In this document: one piece after another, positions 1 to 64,000 of the stretch
Numbering within the stretch: the first letter of the stretch is position 1
How the letters are laid out: each line of letters opens with the position of its first letter
From: Ignavibacteria bacterium
Lineage (GTDB): Bacteria; Bacteroidota; Ignavibacteria; Tepidaquicellales; Tepidaquicellaceae
Direction: 5' to 3'
Assembly: GCA_016783945.1 (NCBI GenBank)
Contig: JADHVP010000002.1
Location: 852 to 64,851 of the forward strand
DNA: 64,000 nucleotides
Position numbers and translations under genes: made by a program
Notes under the pieces: generated by a model
What the model saw: the letters and a program-made list of their open reading frames with translations, nothing else
Databases searched by the model: none
What the model was told of the DNA's origin: nothing

Positions 1-598
1 GTATTATCTCGAACTTATATTTACCTTTGAAATATTCTATAAAAGGCTTTCTCAGGATTCCTGGTGACTGTATAATTTTTTCTTTTACCTCCTCAGGAGT
101 CAGCGTCGGTGGAGGAGGCTCTCCGGATTTCTCCTCGAATGCTCCTGATTTTGTTTCAGGCATATATAATGAATTGCCTAATACTTCAGCAATTTCCTTT
201 AAAAAATCTATAGTTAGCGTATTCACTCTATCTGTTAATTCTATTCCTTCATTTATTGAGTTCAATCCCCCTATAGTTGGTTTCAATCCCTCTGTAGTTG
301 GTTTCAATCCCTCTATGGTTGAGTTCAATCCCTCATTTATTTTATTAACTAACCCTCGATTTAATGTAAACATATTGTTTTCCTTTGTAAACATCTCCCT
401 AAGAATATTCAAAATCTCAATATTTATATTAACGATATTGCTTAATTTTGTAACCATATGATTTTTATTAATAACTATCCCTTTAAATAATGTTTCATCT
501 AATGAATTAACTTTATCTAAAGCAGAAGTATACTTAGAAATACGCTGACTGTAAGCATTTATTAAGTTTAATATAGCATTTGAATAAAGATTTTCCAT
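1..598 (-). CDS. hypothetical protein, N-terminal part only (3' end lies beyond the window start); contains 7-aa tandem repeats
   Basis: Hand translation of the minus strand from ATG (rc of cat at 596-598) gives 199 sense codons with no stop down to nt 2: MENLYSNAILNLINAYSQRISKY...NEGLNSTIEGLKPTTEGLKPTIGGLNSINEG...PPPPTLTPEEVKEKI. It is missing from the ORF track because it has no stop inside the window. Confidence 0.6.
   Translation of the reverse strand, partial: MENLYSNAILNLINAYSQRISKYTSALDKVNSLDETLFKGIVINKNHMVTKLSNIVNINIEILNILREMFTKENNMFTLNRGLVNKINEGLNSTIEGLKPTTEGLKPTIGGLNSINEGIELTDRVNTLTIDFLKEIAEVLGNSLYMPETKSGAFEEKSGEPPPPTLTPEEVKEKIIQSPGILRKPFIEYFKGKYKFEII
259..342. repeat. four tandem 21-bp units (consensus gtttcaatccctct[ga]tagttg) inside the partial CDS
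   Basis: Units read directly at 259-279, 280-300, 301-321 and 322-342. On the minus strand they encode the EGLKPT(T/I)-type heptads. Confidence 0.8.
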
Positions 599-967
599 AT
601 AGCAATAAGTGTTTTATGTTAATAATTGAATTTATGAATTGTATTGTAAAGTGAAAAGTGAATTATTTCCCTTGCTCCTGACGTTCTTATACTGTCTACA
701 TAATTTCATTCCAAATCCCGACCTGTCACCAGGCACGTATAATGTTGATAAGTCCATCACAAAAATAAAAAATCCCAGTAATTTCTTAAGAGAACTGTCA
801 ATTAATTGTGCTGCTTGATTTTGAAAAAGGGAAAGCTACTTTAAACATATCAAATAAATTCTACTTATCATTTCGATTACTCATCTATAAATACAATATA
901 TTTATTATTGTTTAATAAGAATTATATATCGATATTTGTATACAAATAAATCTTAACCTGGAATAAA

Positions 968-1927
968 ATGAGAATAATACCTGAATACGAACCAGTTGGC
1001 TTGTTATATCTTAGCTTCGTTCAAAAATTCTTTAATAGTCGTTTTAAGTTTGGTAAAGCAATTTGCGAAATAGCAAAAGTTGCCAGTCGTAATATTGACG
1101 TAGAAATCTTCATTGCACATCAAGATGTTCCGTATTTGAAAAAAGAGATGGAAGATGCAAATCTTGATTCCGCGAATATCATTTTTAATTATGATTCTCC
1201 TGAGCGTGGAATTTTAGCAGAATATACACCTATTTTTTGGGAAACAACTGAAGGTAAAGGCGGTGCAATAATTTTTAATAATACAAAATTGAACAGCTTT
1301 GAAAAACTCCACTCATTCAGTGAGAGGCTGTCAAAAAAGTTAAACCTTAATCTTCTAGACATAGAGGTTGAGTTCACAACATCAGCTATAATAGTAAATG
1401 AAAATCTTTGTTTACTATCAAAGGACTTGTTCCAAGACTCTAATGCTGAAAGAAAACTCCTTTTCTTTCAGGAACATTTCTCTGAGCAAACCTTCGTACA
1501 AGTCCCTTCATTAGCTGAAGAAGTAACACCTGACCTGGATACTTATCTTTGGCCCATTAAACCAAACGTTTGGATAGTCTCTGAATATCCCGAAGGCAGC
1601 ATGCAAGCTGTTTCAATCGAACCTGCTATAGAAACATTACATAAATACAATCAAACAATTCATAGAGTACCGGGTTTAGAAAGAATTGTTTATGATGATA
1701 TTAATACTATTCCCAACTACACGAACGGTATTATTATAAATAACGCTGCTTTATGTCCAGCATACAATCGACCTGAAGATGACATAATCGTAAAAATACT
1801 TGAGGAATATGGTTACGATGTTTATCCAATAAATTGCCAGGATATTATTCTTACACAGTGCGGAATCCACTGCATATCTAAATCAGTGCCTAAGAAAATT
1901 ATAACTTCTGATATACATCAAAACTAA
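968..1927 (+). CDS. agmatine deiminase / Porphyromonas-type peptidylarginine deiminase family protein
   Basis: 319 aa. The C-terminal catalytic-Cys motif ...LTQCGIHCISKSVP matches the GGxIHCxTQQxP end of agmatine deiminases. IPNYTNGIIINNAALCPAYN is also typical of the family. Confidence 0.7.
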   Translation: MRIIPEYEPVGLLYLSFVQKFFNSRFKFGKAICEIAKVASRNIDVEIFIAHQDVPYLKKEMEDANLDSANIIFNYDSPERGILAEYTPIFWETTEGKGGAIIFNNTKLNSFEKLHSFSERLSKKLNLNLLDIEVEFTTSAIIVNENLCLLSKDLFQDSNAERKLLFFQEHFSEQTFVQVPSLAEEVTPDLDTYLWPIKPNVWIVSEYPEGSMQAVSIEPAIETLHKYNQTIHRVPGLERIVYDDINTIPNYTNGIIINNAALCPAYNRPEDDIIVKILEEYGYDVYPINCQDIILTQCGIHCISKSVPKKIITSDIHQN

Positions 1928-1954
1928 CTTCAATTCAAGGTTTTAAAATAAAAA

Positions 1955-1978
1955 ATCCCTGTAATTTCTTACGGGGAT
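1955..1978 (-). terminator. rho-independent terminator hairpin (atccctgtaa-tttc-ttacggggat) with a T-tract on the minus strand
   Basis: 10-bp stem with one G-U pair and a 4-nt loop. The A-run at 1949-1955 becomes a U-tract for the minus-strand transporter gene. It belongs to a repeated hairpin family (see findings). Confidence 0.55.
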
Positions 1979-2131
1979 TGAAGATATTACGTGTTTTAAG
2001 AAACTACTTTTTAACTTTATGTTATTTCAGAATAGAAACATCCGATAAAATAATAAAAATATGATTAAAATTACGAAGTGGAGCTTCGTTATCAAAATAA
2101 AGTAAGTTTAGTGTGAAATCTAATTTATTTC

Positions 2132-4306
2132 CTACACCAACGCACTTTCCCAACCTGAATCCCGAACGAAAATGCACGATGACCCGGTCAATTCATTCAC
2201 ACCTCTCATAAAATTAAACGGCAGGTCATCCTGTGCTAATCCGAAGATGTTTATATCTCCTCTCGGTGCTCCCTGTATTGTATCTTTGAAGTTACCTATC
2301 AATACGTGAAATTCTGTCATCGAGGGCAAACGTGCCTGGCTGCTCAGGGTGTCTAAAAAGTTGTACAATCGCCTTTCATCTTTCTTTTCTGTTGACGCTG
2401 TTACAAGGTTTATCTTGCCTTCCCAGTTAAGCTGAAGCTGGAGAGTTATCAACATTGCAAGATGCCAGTTAGGGCTTTTATCTCTGAGCCAGATATTAAT
2501 ATCTTTTTGCATACCATAAGCTACACGCGAATGCTGACGCAAGATTATTGTTCCTAATTCATGTTCCGCTGCCTGGTTTACCAACTGCTTTATAGCTTCA
2601 TCTTTGCGTGTATCTTCTCCCATGGTTAAGAATAAAATGTTCGGACGGAATGCACCGCCTTGAAGCGTTTGTATAACAAGCTTCGTACCGTGCAAAAAAT
2701 CATTGTCTTCCAGAACAGCCGAGTTAATTTGTATCCCTTGGTCTTTGAGAGGTTTTAGCAGTTTCTTGAGAGATTCTTTTGTTTCAGGAAGAGCTTCCTC
2801 TTTAACTGTAAAACCGAATATACTACCGGATGGATAAGTTATGTTACGAATAAACAATAATGGTCCAGCCCATACATCAGGGTTTTCTATAGGAAGCAAC
2901 AAATCAGGTTTCCATGTGATCTGGTGTCTGGGGAACTTTGCTGAAATCCTGGAAGCCCTCTCAGCGATTACTAAAAACAATCCACCTCGTATATCACCCC
3001 AGGATGGTTCCATTTCTTTTTTCCCAAGCCATATATAGAGTGATATGATAGTAATTATTCCAATGAAGCTGAATACAGGATTAATTAGAAACATTATAAT
3101 AATGCACCCTGCAGCACCTAAGAAAGAAACGAAACGCGGTATTTTGAAAGTAGGTCGGAAGCTTATTATCTTCATGCTCTGTTCGATAAATACAACAAGG
3201 TTTAGCATACCGTAAGTTATGAGGAAAAACATTGTGATAAGAGTAGCTAAAACGTCGAGACTTCCAACAATGAGAGATACTTCTATAACAATTCCGGTTA
3301 AAATGATTGCATTTCGGGGTTCGTTTCTTTTTGTTTTCGCAGCGAACACGGAGTGGAAGGGAATGGTCTTTTGTTCTGCTAATGCCTGTAAAATCCGTGG
3401 AGCACCAAGCATGCTTCCCAGTGCTGAGGATAAAGTAGCACCCATTATACCAGCAATGATTGCAGGACCCCAAAAAGCCTTATCTAACATTATCATTTGA
3501 TTGGATCGAAGTTCTTCGGGTGTACTGACGACACTCAATACGTAAGCTATTCCTATATAAATAATCAATGTGACACCAATGGAAGTCATAGTCCCTAAAG
3601 GGATCGAGCGTCTTGGCTTTTTTAAATCACCGGACATATTGGCTCCTGCCATTATGCCCGTAACAGCCGGGAAGAAGATTGCAAACACTAACCAGAAGTT
3701 CGCATTCTCGAAGTTACCAATTAGTACAAAATCAGTCACGGGCTTTACAGGTGTTAAGAAGAATGATAAAAGCGAAAGACCTATTATCACCATGATTATA
3801 TACTGTATCCTGATTGCAAACTTGGCACTAATGTAAGAGATAGTTAGTATGCCGATCCATGCGATGCTTGAGATAATTATTGGATTGTGATCTGGAAAAA
3901 CAAGCAGCCAACCTTCTGTAAAACCGATTATGTACAATGCAGTGGAAAGTGTTTGTGCAATATATAGCGGTATTCCTATGCTTCCGCCGGCTTCCAAGCC
4001 TAAAGATTTCGAGATAATCGAATAAGCACCGCCGGCACCGATTTTTATATTCGTTGTGATCGAAGACATAGATAATCCTGTGCATATCGTAACTGATTTA
4101 GCTATTAAAATAATCGCAACTGCTCCAAGAAATCCTGCGTTTCCTACAACCCAGCCAAAACGCAAATACATTATAACACCGAGTATTGTCAGAACGTCCG
4201 GAGTAAATACGCCCGCAAAAGTCCCAAACTTTGAGCCGGTTTCCTTTTTCCCGAATGCTATTCTTTTTATGAAAGGGACTAATCTATTTGGTTTAGTTTC
4301 ATTCAT
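2132..4306 (-). CDS. cation-chloride cotransporter (SLC12/APC superfamily) homolog with a cytoplasmic C-terminal domain
   Basis: The motif GTFAGVFTPDVLTILGVIMYLRFGWVVGNAGF is the SLC12 TM1 signature. About 12 TM segments are followed by a ~270-aa soluble tail. I chose the start at the internal ATG (MNETKPNRLV, cat at 4304-4306) because the 4396 start would overlap the upstream MscS gene. Confidence 0.75.
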   Translation of the reverse strand: MNETKPNRLVPFIKRIAFGKKETGSKFGTFAGVFTPDVLTILGVIMYLRFGWVVGNAGFLGAVAIILIAKSVTICTGLSMSSITTNIKIGAGGAYSIISKSLGLEAGGSIGIPLYIAQTLSTALYIIGFTEGWLLVFPDHNPIIISSIAWIGILTISYISAKFAIRIQYIIMVIIGLSLLSFFLTPVKPVTDFVLIGNFENANFWLVFAIFFPAVTGIMAGANMSGDLKKPRRSIPLGTMTSIGVTLIIYIGIAYVLSVVSTPEELRSNQMIMLDKAFWGPAIIAGIMGATLSSALGSMLGAPRILQALAEQKTIPFHSVFAAKTKRNEPRNAIILTGIVIEVSLIVGSLDVLATLITMFFLITYGMLNLVVFIEQSMKIISFRPTFKIPRFVSFLGAAGCIIIMFLINPVFSFIGIITIISLYIWLGKKEMEPSWGDIRGGLFLVIAERASRISAKFPRHQITWKPDLLLPIENPDVWAGPLLFIRNITYPSGSIFGFTVKEEALPETKESLKKLLKPLKDQGIQINSAVLEDNDFLHGTKLVIQTLQGGAFRPNILFLTMGEDTRKDEAIKQLVNQAAEHELGTIILRQHSRVAYGMQKDINIWLRDKSPNWHLAMLITLQLQLNWEGKINLVTASTEKKDERRLYNFLDTLSSQARLPSMTEFHVLIGNFKDTIQGAPRGDINIFGLAQDDLPFNFMRGVNELTGSSCIFVRDSGWESALV

Positions 4307-4316
4307 TGTGGGTTGC

Positions 4317-5246
4317 TTACTGACCTCCTGCTTTGCTTTTACCTTCGTTTTTGTTATTATAAAATCTTGTTGTGGGGTACGCAAAATCGATATCATTGCA
4401 ATTAGCGAATTGTCTCAGGATGTCTTCCCAGATAACCTGGCTGGTGCTTCTTCGTTTTCTTGGATCGCAGAGATAACGAATAGTGAGGAGCACCCCGGAA
4501 TCCTGAACAGAAGTCCACACGATAGGGGTTAGCTTATTGTAAAAGATCATATACCGTTTAGCAGCTTGCTTTAGACGCTTTTCAGCATCTTTTGAAAGAT
4601 GCTCTGCATGTTTGGTTGCGAGTTTGGATAAAATATCCTTTGCTTTTTCCCAGTTGCTTTCAAAAGTTACGAGTACAGCTATCTCATTCCAGATATGATT
4701 GAAGCCTCTTGAATAATTTGCCAGACTATGTTTAAAAACTAAACCATTCGGTAAGTGTAAAATCCTACCTGTTGATTGGTCAGCCTCTACCCAGTTTCCG
4801 ATTTCCATTAGTGAAAACATGAATAAACGTGTATCGATGACATCGCCTGCATTGTTATTAATTTCAATCCGGTCACCGACTTCAAATGGACGTCTCCATA
4901 AAATGAACAACCATCCCGCTATATTGACAAGTAAATCCTGCAATGCAATAGCAATACCGGCAGCGAATATACCCATGAATGTTGCTATTGATCCAAACCC
5001 CTGGAACCAAATACGACCAATAAGAAAAATAATGATGAAAGTAATGACGTATGTGATTCCTTTTCGCCAGCGGTAACGTTTCTTCACATCTTTTGTCTGC
5101 CGTAACATTATAAAGTATGAAACATACCGTATAATTATGAACACTATCAGAACAATTAAACTTTTCATTAAATTATCCTGAACGTCCTTCGTTATAAACA
5201 TTGTATCATGTATCCACTGGCTTATTTGGTCAAGCAGTTGTTCCAA
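4317..5246 (-). CDS. mechanosensitive ion channel family protein (MscS-like)
   Basis: LLVNIAGWLFILWRRPFEVGDRIEINNNAGDVIDTRLFMFSLMEIGN is the MscS TM3/beta-domain signature, with three N-terminal TM helices. Confidence 0.8.
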   Translation of the reverse strand: MEQLLDQISQWIHDTMFITKDVQDNLMKSLIVLIVFIIIRYVSYFIMLRQTKDVKKRYRWRKGITYVITFIIIFLIGRIWFQGFGSIATFMGIFAAGIAIALQDLLVNIAGWLFILWRRPFEVGDRIEINNNAGDVIDTRLFMFSLMEIGNWVEADQSTGRILHLPNGLVFKHSLANYSRGFNHIWNEIAVLVTFESNWEKAKDILSKLATKHAEHLSKDAEKRLKQAAKRYMIFYNKLTPIVWTSVQDSGVLLTIRYLCDPRKRRSTSQVIWEDILRQFANCNDIDFAYPTTRFYNNKNEGKSKAGGQ

Positions 5247-5491
5247 TATTATTTATTAGATTAAGATTACTATCTGAGAGTTATAGAGTTCTTATGTTAA
5301 TTAGCGTATACGTGCTTGTCATTAATAGAATTACAAATTTCCGTTTATTATATTTAATAAACAATAAAAAACTTTTTGCTACGGAGATTCAATGCTATAT
5401 TAGTTTGACAATTCGGAATAGTTTTTTGGTGGCGCTAGCAGTGCTATCATTACATGTTTCTACTTCTCCCAAAGAGACTCCTTTCCCATAG

Positions 5492-5629
5492 GGGAGCTAT
5501 GCTCCGGAGCCGCATTCGGTTCAAAACCTTTCAAGTGGTGTTTATTTCTATAGATTAACTGCCGGTGATACTGAATCCAATTCAGGACAGGTTTTTGCAG
5601 AGACGAAGAAAATGTTGCTGATAAAATAA
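5492..5629 (+). pseudogene. orphan 3' remnant of a gene for a T9SS C-terminal sorting domain (CTD) protein
   Basis: The frame opens right after a TAG at 5489-5491 and reads GSYAPEPHSVQNLSSGVYFYRLTAGDTESNSGQVFAETKKMLLIK*. This is the canonical end of a Por/T9SS CTD (..SGVYFYRL..ETKKM.LIK). There is no start codon and no upstream coding sequence. Confidence 0.7.
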
Positions 5630-5640
5630 ATCGATAAAAA

Positions 5641-5668
5641 AAATCCCCGTAATTTCTTACGGGGATTT
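5641..5668 (-). terminator. rho-independent terminator (aaatccccgtaa-tttc-ttacggggattt)
   Basis: Perfect 12-bp stem. The A-run at 5634-5643 becomes a U-tract on the minus strand, 24 nt downstream of the stop of the 5692..6255 gene. Confidence 0.75.
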
Positions 5669-5691
5669 AAAATTAAGCATTTAATATGGGA

Positions 5692-6255
5692 CTACTTCTT
5701 TATTTCGTCAAGTATATCCTTCGCACCATCGACGCCACCTGACAGTGCATCCTTTACAGAAGTAAACGTGTCATCACTAATACTTTTGGCTGCATCCAAT
5801 GCAGCAACGATAGAAGTCTTTGTCGCTGAAATTGAATCACCTCCGACTTGTTTAACTCCTTCAACGGCTCCTTTAACAGCTTCTACTGCAACGTCGGCTA
5901 CGTTGACACCAAGGTCTTTTGCACTGTAAAGAGCTTGAGCAACTGCACCTTCGACTGCTTCCTTCTCTTTTATACCGGATTCCATAGAACCCTGAATAGC
6001 TCCATTAACAGTTCCTTTCACTGCTTTCACAACAGTAACACCGAGTTCGGAAACACCAGAAAGAGCACCGTTAATTATTGAAGCGGGTACACGTATCCCC
6101 ATTCCAACGAGGTCACTCGCACCTTTAACAGAAGTAACAGTTACATCTTTAATTACTTTAACAGAAGCACTTCCGATATCAGCAGTTCCTTTTAATGCAC
6201 CGACCACACCACCCTTTACACCACTGACAAGACTTGAAATTAAATTGAAAGCCAT
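5692..6255 (-). CDS. Gly/Ala/Val-rich repetitive protein of unknown function
   Basis: 187 aa with no obvious signal peptide or TM segment. Recurring ...AVKG(A/T)V(E/N)G... and ...VKGGVVGALKG... segments. It has its own terminator. Confidence 0.5.
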   Translation of the reverse strand: MAFNLISSLVSGVKGGVVGALKGTADIGSASVKVIKDVTVTSVKGASDLVGMGIRVPASIINGALSGVSELGVTVVKAVKGTVNGAIQGSMESGIKEKEAVEGAVAQALYSAKDLGVNVADVAVEAVKGAVEGVKQVGGDSISATKTSIVAALDAAKSISDDTFTSVKDALSGGVDGAKDILDEIKK

Positions 6256-6557
6256 GTTATTACTCCTTTATATTAAATTAGAAAAAATTTAGTTAGATAA
6301 TATCAAGATTTAAATAATTTGATTAATATAATATAGTGTTTTAATTTCAATTATACAACATTATCGCTCTGAAAGTAACATTAAACGTATGAGCTTCTAT
6401 GTTGAAATAAATTCTCAAATCTTAGTGTTACTTTTGTTGGTTTAGTAAGTCTAATAATAATGTAGGCCAATTAAGTAAATAACAATAAATCTTTTTAGTA
6501 GTCATATTATATTATTTTAGATGGATGCTATGTAATCGATGCTAAAATTAAATAATA

Positions 6558-7124
6558 ATGAATTATACCGAACTGAATGATAGTGAACTCACAATTCGAT
6601 GTAAAGAAGAATTGCCTGACAAATATGATGCATACAATCATCTTGTAGAGCGTTATAAAAATTATGTATTCAAAATTGCTTATGAAAAACTAAGTAACCG
6701 AGAAGATGCAGAAGAAGTCACTCAGGAAACCTTTGTTCGAATTTTTTTTGGTTTGAAGAATTTCAGGATGGAATCATCACTTAAAACCTGGATTACAAGA
6801 ATTACTATAAATATTTGTCTGACAATTCAGTTATCGAATAAATATAAATTTTGGCGTTATTGTGTAACTCCTGAAGGTGATGTAGATTTAGAGAACATTT
6901 ATAGTTCTATATTGAATAAACAACAGGAAGAGAATTTCTGGAAAAAACTTGGCGCATTATTAAAAAAAATGATTGATCAATATAGAAAAGTGTTCATATT
7001 CCGTTATATAAAGAATCTAACAATCACTCAAATCAGTCAAAAGATTTCTTCAAGTATTGGTGCTACAAAAATGAGAATAAAACGTGCAAAAGATCAGTTT
7101 TACAAAATTTTAAATAGAGATTAA
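6558..7124 (+). CDS. RNA polymerase sigma-70 family, ECF-type sigma factor
   Basis: Region 2 (YKNYVFKIAYEKLSNREDAEEVTQETFVRIFFGLKNFRMESSLKTWITRITINICL) and a region 4 HTH (LTITQISQKISSSIGATKMRIKRAKDQF). Confidence 0.85.
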   Translation: MNYTELNDSELTIRCKEELPDKYDAYNHLVERYKNYVFKIAYEKLSNREDAEEVTQETFVRIFFGLKNFRMESSLKTWITRITINICLTIQLSNKYKFWRYCVTPEGDVDLENIYSSILNKQQEENFWKKLGALLKKMIDQYRKVFIFRYIKNLTITQISQKISSSIGATKMRIKRAKDQFYKILNRD

Positions 7125-7125
7125 T

Positions 7126-7323
7126 ATGAAAGACTCAACTAATCAAAGTAAACTTTCACCATATTTCGATAGTCAACTCAAAAAGAAAATAAGATATAAC
7201 ATTATTTTAAAAAACTTCCTTGAAATAACTCTTTGGAGTATGTTGAAAACTTTTTCAATACTTGCTGAAAGTTTTGTTGGGTTTTTTTCAGTAACGGAAT
7301 TAAAAAAAGAGATTAAAGATTAA
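7126..7323 (+). CDS. small hydrophobic protein, possible anti-sigma factor
   Basis: 65 aa. It starts 2 nt after the ECF sigma stop and has one hydrophobic segment. The call rests on position only. Confidence 0.3.
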   Translation: MKDSTNQSKLSPYFDSQLKKKIRYNIILKNFLEITLWSMLKTFSILAESFVGFFSVTELKKEIKD

Positions 7324-7375
7324 ATGAGAATTATTTTAAATAAAAACTTTTTTAAACTAAAATAGGAGAAATATT

Positions 7376-8191
7376 ATGGAACAGATTGACAACTGGACAC
7401 AGGTATTTTTGCAGTCAGTACAAGCGGCGCTTGAAAACGTTCTTGCTGCAATCCCTAATATAATTGCAGCAATTATATTCTTAATAATTGCAGTTGTTGT
7501 TGCGAAGATTGTACAAAAAGTATTCAATAAATTGTTCATGTTAATAGGAATTAATAAAATCTCAACAAAGTCCGGGATTGAGGGGTTTCTACTTTCATCA
7601 GGTTTCAAGAAAGACCTCTCATGGGTATTTGCAAGAACATTATATTGGTTCATAATAATTTTATTTCTATTGCCGATATCGGATATATTAGGTCTGGCAT
7701 TCTTTGCAGAATTAATAAATAAGTTAATATCTTATATCCCGAATATCATCATTGCAATGTTGATAATTTTATTTGGTACATGGGCAGCAAAAGTTCTGAG
7801 CGGAATGGCTCGAGGAAGTTCAGCAAGGTTGTCCTCAGAATATTCACAATTGCTTGGTACGGTAGTTAACGTCACAGTTCTAATTATTACGTTTGTTTTT
7901 GCTTTGTCACAATTAAACATAGATGCTTCGATATTAACAAGTATTTTAATAATTCTTGTTGCTGCTATTGGATTAGGTCTTGCAATTGCATTCGGAGTTG
8001 GTACAAAAGATATAGTACATAATGTAACAGCAGGTATTTATCTGAATAAAACTTTGAAAACAGGAAGCAGTATTAGATTTAAGGAAGATGTTGTCAAAGT
8101 AATTGAAGTAGGTACCGTTTCTACATTAATTGAGATTTCAGAAGGAAAACAGTTACAAGTTTCAAATAGCAATATTTTAGAATCATTATGA
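7376..8191 (+). CDS. membrane protein with conserved-TM-helix repeats (mechanosensitive-channel-related)
   Basis: The N-terminus MEQIDNWTQVFLQSVQAALENVLAAIPNIIAAIIFLIIAVVVAKIV and repeated TM hairpins resemble the 'conserved TM helix' family found N-terminal to MscS-type channels. Confidence 0.5.
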   Translation: MEQIDNWTQVFLQSVQAALENVLAAIPNIIAAIIFLIIAVVVAKIVQKVFNKLFMLIGINKISTKSGIEGFLLSSGFKKDLSWVFARTLYWFIIILFLLPISDILGLAFFAELINKLISYIPNIIIAMLIILFGTWAAKVLSGMARGSSARLSSEYSQLLGTVVNVTVLIITFVFALSQLNIDASILTSILIILVAAIGLGLAIAFGVGTKDIVHNVTAGIYLNKTLKTGSSIRFKEDVVKVIEVGTVSTLIEISEGKQLQVSNSNILESL

Positions 8192-8231
8192 TAAAAACTT
8201 TTTTTAACCTTTTAAAAGGAGAACATTTAAC

Positions 8232-9386
8232 ATGAAAAAATTCATACTTTTAATCTTTATTATCCTGACATATTCAGGAAGCATTTATTCACAAAATGTA
8301 AAAATGACAGACTACGATGTTCCAGTTAGCTTCGCCAAAAATCTAAGGTTCAATGCAAATTATAATTGGGCACAGATTGGTGATTCTGTTACATCAAATC
8401 AATTCAACTCGAATGCAATCTATTCACAGTTTTACTCATCACTTCCATTTGCGTATAACCTGGATTTAAATACATCCGTTAGCAAAACATACAATGATGA
8501 TGTAAGATATACAGGAGTTATCAATGCTGACATTCGAAAGTATTTTACAAAAAAGGAAGACTTTTTTGGATTCGCAGGGACACAAATGACTTATGAAGAT
8601 AGATTCGACCGCCCTCAGATAAATCTAAATGGTGGTGTGGGATACGGCAGGTTTATTGATGCTACATCTTTAGCAAAAGCTCTTAGAATTGAAAATGAGC
8701 TAATGAAAGATAAGACACTTTCGAAATATCTTCCTAAAAAAACTATGTTAAAAATAGCATCATTGATAGAAAGAGAAGGTGAATTTCAGGATAAGTATAA
8801 AGATATTTACGAAGCTAAACTTATCGAAGCAATTCAAGCAGAGATTGAAGCATCGGGAGATGTTAAGACAGGTAAACTTGATGCTCTTGGTTTTTACAGA
8901 ATAAGACAGGTATTATACGGAATAAACCAAATTATTAATCCAAGATTCTTTGGTTATGACATCAGAGCAGGCGTAAGCTACACAGCTTTAACTGAATATA
9001 CGTCTATAAAATCACCCTCACCAGAACTTGCATTACTTGGAAGGTTTTCATACCCGATAAATTATCAAGCTCAATTTAATATTTACGCAAATGCTTACAC
9101 ACCGGTAGATTCTTCAGCTTTTAAACTCGTAACCGGTAGTCTTGGAACAAATTTTTCATACGATCTAAGTAACCGTATAAACTTTACTGCAAGCTATATT
9201 ATGAATATCATTAGAGCATCACAAACATCGGGTAATGTAACCGTAGGTAACAACATTCTGAATGCAGCTTTTTTGTTTTATCTTGAAAACAGGGTAGGAT
9301 TAACCATCAATGGTACTTATGAGAAACCAAACGGATTACCACAGAGATTATCTACGAGTATATCATTATCATATTTCTTGTTATGA
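8232..9386 (+). CDS. putative outer-membrane beta-barrel protein
   Basis: Signal peptide MKKFILLIFIILTYSGSIYSQ, followed by alternating beta-strand-like composition rich in Y/N/S/T. Confidence 0.45.
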   Translation: MKKFILLIFIILTYSGSIYSQNVKMTDYDVPVSFAKNLRFNANYNWAQIGDSVTSNQFNSNAIYSQFYSSLPFAYNLDLNTSVSKTYNDDVRYTGVINADIRKYFTKKEDFFGFAGTQMTYEDRFDRPQINLNGGVGYGRFIDATSLAKALRIENELMKDKTLSKYLPKKTMLKIASLIEREGEFQDKYKDIYEAKLIEAIQAEIEASGDVKTGKLDALGFYRIRQVLYGINQIINPRFFGYDIRAGVSYTALTEYTSIKSPSPELALLGRFSYPINYQAQFNIYANAYTPVDSSAFKLVTGSLGTNFSYDLSNRINFTASYIMNIIRASQTSGNVTVGNNILNAAFLFYLENRVGLTINGTYEKPNGLPQRLSTSISLSYFLL

Positions 9387-9510
9387 TTTATCGTAAAATC
9401 AAAATTTGTGGCTTGTCTAATCAAGCCCCAAGAGTCAATGCTTTCTTTCATTTTTAACAGAAGATGTTTGAGCAAATATAAGGACTCGTTGTAACAAAAT
9501 ATGAACAAAG

Positions 9511-9542
9511 AACAGCCTAACTAACATATAGTTGGGCTGTTT
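9511..9542 (+). terminator. rho-independent terminator (aacagcctaact-N8-agttgggctgtt, then tgttt)
   Basis: 12-bp stem with one G-U pair, followed by T-rich sequence, downstream of the 8232..9386 gene. Confidence 0.5.
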
Positions 9543-9624
9543 GTTTATAACTTTTATAAACTTTGAAATCACACATTGACTTTATTCCCTTGCAAAAGTA
9601 ATTATTTTATTCATATCTTATACA

Positions 9625-10410
9625 ATGGAAAAAAATACAATCTATTCTATAATAACGGGTAAAATTCCTATAATAGCTGCTGCCATTCACAATGGACATG
9701 AGGTGCGAGATGAAGTATCGGAACTATTCAATTTATCCGAAGCCGAAAGACTCCGTGAAGAAGATCCATTTACAGGTGACTGGACAACAATAGCAGAAAC
9801 GCGAATTATCGGATTAAGATCACGCTTCGAGGTTGATTTGAACCGTTCCAGAGAGAAAGCTGTTTATATTGAACCTGATGATGCGTGGGGTTTACAAGTA
9901 TGGAAATCCAGACCTTCAATAGAAATCGTAGAACTCTCATTATTAGAGTATGATGAATTTTATAATGAGACTTCGTATGTATTAAAAGACCTGCAGCAAC
10001 AATTCGGTAAATTTGTTGTATTTGATTTACACACATATAATCATATGCGTGGAGGTCCCGATGAGCAGCCTGCAGACCCAATTTCTAATCCGGAAGTTAA
10101 TGTAGGCACAGGTACATTAGACCGTGAACACTGGGCACCTGTAGTAGAACGTTTTATGTCTGACCTGCATAATTTTGATTATCTTGGAAGGCATCTCGAT
10201 GTAAGGGAGAATGTCAAATTCAAAGGTGGAAATTTTCCCCGCTGGATAAATGAAAACTTTGATAAATCAGGTTGTGCTTTAGCAATTGAGTTCAAAAAAT
10301 TCTTTATGAACGAATGGACTGGTGAGCCTGACAAAGTTCAACTTGAAGCAATTCGTCAAGCTTTAAAATCTACTGTAGCCGGTGTTGTTGAAGAATTAGC
10401 AAAACTCTAA
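9625..10410 (+). CDS. N-formylglutamate amidohydrolase (FGase) family protein
   Basis: 261 aa. IIAAAIHNGHEVRDEV...EEDPFTGDW... and HTYNHMR are typical of the FGase fold. Confidence 0.65.
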   Translation: MEKNTIYSIITGKIPIIAAAIHNGHEVRDEVSELFNLSEAERLREEDPFTGDWTTIAETRIIGLRSRFEVDLNRSREKAVYIEPDDAWGLQVWKSRPSIEIVELSLLEYDEFYNETSYVLKDLQQQFGKFVVFDLHTYNHMRGGPDEQPADPISNPEVNVGTGTLDREHWAPVVERFMSDLHNFDYLGRHLDVRENVKFKGGNFPRWINENFDKSGCALAIEFKKFFMNEWTGEPDKVQLEAIRQALKSTVAGVVEELAKL

Positions 10411-10473
10411 AATCCGTTATACATATAATATCATATTGTCAGTCATATATATAAATATTTTAGATCAAACATA

Positions 10474-12396
10474 ATGAATACTAAAAATTCACGAATAAAA
10501 AATACGATAACAGAAAATTTCATCGAAGAAATTCGTGAACGTTTAATAGAAGGAAAGCAAATAAGAAGGTCATTACCATTAGACGGACGTTTACATATTG
10601 ATCGTGCCCTGCCATTCATTGTCGTTTACAGACGCCCAATCAAACGTATTGACAGGGGAACAGATAATTTAGTTAAAGGTGAAGCGTCATACCTGGTCGC
10701 TTCTGGCAGCAGAAAACTTAAACCGGGATTGACAGAACTCACGCGAACAATAGTTGAAACGCTATCGAATAAATTCAAAGCTTTCTTAATCATAGAAATT
10801 TGGAGTGGTGAAGATAGTCCAATTGATTTCGAAATTGACGATACGATTTCAAAACCTGCTTTTCGAATATTTATATCCCAAACAAATCCACCGACGAAAA
10901 GTGTAGAAGTTCTGGAAAGTTCTTTGAGAAAAATGAGAATACAAAAACGGACAGCAAATGTTGAAGTTGTTTATAACAATAAACTCTCACCACCCGGATT
11001 AGAATCACTTATTTCAATCAAAAATGTAAAAGAATTTAATTGTTTTACTATTGGTATTGAAATTCAACCTATTTATCGTGATCCAACAAATAACGATATT
11101 TTTCCATTAGTACTAAGACAATTACAGCTTAGTCTTACGAGGGCACTAAAGCAGACATTCTTCGCATTTTCAAATACTCAAACAGCACTTCGCCCAAGTC
11201 ATTATCTTGCACTCGGACGCAGGGCAGTTGTTAAAGCTGTATGGCGGGTAGATAGTATGCTTGCGGATATTTCCAACAAATTTGATTTCCTATTACTGTT
11301 AACCCCGGTTAATGTCGAATATGCATGGACTAAGTTTAAAAATAAGCAATTCGATCATGATCCTGTTTTTTTCTATAGACCAAGACCGGTTGACACGGCA
11401 ATATTAAAACGTAAACTTTACGAAATTCCCATTGAACGTGTAGAAGATCCAACCTTAGCATACCTTTTTCACGAGAAACGAACAGAACTCGACCGACAGT
11501 TAACAATGCTGGATGATCGCGAAACACCACAATTTCTGTATAGCAGTTTACAGCTTTTTGGAAATATTAGTGATAACTTATTTAATCTTTCAAAAAATAT
11601 TCTACAAGTATTACCTGCGAGAAGCCGTGAACTTTCTAAAAGTGGTTATTTAAATGCAGAAGAATTCGCTGATATAGCATTCAATGAAATTGAATATTAC
11701 AAACAGTTCTATCCTTCGCTGTCATCCCGTATACAAATTCGTGATGACGTCGTGGGTTTAATGGTGTCGCGAGGAAATTTGCTTATTAGTCGCAATATAA
11801 AAATCCCAATATCACGCAGCGAAGCTCTCATACAGCATGAAGTCGGAACTCATGTTGTTACTTACTTCAACGGGCTTTCACAACCATTTAAACAACTATA
11901 CAGCGGATTAGCAGGATACGAGGAATTGCAGGAAGGACTTGCAGTACTCTCAGAGTATTTCGTTGATGGTTTGAGCCGTCCGCGATTGCGTCTTTTAGCC
12001 GGACGTGTAATTGCTGCGCGTTGTATTATTGATGGAGCATCGTTTATCGACACATTCAGAGAAATGAATTTAACTTATGGTTTCGATCAATGGACTGCAT
12101 TTACATTAACAGCACGTATCTATCGCAGCGGTGGATTCACCAAAGATATAGTTTATCTACGTGGCTTAGTAAATTTATTGAATTATTTAAAAAAAGATGG
12201 TATACTTGAGCCATTGTTCGTAGGAAAAATTGCAATTGATCATATTCCAATAATACAGGAATTACAATTACGCAAAGTACTTCATCCTGCACCTTTGTAT
12301 CCAAGATATTTTAAAAATGCACAAATAAAAAATAAATTGAATCTATTAAGAAATGGATTAACAGTTTTAAATTTAATCGAAAGGAGAAAAATATGA
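10474..12396 (+). CDS. DUF1704 protein (QEGLA-motif / tyrosine-phenylalanine carboxypeptidase-type metalloprotease)
   Basis: QEGLA is encoded at 11929-11943 (YEELQEGLAVLSEY). HEVGTH (HExxxH) is encoded at 11836-11853. Confidence 0.75.
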   Translation: MNTKNSRIKNTITENFIEEIRERLIEGKQIRRSLPLDGRLHIDRALPFIVVYRRPIKRIDRGTDNLVKGEASYLVASGSRKLKPGLTELTRTIVETLSNKFKAFLIIEIWSGEDSPIDFEIDDTISKPAFRIFISQTNPPTKSVEVLESSLRKMRIQKRTANVEVVYNNKLSPPGLESLISIKNVKEFNCFTIGIEIQPIYRDPTNNDIFPLVLRQLQLSLTRALKQTFFAFSNTQTALRPSHYLALGRRAVVKAVWRVDSMLADISNKFDFLLLLTPVNVEYAWTKFKNKQFDHDPVFFYRPRPVDTAILKRKLYEIPIERVEDPTLAYLFHEKRTELDRQLTMLDDRETPQFLYSSLQLFGNISDNLFNLSKNILQVLPARSRELSKSGYLNAEEFADIAFNEIEYYKQFYPSLSSRIQIRDDVVGLMVSRGNLLISRNIKIPISRSEALIQHEVGTHVVTYFNGLSQPFKQLYSGLAGYEELQEGLAVLSEYFVDGLSRPRLRLLAGRVIAARCIIDGASFIDTFREMNLTYGFDQWTAFTLTARIYRSGGFTKDIVYLRGLVNLLNYLKKDGILEPLFVGKIAIDHIPIIQELQLRKVLHPAPLYPRYFKNAQIKNKLNLLRNGLTVLNLIERRKI

Positions 12397-13439
12397 AGTT
12401 CGGATTTGTCGTTAATGAGATAACGACTGAACAAACAGGTTATACAACAACACGTCTCGCTATGGCTGCTATAAATCGTGGGCATGAGGTTTGGGTTATA
12501 GGTGCTGGAGATTTCGCTTATGATACCGATGATTCAATTTGCGCAAGAGCAAAGACAGTACCGAAGAAAAAATATAAATTCTCCGATACATATATTGCTG
12601 ATCTAAAAGGGAAGAATGCAATACATGAACGGATAAGAGTAGACGATTTAGACGTATTATTACTTCGAAATGATCCTTCTACAGATATTGGTCAACGTTC
12701 GTGGGCTCAATCATCCGGAATTATATTTGGTCGGGCAGCTATGCGTCACGGAGTAATAGTTTTAAATGATCCCAACGGTCTTGTAAAAGCAATGAACAAA
12801 ATGTACTTCCAGCTATTCCCTGAAGAAGTTCGCCCGAGAACTTTAATAACAAGGGACCGGGAAGAAATTAAGAAATTTGCGAAAGATGAGGGAGGAAATA
12901 TAGTACTAAAACCTCTTCAAGGTTCAGGCGGTACAAATGTTTTTTTAATCCGGCGGGATGATATGTCAAACCTTAATCAAATGATAGACGCTGTCAGTCG
13001 GGATGGTTATGTCATCGCACAGGAATATCTGCCCGCCGCTGCTGAAGGAGACACCCGTTTGTTTTTAATGAATGGTCTACCACTTCGATACAAACATAAA
13101 TATGCAGCTTTCCGGCGATTAAGGTCGGGAGATGATATGAGGAGTAATATTCATGCTGGGGGGAAATTACGTCAAGCTGAAATAACCGATACTGATCTTA
13201 AACTTGCTGAAATGGTCCGACCGAAATTAGTCCAGGACGGAATGTTTTTAGTAGGTCTCGATATTGTAGGTGACAAATTAATGGAAATAAATGTTTTCAG
13301 TCCGGGCGGTCTTGGTAGTGCACAGAAATTTGAAAAAGTGAATTTCACACATGCGGTAGTAGAAGCATTAGAACGAAAGGTGGAATACATGAAATATTAT
13401 CGTCGAAATTTTGATAACATAGAAATGTCAACACTTTAA
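12393..13439 (+). CDS. glutathione synthetase-like ATP-grasp ligase
   Basis: By eye it is collinear with E. coli GshB (VLLLRNDPSTD; IVLKPLQGSGGTNVF; YLPAAAEGDTRLFLMNG; GLDIVGDKLMEINVFSPGG). Its ATGA start overlaps the upstream stop, which suggests translational coupling. Confidence 0.7.
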   Translation: MKFGFVVNEITTEQTGYTTTRLAMAAINRGHEVWVIGAGDFAYDTDDSICARAKTVPKKKYKFSDTYIADLKGKNAIHERIRVDDLDVLLLRNDPSTDIGQRSWAQSSGIIFGRAAMRHGVIVLNDPNGLVKAMNKMYFQLFPEEVRPRTLITRDREEIKKFAKDEGGNIVLKPLQGSGGTNVFLIRRDDMSNLNQMIDAVSRDGYVIAQEYLPAAAEGDTRLFLMNGLPLRYKHKYAAFRRLRSGDDMRSNIHAGGKLRQAEITDTDLKLAEMVRPKLVQDGMFLVGLDIVGDKLMEINVFSPGGLGSAQKFEKVNFTHAVVEALERKVEYMKYYRRNFDNIEMSTL

Positions 13440-13550
13440 AACAATTGAGTGTGAAAAGGAAAAATTGGTTTTAAATTTAAATGTTTTCAAATAATCATTG
13501 GAAGTATATTATAAAAGTGTGCAATTAATTTACGAAATTATAAATTAACT

Positions 13551-14537
13551 ATGCCGACAAATCTTCCACCCGAAGCAGTCGATGCGGAAAAGCTTTACCG
13601 GGCTGCGACAACAACCACAGAAAAAATTTCCAGTCTCGAGGAATATATCGGTGCTATTCCAAAACATAAGGGTACCGATAAACTGCGGGCTTCTTTACGA
13701 AAACGGTTATCTAAATTAAAAAGTGCAACTCAAAGCAAAAAGAAGTCGAGCAGGCAGGATACTGCTTTCCATGTTGAAAGAGAAGGAGCAGGTCAGGTTG
13801 TAGTTATCGGAGCAACTAATGTTGGTAAATCATCTCTCGTAGCAAAGTTATCGCATGCACACCCAAAGGTTTCCGATGCTCCTTTCTCGACTTGGGCTGT
13901 AACACCGGGTATGATGCTATTCGAAAACATCCAAATTCAGCTTGTCGATACTCCGCCCCTGAACAGAGACCACGTTGAGCCAGAATTAATAGAATTAATA
14001 CGGTTATCAGATTTGATATTATTAGTAGTAGACTTGCAAGCTGACCCGGACCAGCAGTTCGAAAACACACTTTCCTTTCTTGAAGAACATCGTATCGTCG
14101 CTTACAATTTGAAAGACAGTTACGTTGGTGAAGGTCGAATATCATTCATACCGCTCATTGTGATTGCTAACAAATACGATGATAAGAATTATGATGAAAA
14201 TTATGAAATATGCTGTGAATTATTCAAAAATAAATGGAATATTTTTCCTGTATCTGCTTTAACAGGTCGCAACCTTGAGCTAATGGAAGAAGAAATCTTT
14301 AAAGCATTGAAAATAATTCGTGTGTATTCTAAAGCTCATGGGAAACCCCCGGATATGGAAGACCCGTTTGTATTAAAAATAGGAAGTAATGTAGAAGAGT
14401 TTTCTGTGAAGGTTCATCATGATTTTACAGAAAAATTAAAATCAGCTCGTATTTGGGGTGCAGATGTCCATGATGGACAAATGGTTGGGAGAGACCATAT
14501 ACTCCAGGATGGGGATGTGGTGGAGCTGCAGATTTAG
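13551..14537 (+). CDS. OBG-class GTPase of the DRG-like type with a C-terminal TGS domain
   Basis: G1 GATNVGKSS, G3 DTPP, G4 NKYD. An N-terminal helical region (HKGTDKLRASLRKRLSKLK) resembles DRG/Rbg proteins. The C-terminal ...GQMVGRDHILQDGDVVELQI is TGS-like. Confidence 0.65.
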   Translation: MPTNLPPEAVDAEKLYRAATTTTEKISSLEEYIGAIPKHKGTDKLRASLRKRLSKLKSATQSKKKSSRQDTAFHVEREGAGQVVVIGATNVGKSSLVAKLSHAHPKVSDAPFSTWAVTPGMMLFENIQIQLVDTPPLNRDHVEPELIELIRLSDLILLVVDLQADPDQQFENTLSFLEEHRIVAYNLKDSYVGEGRISFIPLIVIANKYDDKNYDENYEICCELFKNKWNIFPVSALTGRNLELMEEEIFKALKIIRVYSKAHGKPPDMEDPFVLKIGSNVEEFSVKVHHDFTEKLKSARIWGADVHDGQMVGRDHILQDGDVVELQI

Positions 14538-14676
14538 GATTAATATCTAGTTATCTGTTATGGATTAAAAACGAATAAAGAATAATGATTAACGATTTAT
14601 GATTTTTGAAGTCTTAAAAATAAAGATTTAATGTTAATAACTAAACTTCACAGATACATTGATACAGAACTGAAGA

Positions 14677-15276
14677 ATGGACAAAGATGAAACAAGAATG
14701 AATATTATAGCATCGGGGGAAAAAGTATATCTTAGAGACCGTCATCCTTCCGATGCAAAAATATATGTAAATTGGTTTGTGAATGGCGAATGGAAAGAAT
14801 ATGATGCACCATGGGAAAATATAGACACTCCAGATACTGAAGAAAAGAAAGATATAATCTTGCATAGATTCTTAGAAGATTGCAAAAAAGATCTCCCTAT
14901 GCCAAGAACTAAAGCGATAATCACAACAACAGAAAATAAACCCTTAGGATGGGTAAATCGTTATAAAAGAGGAGAGCACTTCCCGGATACATGGTTTGTT
15001 GGAATTGATATTTGTGAAGACGAATATCTGAATAAAGGAATGGGAACAGAAGCTCTTGAACTCTGGATAGATTATTTATTTTCAAATTCAAACGTACATC
15101 GCTTATCACTTGACACCTGGTCGTTTAACAAACGGATGATGCACGTTGCGGAGAAAGTAGGATTTGTACTTGAGGGTAAACAAAGAGAATTCATCAAATG
15201 GAAAGATGAATGGCTTGATGCTGTACATTATGGTATGCTAAGAAGAGAATGGGAAGAAAAACTAAGTGAAATTTAA
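14677..15276 (+). CDS. GNAT family N-acetyltransferase (RimJ/RimL-like)
   Basis: YLNKGMGTEALELWIDYLFSNSNVHRLSLDTWSFNKRMMHVAEKVGFVLEG is the acetyl-CoA binding core. Confidence 0.7.
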   Translation: MDKDETRMNIIASGEKVYLRDRHPSDAKIYVNWFVNGEWKEYDAPWENIDTPDTEEKKDIILHRFLEDCKKDLPMPRTKAIITTTENKPLGWVNRYKRGEHFPDTWFVGIDICEDEYLNKGMGTEALELWIDYLFSNSNVHRLSLDTWSFNKRMMHVAEKVGFVLEGKQREFIKWKDEWLDAVHYGMLRREWEEKLSEI

Positions 15277-15320
15277 AAAATACAGATTCATTAACTAAAC
15301 TTATTACTGGAGATAAACAA

Positions 15321-15824
15321 ATGAAAAAAATGACAGAAAAATCTTTGAATGAAGCGTTTGCGGGTGAATCGATGGCATGCATAAAATATCTTGCCTTTAG
15401 CGATGCAGCTGAGAAGGAAGGTTATGCAAAACTCGCTAAACTTTTCCGAGCAATTGCTTACGCGGAACAGGTTCATGCAATTAATCATGCAAAGAACCTG
15501 GGACTAATTAAAGAGACAGCTGATAATTTACAATCAGGTATTGACGGAGAAAATTTTGAAATAGTGGAGATGTATCCAGCTTATGACGCAATCGCAAAAC
15601 TACAGGAAGAGAAAGGTGCTCAGCGTTCGATTCATTATGCAATCGAAGCCGAAAAAATTCATGAAGAGATTTACAAACTTGCATTGGATGAGTTATCGAA
15701 AGGAAAAGAAATGAATATAGATGATGTTTATATCTGTCCCGTTTGCAGATATACACATTTAGGAAAACCAACAGAGAAGTGTCCAATCTGTAATCTTGGT
15801 TCGGATAAGTTTAGAAAGTTTTAA
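15321..15824 (+). CDS. rbr: rubrerythrin
   Basis: Ferritin-like di-iron E..E..H motifs (AGESMACIKY; EQVHA; EAEKIHEE) plus a C-terminal rubredoxin-like CPVC...CPIC. Confidence 0.85.
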   Translation: MKKMTEKSLNEAFAGESMACIKYLAFSDAAEKEGYAKLAKLFRAIAYAEQVHAINHAKNLGLIKETADNLQSGIDGENFEIVEMYPAYDAIAKLQEEKGAQRSIHYAIEAEKIHEEIYKLALDELSKGKEMNIDDVYICPVCRYTHLGKPTEKCPICNLGSDKFRKF

Positions 15825-15984
15825 TTTGTGATTCTTTAAGGATTGAATCATTCAAGACACAAATTGCACCAATTATCACGAATCCACCTTTTTAGTCCTG
15901 GTTACAAAAGTCCTCTTTTGCAACCCAAAAGTACCAATTTGTAAATTGAAGTAAGTATTATATTTAAATATATTATAAGGCTAT

Positions 15985-17148
15985 ATGAGAAAAATCATCC
16001 CCTTAATATTAATTGCTGTTATATCTCAAAGCTTAAATCTATATGCTAATGATTTTACTCAAGTAGATGGGATGATAAACGATGCGATAGAAAATGAATA
16101 CTTTCCCGGTGCACAACTTCTAATCGGAACAGATGAAGAAATCCTTTACCAAAAATCTTATGGTAAATTCACATACGATGATGATGCAAAGCCTGTTGAA
16201 AATTATAGCATATTCGACCTTGCTTCGCTTACGAAGGTCATAGCGACAACCTCTGCGATTATGAAACTGTATGATGAAGGAAAGCTCGACCTTTATGACA
16301 GGGTTGCTTATTACTTTCCGGAATTCGGAGTTCATAATAAAGAAAAAATTACGATACAGAATTTGCTGCTGCACAATTCAGGATTGAAAGCATGGATACC
16401 TTTTTATCAAACGTGTAAGACCAAGCAGGATGTTTTGGATACGATATACAACCTCGAACTTGAATATGAACCGGAAACTGATTTCGTTTACAGTGATTTG
16501 AATGCAATACTGCTGGGAGAGATAGTAGAGAAAGTCACGGGCAAAACGCTCGATGTATATTGCTATGAAAATATTTTTGAACCTCTTAAAATGTTATCGA
16601 CGGTGTATAACCCGAATGATGATGATAAAGAAAATATACTTCCGACTGAATTCGATAATAACTGGAGAAATAAGCTTCTCAAAGGAGAGGTGCATGATGA
16701 AGCTGCGTACTTAATCGGTGGTGTATCGGGAAATGCAGGACTTTTTTCCAACGCAGAAGACATTTTCAAACTTGTGAAAACATTATTAAACAAGGGAACA
16801 TATTACAACCCTTACACAAGAGGTGTGAGACTTGATACTTTATTCAAAGAAAGCACTGTGGATTTATTCACAAGCAAATACACTTATGCTTCATATTACA
16901 ATACAAGAGCATTTGGATGGGATACGAAACCGGAACCAACAAGCTACAGAACTCCATGCGGTGAGCTGATATCGGATAACTGTTTCGGGCATACGGGTTA
17001 TACAGGAACAAGCGTCTGGTGTGATAAAGATAGAAAATTAATAATTGTATTTCTAACAAACAGAGTTTATCCAAGCAGGTCTCATACCGGGATAGGACGG
17101 TTAAGACCTGAATTGCACAATAAAATAATCGAGATATTCACAAATTAA
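15985..17148 (+). CDS. serine hydrolase / class C beta-lactamase-family (PBP4*-like) protein
   Basis: Signal peptide, an SxxK active site (FDLASLTKV), a YSD (YxN-like) motif and HTGYTG (KTG-like). Confidence 0.75.
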   Translation: MRKIIPLILIAVISQSLNLYANDFTQVDGMINDAIENEYFPGAQLLIGTDEEILYQKSYGKFTYDDDAKPVENYSIFDLASLTKVIATTSAIMKLYDEGKLDLYDRVAYYFPEFGVHNKEKITIQNLLLHNSGLKAWIPFYQTCKTKQDVLDTIYNLELEYEPETDFVYSDLNAILLGEIVEKVTGKTLDVYCYENIFEPLKMLSTVYNPNDDDKENILPTEFDNNWRNKLLKGEVHDEAAYLIGGVSGNAGLFSNAEDIFKLVKTLLNKGTYYNPYTRGVRLDTLFKESTVDLFTSKYTYASYYNTRAFGWDTKPEPTSYRTPCGELISDNCFGHTGYTGTSVWCDKDRKLIIVFLTNRVYPSRSHTGIGRLRPELHNKIIEIFTN

Positions 17149-17188
17149 TTTTTTAACAACATTTCTAAAATTTTTAAACATATAAGTC

Positions 17189-18745
17189 ATGGCATTAGCA
17201 AAATTTAAAAACGAACCGTTAACAGACTTTACGAAGAAAAAGAATGTAAAGGAATTTAAGAAAGCATTAAAGAAGATCGAACCAAGATTCAAGCAAGAAT
17301 ACCCTTTAAGCATAGGAACTGAAAAACTTTGTTCAGATGACAAATTAAAATCATACAACCCATCGAATCATGATGAAATAGTCGGAACATTTCAAAGAGC
17401 AACAGTAGAACAAGCAATGAATGCTATTGAGATTGCTAATATAAAATTTAGTGAGTGGAAAAAGGTTTCACCAGAAAAGAGAGCAAACTTTCTCCTGAAA
17501 GCAGCGAAGATTATGAGAAAAAGGAAGCATGAATTTTCAGCTATGATGGTATGCGAAGTAGGAAAAAACTGGGCAGAAGCCGATGGGGACACAGCTGAAG
17601 CAATAGATTTTATGGAATTCTATGCAAGGGAAGCCTTAAGGTATGATGAGAAACAGCCATTAGTTAAATATCCCGGAGAAAAGAATACGCTGAAATATAT
17701 ACCGCTCGGTGTGGGTGTTGTAATACCACCATGGAATTTCCCGCTGGCAATACTCGTTGGAATGACAACAGCGGCGATCGTAAGCGGAAACACCGTTATT
17801 TTAAAACCTTCGAGCGACTCCCCTGCTATCGCACAAATGTTTTACGAATTGATGGAAGAAGTAAAGCTTCCAGCAGGTGTTCTGAACTTCGTTACAGGCG
17901 GCGGCGGAAGTATCGGAGACTCACTCGTCAAACACCACTTAACAAGATTCATTGCATTTACCGGATCGATGGATGTTGGATTAGGGATAGTTGATCTTGC
18001 AGCTAAAAAAGATCCTAAACAGATCTGGATAAAGAGAGTAGTCGCGGAAATGGGTGGTAAGGATACTATAATCATAGATAGTGAGTTAAGAAATTTCAAT
18101 GATGCGATCAAAGGAGTATTAACAGCTGCATTCGGTTATTCCGGACAAAAATGTTCAGCATGTTCGAGAGTCGTAGTCGATGAAAAGATATACGATAAAT
18201 TCTGCAAAGAGCTAACAAATACAGCAAAACAAATTAAAGTAAACGATACCAGGTTAAATCCGAACATGGGTCCTGTTATAAATGAAAGCTCGAAGAAAAG
18301 TATTATGGATTATATTAACAAGGGTGTTGAAGAAGGGGGCATCATTATTCACGGTGGAAAAGAAATTCAAAGCACAGGTCATTTTGTTGAACCAACAATA
18401 ATAAAAGATGTAAAACCGTATGATGCAATCTCGCAGGAAGAGATATTCGGTCCTGTTCTTGCAGTTATCAAGTCGAGAGATTTCGATGATGCTTTAGAAA
18501 TTGCAAACAATACAATTTATGGGCTTACCGGTGCTGTTTATTCGAAAGATCAAAAGAAGCTTGCTAAAGCTGCGGTTGATTTCCATGTTGGGAATCTATA
18601 CCTCAATAGAAAATGTACAGGCGCATTAGTCGGTGTCCAGCCATTCGGTGGATTTAATATGAGTGGTACGGATTCTAAAGCTGGCGGAAGAGATTACTTA
18701 GGATTATTTATGCAGGCAAAAGTCATAACAGAAAAATCGAAATAA
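17189..18745 (+). CDS. pruA: L-glutamate gamma-semialdehyde (1-pyrroline-5-carboxylate) dehydrogenase
   Basis: 518-aa aldehyde dehydrogenase with EMGGKD and catalytic GQKCSACSR. The N-terminus FKNEPLTDF is typical of Bacillus/Thermus-type P5CDH. Confidence 0.75.
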   Translation: MALAKFKNEPLTDFTKKKNVKEFKKALKKIEPRFKQEYPLSIGTEKLCSDDKLKSYNPSNHDEIVGTFQRATVEQAMNAIEIANIKFSEWKKVSPEKRANFLLKAAKIMRKRKHEFSAMMVCEVGKNWAEADGDTAEAIDFMEFYAREALRYDEKQPLVKYPGEKNTLKYIPLGVGVVIPPWNFPLAILVGMTTAAIVSGNTVILKPSSDSPAIAQMFYELMEEVKLPAGVLNFVTGGGGSIGDSLVKHHLTRFIAFTGSMDVGLGIVDLAAKKDPKQIWIKRVVAEMGGKDTIIIDSELRNFNDAIKGVLTAAFGYSGQKCSACSRVVVDEKIYDKFCKELTNTAKQIKVNDTRLNPNMGPVINESSKKSIMDYINKGVEEGGIIIHGGKEIQSTGHFVEPTIIKDVKPYDAISQEEIFGPVLAVIKSRDFDDALEIANNTIYGLTGAVYSKDQKKLAKAAVDFHVGNLYLNRKCTGALVGVQPFGGFNMSGTDSKAGGRDYLGLFMQAKVITEKSK

Positions 18746-18768
18746 TTCTTATAATTAAATTATAATAA

Positions 18769-19008
18769 ATGAAGATTTTTAAATTTGTGTTGAGCTTATT
18801 TCTTTTGATTGCAGTTCTAAGCTGTAGTAAAATTTCCGAAAAGGTCGAAGAAAAGGTAAACGAAAAGATTGATGAGACAATCGATGAAAATCTAAAGAAA
18901 TTAGACTCGACATTAGACAAAACAAAACTCGATTCATTGAAGAACCTTTTAGATTCAACAATGAATCAATTGGACAGTAGTTTTAAAAAAGAATCAAGAG
19001 GAAAATAG
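18769..19008 (+). CDS. small lipoprotein, coiled-coil-like
   Basis: Lipobox LIAVLSC, followed by a K/E/D/L-rich helical repeat. Confidence 0.45.
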   Translation: MKIFKFVLSLFLLIAVLSCSKISEKVEEKVNEKIDETIDENLKKLDSTLDKTKLDSLKNLLDSTMNQLDSSFKKESRGK

Positions 19009-19064
19009 CTTTACAAATTTAGATTACCTAAATAAAAATTTATAAATATAAAATACAAAGCTAA

Positions 19065-20279
19065 ATGAAAATTCATGAATATCAGGCTAAGTCTATTTTA
19101 AAAGATTTTGGAGTTCCGGTTCCGGATGGTATAGCAATTAAATCTATGGATGAATTTGATAATGCGATAAATAAACTTAAGAAAAGAAAAATAACTCAAT
19201 TCGTCGTAAAGGCTCAAATCCATGCCGGTGGCAGAGGTAAAGGAACAGTTTATTATAAAAACAACAGAAACGAAATTGTTGTTGAAGGAGGCGTTAAATT
19301 TTTTGGGAGCGATGTCGATAAAGCAAAGGAATATGCAAGTAAAGTATTAGGTAATGTTTTGGTTACACACCAAAGCGGAAGCGAAGGAAAGGAAGTACAA
19401 ACTTTATATATCGGTGAAGGTCTTGATTATAAAGATGAACTATATTTGGGAATATTACTCGATCGCTCCAATTCGAAAAACGTGATAATGGCTTCGACAG
19501 AAGGCGGGGTAGAAATCGAGAAGGTCGCTGCTGAGACACCCGAAAAGATTATCAAAGTTTGGATTGAACCGTCAATAGGTATTCAGTCATACCAGGCTCG
19601 CGAACTTGCATTCGGACTTAATTTAAAAGGTGATACTTTTAAGGACTTTGTAAAATTCATAACAGCACTTTACAATGCCTATGAAAAATCCGATGCATCT
19701 CTCGTTGAAATCAATCCATTTGTCATCACCAACGATGATAAAGTATTAGCTTTGGATGCAAAAATTAATTTAGACGATAATGCTCTATTTAAAAACGAAG
19801 AATATGCAGCCCTAAGAGACCTGAATGAAGAAGACCCCTTGGAAATTGAAGCTTCAAAATCGGATTTGAATTATATTAAATTGGACGGAAATGTGGGTTG
19901 TATGGTGAATGGAGCAGGACTTGCTATGGCAACAATGGACCTTATTAAACTTGCCGGTGGTGAACCAGCCAATTTCCTGGATGTTGGTGGAACTGCATCG
20001 GCTGAGACTGTCGAGAATGGGTTTAAGATAATTTTATCCGATAAAAATGTGCAAGCAATATTAATTAATATATTCGGTGGAATCGTCAGGTGCGACAGGG
20101 TCGCTCAAGGTGTTGTTCAAGCAGCTAAACATATAAATATCCCTGTACCCGTTGTCGTCAGATTACAGGGGACAAACTCAGAGGAAGCAAAAAAGATATT
20201 AGACGATTCAGGATTGAATCTTATATCGGCAACGACTTTAGAAGATGCAGCTGACAAGGTTACAAAAGCAATTTCTTAG
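19065..20279 (+). CDS. sucC: succinate--CoA ligase (ADP-forming) beta subunit
   Basis: MKIHEYQAKSILKDFGVPVP..., an ATP-grasp region, and GNVGCMVNGAGLAMATMD. Confidence 0.9.
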   Translation: MKIHEYQAKSILKDFGVPVPDGIAIKSMDEFDNAINKLKKRKITQFVVKAQIHAGGRGKGTVYYKNNRNEIVVEGGVKFFGSDVDKAKEYASKVLGNVLVTHQSGSEGKEVQTLYIGEGLDYKDELYLGILLDRSNSKNVIMASTEGGVEIEKVAAETPEKIIKVWIEPSIGIQSYQARELAFGLNLKGDTFKDFVKFITALYNAYEKSDASLVEINPFVITNDDKVLALDAKINLDDNALFKNEEYAALRDLNEEDPLEIEASKSDLNYIKLDGNVGCMVNGAGLAMATMDLIKLAGGEPANFLDVGGTASAETVENGFKIILSDKNVQAILINIFGGIVRCDRVAQGVVQAAKHINIPVPVVVRLQGTNSEEAKKILDDSGLNLISATTLEDAADKVTKAIS

Positions 20280-20334
20280 CAGCGACATTGAATCACGTTT
20301 ATACTATAATTCATAATTAAAACTGAAATTATAA

Positions 20335-21369
20335 ATGTCATACAAAAACATTTTTCAGGAATATTCGCTCACGTATGATGATATTTCCCTTTTACCCAAT
20401 CAAATATCCGAAGTTGAACACAGGATGGACTGCGATACGTCCGTGAATTTTCTCGGTGTTAAATTATCAGTTCCAATCATCGCTTCCCCTATGAATACAG
20501 TTTGCGGAGGAAAAATGGCAAAGGCACTGGCGAATCTGAAATGCCTTGGAATTGTGCATAGGTTTAACACGGTTGATGAGCAATTAAAAGAATTTCAAGA
20601 TAACGACCTTTTAAAGAATAAATATAAAGCTGCAGCTATAGGAGTAAAACAGGAATCAGAAATTAACAGGCTGAAAAAGTTAGCTGATGCAGGAATAAAA
20701 ATATTTTGCATTGATATTGCTAGTGGGGGTTCCAGAAGACTCGAGAGATTCATCAATAACATCAATAGTATTATACATGATTACAAATTGAAAATAATCG
20801 CTGGAAACGTGGCGAGTTATGAAACAACAAAATTCTTAATAGATTTGGATGTAGATGCCATAAGAGTTGGTATAGGAAACGGGGCACTTTGTTCAACTTC
20901 AGTAAAATCCGGTGTTGGCATAGGTCAGGTGGATGCAATTGTCAGAGCACTCAAAGCAAAAGATTCATTGAAAAGTAAAGTAAAGATAATTGCCGATGGT
21001 GGTATTAGTACTCCCGGTACTATGTGTAAGGCGATTGCTCTTGGTTGTGATGCTGTTATTTTCGGTAGAGTACTCGCAGGCAGTGAAGAATCACCAGGAG
21101 ACGTATTGAAATATAATAACCAACGCTGGAAAAAATATTGCGGTAGTGCATCTTTTGCAGTTAAACAGGATAGCAAAAAATATATCGAAGGCGAAGAATC
21201 TTTAGTATCGTACAAAGGTTCAGTAACGAAAGTGATAAGGGAATATAGAGAAGGATTACAGTCATCCATGAGTTATTTAAACTCTAAAAATATTTCCGAT
21301 TATCAAAAGAATGCTACATTCGTAACATTAACAGGGCATTCATTTATTGAAAGAAAACCTCAATTATAA
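20335..21369 (+). CDS. IMPDH/GMP reductase family protein without a CBS insert (GMP reductase-like)
   Basis: [11 protein letters not shown]..., [11 protein letters not shown] and the catalytic loop [20 protein letters not shown]. Its 344 aa are collinear with E. coli GuaC. Confidence 0.65.
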
Positions 21370-21385
21370 TTTAAGATAAGAAAAC

Positions 21386-22150
21386 ATGAGGAAAAAATTA
21401 GTTGCGGGTAACTGGAAAATGAATAAGACATACCAGGATTCCAAAAAGTTGATAAAAAGTATAGGAAATAATCTTGATGAGGATACATTGTCTAAAATAG
21501 ATGTAGTAATATGTCCTCCGTTTACGTCATTATCAAGAGCAAGAAAGTTAACGAATAAATCCAAAATAAATATCGGAGCTCAGAACATGTATTATGAAAA
21601 CGATGGAGCATATACGGGGGAGATTTCTGCAAGCATGTTAAAAGCTCTGGGTTGTAAATATGTTATTCTTGGACATAGTGAGAGACGTCAATATTTTTCA
21701 GAAACAGATTTCACGATAAATCTAAAATTAAAAAAAGCTATTGAGAATGAATTAATCTCTATTGTATGTGTTGGGGAATCATTAGAACAAAGAGAAAACA
21801 AAATTCAAAATCAGATTGTGAAAGAACAACTAACAAATTGCTTGACAGCAATAGATAGGAAAGATTTTAATAAAATTGTTATAGCTTACGAACCTGTGTG
21901 GGCAATCGGTACTGGAAAAACAGCAACACCCGAACAGGCAAATCAAATGCATATTTTTATCAGAGAAACCATTGAAAAGTTATATAACCAGGATGTGTCA
22001 GCTAATATAAAAATTCTTTATGGTGGAAGTGTAAATGAAAATAACTCTCAAGAATTGTTTAATCAATCAGACATCGATGGCGGTCTTATCGGTGGTGCGA
22101 GTTTAAAACCTGAAAGTTTCGTAAAAATAATATTATCAGCTATAAATTAA
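21386..22150 (+). CDS. tpiA: triose-phosphate isomerase
   Basis: LVAGNWKMN, GHSERR, AYEPVWAIGTG, and GGSV...GGLIGGASL. Confidence 0.95.
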   Translation: MRKKLVAGNWKMNKTYQDSKKLIKSIGNNLDEDTLSKIDVVICPPFTSLSRARKLTNKSKINIGAQNMYYENDGAYTGEISASMLKALGCKYVILGHSERRQYFSETDFTINLKLKKAIENELISIVCVGESLEQRENKIQNQIVKEQLTNCLTAIDRKDFNKIVIAYEPVWAIGTGKTATPEQANQMHIFIRETIEKLYNQDVSANIKILYGGSVNENNSQELFNQSDIDGGLIGGASLKPESFVKIILSAIN

Positions 22151-22192
22151 TATATTTCAATTCATAATTATTATAAATAAAACAGACATACT

Positions 22193-23365
22193 ATGAAGGA
22201 AGTCGTAATAATATCAGCGGTAAGGACGCCAATAGGAAGCTACTTAGGTGCCTTATCATCTCTAACCGCACCGCAATTAGGTGCAATAGTAATAAAAGAA
22301 GTTGTTAAAAGAGCAAACATTAAACCAGAAGATGTCTCAGAAGTTATCATGGGATGTGTTCTGCCGGCAGGAATCGGGCAGGCACCTGCGAGACAGGCTG
22401 CTATATACGCGGGTTTACCAGTTTCCGTACCGTGCATGACCATAAATAAAGTCTGCGGTTCGGGATTGAAATCTGTAATGCTTGCAGAACAAGCAATTAA
22501 ATGCGGTGATGCAGACGTTGTTGTAGCAGGAGGTTTCGAATCAATGAGTAAAGTACCATACTATCTTGATAAAGCAAGAACAGGTTACAGAATGGGACAT
22601 GGTAAACTGATTGATGGAATGATAGAGGACGGACTGTGGGATGTTTACAATAATTTTCATATGGGAAATGCAGCTGAAATGTGTGCAAAAGAATTGAATA
22701 TCACACGGGAAGAACAGGATGCATTCGCTACGGAAAGTTATAAAAGAGCAATAAAAGCAATGGATGAAGGTTTGTTTAAAGAAGAGATAGTTCCAGTAGA
22801 GATTGAAACCAGAAAAGGAAATATAGTTGTCGAAGAAGATGAAGAACCACGTAAAGTAAATTTCGAAAAAGGTTTAACATTAAGACCTGCTTTTGACAAA
22901 GAAGGAACAGTTACAGCTTTTAATGCATCGAAAATCAATGATGGTGCTGCTGCAGTCGTATTAATGTCTGCTGATAAAGCAAAAGAGTTAGGATTAACTC
23001 CGATGGCAAAAATTGTAGCTCAAGCATCATTCGCACAAAAGCCCGAACAGTTCCCGACATCACCGGCTTACGCAATTAAGAATATATTAAAGAAAGCTGG
23101 ACTTGAAGTTAAAGATATTGATCTTTTCGAAGCTAATGAAGCATTTTCTGTTCAGGCATGTGCTGTAAATAAAGTTGCTGGATTAGATCCAGCTATAGTT
23201 AACGTCAATGGAGGCGCAGTAGCTATGGGTCATCCAATTGGAGGAAGCGGAGCCAGGATACTGACTACCCTTCTTTATGCTATGAAGAATCGTGATGCAA
23301 AAAGAGGTTTAGCTACTTTGTGTATAGGCGGTGGTGAAGCAAGTGCAGTTATTGTCGAAAGATGA
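22193..23365 (+). CDS. acetyl-CoA C-acetyltransferase (thiolase II)
   Basis: INKVCGSGLKSV (active Cys), NVNGGAVAMGHPIGGSG and CIGGGEA. Confidence 0.9.
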   Translation: MKEVVIISAVRTPIGSYLGALSSLTAPQLGAIVIKEVVKRANIKPEDVSEVIMGCVLPAGIGQAPARQAAIYAGLPVSVPCMTINKVCGSGLKSVMLAEQAIKCGDADVVVAGGFESMSKVPYYLDKARTGYRMGHGKLIDGMIEDGLWDVYNNFHMGNAAEMCAKELNITREEQDAFATESYKRAIKAMDEGLFKEEIVPVEIETRKGNIVVEEDEEPRKVNFEKGLTLRPAFDKEGTVTAFNASKINDGAAAVVLMSADKAKELGLTPMAKIVAQASFAQKPEQFPTSPAYAIKNILKKAGLEVKDIDLFEANEAFSVQACAVNKVAGLDPAIVNVNGGAVAMGHPIGGSGARILTTLLYAMKNRDAKRGLATLCIGGGEASAVIVER

Positions 23366-23414
23366 TAACTTTTTTAAATTAACAAATTTTTATAACTATA
23401 AATAAATCTTAAAA

Positions 23415-24272
23415 ATGGATATCAAAAACATAGCAGTAATTGGTGTTGGAACGATGGGTAATGGAATTGCCCACACGTTTGCACAATTTGGATATAATGT
23501 ATTGATAATTGATGTTAACAAGGAATTGCTTGATAAGGGGATTGCAACTATTACAAAAAACTTAGATCGACAGGTAAAGAAAGAAAAAATATCCGAAGAA
23601 CAAAAAGAATCAACATTAAGCAATATTAAATCTTCACTTGAATTAACGGATGTAAAAGATTCGGAGCTTATAATAGAAGCAGCAACAGAAAATATTGATA
23701 CAAAGAAAAAGATATTTGAAACTATTGATAAAGCAGCTAAATCTGATGCAATAATAGCAAGTAATACATCATCAATCTCAATAACAGAAATTGCAGCTTT
23801 TACAAAGCGACCTGATAAAGTGATCGGAATGCATTTTATGAATCCTGTCCCGATGATGAAATTAATTGAAGTGATAAGAGGCTTAGTTACTTCACAGGAA
23901 ACATTCGACACAATATACGATTTATCAAAGAAGATTGAGAAGGAACCTGTTGAAGTTCAGGATTTTCCTGGCTTTGTATCTAATAGAGTTTTACTCCCAA
24001 TGCTTAACGAAGCAATGTATTGTGTGATGGAGGGCGTTGCGACTCCGGAAGCAATTGACACTGTTATGAAACTTGGTATGGCTCATCCGATGGGTCCATT
24101 GGCTCTTGCCGACTTCATTGGTCTCGATGTTTGTCTATCAATAATGGAAGTGCTTCATGAAGGATTGGGAGATTCAAAGTACAGACCTTGCCCATTATTA
24201 AAGAAAATGGTAGCAGCCGGTTATCTTGGAAGGAAAAGTGGCAGGGGATTTTATGATTATACGGAAAAATAA
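23415..24272 (+). CDS. hbd: 3-hydroxybutyryl-CoA dehydrogenase
   Basis: NAD fold [23 protein letters not shown], and [17 protein letters not shown]. Confidence 0.9.
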
Positions 24273-24314
24273 TTCACAAATTAATTTTATATTAATAAAC
24301 TAAAAATACTTATC

Positions 24315-25454
24315 ATGAATTTTGAATTAACAGATGAGCATAAAGCTATAAAAGATGCTGCAAAAGATTTCGCTGAAAATGAAATTGCTCCAACTTCAGT
24401 CGAAAGAGACATAAAAGCAGTATTTCCATTTGAAATCATCAAAAAATTGGGTGAACTTGGATTTATGGGTATGATGGTTTCTCAGGATCGGGGTGGTGCT
24501 GGGATGGATACAGTAAGCTATGTAGTCGCTTTGGAAGAAATTTCTAAAGTTGATGCATCGGTTGGAGTAATTATGTCTGTAAATAACTCTTTAGTGTGCT
24601 ATGGACTTGAGGAATATGGTTCAGATCATATCAAAGAAAATTATTTAAAACCACTTGCATCCGGGCAGAAATTAGGTGCATTTTGTCTGTCAGAACCCGA
24701 AGCAGGAAGTGATGCTACAGCTCAAAAGAGTACTGCCGAACTCCATGGTGATCACTATATCCTTAATGGAATGAAAAATTTTATTACCAGCGGAGTTAAT
24801 GCTGATTACTATGTAATGCAAGCTGTAACTGATAAATCGAAAGGATATAAAGGTATCTCTACCTTTTTAGTTGAAAAAGCGTATGAAGGAGTTGAAGTTG
24901 GTAAAAAAGAAGATAAATTAGGTATCAGAAGCTCAGATACATGTTCTATTGGTTTAAACAATGCTAAAGTTCCTAAAGAGAATATAATAGGAGAAGAAGG
25001 AATGGGGTTTAAAGTTGCAATGACAACTTTAAATGGTGGAAGAATAGGTATTGCTGCTCAAGCTCTTGGCATTGCACAAGCTTCTTTGGAAGCTGCTGTG
25101 CAATACTCTAAAGAAAGAAAAGCATTCGATGCACCGATTGCTAATCTACAGGCTATCCAGTTTAAACTCGCCGATATGTGCATGAATGTCGAAGCTGCTA
25201 GATTGTTAACACTTCAAGCAGCAAGAAAAAAAGATAATAATCAAAATTACATACGAGAAGCAGCTCAATGTAAACTTTTTGCGAGTGAAGTTGCCGTTAA
25301 GAATGCTTTGGAAGCTATTCAAATTCACGGTGGATATGGATATGTTAGAGAGTATCTTGTTGAGAGATTTTTAAGAGATGCAAAGATAACTGAAATTTAT
25401 GAAGGTACGAGTGAAATCCAAAGACTGGTCATCGCAAGAGAGATATTAAAATAG
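24315..25454 (+). CDS. acyl-CoA dehydrogenase (short-chain/butyryl-CoA type)
   Basis: CLSEPEAGSDA, ...QIHGGYGYVREY..., and YEGTSEIQRLVIAREIL. Confidence 0.9.
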   Translation: MNFELTDEHKAIKDAAKDFAENEIAPTSVERDIKAVFPFEIIKKLGELGFMGMMVSQDRGGAGMDTVSYVVALEEISKVDASVGVIMSVNNSLVCYGLEEYGSDHIKENYLKPLASGQKLGAFCLSEPEAGSDATAQKSTAELHGDHYILNGMKNFITSGVNADYYVMQAVTDKSKGYKGISTFLVEKAYEGVEVGKKEDKLGIRSSDTCSIGLNNAKVPKENIIGEEGMGFKVAMTTLNGGRIGIAAQALGIAQASLEAAVQYSKERKAFDAPIANLQAIQFKLADMCMNVEAARLLTLQAARKKDNNQNYIREAAQCKLFASEVAVKNALEAIQIHGGYGYVREYLVERFLRDAKITEIYEGTSEIQRLVIAREILK

Positions 25455-25461
25455 TTAAAAT

Positions 25462-25503
25462 AAAAAAATCCCAAATTAGGAATTTTTAATTTGGGATTTT
25501 TTT
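25462..25503. terminator. bidirectional rho-independent terminator between convergent genes
   Basis: aaaaaaatcccaaatta-N8-taatttgggattttttt gives a long perfect stem flanked by an A-run and a T-run. It sits between the stops at 25454 (+) and 25505 (-). Confidence 0.85.
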
Positions 25504-25504
25504 A

Positions 25505-26212
25505 TTAAAAACTGAAAATTCCTTTAAAGGATAGATTAACGCTATTGAAATTACTTGCCATTGAAGATGCAACTGGTATTACATTATCACCTTTCAGTGG
25601 TACCAACCTGTAACCTAATTCAATCGCATAACCAAACCTTGCTGACGAGCCAAACCCAACCATAAAATGTAAATTCTCATTCCAGATACTATTTTTTGAT
25701 GTTTTGAACCCTTGATATGATGTCAAATTTTCATCGATGTATATGTTATTATCGTACTCTTCTCTTATATACATTGGTCCACCGCCAAATTCTATATATA
25801 AATTACTTACAGGTGACAGCATATCTTCAGTAAAAGGATAAAATTTTATATTAATGTTTAATGGAAGTGCAAACAAGTTAGCTTTGTTCGGGACGTAATA
25901 TCTTTTACTAATATCATCATTGAAATAGAATCCATCACTGTTGCTGGAAGATGAATAAACAAACGATGGTGATATTTCGATAGCAAAACTTTTATTTAAT
26001 CTGATTCCATAGAACAAATTTACTTCATTCATAAATGATGAATTGGAAAAATTAAATACGGGATATACTTCTGCAACATCTGAATTCGTAAAGAATATCA
26101 AACTGTATCCTAAACCAGCATAACTATAACTCTCTCCCCTGCTTTTAGTTTGCGAACTTGCAAAACTGTAAGTTAAAGAAAGAATTATCAGTGAGAGAAT
26201 GAATTTTTTCAT
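25505..26212 (-). CDS. outer-membrane beta-barrel protein (OmpW/OprF-N-like small porin family)
   Basis: Signal peptide MKKFILSLIILSLTYSFASSQ, alternating beta-strand pattern, and a C-terminal ...SFKGIFSF. Confidence 0.55.
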   Translation of the reverse strand: MKKFILSLIILSLTYSFASSQTKSRGESYSYAGLGYSLIFFTNSDVAEVYPVFNFSNSSFMNEVNLFYGIRLNKSFAIEISPSFVYSSSSNSDGFYFNDDISKRYYVPNKANLFALPLNINIKFYPFTEDMLSPVSNLYIEFGGGPMYIREEYDNNIYIDENLTSYQGFKTSKNSIWNENLHFMVGFGSSARFGYAIELGYRLVPLKGDNVIPVASSMASNFNSVNLSFKGIFSF

Positions 26213-26229
26213 TTTAGTGTTTTCAAATT

Positions 26230-27726
26230 TTATAAAATGTATCTGCTAAGATCTCGATTTTTAACAATGGTACTCAATTTATTATTAACAAGTTTCTTAT
26301 TAATAAATATTTTTCTTTTCTTTTGTTTATCCGGAACCTCGAATAATATATCCTCCAACAAAGTAGTAAGGATAGTATGAAGTCTTCTTGCGCCAATGTT
26401 CTCAACCTGCTCATTTACTTCTGCAGCTATCTTAGCAACTTCTTTAATCGATTCATCATCAAATATTAATTCGACATTTTCGGATTCCAATAAAGCTTTG
26501 TATTGCTTTATCAAAGCATTTTCGGGTTGTGTTAGGATTTTATAAAAATCTTGTTCATTTAGACTGTTCAACTCTACTCGTATTGGAAATCTTCCCTGAA
26601 GCTCAGGTATAAGATCGCTCGGTTTAGAAATATGAAAAGCACCCGATGCAATAAAAAGAATATGATCTGTTTTAACCGGTCCGTATTTTGTAATTACGGT
26701 AGAGCCTTCAATAATCGGTAGTAAGTCTCTCTGAACACCTTCACGGGAAACATCTACCCCGGAAGAAGATTTACTGTCTTTACTGGATATCTTATCAATT
26801 TCATCAATAAAAACTATTCCGGAATTTTGAACTTTATCAAGTGCTTCCTGAATTACCCTATCCATATCAATTAGTTTCTGTGATTCTTCATGTGATAGAA
26901 CCTTTCTTGCTTCTGCAATTGTTAGTTTCTTTTTTTTCGATTTCTTGGGGACCATATTCCCAAACATATCTTGCAAATTTAAACCCATTTCTTCCAAACC
27001 TATCGGTCCAAGAACCTGAAGCATGGGAAAATTCTCACTTGATAGATCAAGTTCGATTACTCTCTCATCAAGTTTCCCACTCTTTACTAATTTCTTAAAC
27101 TTCTCCCTCGTTTTCAGATTCGCTTCATTATTATCTTTCTTATCATCGTTGCTAATATTAAAGCCCAATTCAGTTTTACCCTGAGTTTTTACTGCTTCGC
27201 TTGCTGTTGCTCTTTTTTTCACCGGCGGAATTAATATGTCTAGAATCCGCTCGTCTGCATTCTCCTGAGCTTTTCCCTCAACCTCTTTCGTTTTATTCTG
27301 CTTAATCATATTAACAGATAAATCAGAAAGCTCCCTGATCATTGATTCAACATCTCTTCCAACATATCCTACTTCAGTATACTTCGATGCTTCTACTTTT
27401 ATAAAAGGTGCGTTTGACAACCTTGATAAACGCCTTGCAATTTCGGTTTTACCTACACCAGTCGGACCTATCATTATAATATTGTTCGGTAATATTTCCT
27501 CTCGTATCTCTTCAGCGATTTGCTGTCTTCTCCATCGGTTTCTTAGAGCGATTGAGACTGACTTCTTCGCATTATCCTGACCGATAATATATTTATCGAG
27601 TTCCTTAACGATCTCTGAAGGAGTTAGCTGCCCTGTTATTTTTGTTGACTCCCCTTTTATCTTTCCCTTTCGTTCTTTAGTATCAGATTTTTTATTGCTT
27701 TCTTCTTTTATCAATTTTTTGGTCAT
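26230..27726 (-). CDS. hslU: ATP-dependent protease ATPase subunit HslU
   Basis: [24 protein letters not shown], Walker [25 protein letters not shown], and a C-terminal ...RDLSRYIL. Confidence 0.95.
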
Positions 27727-27742
27727 GGTTTTATAAATATTT

Positions 27743-28291
27743 TTATTTGTTATTCAATTCTTCAATTGTGATATTAGTATTTGTATAAATGCAAACATTA
27801 GCTGCCTGTTTTAATGATTCCTTTATAATCTCTTTCGCGGATAGATTTGTATACTTAAGCATTATTCTTGCTGCTATAGTTGCGTACTGACCACCGGAAC
27901 CAATCGCAATTATACCATCATCCGGTTCAATCACGTCACCTGTCCCTGAAATTAAAAAAGTTTTATCTTTACCCACTACTGCCAGGAGTGCTTCCAGCCT
28001 GCGAAGATATTTATCGGTTCTCCATTCCTTTGCAAGTTCAACCGCAGCTCTCGATAAATTTCCTTTATATTGTTCAAGCTTACTTTCAAACCTTTCAAAC
28101 AAGGTAAATGCATCTGATGTTGCTCCTGCAAATCCAACTAGAACCGTATTATTAAAAATTTTTCTTACTTTCTTGGCAGTATGTTTCATTACAGAATCTC
28201 CCATCGTAACCTGACCGTCGCTCCCTATAACAGCTTTCCCATCTTTTATTAATCCTATTACTGTTGTTGCTTTGATAGTATTCTTTCTCAC
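27743..28291 (-). CDS. hslV: ATP-dependent protease subunit HslV
   Basis: Catalytic Thr region ...[24 protein letters not shown], and [17 protein letters not shown]. Confidence 0.95.
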
Positions 28292-28322
28292 TTTAATATA
28301 TTATTATTTAAAAAATTACTAT

Positions 28323-29768
28323 TTAAATTTTTCTCCTTAATCTTGCTTTCGGTATTTTCAGTGACTCTCGGTATTTCGCAATTGTTCTTCTTGCTATTTT
28401 ATATCCTATTTTTTTCATCTCTACTGCAAGCTGGTCGTCTGTAAATGGTTTCGAAGTATCTTCATTATCTATTATCTCTTTCAATTTTATTTTAATCTCT
28501 TTTGTCGAAATGTCATCACCTTCATCATTCTTCATATAATTACTGAAAAAATATTTTAGTTCATAGATTCCAAAATCTGTTTGTACATATTTTCCCCTGA
28601 CAGTACGGCTTACAGTAGAAATATCCATGTTAATATCTTCGGCAACATCCTTTTCATACATTGGCTTCAGTCCTTCACCCAAATTATCAAAGAACTCAAT
28701 CTGTCTTCGAAGAATCGAGTTCATAACTTTCAACATTGTTTCCCTTCTCGATTTTATAGCTTCTAAAAACCATTTAGCTCTTTCAAAATTATTTGTTATA
28801 AAATCTTTTGTATCTTTTTCTAATTTTTTCTTATCACGTGATAATAGCTTTTTATACGTTTTGTTTAATCTTAAACTTGGAATATTTCTGTCATTTAATT
28901 CAATTTTATATTCACCATTCTCTTTAGTTATAATAAGATCGGGATAGATGTAATTTTGTTCAATTGAATTTTCTATTGCTCCTGGTTTGGGATTAAGTTT
29001 TAAAATGAAATCAAAAATTTCGTTAATAGTTTCAGCATCTACATTCAACTCTTTAATGAGTTTTTCGTAATTCTTTAACCTGAATTCTTCAAAGTAATCA
29101 TTCAATACTCTTTTACATAGCTTTTTGAAACCTTCATCTATCTTTGAATTATTGATCTGAAGAATTAAACATTCGCGAAGATTCCTTGAGGCAATCCCTA
29201 TAGGATCATATTTTTGAATACGCTCTATGACTTCATTTATTTCCTCTAATTTAAAATCCTCATTCTCAAATTCCGTTCCAATCTTTAGTTTATCGATATC
29301 CCTTTTTATATCTTCGATTTCGTCTCTTAGATATCCTTCATCATCAAGACTACCGATTACCTCCTCACCTATAAAAATTTGTTTATCGTTTAAGCCGGAC
29401 AGATGCAGTTGTGATAAAAGATTATCGTACAAAGTAGCTTTACTTCTCCATAAGTTTTCCTGAATTACCCTTCTATCATTAACACTGTTGTCTTGTGTTT
29501 TATATCCTGCTATATCATCATCACCATAATCTTCCCAATCGAATTCTTCATCTTCATCTGACTTGCTTTCCTCTTCTTTAATTTCCTCTTTTTCTTCTGA
29601 CTCCTCCTCTAGTAAATCATAAATCTCATCTAAAAAAGGATTTTGTTCTATCTCTTGCCTCATCATTTGTTCAATTGCTAATGTAGGGATAGCTAATAGA
29701 CTTTGTCTCTGAATTATTTGAGGAAGAATCTTTTGTACTAACCGTTGAGTTTGAGTCTGTCTTAACAT
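28323..29768 (-). CDS. rpoN: RNA polymerase sigma-54 factor
   Basis: N-terminal Q/L-rich region I (MLRQTQTQRLVQKILPQ), an acidic region II, and the C-terminal RpoN box ARRTIAKYRESLKIP. Confidence 0.9.
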   Translation of the reverse strand: MLRQTQTQRLVQKILPQIIQRQSLLAIPTLAIEQMMRQEIEQNPFLDEIYDLLEEESEEKEEIKEEESKSDEDEEFDWEDYGDDDIAGYKTQDNSVNDRRVIQENLWRSKATLYDNLLSQLHLSGLNDKQIFIGEEVIGSLDDEGYLRDEIEDIKRDIDKLKIGTEFENEDFKLEEINEVIERIQKYDPIGIASRNLRECLILQINNSKIDEGFKKLCKRVLNDYFEEFRLKNYEKLIKELNVDAETINEIFDFILKLNPKPGAIENSIEQNYIYPDLIITKENGEYKIELNDRNIPSLRLNKTYKKLLSRDKKKLEKDTKDFITNNFERAKWFLEAIKSRRETMLKVMNSILRRQIEFFDNLGEGLKPMYEKDVAEDINMDISTVSRTVRGKYVQTDFGIYELKYFFSNYMKNDEGDDISTKEIKIKLKEIIDNEDTSKPFTDDQLAVEMKKIGYKIARRTIAKYRESLKIPKARLRRKI

Positions 29769-29775
29769 AGTTCCA

Positions 29776-30333
29776 CTAAATGTTTATTCGTTTTTCTAAA
29801 TTATAATAAAAGTGTTTACCACACTCGCGAATGATTCCATCTTTAACAAATTTCATTACTGGAACACCTTCCAGTAAACCTTTATCCAACGCATCGTTGC
29901 ATTCGTTTATTATTTCATATTTCAGGATATTCCTTTTCTTTCCATTGATTCTGATTGGAAACAAATGACATGAAATTGGTTTTATAAAATCTATCTTGTT
30001 TTCAAAGTAAGCTTTCTGGATAGCACACTTAGCAATTCCAGTATCATAGTAAGAAAAAACGCAGTCGTCATTGTTTATCCCTTTTAATGAGTATTCATTT
30101 CCGTCTCTTTCATAAAACCCATTTTCATCAATCCAATTACAATTGATACCTGCTAAATTCTCTTTCACTGTGACTAATATTGATTCGAATTTTTTTATTT
30201 CCTCTTTTAACAAAGGAGCCCCGATTGTTCCTTTTATCGTACAGCACGCACCTTTACACAATTGTAAATCACACGAGAATTTTACCGAGAAGATCCTATC
30301 GTCAATCATGTATTTATCTAAACCATCATTCAT
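29776..30333 (-). CDS. DUF3109 family Cys-rich protein
   Basis: FSCDLQLCKGACCTIKGTIGAPLLKEEI matches the DUF3109 N-terminal Cys cluster. Confidence 0.6.
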   Translation of the reverse strand: MNDGLDKYMIDDRIFSVKFSCDLQLCKGACCTIKGTIGAPLLKEEIKKFESILVTVKENLAGINCNWIDENGFYERDGNEYSLKGINNDDCVFSYYDTGIAKCAIQKAYFENKIDFIKPISCHLFPIRINGKKRNILKYEIINECNDALDKGLLEGVPVMKFVKDGIIRECGKHFYYNLEKRINI

Positions 30334-31457
30334 AACCTTATAAAATTCTTACCGGGTATCTGTTTTATAATTTCTTTGAACTCAAGCGATAACAAATTTA
30401 CAAGGCAGTCAGATATAGACATCTCCGTTATTTCACTTATCTTATCAATGTGAATAGGTTCTATGCCTATAACTTCATAAATCTTTTTTTCAAAAATACT
30501 CAATTCCTGTATTTGTTTTTCTTCTTTCTCTGCCTCAGTCTTCTTCAATATAGGTTTAAGCTTGTAGCTTAATTCATTCAAAATGTCATCAACATTAGTC
30601 ACCAACTTTGCCTGACCATTCTTAATTAACTCATTACTGCCTTCAGATTTCTTTGAATAAATATATCCGGGTATTGCGAACACCTCTTTATTCTGGTCGA
30701 GAGCAAATTCCCCTGTTATTAAAGAACCGCCTTTTAAACCAGTTTCAACAATTAACGTCCCGACACTTATACCGCTTATTATTCTGTTCCTTCTCGGAAA
30801 ATTAACCTTATCAGGAGCAGCACCAATTTCAAACTCCGATATTACAGCACCGTTTTCTATAATCTGTTCGTAGAGCTTTTTATTTTCTTTGGGATAAACA
30901 ACATCTGCACCGCAGCCCAAAACAGCATAAGTTAAATTATTATTTTCAAGAGCAACTCTGTGTGACATAGAATCAATACCTCTCGCTAACCCGCTTACAA
31001 CGGGTATTCCCAATTTCGAAATCTCCTTAACCATTCTCTCGCATACGTTCCTGCCATATTCAGTGGGGAATCTCGTACCAACAACACTTAATGAATATTT
31101 ATCTTCTTTATAAAGCCTTCCTTTTATATATAACAATACCGGGGCATCAAATATCTTCTTCAGATTTGAGGGATACTCTTCATCGGTGATGTTTACGATT
31201 TGTATGTTCTTTTCTTCAGCATTCTTAATAATCTTATCGAACTCTATTTCATAATCTCCAAATAACTTCTTAGACTTCATTATCTCATTCGAAGTCTTCT
31301 CATCAATTCCCTCAATCCTTTTTAACTCATGTTTACTTAGCTCAAAACATTCCTTCGCTCCTTTGCAATGAGTAAGGATATTCTTTATCCTGACATTACC
31401 AATGTTTTTCACCTTCGTTAGATAAAATAAGTATTTTAAATTTTCTTTACTTTGCAA
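30330..31457 (-). CDS. dprA: DNA-processing protein DprA (Smf)
   Basis: Rossmann-like core VVGTRFPTEYGRNV...VSGLARGIDSMSHRVAL...AVLGCGADVVYP...FPRRNRIISGIS...VVETGLKGGSLITGEFALDQNKEVFAIPG. It uses a TTG start (rc of caa at 31455-31457) and overlaps the downstream gene by 4 nt. Confidence 0.9.
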   Translation of the reverse strand: MQSKENLKYLFYLTKVKNIGNVRIKNILTHCKGAKECFELSKHELKRIEGIDEKTSNEIMKSKKLFGDYEIEFDKIIKNAEEKNIQIVNITDEEYPSNLKKIFDAPVLLYIKGRLYKEDKYSLSVVGTRFPTEYGRNVCERMVKEISKLGIPVVSGLARGIDSMSHRVALENNNLTYAVLGCGADVVYPKENKKLYEQIIENGAVISEFEIGAAPDKVNFPRRNRIISGISVGTLIVETGLKGGSLITGEFALDQNKEVFAIPGYIYSKKSEGSNELIKNGQAKLVTNVDDILNELSYKLKPILKKTEAEKEEKQIQELSIFEKKIYEVIGIEPIHIDKISEITEMSISDCLVNLLSLEFKEIIKQIPGKNFIRL

Positions 31458-31574
31458 AAATTAATCCTTTATCCAATGATACGTAAACTTTATGCAAATT
31501 ATAATTTAATAATTGAAGTTTACAATATAATTATAAATCTACAAATTAACAAAGTGATAGAGAAGGGGGAGAGG
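31408..31574. repeat. direct repeat copy 1 (about 166 bp): dprA codons 1-16 plus the dprA upstream region
   Basis: Nearly identical to 33265-33430. The central ~135 bp differ at one position (ccaatgat vs cctatgat). The ends are more diverged. Confidence 0.9.
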
Positions 31575-31726
31575 TTAAAAAGAAATTTAATATGAGCGAT
31601 ACTATATTTTTACCAGATGTTGATGTTCTTTCACATACAATAAAAAAAAATATAGTGATGCTTCAAGTATCCCAACAGAATAACACCAAATGCATTTATA
31701 TGTTTATCTTGTTCACTGATTTCTTA

Positions 31727-32209
31727 CTAATTTTTGGATTTCAATTTCTTATCCCTAATTCTAAGAAAATCCCTAGGGTTTAATACTGGAATGTAGACAT
31801 GTTCTAGAAAAGTTCCTGCTGTTCTACTAGCAAACATAGCACGAGTGTGTGAAATTGATAATCCGATAATAGTAGCTTCGAATATTTCAGGTAATATTAA
31901 TCTTTTTTCTTGCTTATTATAATATTCTTTCAAATCTTGTACCTCAAATATATTTGCAGTAAGAATATTTCCCAACCTAATTTTTTTGTTTTCATCAAGA
32001 AAAACATTGACGTTAGTCTCTATAATTATTAAACCTTCATTTAGAATTGTATTATTTGTACATTGAACATCAAAGATATGGTTTTGAAAGGTCTTTTTGT
32101 CTGAAACTTCTTTATCTATTAATTCTTTTTTTAATTCTATTTTAAGAGAAAGTAAACTTATATCCTTAATTCTATATTTTATATGTTTTCTGTTGTTCTC
32201 CGTTTTCAT
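31727..32209 (-). CDS. SecB-like chaperone candidate (third gene of the cassette)
   Basis: 160 aa. By-eye similarity to E. coli SecB at both ends: YRIKDISL vs IQRIYTKDISF, and SHTRAMFASRTAGTFLEHVYIPVLNPRDF vs [29 protein letters not shown]. Its ATG directly abuts the stop of the upstream HTH gene. Confidence 0.45.
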   Translation of the reverse strand: MKTENNRKHIKYRIKDISLLSLKIELKKELIDKEVSDKKTFQNHIFDVQCTNNTILNEGLIIIETNVNVFLDENKKIRLGNILTANIFEVQDLKEYYNKQEKRLILPEIFEATIIGLSISHTRAMFASRTAGTFLEHVYIPVLNPRDFLRIRDKKLKSKN

Positions 32210-32665
32210 TTATGCTACTTCACTATGATATGTTTTATTAAGGGCTTTATTTAGATCGAGCAAATCATATTCTGACTTCAACGGAATTTTGTTAAAATAC
32301 TCTAAACGAACATTTTTATTTGCAATTTTTCTTTCAAAATAATCTTTATTAAATCGATAGGATGAACTTGATTCGTAATTTATATAGACATTTTCATAAG
32401 CATATTTTGGAACAAGTATTATATCTTCATTTAATGCAGATTCAATTTTTGCAATAGTATCTAATGTAAAGTTATGACTGCCATTTAACCATTTACTTAT
32501 TTCTGATTCATTTTTTCCAAGCTTTATAGCGAGTTCTTTTTGAGTCATCTTCTTCTCTTTAAGATATTGTGCAATCTGATCTGCAATATCCATAGAAATC
32601 CTAATGAATCTCCTCTTTTCGTCAGAGATATTCTTTAGTAATTCCTCAAATATTTTGCTACCCAT
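32210..32665 (-). CDS. XRE-family HTH protein with a ~65-aa C-terminal extension (antitoxin candidate, HigA-like)
   Basis: HTH KKMTQKELAIKLGKNESEISKWLNGSHNFTLDTIAKIESAL, followed by the tail VPKYAYENVYINYESSSSYRFNKDYFERKIANKNVRLEYFNKIPLKSEYDLLDLNKALNKTYHSEVA. Confidence 0.7.
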   Translation of the reverse strand: MGSKIFEELLKNISDEKRRFIRISMDIADQIAQYLKEKKMTQKELAIKLGKNESEISKWLNGSHNFTLDTIAKIESALNEDIILVPKYAYENVYINYESSSSYRFNKDYFERKIANKNVRLEYFNKIPLKSEYDLLDLNKALNKTYHSEVA

Positions 32666-32675
32666 ATTATTAATT

Positions 32676-33143
32676 TTAAAATTTAAAAATTAAATCCCCT
32701 ATAATTTCATTATCTGTTATTATAATTTCACCATCTTTTATTCTTTCATCAATTAAAGGAAATATTTCCTCAAGTTGATTTACAATTGTATTTAATTCAG
32801 GAATTTCCTGATATGTTGGTTTATCTTTAATACCACCATCGCCTAAAACAACAGCTACATTTCCATATCTTAAACAATATAATCTTAGATTACCTTCCCA
32901 TAATGAACAGATATTATTCAAAATACTGCTTTCTTCGATTTTAAAATAATGATCCTGGCATCCACTTTTATTTGCCATTCTCTCTATCTTTGATTCTATG
33001 TTTTCAATTCTATCTTTTTCAGATGATGAAAATTTCTGAAAAAATTTATCCGCTTCTGACTTTGGTTCTGAACAAAACCTAATAGTGTAAAAAGTTGATT
33101 TTTCTCCTTTATAAAATTCCTCTATTATAAACGAATTCTTCAC
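32676..33143 (-). CDS. RelE/ParE-superfamily (HigB/Gp49-like) toxin candidate with N- and C-terminal extensions
   Basis: 155 aa. The core ...SLWEGNLRLYCLRYGNVAVVLGDGGIKDKPTYQEIPE... resembles the (E)LR..hRhhY.....hhhLhhhhKK....P motif of Gp49/HigB toxins. It lies 10 nt upstream of the HTH gene. Confidence 0.4.
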   Translation of the reverse strand: MKNSFIIEEFYKGEKSTFYTIRFCSEPKSEADKFFQKFSSSEKDRIENIESKIERMANKSGCQDHYFKIEESSILNNICSLWEGNLRLYCLRYGNVAVVLGDGGIKDKPTYQEIPELNTIVNQLEEIFPLIDERIKDGEIIITDNEIIGDLIFKF

Positions 33144-33242
33144 TTATAAGTTAAGTATCTATTGTTTAAAAATGAATGCTAAAATATTACCCTTAACATG
33201 AATTTTATCTTTATTATAAATCTGTATACTTAGTGAAACAAT

Positions 33243-33314
33243 TTACCTTACAATACAAAGATTATTCACCTTTGTCAGGTAAAATAAGTATTTTAAATTT
33301 TCTTTACTTTGCAA
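33243..33314 (-). pseudogene. dprA' 5' remnant (16 dprA codons, then out-of-context sequence and a stop)
   Basis: Inside repeat copy 2: TTG CAA AGT AAA GAA AAT TTA AAA TAC TTA TTT TAC CTG ACA AAG GTG reads (M)QSKENLKYLFYLTKV, identical to the DprA N-terminus. It then continues NNLCIVR*. Confidence 0.8.
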
Positions 33315-33430
33315 AAATTAATCCTTTATCCTATGATACGTAAACTTTATGCAAATTATAATTTAATAATTGAAGTTTACAATATAATTATAAATCTACA
33401 AATTAACAAAGTGATATTAAGAGGGAGAGG
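33265..33430. repeat. direct repeat copy 2 (about 166 bp)
   Basis: See copy 1. It starts ttcacctttgtcaggtaaaataag and ends ...aacaaagtgatattaagagggagagg. Confidence 0.9.
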
Positions 33431-33436
33431 AAAAAT

Positions 33437-34498
33437 CTAAGTACACGACAAAAATTTAATTAGAAAATTAAACTCTTTTGATTTCAAATTAAGATCAAAG
33501 ATAACGCTTCTTAAATAATCCAAACCTTTTCTAAATATGCTTATTTCTTTTCTGCCATTTATTTTCAATTTTATTTTTATAGAATCATCTATCCAAATAC
33601 CCACAAGGTAAGACCATAAGAATGCTATTGTTAGTAGTGCAATTAACTTCTTAATTTTTATTGGATCTGTCATATGTGTCTTCTCAAAATCAAATCCTTT
33701 CGTCTTTAAATATCCAAATAGATTCTCAATTGTCCAACGCTGCTTATAATCTCCCAGAGCATCCCCCGGATTATTATTACTGGCTAATATAAAATACTCT
33801 CCTTTATTTGTGCGTCTTCCTGATATGTATAGTTCATTGTTATAGACCATCTTCTTATATGGTAAAACAATATAGCTATACGCTTTAGTATATTTGAATA
33901 AACTTCTTACAGTCTTTATCGGTGATTTATATTTTGTTATAACTGCATCCTTCCTTATTCTTATATGAAACTCCAGCTTACTCTCGATTAAATACTTGAA
34001 CCACTTCGCACTTGCAAATTCTCTGTCTGCTACTAATGATTTTATCCTCTGGAGACCTAATAAATTTATAGCTTTCTCTACCAACTCTTTTCTCTCTTCT
34101 ATCGATGAGTTTCCTCTCTTATTCAATAACTTCCAATACAATGGTATCGAGGTATCGCGGTATACTATTCCTAACATTAATATATTTATATCTTTTTTTC
34201 CAAACTGCCAGTTTGTTCTATCTAGTGTTAATATATACTTCTTGTCCTTTGGTAATTGTGTGATTACAAATCTCGATATTACATCATAGTCCATTACGAA
34301 TTCTGAAAAAAATCTCTGTATCCTTCTGTAGTTTGAACAATTCTTTACTCTATGATTTATATCTAATGATATATCTGTTAACTTTATTGTCTTTACCCTT
34401 ATTAGGCTTACTATAAATGAACTTATTAATTTTATCCTGGCTTTGTTACATCTAAAATGTTGTTGTAATATGTTTTGTAATTTTGTAATACGATTCAT
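33437..34498 (-). CDS. IS4-family DDE transposase
   Basis: 353 aa. DDE candidates are LDRTNW, VADREF and the YREK signature Y-x2-R-x3-E-x6-K (YKQRWTIENLFGYLK). The ORF runs to the last nucleotides of the element. Confidence 0.85.
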   Translation of the reverse strand: MNRITKLQNILQQHFRCNKARIKLISSFIVSLIRVKTIKLTDISLDINHRVKNCSNYRRIQRFFSEFVMDYDVISRFVITQLPKDKKYILTLDRTNWQFGKKDINILMLGIVYRDTSIPLYWKLLNKRGNSSIEERKELVEKAINLLGLQRIKSLVADREFASAKWFKYLIESKLEFHIRIRKDAVITKYKSPIKTVRSLFKYTKAYSYIVLPYKKMVYNNELYISGRRTNKGEYFILASNNNPGDALGDYKQRWTIENLFGYLKTKGFDFEKTHMTDPIKIKKLIALLTIAFLWSYLVGIWIDDSIKIKLKINGRKEISIFRKGLDYLRSVIFDLNLKSKEFNFLIKFLSCT

Positions 34499-34600
34499 AA
34501 TCTGATTTTTATATTATATTATTAAATTTTGTGGTTTGATAAATATAATAAATTTGAGTCAGATTATCTTTTTTTATTTCTCTTTTTTGTCGTGTACTAA
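33437..34600 (-). mobile_element. IS4-family insertion sequence (about 1164 bp) with terminal inverted repeats and a 10-bp target-site duplication
   Basis: Left end (c)taagtacacgacaaaaa (33437-33454) matches the right end tttttgtcgtgtactaa (34584-34600) as a 17-bp IR with one mismatch. The flanking direct repeat gaggaaaaat occurs at 33427-33436 and 34601-34610. Confidence 0.85.
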
Positions 34601-34762
34601 GAGGAAAAATACAAAACTTGGAATACCTGTATTAATTCAATCTAACTTTTTTAAAATGTTTCTCTGCATTCGGACAGGAATAAATATTTGCTTATTTTCT
34701 ATAATAAAAATACTATATGTTATTTCAAAGTTCATTAATAACTTTTAACAAAGGGGCAACAA

Positions 34763-35914
34763 ATGGAAAAGAAAACCTATCTGAATCTCATCTTCCTTTT
34801 AGTAATATTATTTCCTTTAAATCTTTTTTCACAGCAAGACGGTCCGCGTGGTGAATATCCAGACGCTATAATCAATCCTTACTGGGAATTTTATTCTGAA
34901 AACAGACTATCAACAATTTCAGGAGGCAAAGGATATACAGGAGTTGCATCATTAGGAGATATGTCAAGCATTTCACTAAATCCCGCTTCTCTTTATATTG
35001 AAAAAAGATTTAATACAAATGTGAGTTACAATTTTCGAACAAGAGTAAACTATCTGCCTTATTTCTCAAGTGATGATTATTTGAAAAATGCACTCCCATC
35101 TTTATCAGTCGGGGGAGGATATCGAATTAATGAGAATTTTCAAACGGGATTTTCTTATCAAAATAATTACAGTTATAAATATGATTTTATTTTAATTACA
35201 ACGAATGAATTTGGAACTGAAATAGGAAGAAACGAAGCATACTACAAGTTTATTTCGCATTCATTTATAGTACCATTTGTATTTAATTACGAGTGGTTAA
35301 GGCTTGGTGCAAATCTAAATCTAACATATATAACAGGTGATTTTGATTACGGTGAAGATATTTTCATTAATGAATTTCCTACCTCGGGTAAAGCAGAGCT
35401 ATGGAGTTTCATTCCTCAAATAGGATTTATAATTTCTCCGAATAAATATTTTTCTTTGGGCGCCTCTTATACATTCGGGTTTTCTGACAACTTTGAGTGG
35501 GAATATAATAGGGGAACTCCTCAAACATCGTATTGTGAAATACCTTCAAGACTATCAGTAGGAACCGAAGGTAAGCTCCTGGAAGATAAATTAAGGTTAT
35601 CGCTTGAATATCATTATGCAAACACGTCAGCCATTAACTACCTGAAAGATAAAAGTAACATACATCTTGGAGCAGAATATTCTATTAATGATTTCTGGAT
35701 AGTACGGGGAGGTTTCTTTACACTTTTTGATTTTCGTGATGTCGATGACACCTGGAACTACAATACAACATTCGACCAGTTTTTCATTACAGTTGGAGGA
35801 ACATATAAATACAAAGGACTTGCATTTAATGTAGCACTCCTGAGTAGTTATTTAACCAGTAGCTCGGGTGTAAAGCATTCGATTATAAATGCGGGGATTG
35901 GTTTTGATTTTTGA
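34763..35914 (+). CDS. outer-membrane beta-barrel protein (FadL/PorV-like; family uncertain)
   Basis: Signal peptide ...LFPLNLFSQQ, GDMSSISLNPASL (an NPA(G/S)L motif as in FadL/PorV-type barrels), and a C-terminal ...NAGIGFDF. Confidence 0.45.
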   Translation: MEKKTYLNLIFLLVILFPLNLFSQQDGPRGEYPDAIINPYWEFYSENRLSTISGGKGYTGVASLGDMSSISLNPASLYIEKRFNTNVSYNFRTRVNYLPYFSSDDYLKNALPSLSVGGGYRINENFQTGFSYQNNYSYKYDFILITTNEFGTEIGRNEAYYKFISHSFIVPFVFNYEWLRLGANLNLTYITGDFDYGEDIFINEFPTSGKAELWSFIPQIGFIISPNKYFSLGASYTFGFSDNFEWEYNRGTPQTSYCEIPSRLSVGTEGKLLEDKLRLSLEYHYANTSAINYLKDKSNIHLGAEYSINDFWIVRGGFFTLFDFRDVDDTWNYNTTFDQFFITVGGTYKYKGLAFNVALLSSYLTSSSGVKHSIINAGIGFDF

Positions 35915-35966
35915 AATTAATATTTAGTGAATTTCTTCTTCGTGTCTTTGTGGTAAAATAGAAACT

Positions 35967-37046
35967 TTACCTTTTCAACTTCGGATCAAGTGCATCCCTT
36001 AATCCATCACCCAGTAGATTTACAGAAAAAACCGTTATCATAATTGCCAGCGAAGGAAATACAGCCAAGCCCCAGTTTGTTCCGGCAATGATATACTTGT
36101 AACCGTCAAATATCATCTGTCCCCAGCTTGCAGTTGGCGGCTGTACACCAAGACCTAAAAAGCTAAGACTTGCTTCGAATATAATTGCAGTCGCTAATCC
36201 GACTGTTCCCGTAACAACTACGGGACCTATGCTGTTCGGTAAGATATGTCTGATGATTACTCTTGTTGATTTAAAACCTAATGCTTTAGTCGCTTCGATG
36301 TATTCTGTCTCTCTTAATGTAAAAAACTGCCCCCTGACTATCCTTGCAATCTCAACCCAGCTTGTCAAACCAATCGCAACAAATGCCTGCCAGAATCCTT
36401 TTCCAAGTACAACAGATATTGCAATCACAAATAATATGGAAGGAAACGCCCACACAACATTAACCAGCCACATTACAACCTTATCAGGAGCACCTCTGAA
36501 AAAACCAGCTATTGCTCCTAAAATCAACCCTATACATATTGCTATACTTTCCGAGATTAAACCAACCGATAAACTCACCCTGCTTCCAAAAATTAAACGG
36601 CTAAGAACATCTCTTCCGAACCTGTCAGTACCAAGTAAAAACGTAAGTTCCCTATTCCAGTCATCCCTCGAACCTTCCGCAAGATCATTTCTCGGAATGC
36701 TCTGTTCTATGCCATCAAAATCATTATAATAAACCTTCTCATCTTTTTCATATAGAAATCCCTTTATAGGAATATATTCATTCTCATCTTTATTTTTATC
36801 TGTTATTCTTTTAACTAATACTTCACCTTTAAAATTTAAAGGTTTAGTAGCGTATTCCAATATTTGATTATCCGGTTCGAATGGTGATATAAGATCAGCT
36901 GTAATAGCAATAATAATAAGTAAGCTCAAAGTTACCAGACCTATCATGGCGAGCTTGTTCCTCCGCAATCTTTTCCAGGCGTAGTACGAAAGACTCTTAT
37001 TATGTTCCTGTGTTAAATCAGGTTCAGATTTAAAATCACTGTGCAT
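35967..37046 (-). CDS. ABC transporter permease (oligopeptide/dipeptide family, OppC/DppC-like)
   Basis: LGTDRFGRDVLSRLIFGSR and the EAA loop EYIEATKALGFKSTRVIIRHILPN. Confidence 0.85.
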   Translation of the reverse strand: MHSDFKSEPDLTQEHNKSLSYYAWKRLRRNKLAMIGLVTLSLLIIIAITADLISPFEPDNQILEYATKPLNFKGEVLVKRITDKNKDENEYIPIKGFLYEKDEKVYYNDFDGIEQSIPRNDLAEGSRDDWNRELTFLLGTDRFGRDVLSRLIFGSRVSLSVGLISESIAICIGLILGAIAGFFRGAPDKVVMWLVNVVWAFPSILFVIAISVVLGKGFWQAFVAIGLTSWVEIARIVRGQFFTLRETEYIEATKALGFKSTRVIIRHILPNSIGPVVVTGTVGLATAIIFEASLSFLGLGVQPPTASWGQMIFDGYKYIIAGTNWGLAVFPSLAIMITVFSVNLLGDGLRDALDPKLKR

Positions 37047-37063
37047 TTAAATTAACATTTAAA

Positions 37064-37990
37064 TTATGACAGTTTCACTTTAGGATCCAATGTTGCATAA
37101 ACAATATCAACAATGAAATTTATAATAACGAATATAACGGCACTAAAGAGAACTGTCCCCTGTATCATCGGAAAATCCAATTTCATAATTGAATCAATCG
37201 CAAGCAACCCGATTCCGGGCCAATTAAATATATATTCTATAAAAAAAGCACCTCCTAAGGTTGCAGCAAGTGAAGCACTCAAAGTTGTTACGATTGGATT
37301 TAGTGCATTCCTGAGGGCATGTTTGAATATCACTGCGTTATTACTTAATCCTTTTGCTTTGGCTGTTCTTACATAATCCTGATTCAACACCTCGAGCATG
37401 GATGAGCGAGTTATTCTTGCAATGATCGCAAGTGGTCTGAGTGCAAGTGTCACCATCGGTAAGATCAAATGGTTAAAACCTTCATTGATATATCCGGATA
37501 TAGGAAACCATTTAAGAATTGCACCGAAAACAAGAGCCATAATCAAACCAAAAGCAAACTGTGGTATCGATATGCCAAATAAAGCAAAGACCATTGAAGC
37601 ATTATCAAGGAATGTATAGGATTTTACAGCTGAAATAATACCTATCAGTACACCTATAATTGCAGATAATATTAAGGCACTGAATGCTAAAAGTGCTGTC
37701 GCGGGAAATTTATCTAAAATGGTTTTTACGACATTACGGTTAGTTGAATACGACGTTCCCAAATCACCCTGAACTGCTTTTGTAATAAACTTGATATATT
37801 GTACATATAGCGGCTTATTTAATCCTAACTCTTCTCTAACAGCTTCAACAGAAGCTACATCAGCTCTTTGCCCGAGCAGCATTCTTGCCGGATCACCCGG
37901 TACAATATACAACAATGCAAATGTAACAGTAATGACACCTAATAAAATTAATATGGAATAAAAGAAATTTCTTAATATATATGTCCACAT
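37064..37990 (-). CDS. ABC transporter permease (OppB/DppB-like)
   Basis: MWTYILRNFFYSI...PGDPARMLLG and the EAA loop DYVRTAKAKGLSNNAVIFKHALRNAL. Confidence 0.85.
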   Translation of the reverse strand: MWTYILRNFFYSILILLGVITVTFALLYIVPGDPARMLLGQRADVASVEAVREELGLNKPLYVQYIKFITKAVQGDLGTSYSTNRNVVKTILDKFPATALLAFSALILSAIIGVLIGIISAVKSYTFLDNASMVFALFGISIPQFAFGLIMALVFGAILKWFPISGYINEGFNHLILPMVTLALRPLAIIARITRSSMLEVLNQDYVRTAKAKGLSNNAVIFKHALRNALNPIVTTLSASLAATLGGAFFIEYIFNWPGIGLLAIDSIMKLDFPMIQGTVLFSAVIFVIINFIVDIVYATLDPKVKLS

Positions 37991-38035
37991 AAAAGTGATT
38001 CAGAAAGAATTCAACAAATAATAAAATTTAGATAT

Positions 38036-38075
38036 AAAAAAAGTCCCGAATTCTTTTAAGATCTCGAGACTTTTT
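38036..38075 (-). terminator. possible terminator after the NlpC/P60 gene
   Basis: gtcccga-N14-tcgagac is a 7-bp stem with one mismatch, extended by A/T runs. A U-tract follows on the minus strand. The structure is weak. Confidence 0.35.
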
Positions 38076-38097
38076 AAATAATAAAATAAATAAAATA

Positions 38098-38724
38098 TTA
38101 TTCAATAACTCTTTTTGCTTTCAAAAAAGTTCTTGAATAAAAATCAGAGTCAAGTGAGGCAACGGCTACACCGGTCCTTGAACCAGAATGAACAAAATAA
38201 CCATCACTCATATAAATTCCAACGTGGGAAACTCTACCTCTGCCGCGTGTGTCAAAGAAAACAAGATCACCAAACTTCAGATCTTCACGAGCAACATCCT
38301 CACCAACTTCTGATTGAGCGGCTGATGTTCTTGGAATTGAAACACCTAAAGCTTGATACATCACTGTTTGTACGAAAGCCGAACAATCAATCCCGTTTTT
38401 GGATGTACCTCCCCATCGATAAGGGGTGTTTAAATATTCAATAACTTTATACATCACCTCATCCTTGTCAAGGCTTGAAGAAAATTCTGGTGAATCCATG
38501 AAACCAGCTATTGAACTTGAGATTGATTCTAAACTTCCTTTGTTGATTGAGGTCTTTTCCTTTAAGGTGTTAGTGGCTACCAATTCGGAATTATTGTAAT
38601 CATCAACACCCTTGTTTTTTCTCGACTCATTTTTGGAAAGTTCTGAACTGCTGGAACAACCGGCTATATAAATAATACTAAATAAAATTATTGTTAATAG
38701 CCATAACTTCCTGCAATATTGCAT
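38098..38724 (-). CDS. C40 family (NlpC/P60) peptidoglycan endopeptidase lipoprotein
   Basis: Lipobox YIAGCSS, the catalytic region YRWGGTSKNGIDCSAFVQ, and ...HVGIYMSDGYFVHS. Confidence 0.85.
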   Translation of the reverse strand: MQYCRKLWLLTIILFSIIYIAGCSSSSELSKNESRKNKGVDDYNNSELVATNTLKEKTSINKGSLESISSSIAGFMDSPEFSSSLDKDEVMYKVIEYLNTPYRWGGTSKNGIDCSAFVQTVMYQALGVSIPRTSAAQSEVGEDVAREDLKFGDLVFFDTRGRGRVSHVGIYMSDGYFVHSGSRTGVAVASLDSDFYSRTFLKAKRVIE

Positions 38725-38791
38725 TAATGTCTCCTTTCAAATAGTAATGAAATTAGTATATAAAATACTAAGCAAATTAAATATATGAATA

Positions 38792-40558
38792 TTATTTATC
38801 AAGCCATAAAAACCTAAAATTTACTCTATGCATTGGATCTAATGCGTATCCTCTTACATATGATTGCAATAATCTATAATCTTCACTGTAAAATATATAA
38901 AGCATTGAAGCATCTGATACAGCTATTTGTTCTGCAACTTGATACAACTTATATCTCTCAATTTTATCAGTAGTTTGTATGGCTTTCTCGAAAATCAAAT
39001 CATAATTTTCATTTTTGTATCGTGTACTATTAATTGGACTAATATCTCTTGGATCATCAGGAACATTCTTACCATAATACAAATTAAGGAAATTTTCAGG
39101 GTCTGGATAATCAGCAATCCATCCGAGACGATAAAAATCTGCCCTTCCAGCATCAATATTGTCGAGATGTTGAGCGAACGTCAGTATCTGTAGCTTGACA
39201 GTTACACCTATAGCTTTTAACATACTTTGAATTGCTTCTGCTATCTGAATGTTTCTTCCCCCACCTTCATTTATTTGCAGCGTAACTTCAGGAAAACCTG
39301 TTCCATCCGGATAGCCCGCTTCTTTCATAAACTCTTTCGCTTTCACTATATTGTAATCATATCCATCGATAACTTCAGAATCATAGTCCGGCATAGCAGG
39401 TGGGACAATTCCATAAAACGCACCTCCTGCTGCCTGCCCGTTAAGAACAAATTTAATAATCTTGTTTCTATCAATTGCATAATTGAATGCTTTTCTTACT
39501 TTATCATTTTTAAAAATCTCACTCGTCACGAGAAATCCATAATATTGTATCGTCAATGATGGAGTTCTTTGCAAAATATATTTTGAATATTCTGGTGTTA
39601 AATTCTTATTCTCATCAATGACTTCTTTAAAAGATTCTAAAGGTATCTGATAACACTCATCGAGCTTTCCATTTTGAAACTCGAGAAGCTGTTGGGATGC
39701 TTCCTTCATGAATCGAAACTGTACTTTATCTAAATAAGGAAGTTGATTACCAAATTTGTCTTTGTCCCAGTAATCTTTATTTCTTTTGAGATTTAATTCA
39801 AGGTCAGGTTTCCAATCTTTAAATACGAAAGGTCCGGTACCAACTGGATTCTGGAAAAAATCCTTCCCATACATCTCAACGGCTTCTCTTGGTACAATAT
39901 AAGCGAAACCTAAACACATATAATAAATAAATGGTCCAAAAGGTTCTTTGAGTTTTATTTGAAAAGTAGAATCATCTTTTACAATGAAACCGGAAACATC
40001 TTTTAAAACCGGTTCTCTTTCTTCTCTATTTGCTATCGTTATTTCACGAAAATATTCTTCTGCACCAACAACTCTATTTTTATAATAATCATAACCCAAT
40101 GGAGTCGTTCTTGGATCGCAAATTCTATCGAATGAATATTTCACATCGAGTGCATTCATTTCTCTGCCCTTACCGTCAGGAAAGCAAGAATTATCATGAA
40201 ACTTAACACCTTTTCTTAAATGAAACGTATACAACGTCCCATCATCTGAAATCTCCCACCTTGTTGCTAATTGAGGAACGATCTGTAAATTAGAATCTAA
40301 ATCTATTAACAGATCATATATTTGATGTGCAACATGATGAGAAACAACATCGTTTATACCAACCGGATCCAATCCTCGAATATTTTCAGTCTCATTTATT
40401 GTGTATGTACCACCTCTTTTCAATTCTCCTTCAATTGGAATAATATTTTCTTCAACTTCATTCCCACAGTTGAAAAATATTATTGCAATTAAAATAAGAA
40501 TTGTTCTAAAAACTTCTACTTTCAATTTGATAATTTTTTTGAATGGGAATTTATCCAT
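38792..40558 (-). CDS. ABC transporter substrate-binding lipoprotein (peptide/nickel family 5)
   Basis: Family-5 SBP features (LATRWEISDDGTLYTFHLRKGVKFHD; ...GWIADYPDPENFL). I prefer the start at MDKFPFKK (ATG at 40556-40558), which gives the lipoprotein signal ...IFFNCGN. The ORF-track start at 40600 is the alternative. Confidence 0.8.
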   Translation of the reverse strand: MDKFPFKKIIKLKVEVFRTILILIAIIFFNCGNEVEENIIPIEGELKRGGTYTINETENIRGLDPVGINDVVSHHVAHQIYDLLIDLDSNLQIVPQLATRWEISDDGTLYTFHLRKGVKFHDNSCFPDGKGREMNALDVKYSFDRICDPRTTPLGYDYYKNRVVGAEEYFREITIANREEREPVLKDVSGFIVKDDSTFQIKLKEPFGPFIYYMCLGFAYIVPREAVEMYGKDFFQNPVGTGPFVFKDWKPDLELNLKRNKDYWDKDKFGNQLPYLDKVQFRFMKEASQQLLEFQNGKLDECYQIPLESFKEVIDENKNLTPEYSKYILQRTPSLTIQYYGFLVTSEIFKNDKVRKAFNYAIDRNKIIKFVLNGQAAGGAFYGIVPPAMPDYDSEVIDGYDYNIVKAKEFMKEAGYPDGTGFPEVTLQINEGGGRNIQIAEAIQSMLKAIGVTVKLQILTFAQHLDNIDAGRADFYRLGWIADYPDPENFLNLYYGKNVPDDPRDISPINSTRYKNENYDLIFEKAIQTTDKIERYKLYQVAEQIAVSDASMLYIFYSEDYRLLQSYVRGYALDPMHRVNFRFLWLDK

Positions 40559-40641
40559 AATTACGTTTACAAGCAATGTTTTAACACCAAATTTCAACAT
40601 TATTTATATTAACCAGTGTTAAACCGAAATTGTTCTGCGGA

Positions 40642-41457
40642 TTACTTTCTGAGAAGAGAATTTATTTCTCTGTTAAGCTCTAACGTGCTTTTTCTAACAG
40701 TGTTAACAAATTCTTTTTTACTGGAATTCATACTTGCAGAGTAGATAATTCCCCTGCTTGAGTTTATTAAGAAAAGATTGTTGTGTAAGTTTTTCAAAAG
40801 AAGTTCAAGGTCATTCTTTTGTGCACCAATACCGGGAATTAAGATAGGAATGTCTTTATATACAGATAAATACTTTTTAATCACATCAACGTGGTTCGCA
40901 CCAATAACGAAACCGATATTTTTATTTTGATTCCATTCGATACATTTTTCAACAACTTTATCAAAAAGTGAAACTTTTCCTGTTTTACATTTTTGAAAAT
41001 CTTCATGACCTATATTTGAAGTTAATATAAGAACGTAAGTAAGTTTATCTTTTCGTTTTATGAATGGCATGATTGAATCTCTGCCGAGATAGGGATTAAA
41101 AGTAATTGAATCGAAATCCAGATTGTCAAAGTAAGCTCTTGCATATAATTCGTCCGTATTTTCAATATCACCACGCTTTGCATCACAAATTTTAATTAAA
41201 TCAAACGGAATACTTTCTAAAGAATTTCTTAACGTATCGAAACCCTTTGATCCATTAACTTCATAAAAAGCCATGTTAATTTTATAACCCGCAACTAACT
41301 CTTTTGTAGATTCAATAATTAATTTATTAAATTGTAATTCCGGATTCTTATACTTTAGAAAAAACTTAGGTATCTTATTGACATCTATATCTAATCCAAT
41401 AACGAGGTGGGAATTATTTTTTTTAATTATTTTTTTAAGCTTTATTGTATAAACCAA
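40642..41457 (-). CDS. pyrF: orotidine-5'-phosphate decarboxylase (type 2)
   Basis: LVIGLDID..., KICDAKRGDIENT, and ...PGIGAQ. Confidence 0.75.
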   Translation of the reverse strand: MVYTIKLKKIIKKNNSHLVIGLDIDVNKIPKFFLKYKNPELQFNKLIIESTKELVAGYKINMAFYEVNGSKGFDTLRNSLESIPFDLIKICDAKRGDIENTDELYARAYFDNLDFDSITFNPYLGRDSIMPFIKRKDKLTYVLILTSNIGHEDFQKCKTGKVSLFDKVVEKCIEWNQNKNIGFVIGANHVDVIKKYLSVYKDIPILIPGIGAQKNDLELLLKNLHNNLFLINSSRGIIYSASMNSSKKEFVNTVRKSTLELNREINSLLRK

Positions 41458-41482
41458 AATCGAAGTATTAAATTTTAAAATG

Positions 41483-42715
41483 CTAAGTGAAAATTTTCCT
41501 GTTTCTATAGGTGTTCATACCTATACCTATCATTATCATAAAAGATAAAAGAGACGAGACACCGTAACTGACGAGCGGTAAAGGTATACCAATAACAGGC
41601 ATTATACCTACTGTCATTCCAACGTTAATAACAAGATGAAACATCATTATACTTGCAATCCCGATACAAGACAACCCAAGAAATCTATTCTTTGAAATAT
41701 ATGCATTATTTATAAACTGTATGATCAAGATTATATACAACATTACTAACAATGCAGCTCCAATAAATCCAAATTCTTCCCCTATCATACAGAAAATAAA
41801 ATCCGTCCATTGTTCAGGTATGAATTTTAACTGTGTTTGAGTACCCTGTAAATATCCCTTCCCGAATAATCCTCCAGAACCGATTGCAACTTTTGATTGT
41901 ATGACATTATATCCACTTCCAAGAGGATCTGATGTTGGATCGAATACTGTCATTATTCGTTTTTGTTGGTAAGGTTGAAGTGTACTGAAAAGCTTTTCAA
42001 CAGATATACCGGCGGCAACATTTATAAGGAATACTATAATTAATAAATATACTTTTCTTTTAAATAAAATTAATACAATTAAAACCAATAATAATGCAGC
42101 ATAAAAATAATAGTCTCCTAAAAATAATGCAATTAATGATATTACAATTGGAGAGATGATTGTAAATAACACAAAAGGAGAAAGACCTGCCCAGAAAAAA
42201 ACTGGTAACAACATTGAAAGAAAAACAATTGACGTTCCTAAATCTGGTTGTTTCATTATTAATGCTACTGGAATTAATACTATGGCACAGGCTTTTAAAA
42301 AATCGAGTGGCTTATTAATGTTCCTTTCTTTTTCTTCGGAAGTTAAAAATTTTGAAAGAGCTAGTACAGTTGCTATTTTAGCAAACTCTGATGGCTGTAA
42401 CCCGAATCCACCAATGCTAAACCAACTCTTTGAACCTGATATAGATTTCCCAAATACTAAGACCAACACTAACAAAATTAAGGAGAAAATATAAATCATG
42501 TATGAAATGTTAGAAAGGTATCTTGGAGGTAAATAGCTAACACCTATCATAATAGCCAGACCGACGAAAGAAAAATACAATTGTTTATAAAATAAATCAG
42601 AGTCTATTTCACTACTAAATGTAGCACTGTATATTGCCACAAGCCCTACTGAAACAATTAAGACTGCAACTACTAACGTAAAAGTATCGAATTTTTCTAA
42701 AAACTTATTTGCCAT
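41483..42715 (-). CDS. rodA: peptidoglycan glycosyltransferase RodA (FtsW/RodA/SpoVE family)
   Basis: 10-TM SEDS protein (FGLQPSEFAKI; PEQWTDFIF; GIPLPLVSYGVSS) immediately downstream of mrdA. Confidence 0.9.
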   Translation of the reverse strand: MANKFLEKFDTFTLVVAVLIVSVGLVAIYSATFSSEIDSDLFYKQLYFSFVGLAIMIGVSYLPPRYLSNISYMIYIFSLILLVLVLVFGKSISGSKSWFSIGGFGLQPSEFAKIATVLALSKFLTSEEKERNINKPLDFLKACAIVLIPVALIMKQPDLGTSIVFLSMLLPVFFWAGLSPFVLFTIISPIVISLIALFLGDYYFYAALLLVLIVLILFKRKVYLLIIVFLINVAAGISVEKLFSTLQPYQQKRIMTVFDPTSDPLGSGYNVIQSKVAIGSGGLFGKGYLQGTQTQLKFIPEQWTDFIFCMIGEEFGFIGAALLVMLYIILIIQFINNAYISKNRFLGLSCIGIASIMMFHLVINVGMTVGIMPVIGIPLPLVSYGVSSLLSFMIMIGIGMNTYRNRKIFT

Positions 42716-42747
42716 AAATCTAATAAATGAAAATGAAACACCTAAAA

Positions 42748-44535
42748 CTAATCTCTTACTATTACAGTTGAACCTTCTTCATAAACATCCTCAGTATTAC
42801 CGCTAAGATATCTTATCATAATTGCTGCAGCTAAAGGGGCTGCAAACTGACTTCCCCAACCAGCATTTTCTCCCAAAACACAAACAGCAATCTGTGGATT
42901 ATCGTAAGGAGCAAATCCAACAAACCATGAATGGTTATTTCCTTTTGTGACCTGTGCTGTACCGGTTTTGCCGGCAAGAACAAACTCGCTCGAGCGTATG
43001 TTTTTTGCAGTACCGTTACCATTGACCACTAAATACATTCCCTTCTTTATAGCCTTAAAATATTCATTCGGAAGTTCTATCCTTCTTTGTTCAAATTCTA
43101 AAATCTCTTCCTGCCCCGTTATAGGATTTACAATTCTTCTAACAATATGAGGTTGAATATACAAGCCTTCCATAGAAATTGCGGCAGTATATGCAACCAT
43201 CTGCACTGGAGTTACACCAAGCTCACCCTGCCCAATTCCGAGACTGACCAAAAAACCCTGAGTCCAGCCTTTCGGTCCATAAACTTTATTAAAATATTCT
43301 TCGGAAGGAAGCAAACCGGAAATTTCACCCGGGATATCGACTCCTGTTTTTAAACCAAACCCAAACATCTTACCGTACTTGTTATAATTGTCAAGTCCGA
43401 CTTTCAATCCTAATTTATAAAAGAAAACATTCGCAGAAACTTCGATTGCTCTTGTTACATTAATAGACCCATAAGCACCGTGATCTTCGAATGTTCTATT
43501 ACCATATCTGAAAGAACCTCCGCATGAAATTGTGGAAGTGGTTGTAATCACTCCGCTGCCGAGTCCGGCAAAACCCATTAACATTTTCCATGTTGATCCC
43601 GGAGGCTGCCTGGATTGCACAACTCGATTGAATAATGGTTTATCTTTGTGCAATAATAGGTCAGCGAACACTTTTGAGTCGGTTGGACCCGAGAAAAGTG
43701 ATAGATCAAAATCCGGTTTTGAAACCATGCACAAAATTTCGCCTGTTCTTGGGTCGAGCGCAATAATCGCTCCCCTTCGACTACCGAGACGATTCTCAGC
43801 ATATTCCTGTAATTCTGAATCCAGAGACAAAAGAAGATCAAAACCATTTACCGGTTTAATATCGTCTTTACCATCGTTGTAACTTCCAACCTCCTTACCT
43901 TTCACATCAACGGATACTAACTTACGTCCCTTCTCACCTCTGAGATAATTCTCATAAAATCTTTCTAAGCCTGATGAACCCATTACATCACCTTGAGTAT
44001 AGTAATTTCCTACCTGCTTATCTAATTGTTTTTCAGATATCTCTTTTGTGTATCCAAAAGTATGAGAAGCTTTAAAAGTATTTGGATAAAACCGAAGAGC
44101 TTCAACCTGGTAATCTACTCCACGTAACCTTTCTTTATTTTCTTCGATGTAAGAAATTACCCGAAACTCCACATCCCTTTTTATTTTTACAGGACTGAAT
44201 CTGTTTGTTCCTTTAACTTTCGATAATATTTCGTTGATGTACTCCGGTGTAACTTCGATTAGATTTGCAACTTCATTTAAATTATCAAAATTAAATTGCG
44301 AATGTGTGATCATCAATGAGTAAGCCGGTTTATTATCAACAACAACTTTACCATTTCTGTCATACATCAAACCCCTGGCAGGTATGTCAGTAATAATTTT
44401 TACGGAATTCTTTTGAGATTTTTTTCCAAACTCTTCAACGTTTAAGAGTTGCAACTGTATAAGCCTGCCTATTAAAATAGCTAGTATAGCAAAACAAATT
44501 GAAAATATTATATATTTTTTAATTGCCAGATCCAT
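42748..44535 (-). CDS. mrdA: penicillin-binding protein 2 (elongasome transpeptidase)
   Basis: SxxK (PGSTWK), SxN-like and KTG (GKTGTAQ) motifs, within the mreBCD-mrdA-rodA order. Confidence 0.9.
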   Translation of the reverse strand: MDLAIKKYIIFSICFAILAILIGRLIQLQLLNVEEFGKKSQKNSVKIITDIPARGLMYDRNGKVVVDNKPAYSLMITHSQFNFDNLNEVANLIEVTPEYINEILSKVKGTNRFSPVKIKRDVEFRVISYIEENKERLRGVDYQVEALRFYPNTFKASHTFGYTKEISEKQLDKQVGNYYTQGDVMGSSGLERFYENYLRGEKGRKLVSVDVKGKEVGSYNDGKDDIKPVNGFDLLLSLDSELQEYAENRLGSRRGAIIALDPRTGEILCMVSKPDFDLSLFSGPTDSKVFADLLLHKDKPLFNRVVQSRQPPGSTWKMLMGFAGLGSGVITTTSTISCGGSFRYGNRTFEDHGAYGSINVTRAIEVSANVFFYKLGLKVGLDNYNKYGKMFGFGLKTGVDIPGEISGLLPSEEYFNKVYGPKGWTQGFLVSLGIGQGELGVTPVQMVAYTAAISMEGLYIQPHIVRRIVNPITGQEEILEFEQRRIELPNEYFKAIKKGMYLVVNGNGTAKNIRSSEFVLAGKTGTAQVTKGNNHSWFVGFAPYDNPQIAVCVLGENAGWGSQFAAPLAAAIMIRYLSGNTEDVYEEGSTVIVRD

Positions 44536-44536
44536 T

Positions 44537-45034
44537 CTAATAAACTTTTTCTGTTTCCTTTCTCTTTAGAATTACAACAAAAATAATACTGATTAAAGTT
44601 GTATATGTTGAAGTTGAAGTAACATACTTTGTCAATACTTCCCAGAATAAAACCACCGTACCCTGAAAGTATATTTCGAAATAAATAAAATTTCCGATAA
44701 ATGAACACAAAAATAATATCAATAAGAAATAATACTTTGTTAAATATTTATCCTCTTCTCTTTTGAAATACCCGGCGATAAATCCTGCTACTGAATATGA
44801 AAGCGCAAGTAAACCAAGAAAAGTTCCACTCAATATATCCAGGATTAAACCGGAAATAAAACCACCAATAGATCCATCAATGCTACCTCTTTTTACACCA
44901 ATATAAACAACAGCTATTATAACAATATCAGGAGTTATATTATAATTTGTTATTGCAAGTAACCATACAAGTGATTTCTGTAAAAGAATTAGCAGAACTA
45001 ATATTAAAAAATATTTCAGGTATGAAATAATCAA
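44537..45034 (-). CDS. mreD: rod shape-determining protein MreD
   Basis: 165-aa polytopic membrane protein between mreC and mrdA. Confidence 0.75.
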   Translation of the reverse strand: MIISYLKYFLILVLLILLQKSLVWLLAITNYNITPDIVIIAVVYIGVKRGSIDGSIGGFISGLILDILSGTFLGLLALSYSVAGFIAGYFKREEDKYLTKYYFLLILFLCSFIGNFIYFEIYFQGTVVLFWEVLTKYVTSTSTYTTLISIIFVVILKRKETEKVY

Positions 45035-45046
45035 ATATAATATATA

Positions 45047-45880
45047 CTATTTTTTATCTGGAATAAATATTTTTTCAAGTTCTTCTCTTTCGATATTTGG
45101 TGAATGCTTTAAAATGAAAACTTCTTCTAATACATCAAAATCAACAAGGGGTATAATTATTATTTTTTTAAAAAGATTATCGAGGTTACCCGATTCTGTA
45201 ACAGTACCAATCGGTATTCCTGCTGGAAATGTATTGCTATATTCAGATGTAATGATGATGTCCCCCAAAGTTAAATCAGCATTCTTAGGAACGTTTGAAA
45301 CCATGAGATTACCCGCTCCATCGTAATTTAATATTCCATCTACCCGGCTTCTTTGTGATTTTACCGTAATCTTTAAATCTTTGTTATAAAGGATTTGAGC
45401 TAAGGAATAATTCTCACTTGTACCAACAATCCTGCCAACCAAACCATCGTCTGTTATTACAGGCATGTTAATTCTTACACTATCGGCTTCACCAACGTTA
45501 AGAGTTATTGTATTTCTTGTTTGTATTAAAGACTTGTTTACTATTGAAGCACTTACTACACCTAATTCATTATTCTGTCTCAAGTTTAATAACTTTGTAA
45601 GACGGATATTTAAGAGTTTCGATTCTTTTAAATTAGATATTTCGTTCGATAGTTTAATGTTCTTCTCTCTAAGATATTCATTTTCCCTTTCAAGTTCGAA
45701 AACATTAGGTATAGCTGAAAGCCCGCTTTGAAATGTCCCGAAGGTGCTAATAGCAACAGCTCTTAAGAAACGTATCTGAGTATTATCGTTCGAAAAAATC
45801 ATTATGAGTGAAAGAATAATCAACAATGTCAATATTAGATATTCTTTTACTTCAATGACAAATACGCCTATCTTTTTCAA
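45047..45880 (-). CDS. mreC: rod shape-determining protein MreC
   Basis: N-terminal TM segment, a coiled coil (ERENEYLREKNIKLSNEISNLKE), and beta-barrel domains (PVITDDGLVGRIV...; GIPIGTV). Confidence 0.85.
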   Translation of the reverse strand: MKKIGVFVIEVKEYLILTLLIILSLIMIFSNDNTQIRFLRAVAISTFGTFQSGLSAIPNVFELERENEYLREKNIKLSNEISNLKESKLLNIRLTKLLNLRQNNELGVVSASIVNKSLIQTRNTITLNVGEADSVRINMPVITDDGLVGRIVGTSENYSLAQILYNKDLKITVKSQRSRVDGILNYDGAGNLMVSNVPKNADLTLGDIIITSEYSNTFPAGIPIGTVTESGNLDNLFKKIIIIPLVDFDVLEEVFILKHSPNIEREELEKIFIPDKK

Positions 45881-45976
45881 ATATAATTTTTAGGATTGAA
45901 AATTTATTTGATTGGTTAAATATAGAAGTTTATTACTTAGAGTTCTATCTAATTTTTTCTTATCTTTTAGAAATAA

Positions 45977-46993
45977 TTACCGTTTCAACATTACTTTCCT
46001 GTATTTATCGAGATCCTCAAGTACTTTTCCAGTACCTTTTGCAACTGCGGTTAGAGAATCCTCTGCGATATGAACCGGTACACCTGTTTCAACTCTTATT
46101 CTTTCATCGAGTCCTTTAATTAATGCTCCACCACCTGTTAGGAAAATTCCCCTTTCCAATATATCGGAAGATAATTCCGGTGCAGTTTTCTCAAGAGCGA
46201 CTTTGACTGCTTCAACCATTTGAGCAACCGGAGGATTTAAAGCTTCCCTTATTTCTATTGAGCTTACTTCTGTTATTTTGGGTATACCTGCAACTAAATC
46301 TCTACCCTTAACTTCGATGATAACTTCTTCCTTCAAAGGCATCACCGAACCAACCTGACATTTAATTTCTTCCGCAGTTCTTTCACCAATTAGCATGTTC
46401 TGGTTACTTCTAAAGAATCTGATTATGGCATCGGTTAATTCATCGCCTGCAATCCTGATTGATACGCCATTCGTAATACCAGACAAAGCAATAACAGCAA
46501 TCTCAGTAGTGCCACCGCCAACATCGATGAGCATGTTTCCAAAAGGAGCAAAGACATCTAAACCAATTCCGATTGCAGCAGCCATGGGTTCTGAAATGAG
46601 ATGCACTTCTTTTGCACCTGCATGTTCAGCTGTATCCCTGACAGCTCTTTTTTCAACTTCAGTGATACCACTTGGAACACAAACAACTATCCTTCTTGCC
46701 GGCATCCAATTCGAAGAGATTTTCTTTATAAACATCCTTATCATTCCCTCTGCAATTTCAAAATCAGCTATGACTCCATCCCTCATTGGACGAATAGTGT
46801 TAAGCTCTTTATGAACTCTTCCCATCATTACTTTAGCTTCCTCACCTATAGCAACTATCTTTCTTGAACTAACATCGTAGGTCACTATTGAAGGTTCATT
46901 TAAAACGATCCCTTTACCTTTCATATAAATGAGAGTGTTCGCCGTTCCAAGATCAATAGCTATATCGTTTGAAAACATTCCAAAAAATGGCAT
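45977..46993 (-). CDS. mreB: rod shape-determining protein MreB
   Basis: DIAIDLGTANTLIY, ...VDVGGGTTEIAV..., and GIFLTGGGALIKGLD. Confidence 0.95.
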   Translation of the reverse strand: MPFFGMFSNDIAIDLGTANTLIYMKGKGIVLNEPSIVTYDVSSRKIVAIGEEAKVMMGRVHKELNTIRPMRDGVIADFEIAEGMIRMFIKKISSNWMPARRIVVCVPSGITEVEKRAVRDTAEHAGAKEVHLISEPMAAAIGIGLDVFAPFGNMLIDVGGGTTEIAVIALSGITNGVSIRIAGDELTDAIIRFFRSNQNMLIGERTAEEIKCQVGSVMPLKEEVIIEVKGRDLVAGIPKITEVSSIEIREALNPPVAQMVEAVKVALEKTAPELSSDILERGIFLTGGGALIKGLDERIRVETGVPVHIAEDSLTAVAKGTGKVLEDLDKYRKVMLKR

Positions 46994-47043
46994 ATTATTT
47001 TCCTCTTAAAATTTTCTTTTTATATTTTATAAAATTATTTTAA

Positions 47044-48597
47044 CTAATGTCTAAAATGTCTTATACCGGTAAAGACCATCGCTATGTTATGTTCATCAGC
47101 TGTCTTTATTACATCATCGTCGCGGATAGAGCCTCCCGGTTGTATTACACAACAACCACCTGCTTTTGCAATTTCAATTAATCCATCAGGAAACGGAAAA
47201 AATGCATCCGAAGCAACAACACTATCTTTTAAATCTAAATTAAACTGTTTCGCTTTAGCTGCTGCAAATTTAGTAGAGTCGATTCTTGACGGCTGCCCCG
47301 CCCCTATTGCTAATGTTCTCAAATTTTTTATAAAAACAACGGCATTAGATTTTGTATGTTTAACAACCTTATTCGCAAATATCAAATCTTTCATTTGTTC
47401 TTCCGTAGGTTTTCTTTTAGTAACGATGTTTATCTTTTCAGCATCAGCTACTTTATTATTCTTATCCTGGTAAAGATACCCGCCTACGATCTTCTTTAAT
47501 TCACTTTTATCTTTTAAAAACGTCTTGAACTCAACGAGCCTTCTGTTTTTCTTTTTTGTGAGTAATCCTAAAGCATCTTTTTCGAAACCCGGTGCAAGAA
47601 TTATCTCTGTAAAAATTTTATCAACCTCTTCTGCAGTTTTTATATCCAATCTTTGATTGAAAATTATTATTCCACCGAATGGTGATGCTGTGTCAGTTTC
47701 GAATGCTCTTATATATGCTTCGGTCAGATTTTCTGCTAATGCAATACCGCTCGGGTTCCCATGTTTTATAATTGCGCAGGCAGGTTCATCATCCTCGAAC
47801 TCATTAATAATACTATAAGCAGCGTCTATATCGAGTAGATTATTATAGGATAATTCCTTCCCATGAAGCACTTCAAAAATCTCATCAAAATCCTCTTTGA
47901 AAAGAACAGCTTCTTGATGCGGATTTTCACCATACCTTAGAATTTTAGCAGACGAAAGCTTTAACCAATCGGGTAATGCAGAATCATCAGTCTTACTAAA
48001 TTCATTTCCTGAATTTATTCTTTTAAAGTATTCCTGTATAGCAACATCATAGTTTGTTATATACGAAAATGCATTGTAAGCAAGCTGTCTTGAAAATTCT
48101 TCCGGGACACCTTCTTTATACTTGTTAAGGATGTTAATGTATTCGCCATATTGCTCAATAGAAACAAGAACGTCTACATATTTAAAATTCTTTGCCGCAG
48201 CTCTTATAAGAGTTACACCACCAATATCAATTTGCTCAATTGCTTCTTTAGCAGTCACATTTTCCTTCGCAACGGTTTCCTCAAAAGGGTATAGGTTAAC
48301 AACAACCAGATCAATCGGAAACAGTCCATGCTTTTCCATTTCTTTGATGTGCAAAGGGTTGTCTTTCTCAGACAATATTCCGGAAAATATTACCGGGTGC
48401 AATGTCTTAACCCTGCCACCGAGAACTTCAGGGAAAGATGTTAATTCCTCAACAGACCTGACCTCAATGTTGTTATCCCTTAATAGTTTGTAAGTACCAC
48501 CTGTAGAAATTAATTCATAATCAAAATTAATTAACTCTTTTGCAAAATCTACGATACCGTTTTTATCATAAACGCTTATTAATACCTTCTTTTTCAA
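47044..48597 (-). CDS. purH: bifunctional AICAR transformylase / IMP cyclohydrolase
   Basis: ISVYDKNGIVDFAKEL...STGGT...GGRVKTLHP, and a C-terminal ...MVFTGIRHFRH. Confidence 0.95.
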   Translation of the reverse strand: MKKKVLISVYDKNGIVDFAKELINFDYELISTGGTYKLLRDNNIEVRSVEELTSFPEVLGGRVKTLHPVIFSGILSEKDNPLHIKEMEKHGLFPIDLVVVNLYPFEETVAKENVTAKEAIEQIDIGGVTLIRAAAKNFKYVDVLVSIEQYGEYINILNKYKEGVPEEFSRQLAYNAFSYITNYDVAIQEYFKRINSGNEFSKTDDSALPDWLKLSSAKILRYGENPHQEAVLFKEDFDEIFEVLHGKELSYNNLLDIDAAYSIINEFEDDEPACAIIKHGNPSGIALAENLTEAYIRAFETDTASPFGGIIIFNQRLDIKTAEEVDKIFTEIILAPGFEKDALGLLTKKKNRRLVEFKTFLKDKSELKKIVGGYLYQDKNNKVADAEKINIVTKRKPTEEQMKDLIFANKVVKHTKSNAVVFIKNLRTLAIGAGQPSRIDSTKFAAAKAKQFNLDLKDSVVASDAFFPFPDGLIEIAKAGGCCVIQPGGSIRDDDVIKTADEHNIAMVFTGIRHFRH

Positions 48598-48628
48598 CTG
48601 CTTTATTTTGTAATTATAAAATTGTTTC

Positions 48629-49249
48629 CTAACCGAGCTTAATTAAACCATCCTCCATCATTTTAATAACTTGAACATAAGATTTATGTTCAAGTTTTAA
48701 AACCTTCTTCTGTAATGAAAACTCATCATCATCATCCGAGACCGGAACACACTTCTGAAATATTATGTCTCCCTCATCGTACATTTCGTTAGCAAAATGA
48801 ATCGACACCCCAGACACTTTAACGCCGGCTTCAATAACGGCTCTATGAACATTCATCCCATACATTCCTTTTCCACCAAAGGATGGTAGTAAGGCAGGAT
48901 GAATGTTGACAATCCTATTTTTATAACGCCTTACAACAGGGACCTCAATCAGTTTCATATAACCTGCAAGTATAATGAGGTCAATGTTGTGTTTCTTTAA
49001 TGCAGATAAAAAAAGATTCGAATACGTTTGGTCAGAATGATCTGTATAAACCTTTCGACTAATGTGTATAACGTTCATATTATTTCTTTTCGCAATCTCC
49101 GCAGCTTTACATTTTGAATTATTTGTAATGAGGAGGGGAATTTCAGATTTTATCTTACCCCTTTTTTTCGCTTTCAATATTGCATTGAAGGTTGTTCCAG
49201 TACCGGAAGCAAAAATACAAATATTCAAATTTCTGTAATTATTATGCAA
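48629..49249 (-). CDS. purN: phosphoribosylglycinamide formyltransferase
   Basis: IFASGTGTTFNAIL, ILAGYMKL, NIHPALLPSFGG, and SGVSIHF. Confidence 0.9.
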   Translation of the reverse strand: MHNNYRNLNICIFASGTGTTFNAILKAKKRGKIKSEIPLLITNNSKCKAAEIAKRNNMNVIHISRKVYTDHSDQTYSNLFLSALKKHNIDLIILAGYMKLIEVPVVRRYKNRIVNIHPALLPSFGGKGMYGMNVHRAVIEAGVKVSGVSIHFANEMYDEGDIIFQKCVPVSDDDDEFSLQKKVLKLEHKSYVQVIKMMEDGLIKLG

Positions 49250-49363
49250 AAATAATCAAATATTAATGCATATTCAATTGATGTTTTGATTAAATTGATA
49301 ATAATTCATCTTTTTAATCAATCATCCTGATTAGGAAGGATTTGTTTGTAAAATAATACAACC

Positions 49364-51958
49364 TTAAAATCTTGCACTGATACCAATCGTTGGGAGTAAA
49401 GGAATCATACCGATAGTTCTTCTTTCCAATTTTAAATCTTTGGTCACGTAATAATCGTATGCAAGTACATTCTTTCTGTTGTAAACATTCATTACGTCAA
49501 TGTAGAAAGACCAATCGGTATTCCAAAAATGTGTGTAAGCAGTGATCCTTAAATCGAGCCTGTGGTAAGCAGGTTTTTTAGATGAGTAAATATTATCCTC
49601 ACCGCCATAATCATAATTAAATATAACTTCATTTGTTAATGGATTCACAACGATACTGTCACCAACTACACGAGGAGCAATACCTACCGGTACTGTTATA
49701 GGAAAATTACTTGCATAAGTCCAACGTGCTCCAAGCTCCAGCCAGGAATTAATCCTGTAGTTCAACACCAAATTCAATACATGTCTTTGATCGAATCTAA
49801 AAGGAGTGCTGATACCATCCCTTTCTCTTCTTGCGTTCGAGAGTGAATAATTAATCCACCCGTAAAATTTAGTCTTTGGACTCAAATATCTTCTCTCTAA
49901 ACTTAGCTCTAACCCAAAAGAACGACCTGTGCCTTCGTTCACTGGTATCGTTGTTAATGAATCATACGGAACCTTCTCTTGTGAACGTATCCAGTTATTT
50001 GGATTTTTTCGATATGCAGGATCTGTATTATTTGGATCTGCAAGTGTGAATATGTATTCATAACCGGTTAACTTTTCCTGGTAAATTAGATCATCGAAGC
50101 TTTTATAATATCCTTCGACTTTAGCAAGCCACTCACTGTTTATCCATCGTTCAATTCCAAGAACATAATGAATAGATTTTTCTGCTTTCAAATTTTCTCC
50201 TATTACATCAGTTAGGTCAAAGAAAGTTTGACCGTCTACGAGCTTTTCATAACCGGGAGACTGATAATAAAATCCAAAAGCTGCCCTTATCGTAGTCAAA
50301 GGATCGATAATGTAACCAAAATTTATTCGCGGAGAGACATAAAACTTTTTCAGAATAGAATAATAGTCTAATCGAAATGACGGTTGATAATAAAATTTAT
50401 TCCCTATCGTAAATCTTCCCTGTGCATAGACATTCCCGCGGTAATTATTATCTCCATTAATGTTAAAATCATCGAGCAGTGCTCTTGCCGATGGCATACT
50501 CTGTATGAGTGATTTAAACTGTTCGTCGAGTCTCAATTTGTAAGTTAAGTCTGTAGAAATTATATCAAACCCTCCTCCAAACTCATATTTGTTTTTTCCA
50601 TCAATTAAAATAGAGCGATTGCCTATTGAATACTTTCTGAAAAGATAATCTGAATCGAACTCAAAACCTAATAGAGCACCAATAGCTTTCAAGCTGTCTC
50701 TTTGTTCGGGTGAAAGGTTTTCCTTGTCAATTAAGGGATCGAGTATATCACCATTAAACTCATTCTTACCACCGTTCTTGTACCATGATGCTGTAGTTCT
50801 CGAAATGAAATTCTGATTTGGTATATAATGCCAGCTCAATGACAAAACATTATTTATTGTCACATCATCTACGTTTACGCTGTCCGGGTCTTCCCTGTCT
50901 TTCCCTGAAATAATATCAACACCGTCTTTCGAAAATACTCCATTCAAAAAGAATTTATGTTTTTCAAAAGGTCCGACCGCTAATTTAAACTGCAGGTCAG
51001 AAAATGATGGGAACGATGAATCATCTGTAATGAGTCCTGCACTCTTAGCAAAAGGACCGAGAATCAAATCGTAATAGGTTCTGCGTGTTGAAACAATCCA
51101 TGAACCCGGAACCTCGAAAGGATTTTTTCCCTGGAAGATAACATTAGCAATCGCAATGTTTATGTTTGTGATCATGCTTAAATATTTATCTCTTGTACCT
51201 TCCATATTCATTACATCGAGGACTGCGGAAAGCCTGTCGCCGTATTGTGAAGGAAAACCGCCTGTAATAAGAGTGATATCGCTTAACGTCTCAGGGTTGA
51301 ACATGCTAACCAAACCATAAAGCCTGTAAGGATTGAAGATTTCCACGTCATCCATAATGATAAGATTTTGGTCAGGACCTGAACCTCGTATAACAAGCTG
51401 TGAAGTAAAATCATTCGGTGACGTAACACCGGGAAGAGATTGCAAAGACCTCATAACATCTTCGACACTACCGGGAAGAATCTTTACACTTCTTGGTGAC
51501 ATATCATACAAACTCGTTCTAAGATCATCCTGCCTTTGCTTTCGCTGACCTTCTACTTCTATCTCCTCAATTGTGTAGAGTCTTTCAACTAATAAGACAT
51601 AAACATTTTTGGTTTCCGAATTCTTAAGCGTAATTCCCTTTTCTTCATAAGGTGCATAATCCTCATAGATAATCGATATCTCATATTCACCTTCTTTAAG
51701 CTCAAAAGAAAACCTGCCGTTTTTATCTGTATAAGATGTAAATGTATTTTCAGTTTTGGAATCCTTAACCTTAACTTCAAGATTATTTGGGTTTAGGTTA
51801 TTTTCAGTCGTAACAACACCTTTAAGATAAGACTTTGCGGAATCTTCCTGAGCGTTGAGGAGTGTAAGATTCAGAAAGATAAAAAATAATATGCAAAATG
51901 AAACTACCCTAATCATAAAAAATCGATTAGTATTATATGTATCAAGTATTTTTCTCAT
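49364..51958 (-). CDS. TonB-dependent receptor with an N-terminal carboxypeptidase-regulatory-like domain
   Basis: Signal peptide; a CarboxypepD_reg-like beta-sandwich (GVVTTENN...GRFSFELKEGEYEISI); a plug region (VMRSLQSLPGVT...RGSGPDQNLIIMDDVEI); and a C-terminal ...TIGISARF. Confidence 0.85.
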   Translation of the reverse strand: MRKILDTYNTNRFFMIRVVSFCILFFIFLNLTLLNAQEDSAKSYLKGVVTTENNLNPNNLEVKVKDSKTENTFTSYTDKNGRFSFELKEGEYEISIIYEDYAPYEEKGITLKNSETKNVYVLLVERLYTIEEIEVEGQRKQRQDDLRTSLYDMSPRSVKILPGSVEDVMRSLQSLPGVTSPNDFTSQLVIRGSGPDQNLIIMDDVEIFNPYRLYGLVSMFNPETLSDITLITGGFPSQYGDRLSAVLDVMNMEGTRDKYLSMITNINIAIANVIFQGKNPFEVPGSWIVSTRRTYYDLILGPFAKSAGLITDDSSFPSFSDLQFKLAVGPFEKHKFFLNGVFSKDGVDIISGKDREDPDSVNVDDVTINNVLSLSWHYIPNQNFISRTTASWYKNGGKNEFNGDILDPLIDKENLSPEQRDSLKAIGALLGFEFDSDYLFRKYSIGNRSILIDGKNKYEFGGGFDIISTDLTYKLRLDEQFKSLIQSMPSARALLDDFNINGDNNYRGNVYAQGRFTIGNKFYYQPSFRLDYYSILKKFYVSPRINFGYIIDPLTTIRAAFGFYYQSPGYEKLVDGQTFFDLTDVIGENLKAEKSIHYVLGIERWINSEWLAKVEGYYKSFDDLIYQEKLTGYEYIFTLADPNNTDPAYRKNPNNWIRSQEKVPYDSLTTIPVNEGTGRSFGLELSLERRYLSPKTKFYGWINYSLSNARRERDGISTPFRFDQRHVLNLVLNYRINSWLELGARWTYASNFPITVPVGIAPRVVGDSIVVNPLTNEVIFNYDYGGEDNIYSSKKPAYHRLDLRITAYTHFWNTDWSFYIDVMNVYNRKNVLAYDYYVTKDLKLERRTIGMIPLLPTIGISARF

Positions 51959-52030
51959 TAATTAACGTAATGCATAAACTATTAGTTTCAAACTTTTTAA
52001 GATATGCAAAAGATGGAAGTTTTTGTTTTT

Positions 52031-52209
52031 GTGTGGCGTTGGCAGTGCTATCCTGACATGGATTGACTTCCCGCGCGCGGTATGAACCTTTGGCGTGTTA
52101 TGCCTAACATATGTAAAAGAGCCTTATCGCCACAAAGACACTAAGGCACAAAATCGCACAAAATTATAATGGGGGTTAGTCATTCCAGCGCAAGCTAGAA
52201 TCCAGAAAA
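52031..52209. repeat. left arm of a ~180-bp imperfect inverted repeat flanking the RM gene
   Basis: gtgtggcgttggcagtgctatcctgacatggattgacttcccgcgcgcggtatgaacc...gttagtcattccagcgcaagctagaatccagaaaa. By eye it is roughly 80% identical to the reverse complement of 55503-55680. Confidence 0.8.
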
Positions 52210-52252
52210 TAGCCTAAAACTACATTCAAATTGTAAATGAATGATTCGCATG

Positions 52253-55200
52253 TTACACCGTCTTCTCGACACTTTCAAAATACTTATCTATTTCAACTTG
52301 CAGTTTAATTGTCTTAGAAAGTGCGGTGACAATCTTACAGTAGGTTTGGATTTCTTCTAAAGTAAGCGTTCTTTCTTTTCTATCTTTTAACCATTTATCA
52401 CATACTTGATAACCACCGATTTGATATTTCCAAACTTCTTCTTTTACTTTACTAAAATACTGCTCTTTGTTTATCCAGACTTTATCATCTTCATATTTTA
52501 GTTTTTCTACTTTATTTGTCCCGCTTTGAGGAAATTTAGAGATAGTTTTATCTAAGTCTTTCGATTTCAGTAAATGCAGTTCTGCAAGATTTTTACCAAG
52601 TTTACCGAGTTGAATAAAAAGTTTATAGTCTTTTGTAAACGGAATTCGAGGGAAATCTATCTTCAAGAATTCTGCATATTTTGTGCGGTAAGTATTACTG
52701 TAAAGAACAGCATAGATGTAATAAAATATTTCTTCGGGTGTAACTTCTTTTTTGAAATTGTTTTTGAGTTCTTCAAATAATTCGGGATTTATATTAGGTT
52801 GACGAGTTTGATACTTGACAGCTGGTTCAAATACCATCATTTGTTTGGTAAAAGATTTTTTCTTTTCTTTTTTTTCTTGATATAAGTATAAAGGAAAAAC
52901 CAATTCGCCTCCACGACGAAACAAATTTAAATCAACGATATTTTCTGAAATATAAACGATATCATAAATATCTGAACCAGTGGCACTTCCTTGGCGTCCA
53001 ACACATAAAGCAACATTATCCTCTAACATATGACGCATATTTTCTTTACGTGTACGTTCTATCATTTCATCGTGGTAAAAAATCCATTTAACATCAAAAG
53101 GACGATAAAGGATTTGAGTAAATGCATTTTGCCAATCTTTGTCTTTACTTAGTTTTTTCCTTTGTTCCCTTGTCTTCCAGCTTTTATTATCTTTTAATTT
53201 ATAGGTTTGTTTTAGAATTTCTGTATCAACTTTATAATCTATAAATTGACCTATTCTTCGATGAAGTTTCTTTTTATCACTGTCTATTACAAAGCTATCT
53301 CTCGCAGTTACAACTCCAACGCTGTTAGAAGGGAAGATTTCTGTAATCTTTAAAAATGTTTGATAATCCTTTAGCAAACTTATATCTTGTGGAATAAAAA
53401 GATAAAACTCACTTTTGGGTTCAAGCTTTTCCCATTTTACATTTTTAATATTATGTTCATTAAGCCAATCGTATTTTTCTTCCCATAAACCAAAAATTTC
53501 TTGATGAAATACTTGTTTCTTCTTTACATTTTTATATTTAATAAAAAATGCTATCGCAACCCCTTGCTGAATGTCAAAAACATTTTCGTCTTTGCTTCCA
53601 TCGGGGCATTTTTCTTTCTTTAAGCTGTTACCGTGTAAGTCAAGGATATATATTTCATCAAAACTATTCATTAGAGATTGACGCATCCCTCTAAACGTAG
53701 GATTATCGAGATAACTGTGATTTGTAATAAATCCGAGAACACCTTCACCTGCTTGGTCAATCTTCCATTGTGCGAATCGAATAAATTTAACATAGTCATC
53801 CTGAAGCCACTTAGGATTTTTTTCTCCAAGAGGTTTACCATCAACCTTGTAATATTCTTTTATCTCTTTTGAAATCCATTCACCTATATTTGAAGAGTGA
53901 CCTGAGTAGGGAGGATTTCCAAGAATCACAAGAATAGGAATATCCTTTTTAACTTTTCCGGCTTCGTGGCTTTCTTGAGAAAGTGATGACATTCCCGGAA
54001 ATTTAGATTCATCAAGCTCTTTCATTTCGAGCGTGTTTGTCAAATAATATTTTACACGCTCATCGTCTGCCATCTTGTAACCGAATTCTTCAAGCAGGAA
54101 AGACATTTTCATATGCCCGATTGCATAAGGTGCCATCATAAGTTCGAAAGCATAATAATTTTTAAGAATCTGTTCTTTTATAAAAGTATTTACTGCACCT
54201 TTACCATATTTGGTTTTAAATTCTTCGACTGCTGTTTCAATTGCTTTAGCTAAAAAACCAAGAGTCCCACCTGCAGGATCAAGCAGAGTAACATTCTTAG
54301 AAGCAAAACCATCCGAAATATTAAATTTATCTTTAAGAATCTGGTGAAGCGAACGTACAATAAAAGACACAGCCGGTTCCGGTGTGTAATAAACTCCCCG
54401 TTTTTCTCTTGTTGCAGGATCATAAACAGAAAGAAAGGTTTCATAAAAATGTAAAACCGGGTCGCTTCCTTTTCCTTCGTGATAATATTGATCGAGAATT
54501 TTCTTTGCGTCCGAAACCGCAAGTACTTCGGCAATGTCATCAATAATTATTTCCATTTGTATGGGCAAATCTTCTATAGAGATGAATTTGAAAATATCTC
54601 TCAATATTCCAATAGATTTTGGTATAAAAGAATATGCAAGCTTTCTGGTAAATTCTTTACCAGCACGGAGACGTGCTGCAAACAAACCATACGTAATAGT
54701 CTGTGAATAAATGTCCGCAAATTCATCTTCATTTATTCCTGCAATTAAAAACTCTTTAAACGCCTCGTAAAATCCGTGAATTGATTTTGTACCACTTTTT
54801 AATTCTTCACTAACAATTTCATCTTTCAAAAACTTTGTTCTTTTTGCAAGTTCAACAGCAAGAGTTTTTGCAGTATAAGTTTTAGGAAGTGAAAAATCTA
54901 AAAAGCGTTCGAGCAGTTCAAATAATTTGTCTTCGTTTTCAAGAGGCGGAACTGATGAAAGTTTTTTAATAACGAAAGGGCGTGCAATTGATATTTGTTC
55001 AATTCGTTCACCGTTTCTATATAAACGGAACTCGGTAAAGTTCGTTAATATTACATTTGGGAAAGTTGATAAGTATCTCTCAAGCTGTTCTGTTTCTTCA
55101 ATCCTGTCGAGGTTAACACCTAAATCTTTAGTTTCAATATAACCTGTTATTTTCTGTTTTCCGTCCCAAACTCTGAAGTCAGGATTCCCGGCTTCTGTTT

Positions 55201-55351
55201 TCTTTGGAAGAATTGTAATGTCTACTTTCTTTTTTCTCTGTGATTCAGAAAAATCTGTAATAAAATCCGCAAGATGTTTGTAATAAGATTCCTCTCTCGC
55301 ATCACCTTTTTGATATGTCTTAAATAAATTTGATAAATATTTTTTAGTCAT
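52253..55351 (-). CDS. Type IIG (MmeI-like / Type IIL) restriction-modification enzyme: fused PD-ExK nuclease, gamma-class N6-adenine methyltransferase and specificity domain
   Basis: 1032 aa. N-terminal nuclease-like motif NPDFRVWDGKQKITGYIETKD (D...ExK). AdoMet motif I TLLDPAGGTLGF. Catalytic motif IV GNPPYSG. The long C-terminal region resembles the Type ISP/IIG target-recognition part. Confidence 0.75.
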   Translation of the reverse strand: MTKKYLSNLFKTYQKGDAREESYYKHLADFITDFSESQRKKKVDITILPKKTEAGNPDFRVWDGKQKITGYIETKDLGVNLDRIEETEQLERYLSTFPNVILTNFTEFRLYRNGERIEQISIARPFVIKKLSSVPPLENEDKLFELLERFLDFSLPKTYTAKTLAVELAKRTKFLKDEIVSEELKSGTKSIHGFYEAFKEFLIAGINEDEFADIYSQTITYGLFAARLRAGKEFTRKLAYSFIPKSIGILRDIFKFISIEDLPIQMEIIIDDIAEVLAVSDAKKILDQYYHEGKGSDPVLHFYETFLSVYDPATREKRGVYYTPEPAVSFIVRSLHQILKDKFNISDGFASKNVTLLDPAGGTLGFLAKAIETAVEEFKTKYGKGAVNTFIKEQILKNYYAFELMMAPYAIGHMKMSFLLEEFGYKMADDERVKYYLTNTLEMKELDESKFPGMSSLSQESHEAGKVKKDIPILVILGNPPYSGHSSNIGEWISKEIKEYYKVDGKPLGEKNPKWLQDDYVKFIRFAQWKIDQAGEGVLGFITNHSYLDNPTFRGMRQSLMNSFDEIYILDLHGNSLKKEKCPDGSKDENVFDIQQGVAIAFFIKYKNVKKKQVFHQEIFGLWEEKYDWLNEHNIKNVKWEKLEPKSEFYLFIPQDISLLKDYQTFLKITEIFPSNSVGVVTARDSFVIDSDKKKLHRRIGQFIDYKVDTEILKQTYKLKDNKSWKTREQRKKLSKDKDWQNAFTQILYRPFDVKWIFYHDEMIERTRKENMRHMLEDNVALCVGRQGSATGSDIYDIVYISENIVDLNLFRRGGELVFPLYLYQEKKEKKKSFTKQMMVFEPAVKYQTRQPNINPELFEELKNNFKKEVTPEEIFYYIYAVLYSNTYRTKYAEFLKIDFPRIPFTKDYKLFIQLGKLGKNLAELHLLKSKDLDKTISKFPQSGTNKVEKLKYEDDKVWINKEQYFSKVKEEVWKYQIGGYQVCDKWLKDRKERTLTLEEIQTYCKIVTALSKTIKLQVEIDKYFESVEKTV

Positions 55352-55502
55352 ATACTATTTATCTTGTTGTCAGTAGTTCTTCCTGACAGCTTAAAAATAA
55401 CCATTCCCAAAACAAAAAAGACTCCAAAAGTCAATTACAACTCTTAGAGTCTTTTCTTTGTAACTTTGCGTCTTTATTCTTTGCGGCTTAGCGTGAAACT
55501 CT

Positions 55503-55680
55503 TTTTCTGGATTCCAGCTTCCGCTGGAATGACTAACTCATTTATCATTTTGTGCTTTTTTGTGTCTTAGTGTTTTAGTGGCAACAAGGCTCTCTCTATA
55601 AATATCAGGCATAACACGCTACAGGTTCATACCGCGCGCGGGAAGTCAACCCATGTAATGACAGCACTACCAACACCACC
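55503..55680. repeat. right arm of the inverted repeat flanking the RM gene
   Basis: ttttctggattccagcttccgctggaatgactaac...ggttcataccgcgcgcgggaagtcaacccatgtaatgacagcactaccaacaccacc is the reverse complement counterpart of 52031-52209. Confidence 0.8.
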
Positions 55681-55780
55681 AAATCAAATCGCATTATATA
55701 CTATTTCTTTTTGCAACAATTTATTAACTTTAAACGTCTACAAAAAAGAGATTTATTTTAATAACTTTAATATTAAACAA

Positions 55781-56401
55781 ATGAAGCATCAAACACTCTT
55801 TCTGTCATTTATCTTATTTATACTCATTTCCTTTTCATGGAATCAAAGCCGATGCACTGAAATTGAACCATTCTCAGGAATATCATTAAACATTGGTGCA
55901 GATGTATTTCTTTCTCAAGGTGAAACACACGGTGTAAGAATAGAAGCAGATGAAGACGTTATGAATAAAATAATCACAGAGGTTAAAGACAATGTTTTGA
56001 TTATCAAGTGTGATAAATCCTTACACAGCAGCAAAGACATAAAAATCTACGTTACAATGAAAGAGCTTAATCTTATTGAGTTAAACGGTTCGGGTGATAT
56101 TGTTTGCCAGGATAGTTTCAATACCGATAACATTGCGATTGAAATCAATGGATCAGGTGATATTACATTATCTGGTAAAGCAGAAAATCAAGCTATCGAA
56201 ATCAAAGGTTCCGGAGATATAAAATCGTTTGGTATGCTTTCTACGAATTGTGCAATTACTATCAAGGGTTCGGGCGATTGCGAAGTCAATGTAGAAAATG
56301 CATTAGCAGTTGAAATCTACGGAAGCGGCGATGTTACTTACAAAGGTAATCCTGTAGTAACCAAAGAAATCGAAGGTTCGGGTTCGGTTAAGAAATACTG
56401 A
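55781..56401 (+). CDS. head GIN domain-containing protein (DUF2807; putative auto-transporter-adhesin-head-like beta-helix)
   Basis: Signal peptide MKHQTLFLSFILFILISFSW and five (N/K)GSGD(I/C/V) repeats. I prefer the start at ATG 55781, because the ORF-track start at 55658 lies inside the inverted-repeat arm. Confidence 0.7.
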   Translation: MKHQTLFLSFILFILISFSWNQSRCTEIEPFSGISLNIGADVFLSQGETHGVRIEADEDVMNKIITEVKDNVLIIKCDKSLHSSKDIKIYVTMKELNLIELNGSGDIVCQDSFNTDNIAIEINGSGDITLSGKAENQAIEIKGSGDIKSFGMLSTNCAITIKGSGDCEVNVENALAVEIYGSGDVTYKGNPVVTKEIEGSGSVKKY

Positions 56402-56468
56402 TGAATATCATATTGATTCAATTTACTGCTCTCAAACATTTAAATATTAGCGTTTAAAGCTCATAGTT

Positions 56469-56699
56469 CAATTTCCAAAATTGGAAATAGGTGTCTGAAA
56501 CTTCCGGGTAGCATTTCCAAAATTGTAAATAGGTATTTGAACGTTCCGAGATGCATTTACAAAATTGTAAATAGGTATCTGAACATTCCGAGACGCATTT
56601 ACAAAATTGTTAATAGGTATCTGAATGTTCCGGGTAGCATTTCCAAAATTGGAAATAGGTATCTGAATGTTCTGAGAGGCATTTACAAAATTGTAAATC
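56469..56699. repeat. tandem array, 5.5 copies of a 42-bp unit (43 bp in unit 1), each containing a 16-bp perfect palindrome
   Basis: Units at 56469-56511, 56512-56553, 56554-56595, 56596-56637, 56638-56679 and 56680-56699 (partial). Consensus: catttacaaaattgtaaataggtatctgaa[ct][ag]ttccg[ag]g[at][ac]g. The palindrome is tttCCaaaattGGaaa or tttACaaaattGTaaa. Confidence 0.9.
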
Positions 56700-56827
56700 T
56701 AACAATTTCATTTGCCTATACAATTACCATATCTGCAATAAACATCAACAAACAATAACAAACAATAACATACTTGATTATTTAATAATATTATCATATT
56801 TTGATTCATAAATCAAAAAAAAGAATT

Positions 56828-57598
56828 ATGAATAACTCAAAACTCAAAAAATTCTTTGAAGCTTTTTATGTTTTTCAAAATCAGGAGGAATATTTTAAAA
56901 AAATCAGCCAGGAGGATAAAACAGGTAAATTAATTGTTAACCAGGTTATCATCATTTGCTCTTTCTTATTTTTATATGGGATAGTTATGGGAGCTTACAA
57001 CGAACTTATACAATCAATCGCTGCTGGATTAAAATTAATATTCTTATTCATTTCTACATTAATAATCTGCTTCCCTTCATTTTTCATAATTCAGTTAATA
57101 CTCGGCTCGAAAATAAAACTAAAACAAGTAATATTAATTATTCTTAGTGGTTTTGTCCTAACTACTTCTATTTTGCTTGCTTTTATTCCTATCGTGGTAT
57201 TTTTCTTATTAACCGGTGATAATTACTATTTCCTACAATTACTGCACATAGCTATATTTTTATTCGCTGGATTCTTTGGAATTAGATTAATTATCGAAGC
57301 TCTGAAATACTCATGCGAAAAGGAAAACATTTATCCGAAAACAGGAGTTATGGTTTTCAGAATTTGGATTGTAATTTTCGCTTTCGTCGGTATTCAATTA
57401 GCATGGAACCTTCGTCCTTTCATGGGAGATAAAGACCAACCTTTTGAACTTTTCAGACATTACGAAGGGAATTTCTATACCGCAGTTATTTATTCATTCG
57501 ATCAACTATTAGGTAAGAATGATATAAATGAAAAACCTAAACGGCTCCCATTTAAAAATGAAAATGATACTACAAAACTCTTTCATTACGACAGATAA
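56828..57598 (+). CDS. polytopic membrane protein of unknown function (about 6 TM)
   Basis: I prefer the ATG at 56828 (MNNSKLKKFF). There are six hydrophobic helices. The stop TAA (57596-57598) is followed directly by the ATG of the next gene. Confidence 0.55.
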   Translation: MNNSKLKKFFEAFYVFQNQEEYFKKISQEDKTGKLIVNQVIIICSFLFLYGIVMGAYNELIQSIAAGLKLIFLFISTLIICFPSFFIIQLILGSKIKLKQVILIILSGFVLTTSILLAFIPIVVFFLLTGDNYYFLQLLHIAIFLFAGFFGIRLIIEALKYSCEKENIYPKTGVMVFRIWIVIFAFVGIQLAWNLRPFMGDKDQPFELFRHYEGNFYTAVIYSFDQLLGKNDINEKPKRLPFKNENDTTKLFHYDR

Positions 57599-57823
57599 AT
57601 GAATAACAGTATTGACGAAATAATGAACCTTGAAGAAGTCGCAAGATATCTAAAAATGAAACCCCAAACTATTTACACATGGGCTCAAAAAGGAAAAATT
57701 CCCGCGGCAAAACTTGGCAAGGAATGGAGGTTTAAAAAATCTATTATCGATGAATGGTTCGATAGACACATCGATGAGAAATTTGATGATATAAAAAAAT
57801 CTGTTTCAGATAAGAATGAGTAA
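57599..57823 (+). CDS. excisionase-family (MerR-superfamily) helix-turn-helix DNA-binding protein
   Basis: MNLEEVARYLKMKPQTIYTWAQKGKIPAAKLGKEWRFKKSIIDEWF is the classic excisionase/HTH_17-type motif. Confidence 0.75.
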   Translation: MNNSIDEIMNLEEVARYLKMKPQTIYTWAQKGKIPAAKLGKEWRFKKSIIDEWFDRHIDEKFDDIKKSVSDKNE

Positions 57824-58171
57824 TTATCTAATAGATCTAATTACTCTAATTCATTTCAATCTCATAACAATTTCTGACTTTTAAAAAAAAATCAAATTCA
57901 TAATATTTATTATCATAAATCTGTTAAACCACAATTCTTTTTACATTTTTCGGACCTATTAAACGCAAAGAATTATAATTTCGAAGAAGCACTCTCTAAT
58001 CCTGAGCAGGTAAATAAACTGAACATAAGTAACACAAATATAACAGAGATACCTGAAGGAACATTTTTCAAAAACCTTCAGGCTCTTTACCTTGCCAATA
58101 GTCCTTCAATACTCGCAAAATGGGTTGATAAATCCTCAGCAGCTTTACTCAATCCAACAAATATTCTAATA

Positions 58172-58624
58172 TTGGACATAAGCAATAATAACCTTGAATC
58201 ACTTCCAAAAGGTATAGGTTCTATGACAAACCTGATTTCTTTAAATATGAGTGGTAACCCGGATTTAATGAAAGAGGTTGACAAATCTACACCTAAACTT
58301 GCAAACTTAGAAATCCTTGATATAAGTAATAATAATCTGACAACCATACCGGGTTTTATTAATAAATTTGCTTTGCTAAAGGAAATCAACTTAAGCGGGA
58401 ATTCAATTGTATCTAAAGAAGTAGATAAATGTTCACCAAAACTTGCTAATGTAGAAAAAATAGACCTGAGCAATAATGAACTCACTGCTCTTGTTGATTG
58501 GCTGCTTGAGCAGAAAGCTTCATTACCTATGCTTAAAGAACTTAACTTGAAAGGTAATCCCTTGAATGACGGTGAAATTGAGCAGATAAGAGAACTCCTA
58601 TCGGATACAAAAGTTATTTTCTAA
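58172..58624 (+). CDS. leucine-rich repeat (LRR) protein; the reading frame is open upstream to 57878 with no canonical start
   Basis: Repeats L(D/N)ISNNNL..(L/I)P, LNMSGNP, INLSGNS, IDLSNNEL, LNLKGNPL. The same frame upstream encodes more LRR-like sequence (VNKLNISNTNITEIPEGTFFKNLQALYLANSPS). Confidence 0.6.
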   Translation: MDISNNNLESLPKGIGSMTNLISLNMSGNPDLMKEVDKSTPKLANLEILDISNNNLTTIPGFINKFALLKEINLSGNSIVSKEVDKCSPKLANVEKIDLSNNELTALVDWLLEQKASLPMLKELNLKGNPLNDGEIEQIRELLSDTKVIF

Positions 58625-58639
58625 AAAAATATTATATCT

Positions 58640-58674
58640 AGGTGCTACATACTTATATGTGGCACCTTCTTTTA
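58640..58674 (+). terminator. rho-independent terminator (aggtgctacat-N6-atgtggcacct, then tcttttaat)
   Basis: 11-bp stem with one G-U pair, followed by a T-rich tract, 16 nt after the LRR stop. Confidence 0.7.
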
Positions 58675-58682
58675 ATAAATAA

Positions 58683-59804
58683 TCACACAACACGTTTTAA
58701 AATAATAATCGAGATATCATCATTCGGTCGAGAGTTCACAGTAAATTTTTCAATTTCATTCAGTAAAATATTTCCTGCTTCCTGAGGCGTATATTTTGTG
58801 AATCCTTTTATAAGATTCATAAAGCGTTCTTCACCATAAAAATCCCCGGTCTCATTTCTTGCTTCTGTAATTCCATCGGAATAAACTATCAACAGTTCAT
58901 CTTTATTTAGTTTCAATTTATTTTCTATGTATTCTGCATCGCTTAAAATTCCTAAAGCTGCATCACCTTTTGATAACTGTTCAATTGAAGATTCTTTTAA
59001 TACAACCGGAGGCATGTGACCGGCATTTATATAACTAATTATTCCGTTAGCTGGATTTAGTTCAATATAAATCATAGATGCAAAAACATTTGATAGACTG
59101 TCCCGAAAAAAAATCTGATTTATTTTAGTGCCAAGTTTAGACAATGATACGAAATCAGGAAGTAACGCTCTTAAGGTTGATTGGAGTTTTGCCATCAACA
59201 ATGCAGCCCTTAAACCTTTTCCCGAAACATCGCCGAGAGCTAATCCGTAACGTTCATCTGTTACTTTTAAAAAATCCAGCAGGTCTCCACCAACGTCATT
59301 TGCAGGTCTTGTATAAAGCCACACCGACCAACCGGGAATTTCAGGACTTTGCTCCGGCATCAGCTCGTCCTGAACATACTTCCCTGCCTGAAGCTCATAA
59401 TGTGCAAGCAGTTTATCTTTTAGCTCAAGCATCAAAACAAAAAGTAATAACAAAAAACCGAGAAAATCAGTATCATGACTAATCTTTATATTATTATCAA
59501 AACCGGTTTCTCCTGATATGAAGATCAAAATCACACTAACAACGACCAATATTCTTCTAACAGGTGTAAGTTTAAAGAAAAGACTTTTCATTAACCATAC
59601 AAACATAAAGAAATACTTTTTTATAAAACCCATCTCTTCGAGCCGCTTCTTCCTTTCTTCGCTAATATAAAATTCTTTCAGATCTTTAAAATCTTGTGAA
59701 ATTGTGGTTTTGAAATCTCCTTTTTTGATGTCTTCGAGGATGGTCTTTCCCATTTTAGGTTCATCACTTTGCTTGGATGAATTATCGGTAGAATTTTTTT
59801 TCAT
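58683..59804 (-). CDS. PP2C-family (SpoIIE/RsbU-like) serine phosphatase with an N-terminal membrane region
   Basis: DVGGDLLDF, GDVSGKGLRAALLMAKLQSTLRAL, YINAGHMPP, YSDGITEA and DDISIIILK. Three hydrophobic segments lie N-terminal. Confidence 0.8.
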   Translation of the reverse strand: MKKNSTDNSSKQSDEPKMGKTILEDIKKGDFKTTISQDFKDLKEFYISEERKKRLEEMGFIKKYFFMFVWLMKSLFFKLTPVRRILVVVSVILIFISGETGFDNNIKISHDTDFLGFLLLLFVLMLELKDKLLAHYELQAGKYVQDELMPEQSPEIPGWSVWLYTRPANDVGGDLLDFLKVTDERYGLALGDVSGKGLRAALLMAKLQSTLRALLPDFVSLSKLGTKINQIFFRDSLSNVFASMIYIELNPANGIISYINAGHMPPVVLKESSIEQLSKGDAALGILSDAEYIENKLKLNKDELLIVYSDGITEARNETGDFYGEERFMNLIKGFTKYTPQEAGNILLNEIEKFTVNSRPNDDISIIILKRVV

Positions 59805-59967
59805 AAATCGCCTTTATCTAATTGTTCACTAATGTCACAATATTGATACGTTAATTCAATGATTAAGTTATGTAAATAAAACGAAAAAGAAATCTGCCAA
59901 AGATTTATTTATAAATTTCAATAAGAGATATAAAAATTTATTTTTATTTATCTAACAAATCACACTC

Positions 59968-61299
59968 ATGATTGAAAAAGTTAATACTATTATAAAAGAA
60001 ATAGAAGAAAAGATCATCGGCTATCGCAGGGATTTCCACCGATATGCTGAATCTGGCTGGACTGAATTCAGAACTGCATCACTCGTTGCAAGAAGACTCA
60101 CGGATTTAGGTTATGAAGTGATGATCGGGAAAGAAGTAATGAAAGACGAAGACAGGATGGGGCTACCTGATGAAGAATCACTTGAAAAGAATTGGCAAAG
60201 AGCAAAAGAGCAAGGTGGTGATATACATTTCTTAGATTCTGTTAAGAACGGATTCACTGGAGTTGTTAGTATATTAAAAAATGGAGAAGGTCCAATAATT
60301 GGTTTACGTTTTGATATGGATGCTCTAGATATTCAAGAAGACCTCACGGACAATCACAGACCTTACCACAAAGGATTCGCTTCGGTTAATGGAAACGTAA
60401 TGCATGCCTGCGGGCACGACGGTCATACAGCAACAGGTCTCGGTATAGCAGAAATATTAATGACAATAAAAAATGAAATCAAGGGTACGGTCAAACTTAT
60501 ATTCCAGCCCGCTGAAGAAGGTGTCATGGGAGCAAAATCAATGGTGACAGCAGGAGTAGTCGACGATATCGATTTTCTGTTAGGACATCACGTTATGAGC
60601 GGATGGAAACTTGGTGAGATCATTCCCGGTATGGGAAATTATGCAGCTACACAAAAATTTGATGTTACGTTCACAGGGAAGCCGGCTCATGCAGGCGGAA
60701 GTCCTGAGAAAGGTAACAATGCTATGTTGTCTGCATCAACAGCAGTTTTAAATCTCTACGCTATCCCGAGACATTCGCAAGGTTATACAAGAATTAACGT
60801 AGGTAAGTTAAACGCTGGTACAGGTCGTAATGTAATTTGCTCTGAAGCACATTTGTTGATAGAAACACGCGGCGAAACCACAGAACTAAACGATTACATG
60901 TACGAAAAAGCTTTAACTGTTTTAAAAGCTTCCGCAAAAATGTATGACTGCAAACTTGAAATAAAAGAAATGGGTGGAGCGCAAAATGCAAACAGCGATA
61001 TCGAGCTATCTAATCGCATAGAAAAAGTTGCTAATAAAATTAGTGGCTTTACTTTTTTTCCATCCAGAAAAGGCGGTGGGAGTGAAGATATAACTTATAT
61101 GATGAAACGTGTTCAGGATAATGGAGGTCTTGCTGCAAACGTTGGCATAGGAGCAGACTTAAACGGGATAAGCATTAATGATAAAAATCGTGATGCTGTT
61201 CTGGGTGCTCATACTTCTGTTTTTGATTTTGATGAGAAAGCAATAACCGTTGCAATAAGACTTTTAACACTAATAGTGTTTGATATTATGAAAGAATGA
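59968..61299 (+). CDS. M20-family amidohydrolase (AbgA/HipO-like)
   Basis: FHRYAESGWTEFRT, IGLRFDMDAL, HACGHDGHTA and FQPAEEG. Confidence 0.8.
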   Translation: MIEKVNTIIKEIEEKIIGYRRDFHRYAESGWTEFRTASLVARRLTDLGYEVMIGKEVMKDEDRMGLPDEESLEKNWQRAKEQGGDIHFLDSVKNGFTGVVSILKNGEGPIIGLRFDMDALDIQEDLTDNHRPYHKGFASVNGNVMHACGHDGHTATGLGIAEILMTIKNEIKGTVKLIFQPAEEGVMGAKSMVTAGVVDDIDFLLGHHVMSGWKLGEIIPGMGNYAATQKFDVTFTGKPAHAGGSPEKGNNAMLSASTAVLNLYAIPRHSQGYTRINVGKLNAGTGRNVICSEAHLLIETRGETTELNDYMYEKALTVLKASAKMYDCKLEIKEMGGAQNANSDIELSNRIEKVANKISGFTFFPSRKGGGSEDITYMMKRVQDNGGLAANVGIGADLNGISINDKNRDAVLGAHTSVFDFDEKAITVAIRLLTLIVFDIMKE

Positions 61300-61532
61300 C
61301 CTTTTATTAAAATTTTCAATTTAGAATTCCTGCCTGCAGCAGACAGGTTTAATTTCAGTCAATTTCCGGAAGATCAATATTCAAACTGTAAATTTAGATT
61401 TCATCATAACAACAAAAAAATCATTGTTAAGAAATTATAGAAATGAATTGTAAATTGTTGATTGAAAATTCATTGTCCCAAAGGGATTCCTACGGAAAAA
61501 ATTGCAAAATTGAAAATTAAAAATTATTTGCA

Positions 61533-61979
61533 ATGATAGTTTATAAAATACGAGACGCAACACAGAACGACTTTGAGGATGCGTTCAACATCAAAAAAGA
61601 CGCTCTTCAATCGTATGTCGAAAAGACTTGGGGGTGGAATGAAGAGTTTCAAAGTAATTATCATAAAAAGCACTTCGAACCAAAAAATCTGAAAATTATT
61701 GAAGTGGAAAGTAAACCTATTGGAAGCTTGAAATTCATTACAGAAAAAGACCACATCTTTTTATCCGAACTTTTCATAATGCAAGCGTATCAATCAAAAA
61801 AAATCGGTTCAAGAATTATAAACGATTACATTTATAATGCGTACACTGAAAAGAAAACCGTTAAGCTGCAAGTACTGAGAATAAATAAAAGGGCTGTAAA
61901 GTTATATAAGAAGTTATGTTTTGAAATATATGAAGAAGATAATGTGTACTTTAAGATGATATATAGACATGAACAATAA
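61533..61979 (+). CDS. GNAT family N-acetyltransferase
   Basis: IMQAYQSKKIGSRIINDYI...NKRAVKLYKKLCFEI is the acetyl-CoA binding motif A. Confidence 0.7.
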   Translation: MIVYKIRDATQNDFEDAFNIKKDALQSYVEKTWGWNEEFQSNYHKKHFEPKNLKIIEVESKPIGSLKFITEKDHIFLSELFIMQAYQSKKIGSRIINDYIYNAYTEKKTVKLQVLRINKRAVKLYKKLCFEIYEEDNVYFKMIYRHEQ

Positions 61980-62216
61980 TATTAACAGAACTCGTTCTAA
62001 TGTTTATACTGAAAAAGGAAATATTAGTCAAGTTACTTTCAATTTAATAACGCACTTACTTCTGCTGATGTAAATGAGATTGATTGTTCATAAAGTATTT
62101 TTTATTTTGTCTTAACATTTCGAGAAAACTGATATATAAAATCTTACGACACCGATAAAAATCGCTCTTGACATCATTCATTAAATCTCGTTAGGAAACA
62201 AAACTGATTACAACTT

Positions 62217-62789
62217 ATGTTTAAAAATTGGGCTTTCGTTGGTGTGTTACTTAGCATTTTGTTGATTCCACTTTACATCCTTAACTACAAAATGTTTTTG
62301 AATGATATCTATTGGCCCCTTCGTCTGCTTTTTCCGGTCTTAGCTTTCCACCAGTTCGAAGAGTATATTCTTCCGGGAAGTTTTATCAAATGGATCAACA
62401 GAATAATACTCAAAAGCAAATACATAGATGCTCCGATAAATACAAGAAACTCTTTCGTACCAAATGTAATCATAGCCTGGCCCATTACTATATACTTTTC
62501 AATTTATCCTTATGAAAATATCTGGATAACTCTCGGACTTATTTTGAGCATTATACTGTCGAACGCTTTGGCGCATATCTTTTTATCATTAAAGAATCGA
62601 AAATACTCTCCCGGTCTTATTACAAGTATTATATTGTTTTTACCTATGGCTGCTGCTGCATTGTATTTATGCATAAAGCATAACCTCCTTTACACTTCTG
62701 ATTGGTTACTAGCGATAGCAATTGCAGTCATAATAGATGTAGTAATAATTATGCTTTCACTTTTCTATAAAAAGAAGGCTATTCGGTAA
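62217..62789 (+). CDS. HXXEE domain-containing membrane protein
   Basis: LAFHQFEEYILPG contains the HxxEE motif, in a protein with about 6 TM segments. Confidence 0.65.
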   Translation: MFKNWAFVGVLLSILLIPLYILNYKMFLNDIYWPLRLLFPVLAFHQFEEYILPGSFIKWINRIILKSKYIDAPINTRNSFVPNVIIAWPITIYFSIYPYENIWITLGLILSIILSNALAHIFLSLKNRKYSPGLITSIILFLPMAAAALYLCIKHNLLYTSDWLLAIAIAVIIDVVIIMLSLFYKKKAIR

Positions 62790-62831
62790 TTAGCTGCAAA
62801 AACTATTTGAAGGAATCTCAATCTACAAAAT

Positions 62832-63065
62832 TTAAGGAATTAAATTCTTCAGCTCTTTTACAATTTCCTCGATCTCTTTCTCATCAAATCCTTTCTCCTT
62901 TGCCGCTTCTTCAAGCGTTCCCCACATTGCTTCCCCGCATATAAGACACCTGATTCCTTTTTTCATTAGATAACTCACCGATGCAGGATGCTCTCTTACA
63001 AGGTCTTCAATACTTGTATCTTTTGTAATCTTCATCACGTTACTCAGATAAGATTTTTCAACCAT
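62832..63065 (-). CDS. DUF1858 domain protein (hybrid-cluster-protein-associated redox disulfide domain)
   Basis: ITKDTSIEDLVREHPASVSYLMKKGIRCLICGEAMWGTLEEAAKEKG matches DUF1858 and includes the CxxC. Confidence 0.6.
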   Translation of the reverse strand: MVEKSYLSNVMKITKDTSIEDLVREHPASVSYLMKKGIRCLICGEAMWGTLEEAAKEKGFDEKEIEEIVKELKNLIP

Positions 63066-64000
63066 TCAATAAAAGCAGCATTCTCTTCTTCAAGCCCGAC
63101 AGTTATTCTTATGCAGTGAGGTAAACCGAATGGTTTCAAAGGACGTATGATAATCCCCTCTTTCAAAAGATTCTCGTTTATGAAATTAACTTTCTCCTCC
63201 GTACCAAAATCAATCATTACAAAATTCGAGTAAGAAGGAATCCAGTTGAGATTCATTTTACCGAATTCATCCGTCAAATACTGGTAACCTTTCTTATGAA
63301 CATCGAGAGCTTTTTTAACAAACTCATCATCATCGAGTGCGGCAATCGCTCCTGCTTGTGCGAGGTTACTTGGTTCGAAAGGAAGCTTAACCTTCATAAT
63401 ATTCTGCACTAATTCCTCATGAGCAAACCCATACCCCACTCTTGCACCGGCAATACCGTATATTTTCGAAAAAGTCCTTAACGTAATAACGTTATCATAC
63501 TTGTATATCAAAGAGTCAGGATACTCATCGGATGCTTTTGCGTATTCGTAGTATGCTTCGTCGATTATGACAAGCACCTTTTCCGGAATGCGTTTCATAA
63601 ACTCATCGAACTCCTTCTTAGTATAGATTGTGCCGGTCGGGTTGTTCGGATTACACAGATAGATAATTTTTGTGTTTTCGTTTACACTATCGGCAATTGC
63701 ATCAAGGTCGAATTTATACGTATCTCCCTGCATCGGTACTTCGATAAACCTGTTTTCCCTGCCCATCGCAAGAACACGGAATCCGATGAAGGTCGTTTCG
63801 GATGATAGCATCTCATCTTTATCGCACAAAAAGCAACGCAGTATATTCGCCAGGATCCCTTCGCTCCCGTTACCGACAGCTACGTTCTCCGTTTGAACGT
63901 TACATTTTTTCGCCAGCTTCTCCCTTAGCTCAAGAGCACCCATGTCGGGATAACGGTTAATGCCTGACATTGCTTTTATCATTGCATCGACTGCTTTGGG
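63044..64000 (-). CDS. hisC: histidinol-phosphate aminotransferase, 5' end outside the window
   Basis: Class II aminotransferase: NPNNPTG, ...TFSKIYGIAGARVGY (PLP lysine), and IRITVG. The frame stays open from 63982 to the window edge (..PKAVDAMIKAMSG). Confidence 0.85.
   Translation of the reverse strand, partial: PKAVDAMIKAMSGINRYPDMGALELREKLAKKCNVQTENVAVGNGSEGILANILRCFLCDKDEMLSSETTFIGFRVLAMGRENRFIEVPMQGDTYKFDLDAIADSVNENTKIIYLCNPNNPTGTIYTKKEFDEFMKRIPEKVLVIIDEAYYEYAKASDEYPDSLIYKYDNVITLRTFSKIYGIAGARVGYGFAHEELVQNIMKVKLPFEPSNLAQAGAIAALDDDEFVKKALDVHKKGYQYLTDEFGKMNLNWIPSYSNFVMIDFGTEEKVNFINENLLKEGIIIRPLKPFGLPHCIRITVGLEEENAAFIEWLKNLI

Follow-up and report, generated by a model that had tools for sequence, protein, structure and literature searches.

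Integration of circular DNA by a single crossover of the Campbell type is familiar from suicide vectors, plasmids and episomes, and CIMEs are att-flanked remnants that lack an integrase and are mobilised by that of a related element. SXT/R391, found at prfC, is an island that inserts in the 5' end of a gene and supplies it with a replacement 5' end and promoter, and the duplicates tufA/tufB and the rrn operons evolve in concert by gene conversion. The islands of dusA-specific integrases likewise give the gene they target a new 5' end (PMC4482086). As a case for comparison, we consider a three-gene cassette bracketed by two direct repeats of the 5' end of the competence gene dprA, in a 64,000-nucleotide stretch of DNA from an Ignavibacteria bacterium (the whole of this stretch is referred to below as the window). 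The layout looks like that of an old and fairly ordinary insertion, not of an active new mobile element.

The two copies, delimited by local alignment, are in direct orientation with a start-to-start spacing of 1857 bp in a repeat search: R1 (31384..31588) adjoins the intact dprA gene and R2 (33242..33436) lies upstream of the cassette. Their near-identity, noticed in a preliminary description of this DNA, is confirmed by a local alignment score of 306 and a blastn E-value of about 1e-72, and a 51-nt core probe was found at two places only in the window, R1 and R2, with none expected from shuffled sequences. The repeat proposed at 31408-31574 and 33265-33430 is real and the homology is slightly longer, covering the full extents of R1 and R2 and a few bases past the insertion sequence described below. 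Each copy comprises a near-identical core of 137 bp (31423-31559 and 33280-33416), made of dprA codons 1-12 and the 102 non-coding bp upstream of them, and two arms: A1 (31384-31422, dprA codons 12-24) and B1 (31560-31588) in R1, A2 (33242-33279, a decayed dprA stub) and B2 (33417-33436) in R2, B2 being interrupted by the insertion sequence and resuming at 34612. Both copies, of about 200 bp, contain dprA codons 1-24 (and not 16 as first counted) with about 130 bp upstream. R1 and R2 differ at 30 of 207 aligned columns; the single central mismatch seen initially is indeed the only one in the core (31475 A versus 33332 T), and the other 29 differences lie in the outer 39 bp at one side and the outer 30 bp or so at the other, an edge clustering with P<1e-5 under random placement. 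Arms B1 and B2 each have their homologue in the OMP-type intergenic sequence of contig L020, from a sister species, and A2 is a fragment of the dprA 5' end, so the duplicated segment is one contiguous piece of the native locus.

Between the copies, about 1.65 kb hold exactly three co-oriented ORFs (155, 151 and 160 aa), as had been described, which abut or stand 10 nt apart on one strand. All three proteins match HMMs of PDC-M64, a PADLOC candidate system; the PDC systems, including PDC-M64, are presented as candidates in their source paper (bioRxiv 10.1101/2024.01.29.577857). The protein of gene 1 (32676..33143, minus strand, 155 aa; PDC-M64 model PDLC04756, 9.8e-37) has no Pfam or NCBIfam match, and in its family Pfam Gp49 is matched by 3 of 119 members, weakly and below threshold (E of at least 0.0035). 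Searched with Foldseek against the PDB, its AlphaFold2 model (pLDDT 96.2, pTM 0.90) gave as best matches 6af3/6af4, chains of a toxin-antitoxin (TA) module that we take to be HigBA, followed by RelE, YoeB, YafQ and RelK; nearly all of the top 18 matches are chains of TA modules or RelE-family toxins, with scores that are moderate, not strong (prob up to 1.00, best E-value 2.3e-3, TM 0.5-0.62 on target). The predicted fold is that of a RelE/HigB-like toxin. Gene 2 (32210..32665, minus strand, 151 aa) encodes an XRE-type HTH protein (Pfam HTH_3, 7.6e-12; PDC-M64 model PDLC04760, 2.3e-33), presumed to be antitoxin and regulator, and is directly abutted by gene 3 (31727..32209, minus strand, 160 aa), which matches the PDC-M64C model PDLC04763 (4.5e-14) and has no Pfam match. 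Judged from these sequence and fold matches, the cassette is a candidate phage-defence operon of toxin-antitoxin-like type with three genes. The same gene order occurs in contigs L100-L105 and L121, including a Bacteroides plasmid, and in L100 gene 3 is broken into ORFs of 56 and 71 aa. No recombinase domain was found in the cassette proteins with Pfam, PADLOC and NCBIfam profiles, nor any recombinase or integrase elsewhere in the 64 kb by precomputed Pfam annotation and direct Pfam scans, which extends to the whole window the absence first noted between the repeats.

The dprA gene itself (30330..31457, minus strand, TTG start) is intact and encodes a protein of 375 aa (Pfam DNA_processg_A, 5.4e-74, and DprA_WH); DprA loads RecA on incoming DNA. 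Its N-terminus, MQSKENLKYLFYLTKVKN, is kept in homologues down to 80% identity, and codons 1-12 with 13 nt upstream are nucleotide-invariant in relatives down to 75% identity. The stub in R2 (33243..33314, minus strand), a displaced or duplicated dprA 5' end, has 23 codons followed by TAA and translates as MQSKENLKYLFYLTKVNNLCIVR; its truncation point, after AGGATAAA (codon 24/25), is identical in L100, and its TAC CTG allele states occur in dprA of other lineages. R2 retains the native upstream flank and terminates in this dead stub, and R1 stands in front of the intact gene. A sigma-70-like promoter match (TTGTAA-16-TATAAT) lies in R1 at 31498..31525 (minus strand), 41 nt upstream of the dprA start codon, and the same match in R2 at 33355..33382 (minus strand) is placed where it could drive the stub together with the cassette operon; both calls are consensus matches, and such matches are no more numerous in the region than in shuffles.

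The stretch from oppC to dprA is variable and prone to rearrangement: oppC stands directly beside dprA in L022 and L028, a p387-type island separates the two genes in L018, L120 and L114, and an OMP-type arrangement does so in L020 and in the window. The outer-membrane protein (OMP) gene at the far flank of the site (34763..35914, plus strand) has a weak FadL-like Pfam match only. An IS4-family element of 1166 bp (33437..34602, minus strand), absent from the preliminary description, sits in the B2 arm and abuts R2; it encodes a 353-aa DDE transposase (NCBIfam NF033591 at 218 bits, above the cut-off of 152; Pfam DDE_Tnp_1) and is bounded by imperfect inverted repeats of 18 bp, and the 9-bp target sequence AGGAAAAAT is duplicated at 33428-33436 and 34603-34611. 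Its insertion is an independent event, outside the repeat-flanked unit.

The empty site that had been predicted exists in the sister species represented by L020 (CAYYJH010000055.1, about 88.6% nucleotide identity), where only one copy of the repeat lies between dprA and the OMP gene. Relative to L020, the window carries the segment twice, once at each side of the insert, and its target sequence is complete. A homologous cassette is present in L100 (87.6% nucleotide identity; for the cassette genes, dS 0.22-0.25 and dN/dS 0.2-0.4), a contig that ends in R-like sequence on both sides and thus covers the cassette and its junctions without flanks; the unit may have reached the two lineages by vertical descent or by horizontal transfer. 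Both junctions of the window, dprA-codon-24|cassette and cassette|B1, are common to L100, so the insertion is old or the unit has long kept its junctions; from this comparison, we infer that the insertion predates the split of the window and L100 cassettes (dS about 0.23).

The non-coding part of the core is 99% identical between R1 and R2, whereas its identity to other lineages is 80% for L018, 65% for L020, 57% for L120 and 65% for L114. A centre so alike within one genome, with diverged ends, in a stretch that has diverged between lineages, points to concerted evolution: gene conversion between R1 and R2 would homogenise the centre while the edges erode, and part of the likeness of the core could come from a recent re-integration or from selection acting on a promoter present twice. 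The divergence of the repeat ends had been attributed to a donor copy from a related but non-identical genome. Alone, such a donor does not explain the pattern. A Campbell-type insertion would leave hybrid repeats, each with one host and one donor arm; A2 has allele states of other lineages and B1 differs from B2, but the origins of the arms are blurred by decay, by gene conversion and by recombination patches in A1. Edge erosion of an old duplication together with short-patch recombination in the functional dprA explains the ends better. Such patches are seen among close strains. L018 matches the window at 100% identity for 1.8 kb, beyond which, from dprA codon ~137 upstream, it is about 15% diverged (this metagenome contig has 4.4x coverage and could be an assembly chimera), L106 is identical save for two patches diverged by about 8%, and L109 has R2 and the insertion sequence identical with an OMP only 72% identical at the protein level. 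These alignments suggest that close strains differ at the locus through homologous-recombination mosaics inside dprA.

We consider an old single-crossover (Campbell-type) insertion of a circle, followed by gene conversion, to be the best reading, with a probability of roughly 0.55. A circle carrying the cassette and one R would have crossed once within the R of a genome with the order OMP gene-R-dprA, or an event of equivalent topology would have taken place, a single time and before the split of the window and L100 cassettes. R1-R2 gene conversion would afterwards have kept the 137 bp alike while the edges eroded. The crossover had already been proposed; the layout and the empty site fit it, but the shared junctions of L100 show that the arrival was not recent. 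The unit has no recombinase of its own. It would now spread, or be replaced, along with its locus when the flanking core genes undergo ordinary homologous recombination of the RecA type, as suggested by the sharp mosaic breakpoints inside dprA in near-identical strains. Loss would presumably occur by recombination between R1 and R2, which would restore the empty site and release an 1857-bp circle, and the TA pair may penalise such a loss. Through R2 the cassette would come under the dprA promoter, and the TA/defence module is probably co-expressed with dprA as a result, while R1 would keep dprA itself expressed.

How far the repeats can be trusted, and whether the unit still moves, was judged from independent assemblies. 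That the arrangement is a collapsed or mis-joined repeat could be imagined from the several assemblies that break at or near the repeats and the insertion sequence, but contigs of four ENA assemblies (ERZ24794672, ERZ24794671, ERZ24794666 and ERZ24794679) and the source contig run through R2, cassette, R1 and dprA and agree in the sequences specific to each arm, and each copy has unique flanking arms; an assembly artefact is effectively refuted by this independent read-through. A cassette active today, looping out as 1857 bp through R1 and R2 and re-entering by its dprA-homology tag with no recombinase, would account for a circular-looking Logan contig (L007, SRR19040528) of 1887 bp, that is 1857+30, whose first and last 30 nt are identical. 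This contig combines the A2 arm with the base of copy 1 (A) at the core SNP, a pairing expected of a circle whose crossover lay left of the SNP, and it has no branch toward dprA; moreover the cassette is 100% identical across strains that differ in their flanks. L007 is ambiguous, however. Both its ends are bounded by one 30-mer exactly at the B1/B2 divergence, it never reads A2-core-B1, and a de Bruijn loop made by the integrated form in a k=31 graph accounts for it as well as a circle does, with bubble-popping explaining the SNP state; other Logan contigs likewise have their breaks precisely k-1 nt inside the shared sequence (L008 at 33309, L019 at 31452 and L011 at 33387). In contigs that span a whole repeat the junctions are A1->B1 and A2->B2 only, those of the integrated form, and among the contigs we found no read-through of an excision or circle junction and no unambiguous donor circle. 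Coverage of the cassette is no higher than that of its flanks (23.5x against 24.9x for the neighbouring contig in ERZ24794671), in keeping with a single integrated copy, and the third gene of L100 is decaying like a vertically inherited passenger. The mobility signal for which the preliminary description left room was not found in these contigs, and present-day activity appears improbable.

An identical product is also obtained from a site-specific crossover at dprA codon 24/25 or from a two-step event, illegitimate and then homologous, and these origins compete more seriously with the single crossover. In the former, a site-specific recombinase, since lost or acting in trans, would have inserted at codon 24/25 an island that brought its own substitute for the dprA promoter and 5' end (now R1) and pushed the native 5' end (now R2) to the far side, as dusA-specific islands and SXT at prfC do, leaving today a non-autonomous, CIME-like unit flanked by attL and attR. 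The resulting layout equals that observed, the stub|cassette junction is sharp and the same in two lineages, and the nucleotide-invariant centre of the repeat is the kind of conserved target that integrases often use. Against this, the window contains no integrase, no viral or phage relatives were found, and the dprA-5' duplication is present in 0 of 75 other checkable dprA loci (80 species fetched, up to 8 kb upstream), hence no sign of a dprA-targeting family. Nor do the repeats, of about 200 bp with a 137-bp core, resemble the semi-conserved att sites of about 20 bp of known islands that target 5' ends (PMC4482086). A pattern search for the dif-like sites that bound Xer-dependent integrative elements (IMEX), a weak test based on the E. 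coli consensus, gave chance-level matches only, none of them in the repeats. We regard this origin as unlikely, and slightly more so a local rearrangement with no mobile circular intermediate, either illegitimate recombination at a staggered break with about 200 bp of fill-in or two steps in which the cassette breaks dprA at codon 24/25 and the promoter and 5' end are re-imported by one-sided, homology-facilitated illegitimate recombination. The final layout would again be the same, in a region where the oppC-dprA interval is variable and dprA itself has many recombination patches, but it would take a staggered break of unusual length or else two events in succession, the dprA-null intermediate would be non-transformable and its repair by transformation thus improbable, and a cassette with a single R was not seen in any contig.

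Taking the single crossover as the preferred origin, the locus can be set beside the known systems. Like the dusA islands (PMC4482086), it has an insert between direct repeats that stem from the target gene's own 5' end, a target kept intact by a second promoter and first codons, a displaced 5' fragment at the far end and an empty site in relatives; unlike them, it has no integrase, a cargo of only 1.65 kb and no recurrent targeting of dprA in the loci checked, and in place of a semi-conserved att of about 21 bp it has repeats of about 200 bp with a near-identical 137-bp core and no defined short core. With CIMEs it shares a small cargo between two att-like repeats and the absence of its own recombinase, although no cognate integrase or parent element was identified and its repeats greatly exceed the usual length of att cores. 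In its cargo, as in type II TA modules of the HigBA kind, a gene for a predicted RelE/HigB-like toxin precedes an XRE-HTH gene, but the gene 1 product is bigger, at 155 aa with additional strands and helices at its N-terminus, and falls below all Pfam thresholds, and there is a third conserved gene of 160 aa. As with tufA/tufB and the rrn operons, the centre of the duplicates is far more alike within the genome than between orthologues of different lineages, with divergence at the edges, whereas R1 and R2 are only about 200 bp long, are mostly non-coding promoter sequence and bracket foreign cargo. Compared with textbook Campbell integration, the dprA unit is natural, old and fixed, has no vector or replicon functions, has eroded ends and descends from a circle that is presumed; as in Campbell integration, the homologous segment stands on both sides, no target sequence is lost, the insert with one repeat corresponds to the presumed circle, and reversal through the repeats is expected.

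Using a repeat search of the window, which is AT-rich (34% GC), we found one strong direct repeat in the 29-36 kb interval, with a start-to-start spacing of 1857 bp. The first copy, R1, extends from 31384 to about 31588 and runs on into the intact dprA gene (30330-31457; Pfam DNA_processg_A, 5.4e-74), and the second, R2 (33242-33436), lies upstream of a cassette of three genes and is interrupted by an insertion sequence, a few further bases resuming at 34612. The preliminary description had reported that repeats of the dprA 5' end bracket the cassette, and this is borne out: R1 and R2 align locally with a score of 306 (blastn E about 1e-72) and share a 137-bp core (31423-31559 and 33280-33416) with a single mismatch (A at 31475, T at 33332), and a 51-nt core probe matched only the R1 and R2 positions, with 0 matches expected. 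It was also right that the repeats hold the dprA 5' end and its upstream region, but each copy, read in the direction of dprA, contains the first 24 codons of the gene and about 130 bp upstream of them, and not 16 codons and about 115 bp as described. The translation of R2 reads MQSKENLKYLFYLTKVNNLCIVR and then stops. Since the N-terminal sequence of DprA is kept in homologues down to 80% identity, the TTG start and the first codons of dprA are real. The two copies differ in 30 of 207 aligned columns, and 29 of these differences fall within the left 39 bp (the dprA-codon side) and the right ~30 bp, a nonrandom clustering at the ends (P<1e-5).

The core of both copies contains a sigma-70-like match, TTGTAA-16-TATAAT, 41 nt upstream of the start codon; this is a consensus match only, and promoter-like matches were not enriched over shuffled sequences. 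No Rfam family or intrinsic terminator was significant within or near the repeats, and the spacer between the cassette and R1 holds no terminator and no significant RNA fold (z-score 0.30). Because the promoter match is present in the R2 core and no terminator or significant RNA structure precedes R1, the duplicated dprA promoter probably drives the cassette, whose transcription may read through into dprA. The first 12 codons of dprA and about 13 nt upstream (31423-31470, and 33280-33327 in R2) are invariant, synonymous sites included, in all relatives down to 75% nucleotide identity; this stretch contains a palindrome, TTTGCAAA, that overlaps the TTG start codon of dprA, and may serve in regulation or translation initiation.

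The three cassette genes lie on the dprA strand and are 10 nt apart or abutting: gene 1 (32676-33143, 155 aa), gene 2 (32210-32665, 151 aa) and gene 3 (31727-32209, 160 aa) match PADLOC PDC-M64 HMMs at 9.8e-37, 2.3e-33 and 4.5e-14, respectively, and gene 2 encodes an XRE-type HTH protein (HTH_3, 7.6e-12). PDC systems are "phage defence candidates", found by guilt-by-embedding (bioRxiv 10.1101/2024.01.29.577857). The gene 1 protein has no match in Pfam or NCBIfam, and PDB profile searches by sequence gave none, although its family is large (964 representative clusters at E<=1e-3). An AlphaFold2 model of gene 1 from a 4-sequence alignment was unusable (pLDDT 55.7) and was replaced by one from a 119-sequence alignment (pLDDT 96.2, pTM 0.90), for which the best PDB matches by Foldseek are toxin-antitoxin (TA)-module and RelE-family toxin chains (6af3/6af4, RelE, YoeB, YafQ, RelK; probability up to 1.00, best E 2.3e-3, TM 0.5-0.62 on target). 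Pfam Gp49 (HigB-like) is matched just below threshold by 3 of the 119 family members. From these fold matches and near-matches, together with the HTH protein of gene 2, genes 1 and 2 resemble a HigBA-type pair in which the toxin gene comes first, so that the cargo is a member of the PDC-M64 candidate family with a HigBA-like core. The identical three-gene order occurs in unrelated contexts (L101-L105). A Bacteroides thetaiotaomicron plasmid (NZ_CP103284.1, 59688-61030) likewise carries this three-gene module, there encoding a 163-aa protein, an HTH protein and a 159-aa protein, downstream of a DUF4041 gene. A further ORF at 31592-31783 (+) was rejected as a gene, as its counterpart in the related Logan contig L100 (SRR10568897) stops after 19 codons and the ORF is not conserved.

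Directly outside R2 is an IS4-family element of 1166 bp (33437-34602), with a 353-aa DDE transposase, 18-bp inverted repeats and a 9-bp target duplication (AGGAAAAAT), which entered the right arm of R2 later, as an event of its own. The window contains a single copy, and contigs of several assemblies stop at its borders, which suggests that it is multi-copy in the genome; it occupies the identical site in contig L109 (JACKQG010061388.1). About 19 kb from the cassette lies a second defence gene, at 52253-55351 (-), which encodes a 1032-aa Type ISP restriction-modification enzyme (N6_Mtase and Type_ISP_C domains) and near which ENA contig NODE_1589 stops. Beside this gene, a sequence of ~54 nt (55380-55430) recurs with 81% identity in the related contigs L114 (2186-2239), L115 (1314-1367) and L116 (1424-1477), just downstream of genes for 390-aa hypothetical proteins, and may be a small repeated intergenic element.

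By its dprA the window derives from an uncultured member of the Ignavibacteriaceae, and the closest genome (CAYYJH01, 93% DprA identity) provides the empty site that had been predicted: in this sister species (CAYYJH010000055.1, about 88.6% nucleotide identity) a single R lies between the OMP gene and dprA, with a spacer of about 150 bp after the OMP gene and with neither cassette nor IS. Relative to the window, no target sequence is missing from this site, and the right arms of R1 and R2 are both homologous to its intergenic sequence. What was duplicated is a single uninterrupted stretch of the native locus, and the insert plus one repeat amounts to 1857 bp, placed in the target without deletion and with no recombinase present. 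Within the species, the arrangement of the window is also found in four ENA assemblies (one study) and in GCA_014874595.1; every contig that spans a whole repeat joins the left and right arms of R1, or those of R2, in no other combination, and coverage is equal in the cassette contig (23.5x) and a neighbouring contig (24.9x).

L100 carries a homologue of the cassette with 87.6% nucleotide identity. Upstream, its dprA 5' fragment ends at the same point as in the window, after AGGATAAA, at codon 24/25, and downstream it has the same junction of the cassette with the R1 right arm, followed by the R core; the contig ends inside R-like sequence on both sides, as expected for two copies of R. Between L100 and the window genes 1 and 2 show a dS of 0.22-0.25 and a dN/dS of 0.2-0.4. 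As both junctions are common to the two, they go back to one event older than their divergence (dS about 0.23): the insertion is old and single. In L100 (1093-1577) gene 3 is split into ORFs of 56 aa and 71 aa, while genes 1 and 2 are intact under purifying selection, and gene 3 may be dispensable.

R1 and R2 are 99% identical over the non-coding part of the core, whereas identity to the orthologous stretch of other lineages is 80% (L018), 65% (the sister species), 57% (L120) and 65% (L114), so that this sequence is not strongly constrained. A core under no strong constraint, near-identical copies and a cassette dS of about 0.23 to L100 together point to concerted evolution as the simplest reading, in which gene conversion would homogenise the centre and the edges would erode because conversion tracts seldom reach them. 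The left-arm differences are of three kinds: allele states common to other lineages (TAC CTG in R2, L018, L100 and L106), changes peculiar to the window in the functional copy in R1 (TAT CTA, AAA, ATT), and decay of the R2 copy, which among other changes has lost 1 bp and gained a stop codon. The dprA stub of L100 has hardly decayed, as would fit a later conversion that extended to the edge.

The region upstream of dprA varies among relatives. In L022 and L028 oppC directly adjoins dprA. In L018, L120 and L114 the position is occupied by a divergent 387-390-aa hypothetical gene, alone or accompanied by other genes, and in the sister species and the window by the OMP gene; R is present only once in each of these relatives. 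The oppC-dprA interval is a variable island of the family. In L114, a more distant relative (ERZ24794679 NODE_50608, 987-8195; DprA 77% amino acid identity), 7.4 kb separate dprA from oppC and include, besides the 390-aa hypothetical gene, a gene for a beta-helix protein with a Por_Secre_tail (T9SS) domain and several genes without annotation. L018 was considered as another occupant of the cassette site and rejected, since its 387-aa gene belongs to a different island type, also seen in L120 and L114 with a single R each, that is probably older. L018 (ERZ24794656 NODE_186805) is 100% identical to the window over 1.8 kb (29249-31044) and from 31045 (dprA codon ~137) to 31560, through R, abruptly about 15% diverged, with the unrelated 387-aa-gene island beyond; this break marks either a homologous-recombination event within dprA or an assembly chimera (the contig has 4.4x coverage). 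The dprA gene of L106 (JACKQG010226205.1) is identical save for two ~8%-diverged patches (30715-30914 and 31315-31440), typical of short-patch recombination with diverged DNA. In L109, R2, the IS and the OMP upstream region are 100% identical to the window and the OMP protein is 72% identical; the OMP gene (34763-35914, +) is hypervariable, its product being 75% identical in the sister species, which looks like allelic replacement inside a surface-protein gene, and the OMP could be a phage receptor. The mosaics of L018, L106 and L109 make it evident that exchange with diverged DNA by homologous recombination is common here, and the dprA upstream region is a recombination hotspot in this uncultured Ignavibacteriaceae population, with alleles swapped by homologous recombination.

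The most likely origin, inferred from these observations, is a circle, made of the cassette and one R, that recombined once within R to give a Campbell layout. Since then the allele would have passed on by inheritance, with gene conversion homogenising its repeats and ordinary homologous recombination through the genes on either side moving it between strains. A crossover between R1 and R2 should remove the cassette and restore the empty site, a loss that a HigB-like TA pair could, speculatively, penalise. The Campbell layout, the empty site and the lack of a recombinase stand from the preliminary interpretation, and its explanation of the diverged repeat ends by an incoming, non-identical copy alone fits the pattern less well than edge erosion and gene conversion after an old event with shared junctions (L100 dS about 0.23). 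An assembly artefact is excluded, as independent contigs read through the locus. A site-specific integrase, acting in trans or since lost, with a crossover at dprA codon 24/25, would give the same product, which resembles that of the dusA-specific islands; these put a replacement 5' end on dusA, keep the original one at their far side and are flanked by 21-bp att sites (PMC4482086). Against this, the repeats are ~200 bp long, a pattern based on the E. coli dif consensus matched no dif/Xer-like site in them, none of the three cassette proteins is a recombinase, as had been noted, and no integrase is annotated or detectable elsewhere in the 64-kb window. Nor does the arrangement recur at dprA: a second dprA 5' copy was present at 0 of 75 checkable dprA loci (80 other species fetched, with up to 8 kb upstream), and there is therefore no sign of a dprA-targeting element family. 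A local origin of the duplication, in two steps or by a staggered break, is a less likely alternative; it is less economical than the Campbell insertion, and a dprA-null intermediate would be non-transformable.

Whether the unit is mobile today as a circle turns on a single contig, L007 (Logan SRR19040528), of 1887 nt, that is 1857 + 30, with a 30-nt terminal overlap and a hybrid SNP state. As proof of excision it was rejected: a single shared 30-mer bounds it and the circle junction is never read across, the integrated form yields the same contig in a k=31 graph once the SNP bubble is popped and the dprA branch clipped, and other Logan contigs break exactly 30 nt into shared segments. Scans of JGI metagenomes with the R core returned only same-species contigs and five unrelated chance matches, and scans of IMG/VR with the R core and cassette proteins and tblastn of INPHARED phages returned none.

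The locus is a tidy natural illustration, complete with the empty site of a sister species, of how a small TA/defence operon can be accommodated beside the essential competence gene dprA without harm to it: as the whole dprA promoter and 5' end are duplicated, cargo and dprA both keep a promoter, within a ~200-bp promoter repeat that probably evolves in concert. Should the duplicated promoter really link expression of the cassette to that of dprA, functions in defence or addiction would come on at the time of DNA uptake. Otherwise, this is an ordinary structural polymorphism that reveals no new mobility mechanism. A bolder reading, which we consider quite unlikely, is that of a recombinase-free, competence-tied mobile defence/TA cassette whose sole address tag is the dprA promoter and first 24 codons. 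A 1.86-kb circle would then be looped out by RecA-dependent recombination between the repeats, enter related naturally competent cells and re-integrate Campbell-style at dprA, with competence-linked expression from the duplicated promoter and the HigB-like TA pair guarding against loss; repeated integration and excision, and not gene conversion alone, would then explain the host-matching centre and mismatched ends. Compared with known systems, the locus behaves like a Campbell-type insertion; in its effect on the target gene it is similar to 5'-end-targeting islands, and it differs from them in what defines such islands, an integrase with a short att core.

Follow-up and report, generated by a model that had tools for sequence, protein, structure and literature searches.

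A candidate toxin-antitoxin-chaperone cassette with a divergent SecB-like protein in Ignavibacteria and Bacteroidota

The toxin-antitoxin-chaperone (TAC) systems characterized to date come from Actinobacteria and Proteobacteria. Recent work has shown that they defend against phages, the chaperone being the sensor of a phage protein. The units that consist of a ChAD extension on the antitoxin plus its chaperone can be transferred between toxin-antitoxin (TA) systems in the laboratory. The systems most similar to the locus described here are the TAC system of Mycobacterium tuberculosis, HigB1-HigA1-Rv1957, and the HigBAC system of Escherichia coli. The chaperone of the latter is also a phage sensor, which is titrated by a phage structural protein (bioRxiv 2024.02.24.581848). 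The ChAD elements reportedly lack significant mutual similarity and require aromatic residues (PMC5105189; bioRxiv 2024.02.24.581848). The 2013 survey of TAC systems makes no mention of Bacteroidetes in its text.

Another closely related system is PDC-M64, which is listed in PADLOC as a phage-defence candidate (Payne et al., bioRxiv 10.1101/2024.01.29.577857). PDC-M64 was defined from cassettes of 2 and 3 genes, of which the 3-gene form is CAS_00209, and it was detected inside loci for BREX, DISARM or type I RM (bioRxiv 10.1101/2024.01.29.577857). It is a candidate without an assigned function or mechanism, and SecB is absent from the text of that paper (bioRxiv 10.1101/2024.01.29.577857). A literature search for the name PDC-M64 retrieved no paper text, only a supplement.

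In the window, by which we refer to the whole stretch of 64,000 nucleotides analysed here, 3 adjacent genes called A, B, and C belong to this group. Their products matched the PDC-M64 models in PADLOC at 1e-36 for A (PDLC04756, full length), 2.3e-33 for B (PDLC04760, residues 1-89) and 4.5e-14 for C. The cassette and PDC-M64 thus consist of the same protein families, and both the 2-gene and the 3-gene forms were also seen here. The interpretation of PDC-M64 as a TAC system, and the relation between the antitoxin tail and the chaperone, are results of the present analysis. A first-pass annotation of the DNA had stated that no characterized TAC was known in this lineage; the family turned out to be catalogued already as a defence candidate, but it was not recognized there as a TAC. 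The independent proposal of a role in defence is an argument for the TAC reading. We estimate the probability that the cassette is a tripartite TAC module with a HigBAC-type gene order to be about 0.77.

Gene order and genomic setting of the cassette

The 3 genes are intact open reading frames on the minus strand. Gene A (32676..33143) starts with GTG and encodes a putative toxin of 155 amino acids, which has a predicted RelE/ParE (BECR) fold and belongs to an uncatalogued family. Gene B (32210..32665, the whole open reading frame) encodes a candidate Xre-HTH antitoxin of 151 amino acids, and gene C (31727..32209) encodes a candidate SecB-fold chaperone of 160 amino acids from a divergent SecB-like family. 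The stop codon of A is separated from the ATG codon of B by 10 nt, and the ATG codon of C follows directly, and in frame, after the TAA stop codon of B (...GCA TAA ATG...). The close packing of 3 minus-strand genes described in the first-pass annotation was thereby confirmed, and the peptides quoted in it were all recovered, at residues 83-113 for the core of A and at residues 12-19 ('YRIKDISL') and 122-148 ('TRAMFASRTAG...') of C. Both A and C are annotated as hypothetical in RefSeq.

The comparison with HigB1-HigA1-Rv1957 also held, in that the gene for the putative toxin is followed by those for the candidate HTH antitoxin and the SecB-like chaperone and the junctions are tight or abutting, as they are in the M. 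tuberculosis TAC and in E. coli HigBAC. Both the spacing and the recurrence of the order in about 70 of 85 related loci identify the trio as co-directional and tightly linked.

On either side of the cassette lies a copy of a direct repeat, which has a core of 171 nt at 94% identity, or about 195 nt at 91.5% identity if gaps are included. The left copy (31384..31581) covers the start of dprA, identified by Pfam DNA_processg_A at 5.4e-74, and its upstream region. The right copy (33242..33435) holds an orphan 5' fragment of dprA with its upstream region, and ends where the inverted repeat of an IS4-family insertion sequence begins. This element (33436..34602, minus strand) adjoins the cassette, has 19-nt terminal inverted repeats (33436-33454 and 34584-34602, 95%) and encodes a transposase at 33437-34498 (NF033591 IS4, 1.5e-64; DDE_Tnp_1, 5.9e-16). 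The repeat and the abutting IS4 element agree with the accessory status that had been proposed for the cassette. The neighbouring genes in the window are housekeeping genes, with no defence island, which counts against the TAC reading.

The region upstream of A (33144..33283, minus strand) is a candidate promoter/operator. It contains a -35/-10-like site at 33278..33250 on the minus strand, which is overlapped by a 12-nt inverted repeat (33242-33253 and 33272-33283) of 92% complementarity. In a consensus scan for promoters and terminators, the sites were not enriched over shuffled sequences in this AT-rich DNA, and we therefore treat the site upstream of A as a lead and not as a finding. Downstream of C, a possible terminator (31641..31695, minus strand) consists of a weak hairpin with a U9 run behind it; its folding energy was no better than that of shuffled sequences (z = 0.49), and it was missed by the consensus scan.

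Predicted folds and domains of the 3 proteins

The AF2 model of the C protein was of high confidence (pLDDT 94.9, pTM 0.87), and the monomer displayed the topology of SecB, with a four-stranded sheet, a long alpha1 helix and another helix at the C-terminus. In a Foldseek search of the PDB, ranks 1 to 18 were all either SecB (1ozb, 1fx3, 1qyn) or Rv1957 with the HigA1 ChAD peptide (5mtw), with E-values of 7e-6 to 1.5e-4, a probability of 1.00 and target-normalised TM-scores of 0.58 to 0.73. The SecB resemblance that had been seen by eye in the first-pass annotation is thus matched by the predicted fold, and we conclude that C is confidently modelled as a SecB-fold protein. The presence of Rv1957 among the top matches indicates that the fold is common to C and the chaperone of the M. 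tuberculosis TAC.

The similarity was also detected at the sequence level, but there it was confined to the half of C that corresponds to the beta-sheet. When searched against the whole PDB, a profile of the C family retrieved E. coli SecB only (E 1.4e-3), a weak but specific match, and an hhalign comparison of the C family with SecB gave an E-value of 3.4e-5 and a probability of 72%. In the profile alignment, the C-terminal segment that had been matched to SecB by eye was in register, and the invariant residue R123 was placed on the arginine in the SecB motif 'YARECITSM'. The N-terminal match was correct with regard to the region, strand beta1, but the literal 'KDIS' was 4 to 5 residues out of register. 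No match to Pfam (PF02556) or NCBIfam was obtained for C, nor was any Pfam match found for 118 members of the family scanned singly, and a phmmer search with the single sequence against PDB sequences retrieved nothing.

Compared with the canonical SecB proteins of E. coli (1qyn) and Haemophilus influenzae (1fx3, 1ozb), C has the same predicted fold and topology, at target-normalised TM-scores of 0.62 to 0.73, and a conserved arginine and G-T-F...P motif in helix alpha1 and the following loop, whereas the sequence identity is only about 10% and PF02556 is not reached. Furthermore, the C-terminus of C is basic (…RDKKLKSKN) while that of E. coli SecB is acidic, and the gene for C is located in a mobile TA cassette while the canonical secB gene has a housekeeping context. 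The divergence of its family, which is missed by PF02556, and its basic C-terminus also distinguish C from the chaperones of the M. tuberculosis TAC and of E. coli HigBAC.

The A protein was likewise modelled with high confidence (pLDDT 95.0, pTM 0.90), with the topology b-b-a-a-b-b-b-a-b-b and elements at residues b5-12 (plus b17-23), a30-38, a43-60, b78-83, b86-93, b97-105, and a115-136. The model contains the b-a-a-b-b-b-a core that is described as the topology of BECR toxins (PMC11980606). Its best match in the PDB with Foldseek was HigB of Streptococcus pneumoniae (6af4/6af3; E 4.7e-3, probability 1.0, TMt 0.61), followed by YoeB, YafQ, RelK, RelE, and HigB1 of M. tuberculosis (7nbu). Nearly all of the top 26 matches were toxins that belong to the RelE/ParE superfamily, at modest similarity (best E-value 4.7e-3, TM-scores of 0.5 to 0.64). 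We conclude that A is confidently predicted to have a RelE/ParE-type (BECR) fold and that its structural similarity to solved toxins is modest. Across about 100 diverse members of the family, the conserved residues are K68, E71, R87, Y89, R92, K106, K108, and Q112, and the invariant core, charged and aromatic, is located on the sheet and immediately following strand beta4 of the model.

The identification of A as a RelE/ParE/HigB-like protein thus stood with regard to the fold and the structural matches, but not with regard to a toxin family in Pfam or NCBIfam. Neither A nor C of the window reached any Pfam or NCBIfam model; the profile HMM check put forward in the first-pass annotation failed for these 2 proteins, and their support comes from the predicted folds and from the level of family profiles. 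For A, no Pfam match to RelE, ParE, HigB or Gp49 was obtained in 98 members of the family scanned singly at E-values of up to 1, no RelE-family sequence was found among PDB sequences with a profile of the family, a single-sequence phmmer search of the PDB sequences retrieved nothing, and Foldseek retrieved nothing significant from BFVD, a library of viral structures.

The closest structures to A, those of S. pneumoniae HigBA, YoeB, YafQ, and RelE/RelK, share the b-a-a-b-b-b-a core with it, and in S. pneumoniae HigBA the toxin gene is likewise located 5' of the gene for the HTH antitoxin. These are 2-component systems with toxins of 85 to 120 amino acids, as compared with 155 amino acids for A, and the sequence identities to A are only 11% to 20%, with no significant sequence-profile match. 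A RelE/ParE-superfamily fold is also common to A and HigB1 of M. tuberculosis, but A is about 30 to 40 amino acids longer than the toxins of the M. tuberculosis TAC and E. coli HigBAC, with an extra N-terminal strand, a long C-terminal helix and a hairpin in the model, and unlike them it reaches no HigB, Gp49 or RelE model in Pfam. The enlargement of A was therefore only partly as first described: the N-terminal strand, C-terminal helix and hairpin are additions, but the '70 extra N-terminal residues' belong to the fold, since the first 70 residues or so form its beta-alpha-alpha half in the model.

The B protein was identified as an Xre HTH protein with a C-terminal tail, as proposed. The HTH domain (residues 31-81; 32423..32575, minus strand) matched Pfam HTH_3 at 7.6e-12, and the tail (residues 86-151; 32213..32410, minus strand) is 66 amino acids long, close to the 65 or so that had been estimated, and represents a candidate chaperone-addiction (ChAD-like) extension. 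The nearest solved sequences were generic Xre HTH proteins and the HTH domain of HicB, only generic HTH matches were found in PHROGs, and the score against the HigA-family model TIGR02607 in NCBIfam was 17.9 bits, below the cut-off of 47.7. B is accordingly a generic Xre/HTH_3 protein. Phenylalanine, tryptophan and tyrosine make up 18% of its tail; in the relatives, aromatic residues account for 11% of the tails as compared with 5.9% of the HTH parts, and the tails cannot be aligned between relatives. In their sequences, the tails of the B family thus appear to resemble ChAD elements, being enriched in aromatic residues and unalignable. Taken together, the SecB fold of C, the RelE/ParE-type fold of A and the Xre HTH domain with a tail in B provide computational support for the TAC reading.

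Relatives of the cassette and the antitoxin tail

Homologues of A were found in 1078 clusters and homologues of C in 448 representatives at 50% identity, and relatives of A are present in at least 242 species. The cassette was identified in Ignavibacteria, Bacteroidota, and Balneolales, including Bacteroides and Parabacteroides from the human gut. The gene for B followed that for A in 83 of 85 loci from genomes and metagenomes, the remaining 2 being cut by contig ends, and C was the third gene in 70 of the 85, with the order A-B-C conserved amid unrelated neighbours. The size of the homologous families and the recurrence of this order next to unrelated genes indicate that the cassette is more than a chance arrangement. 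The flanking genes and the repeat of the window were searched for in the other loci, and no shared context was found.

The family of A is mobile and patchily distributed, and is borne on phages and plasmids. A patchy and mobile distribution is also a feature of the M. tuberculosis TAC and E. coli HigBAC systems (PMC3581621). The 2 matches to A in plasmids were both annotated only as hypothetical, a tblastn search with A found nothing in annotated phage genomes, and defence genes were only sporadically present near the loci of the relatives.

The length of the B tail was found to vary with the third gene. The tail contained 28 to 77 amino acids if a SecB-type gene followed and 0 to 33 amino acids if none did. 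For the 67 loci with C the median was 51 amino acids (range 32 to 77), as against 16 amino acids for the 10 loci that lack it (Mann-Whitney p = 2.7e-6), although this test treats the loci as independent, which phylogenetically they are not, so that the p-value overstates the support and the number of transitions, at least 6, is a fairer figure. Of the viral loci, 63 of 64 had a tail of at most 12 amino acids and no C. The extension is accordingly missing in chaperone-independent homologues, as expected of a ChAD-type element, and the combination of an Xre HTH domain with a C-terminal extension is common to B and the antitoxins of the M. tuberculosis TAC and HigBAC. As a point against the TAC reading, 2 loci without a chaperone retained tails of intermediate length, 25 and 33 amino acids.

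Three loci with long tails seemed to be exceptions, but these contained a different third gene. In the loci L009 and L033, the third gene was a SecB according to Pfam (PF02556; 38.2 and 37.4 bits, cut-off 26), from which we conclude that the third slot is a SecB slot. The third gene of L009 was identified as SecB through Pfam, and an hhalign comparison of it with the C profile was not significant. The canonical type of SecB and the divergent C-type chaperone are thus interchangeable in this position. We also considered that the correlation between tail and chaperone could be due to a single inherited event, but this was rejected, as the state of the two switched 6 or more times on the tree of A.

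The comparative evidence is the strongest support for the TAC reading. Shown here are the predicted folds or domains of the 3 proteins, the conservation of their gene order, the recurrent joint presence of tail and chaperone, the replacement of C by a Pfam-recognized SecB in relatives and the accessory, mobile genomic behaviour.

The same comparisons bear on the possibility that A and B are an ordinary HigBA-like TA pair, and that C is a SecB-derived accessory, such as a sensor or adaptor for phage proteins or a chaperone for A. The 2-gene form is common, especially on viral contigs, which implies that A and B are able to work without C, and the HigBAC chaperone of E. coli does double as a phage sensor (bioRxiv 2024.02.24.581848). 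However, the presence of C tracks the tail of B and no feature of A, and this correlation would be unexplained if C were serving A. Moreover, B and C are fused into one open reading frame in 3 loci (L037, L055, and L074), and the stop codon of B abuts the start of C in the window. We therefore regard an ordinary pair with an accessory as improbable.

Slightly less probable still is that A is an inactive or repurposed RelE-fold protein, in a cassette that is transcription-regulatory or otherwise non-toxic. The structural E-values for A are weak, no Pfam match to RelE, ParE, HigB or Gp49 is available to place it, and the N-terminal strand, C-terminal helix and hairpin have been added to the fold, all of which would be compatible with this. 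Yet the invariant charged and aromatic core is strongly conserved in some 100 diverse members, the gene occupies the toxin position of higBA, first and ahead of the HTH gene, and the family is mobile, patchy and carried by phages and plasmids; its embedding also caused it to be flagged as a candidate for defence. A general export chaperone, that is a housekeeping SecB merely located beside a TA pair, is a very improbable identity for C: its fold and the ability of TAC chaperones to complement secB-mutant E. coli (PMC5105189) would fit, but C lies within a repeat-bracketed accessory cassette beside an IS, is immediately juxtaposed to B, is present in some genomes only and behind an HTH gene wherever examined, lacks the acidic C-terminus of SecB and disappears along with the tail of B. 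This identity was rejected on the basis of context and co-loss.

Proposed mechanism and implications

Returning to the tripartite TAC module, we infer toxicity and RNase activity for A, neutralisation of A by B, binding of the B tail by C, and a trigger. In this model, A would be a toxin of the RelE/ParE superfamily, and most probably an mRNA endonuclease that depends on the ribosome, similar to HigB, YoeB, YafQ, and RelE, as suggested by its fold and its conserved basic, acidic and tyrosine residues. By analogy, B would neutralise A and autoregulate the operon. The aromatic-rich tail of B may act as a ChAD-like element that renders B alone unstable or misfolded, and C, the gene of which is translationally juxtaposed to that of B, would bind the tail and thereby keep B functional, to which the B-C fusion reading frames lend indirect support. 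If C were titrated by an unfolded or aromatic-rich client, for example a phage structural protein, B would be lost and translation would be arrested by A, with abortive infection, or else addiction to the mobile cassette, as the consequence.

The data support the view that the cassette is a new, previously unannotated representative of the TAC class, and that this class is widespread in Bacteroidota and their relatives. The TAC architecture would thereby be extended to Ignavibacteria, Bacteroidota, and Balneolales, with 242 species or more. Pfam recognizes neither the putative toxin family nor the SecB-like family, the members of which carry the label of hypothetical proteins, and the practical gains are a better annotation of these 2 protein families and candidate pairs of chaperones and tags for Bacteroidota. 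PDC-M64, in turn, gains a concrete and testable candidate mechanism.

Within a single toxin family, joint gains or losses of antitoxin tail and chaperone have taken place at least 6 times, which represents a natural experiment that parallels the transfer of ChAD-plus-chaperone units between TA systems in the laboratory. A more speculative and rather doubtful extension is that the cassette is an anti-phage TAC specific to Bacteroidota and Ignavibacteria, in which proteins of the C family would serve as phage sensors, titrated by a phage structural protein, and the family-specific C-terminal helix-hairpin of the enlarged toxin would serve a target or mode of regulation other than the classical, ribosome-dependent cleavage by RelE/HigB. 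If this is true, the gain and loss of tail and chaperone would correspond to a modular sensor plug-in, by which a plain TA pair would be turned into an infection-triggered system.

Organization and surroundings of the cassette

The cassette consists of 3 minus-strand genes, which we refer to as A (32676-33143; 155 aa, GTG start), a putative toxin, B (32210-32665; 151 aa), a candidate antitoxin with a helix-turn-helix (HTH) domain, and C (31727-32209; 160 aa), a candidate SecB-like chaperone. Genes A and B are separated by 10 nt, and the ATG of C follows directly, and in frame, after the TAA stop codon of B. This layout reproduces the ORFs, gap, and B-C abutment described in the first-pass annotation, and every peptide motif quoted there was found in the proteins. 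The N-terminus of A, MKNSFIIE, is common to its homologs. Since the genes belong to large homolog families (1078 clusters for A, and 448 representatives at 50% identity for C) and the A-B-C order was seen again in many unrelated genomic contexts, they are not chance ORFs. Candidate leads to regulatory signals are a promoter-like site upstream of A, which is overlapped by an inverted repeat, and a weak hairpin with a U-run after C.

The cassette is flanked on one side by the housekeeping genes hslUV, rpoN, a DUF3109 gene and dprA, and on the other by an IS4 element, an unassigned ORF of 383 aa, and genes for an oligopeptide permease. Each side also bears a copy of a direct repeat of about 195 nt (31384-31581 and 33242-33435; 94% identity over a 171-nt core). 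It takes in the TTG start and some 20 codons of dprA plus roughly 105 nt of the DNA upstream, and the right copy is therefore an orphan 5' fragment of dprA. The outer end of this copy is the exact start of the inverted repeat of the IS4-family element, which lies directly beside the cassette and is apparently complete (33436-34602; 19-nt terminal inverted repeats, 95%; 353-aa DDE transposase, NF033591, 1.5e-64). This arrangement points to an integration, of Campbell type or associated with the IS, in which an intact dprA was kept. Because these surroundings, when sought in the other loci, were shared by none, they are consistent with horizontal acquisition. Two near-identical short plus-strand ORFs (31452-31595 and 33309-33440; MQKLILYPMIRKLYANYNLIIEVYNIIINLQINKVI...) are a by-product of the repeat and probably not genes. 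The 383-aa ORF (34763-35914, plus strand) has a hydrophobic N-terminus, ends in GIGFDF, and resembles an outer-membrane beta-barrel protein, with no Pfam match at 1e-5.

Profile HMM searches, as proposed in the first-pass annotation, identified an HTH_3 domain in B (residues 31-81, 7.6e-12), whereas A and C had no RelE, ParE, HigB, Gp49, or SecB match in Pfam and NCBIfam; matches to these libraries were limited to B and the adjoining transposase. All 3 proteins matched a single candidate system in PADLOC, PDC-M64 (A, 1e-36; B, 2.3e-33; C, 4.5e-14). This is one of 145 phage defence candidates proposed because they lie within BREX, DISARM, or type I restriction-modification (RM) loci, and it is defined in the supplement as a 2-gene (43 instances) and a 3-gene cassette (34 instances); the paper assigns it no function, and SecB is absent from its text (Payne et al., bioRxiv 10.1101/2024.01.29.577857).

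Predicted folds of C and A

An exhaustive HMMER search collected C homologs of about 140 to 165 aa, the alignment of which (A2) was used for profile comparisons and for an AlphaFold2 model. In the entire PDB, the family profile matched only 2 entries, both E. coli SecB (E 1.4e-3; positions 1-86 against SecB 1-90). An hhalign comparison with full-length E. coli SecB, of which the first 90 residues were confirmed by the PDB match, covered the same half (E 3.4e-5, 72% probability). The very confident model (pLDDT 94.9, pTM 0.87) combines a beta-alpha-beta-beta-beta sheet with two helices, one long and one C-terminal. In a Foldseek search of the PDB, ranks 1-18 were all SecB of H. influenzae or E. 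coli, or M. tuberculosis Rv1957 in complex with the chaperone-addiction (ChAD) peptide of HigA1 (E 7e-6 to 1.5e-4, probability 1.00, target-normalized TM 0.58-0.73), and lower-ranked matches were far weaker. The SecB-like fold proposed for C is thus supported, and its by-eye similarity to SecB held in part. The C-terminal stretch AGTFL...LP.VNP lines up with the corresponding SecB stretch in a joint alignment, directly after R123, the sole residue besides Met1 that is invariant across the family, the Pfam-positive SecB third genes of related loci, and E. coli SecB. The N-terminal KDIS match is offset from the hhalign profile alignment by 4-5 residues. None of 118 family members reached the Pfam SecB model; as a family, they make up a divergent branch of SecB-like proteins that has not been catalogued. 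Distant members, inspected singly, likewise came immediately after an HTH gene of about 140 aa, and it is less likely that C is a housekeeping SecB.

The A family, as recovered by profile search, comprises proteins of about 160 to 170 aa, mainly from Bacteroidota and Ignavibacteria. Pfam domains are absent from all 1078 clusters, a few of which bear the JGI name [quoted passage not shown]. The confident AlphaFold2 model (pLDDT 95.0, pTM 0.90) has the elements b5-12, b17-23, a30-38 and a43-60, followed by b78-83, b86-93, b97-105, a115-136, b140-142 and b147-149, among them the b-a-a-b-b-b-a core by which BECR/RelE toxins are defined (PMC11980606). The approximately 70 N-terminal residues previously described as an extra segment are therefore the ordinary beta-alpha-alpha half of the fold, and what is really added is a second strand at the N-terminus and, at the C-terminus, a long helix followed by a small terminal hairpin. 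It was also noted that both short strands of this family-specific mini-hairpin (EIIITDN and EIIGDLI) are encoded by a 21-nt tandem duplication with 86% identity at the 3' end of the minus-strand gene (32700-32741).

The best 26 Foldseek matches of A in the PDB were nearly all RelE/ParE-superfamily toxins, with S. pneumoniae HigB first (6af4/6af3; E 4.7e-3, probability 1.00, target-normalized TM 0.61), followed by YoeB, YafQ, RelK, RelE, and the M. tuberculosis TAC toxin HigB1 (7nbu); the ParE gyrase poisons ranked below the mRNases. Since these scores are modest, the family profile had no RelE-type match among PDB sequences, and no scanned member reached a toxin Pfam model, the RelE/ParE assignment is one of fold and context, not of sequence. 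Conserved polar residues (K68, E71, R87, Y89, R92, K106, K108, and Q112) fall within FFK..EG...LRLYC.R.G...LGGGG.K.K....Q and, in the model, would lie on or just after the sheet, at the position expected of an active RelE-type RNase; that A is inactive is the less likely possibility.

Antitoxin tails and chaperone genes in related loci

In a pattern scan that took one genome from each species, A relatives were identified in 242 species, nearly all Bacteroidota, Ignavibacteriota, or Balneolales. We compared 85 loci, and every one that was not cut by a contig end contained an HTH gene after A, which in 70 of the 85 was followed by a C-family gene. Median lengths of the B tail beyond the HTH domain were 51 aa (32-77) where C was present (67 loci) and 16 aa where it was not (10 loci; Mann-Whitney p = 2.7e-6, relatedness ignored). 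On viral contigs (IMG/VR, n=65), the A family had almost wholly the 2-gene form, with a tail of at most 12 aa and no C in 63 of 64 loci. Most chromosomal loci contained the 3-gene form, in contrast to these viral or prophage contigs (L088-L152, many from human-gut metagenomes), in which A is almost always paired with a short HTH protein whose tail measures 0-12 aa.

Three long-tailed loci were seeming exceptions, and in each a third gene abutted B. In 2 Balneolales genomes, its product matched Pfam SecB (L009, 4897-5346, 38.2 bits; L033, 4798-5235, 37.4 bits; E about 2e-9, gathering threshold 26 bits), and in an IMG/VR contig the SecB match was weak (L095, 4940-5422, E 0.016). Two kinds of SecB-like chaperone thus serve a single toxin-antitoxin family, in which the third slot is occupied by a canonical-type SecB or by the divergent C type. 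These third proteins are not members of the C family, and have acidic or charged C-terminal tails. With the 3 loci reclassified, B tails measured 28-77 aa in loci with a chaperone gene and 0-33 aa in loci without one. The 2-gene and 3-gene states changed at least 6 times in a neighbor-joining tree of 94 distinct A proteins, in which the Pfam-SecB loci were nested among C-type loci. Against this co-variation, it is less likely that C has a role other than antitoxin stabilization.

Continuous B-C ORFs of 278-294 aa, with an HTH, a tail and a SecB-like domain, were identified in L037 (1732-2568), L055 (4446-5330), and L074 (4465-5337). Either genuine fusions or assembly differences of one base may explain these, and since a single substitution in the in-frame B stop codon would yield one, they offer modest support. 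The B tails could not be aligned among relatives and were rich in aromatic residues (11%, versus 5.9% in the HTH parts; 18% in the window), which matches ChAD elements, reported to lack significant similarity between systems and to be recognized via aromatic residues (PMC5105189; PMC6377645; bioRxiv 2024.02.24.581848).

Neighboring genes in other genomes were heterogeneous; type I RM HsdM, integrases, HipA, Mrr, ResIII, an AbiEii-like ATPase, and Fic recurred in a minority only. Cassettes on a B. thetaiotaomicron and a Hymenobacter plasmid are annotated in RefSeq as hypothetical, HTH regulator, and hypothetical. The 3-gene cassette on Hymenobacter swuensis plasmid pHsw1 (NZ_CP007144.1, 225796-234239) is flanked by a DEAD/DEAH-box helicase gene of 3.2 kb and by a second helicase-domain gene, which may exemplify the location within larger defence loci on which the PADLOC listing is based.

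Relationship to known chaperone-dependent systems

Toxin-antitoxin-chaperone (TAC) systems have formed a recognized class since 2011; their warheads are HigBA, MqsRA, HicAB, and CmdTA (bioRxiv 2024.02.24.581848). A 2013 survey listed 49 systems in 7 phyla, and Bacteroidetes is not named in its text (PMC3581621). The cassette shares the gene organization, a third gene whose product has a predicted SecB fold, and an extension of the antitoxin that is missing in chaperone-free relatives, but falls outside the Pfam SecB and toxin families. The most fitting classification is thus TAC in architecture, with a toxin family of RelE fold that had not been catalogued before and a SecB-like family that is divergent. 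A HigBAC-type TAC is the best-supported reading, in agreement with the first-pass annotation, with the correction that the families were already listed, as the cassette corresponds to PDC-M64.

The observations behind it are the predicted folds, the gene order, the co-variation of tail and chaperone gene, the replacement of C by a recognized SecB in relatives, and mobility. According to this reading, A would be a translation-dependent mRNase, which B would neutralize while repressing the operon via its HTH domain. The aromatic tail would make B dependent on C, a putative tail-binding holdase, and other clients could titrate C and thereby release A. In E. coli HigBAC, a phage tail protein acts as such a client, in competition with the ChAD (bioRxiv 2024.02.24.581848), and a comparable defence role may be envisaged here.

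One more TAC system would not surprise specialists. The family is nevertheless worth an experiment, as it is present in hundreds of species, including gut Bacteroidales, its tail and chaperone have been naturally gained and lost, and the mechanistic reading that it would provide for the defence candidate PDC-M64 adds to the value of such an experiment.
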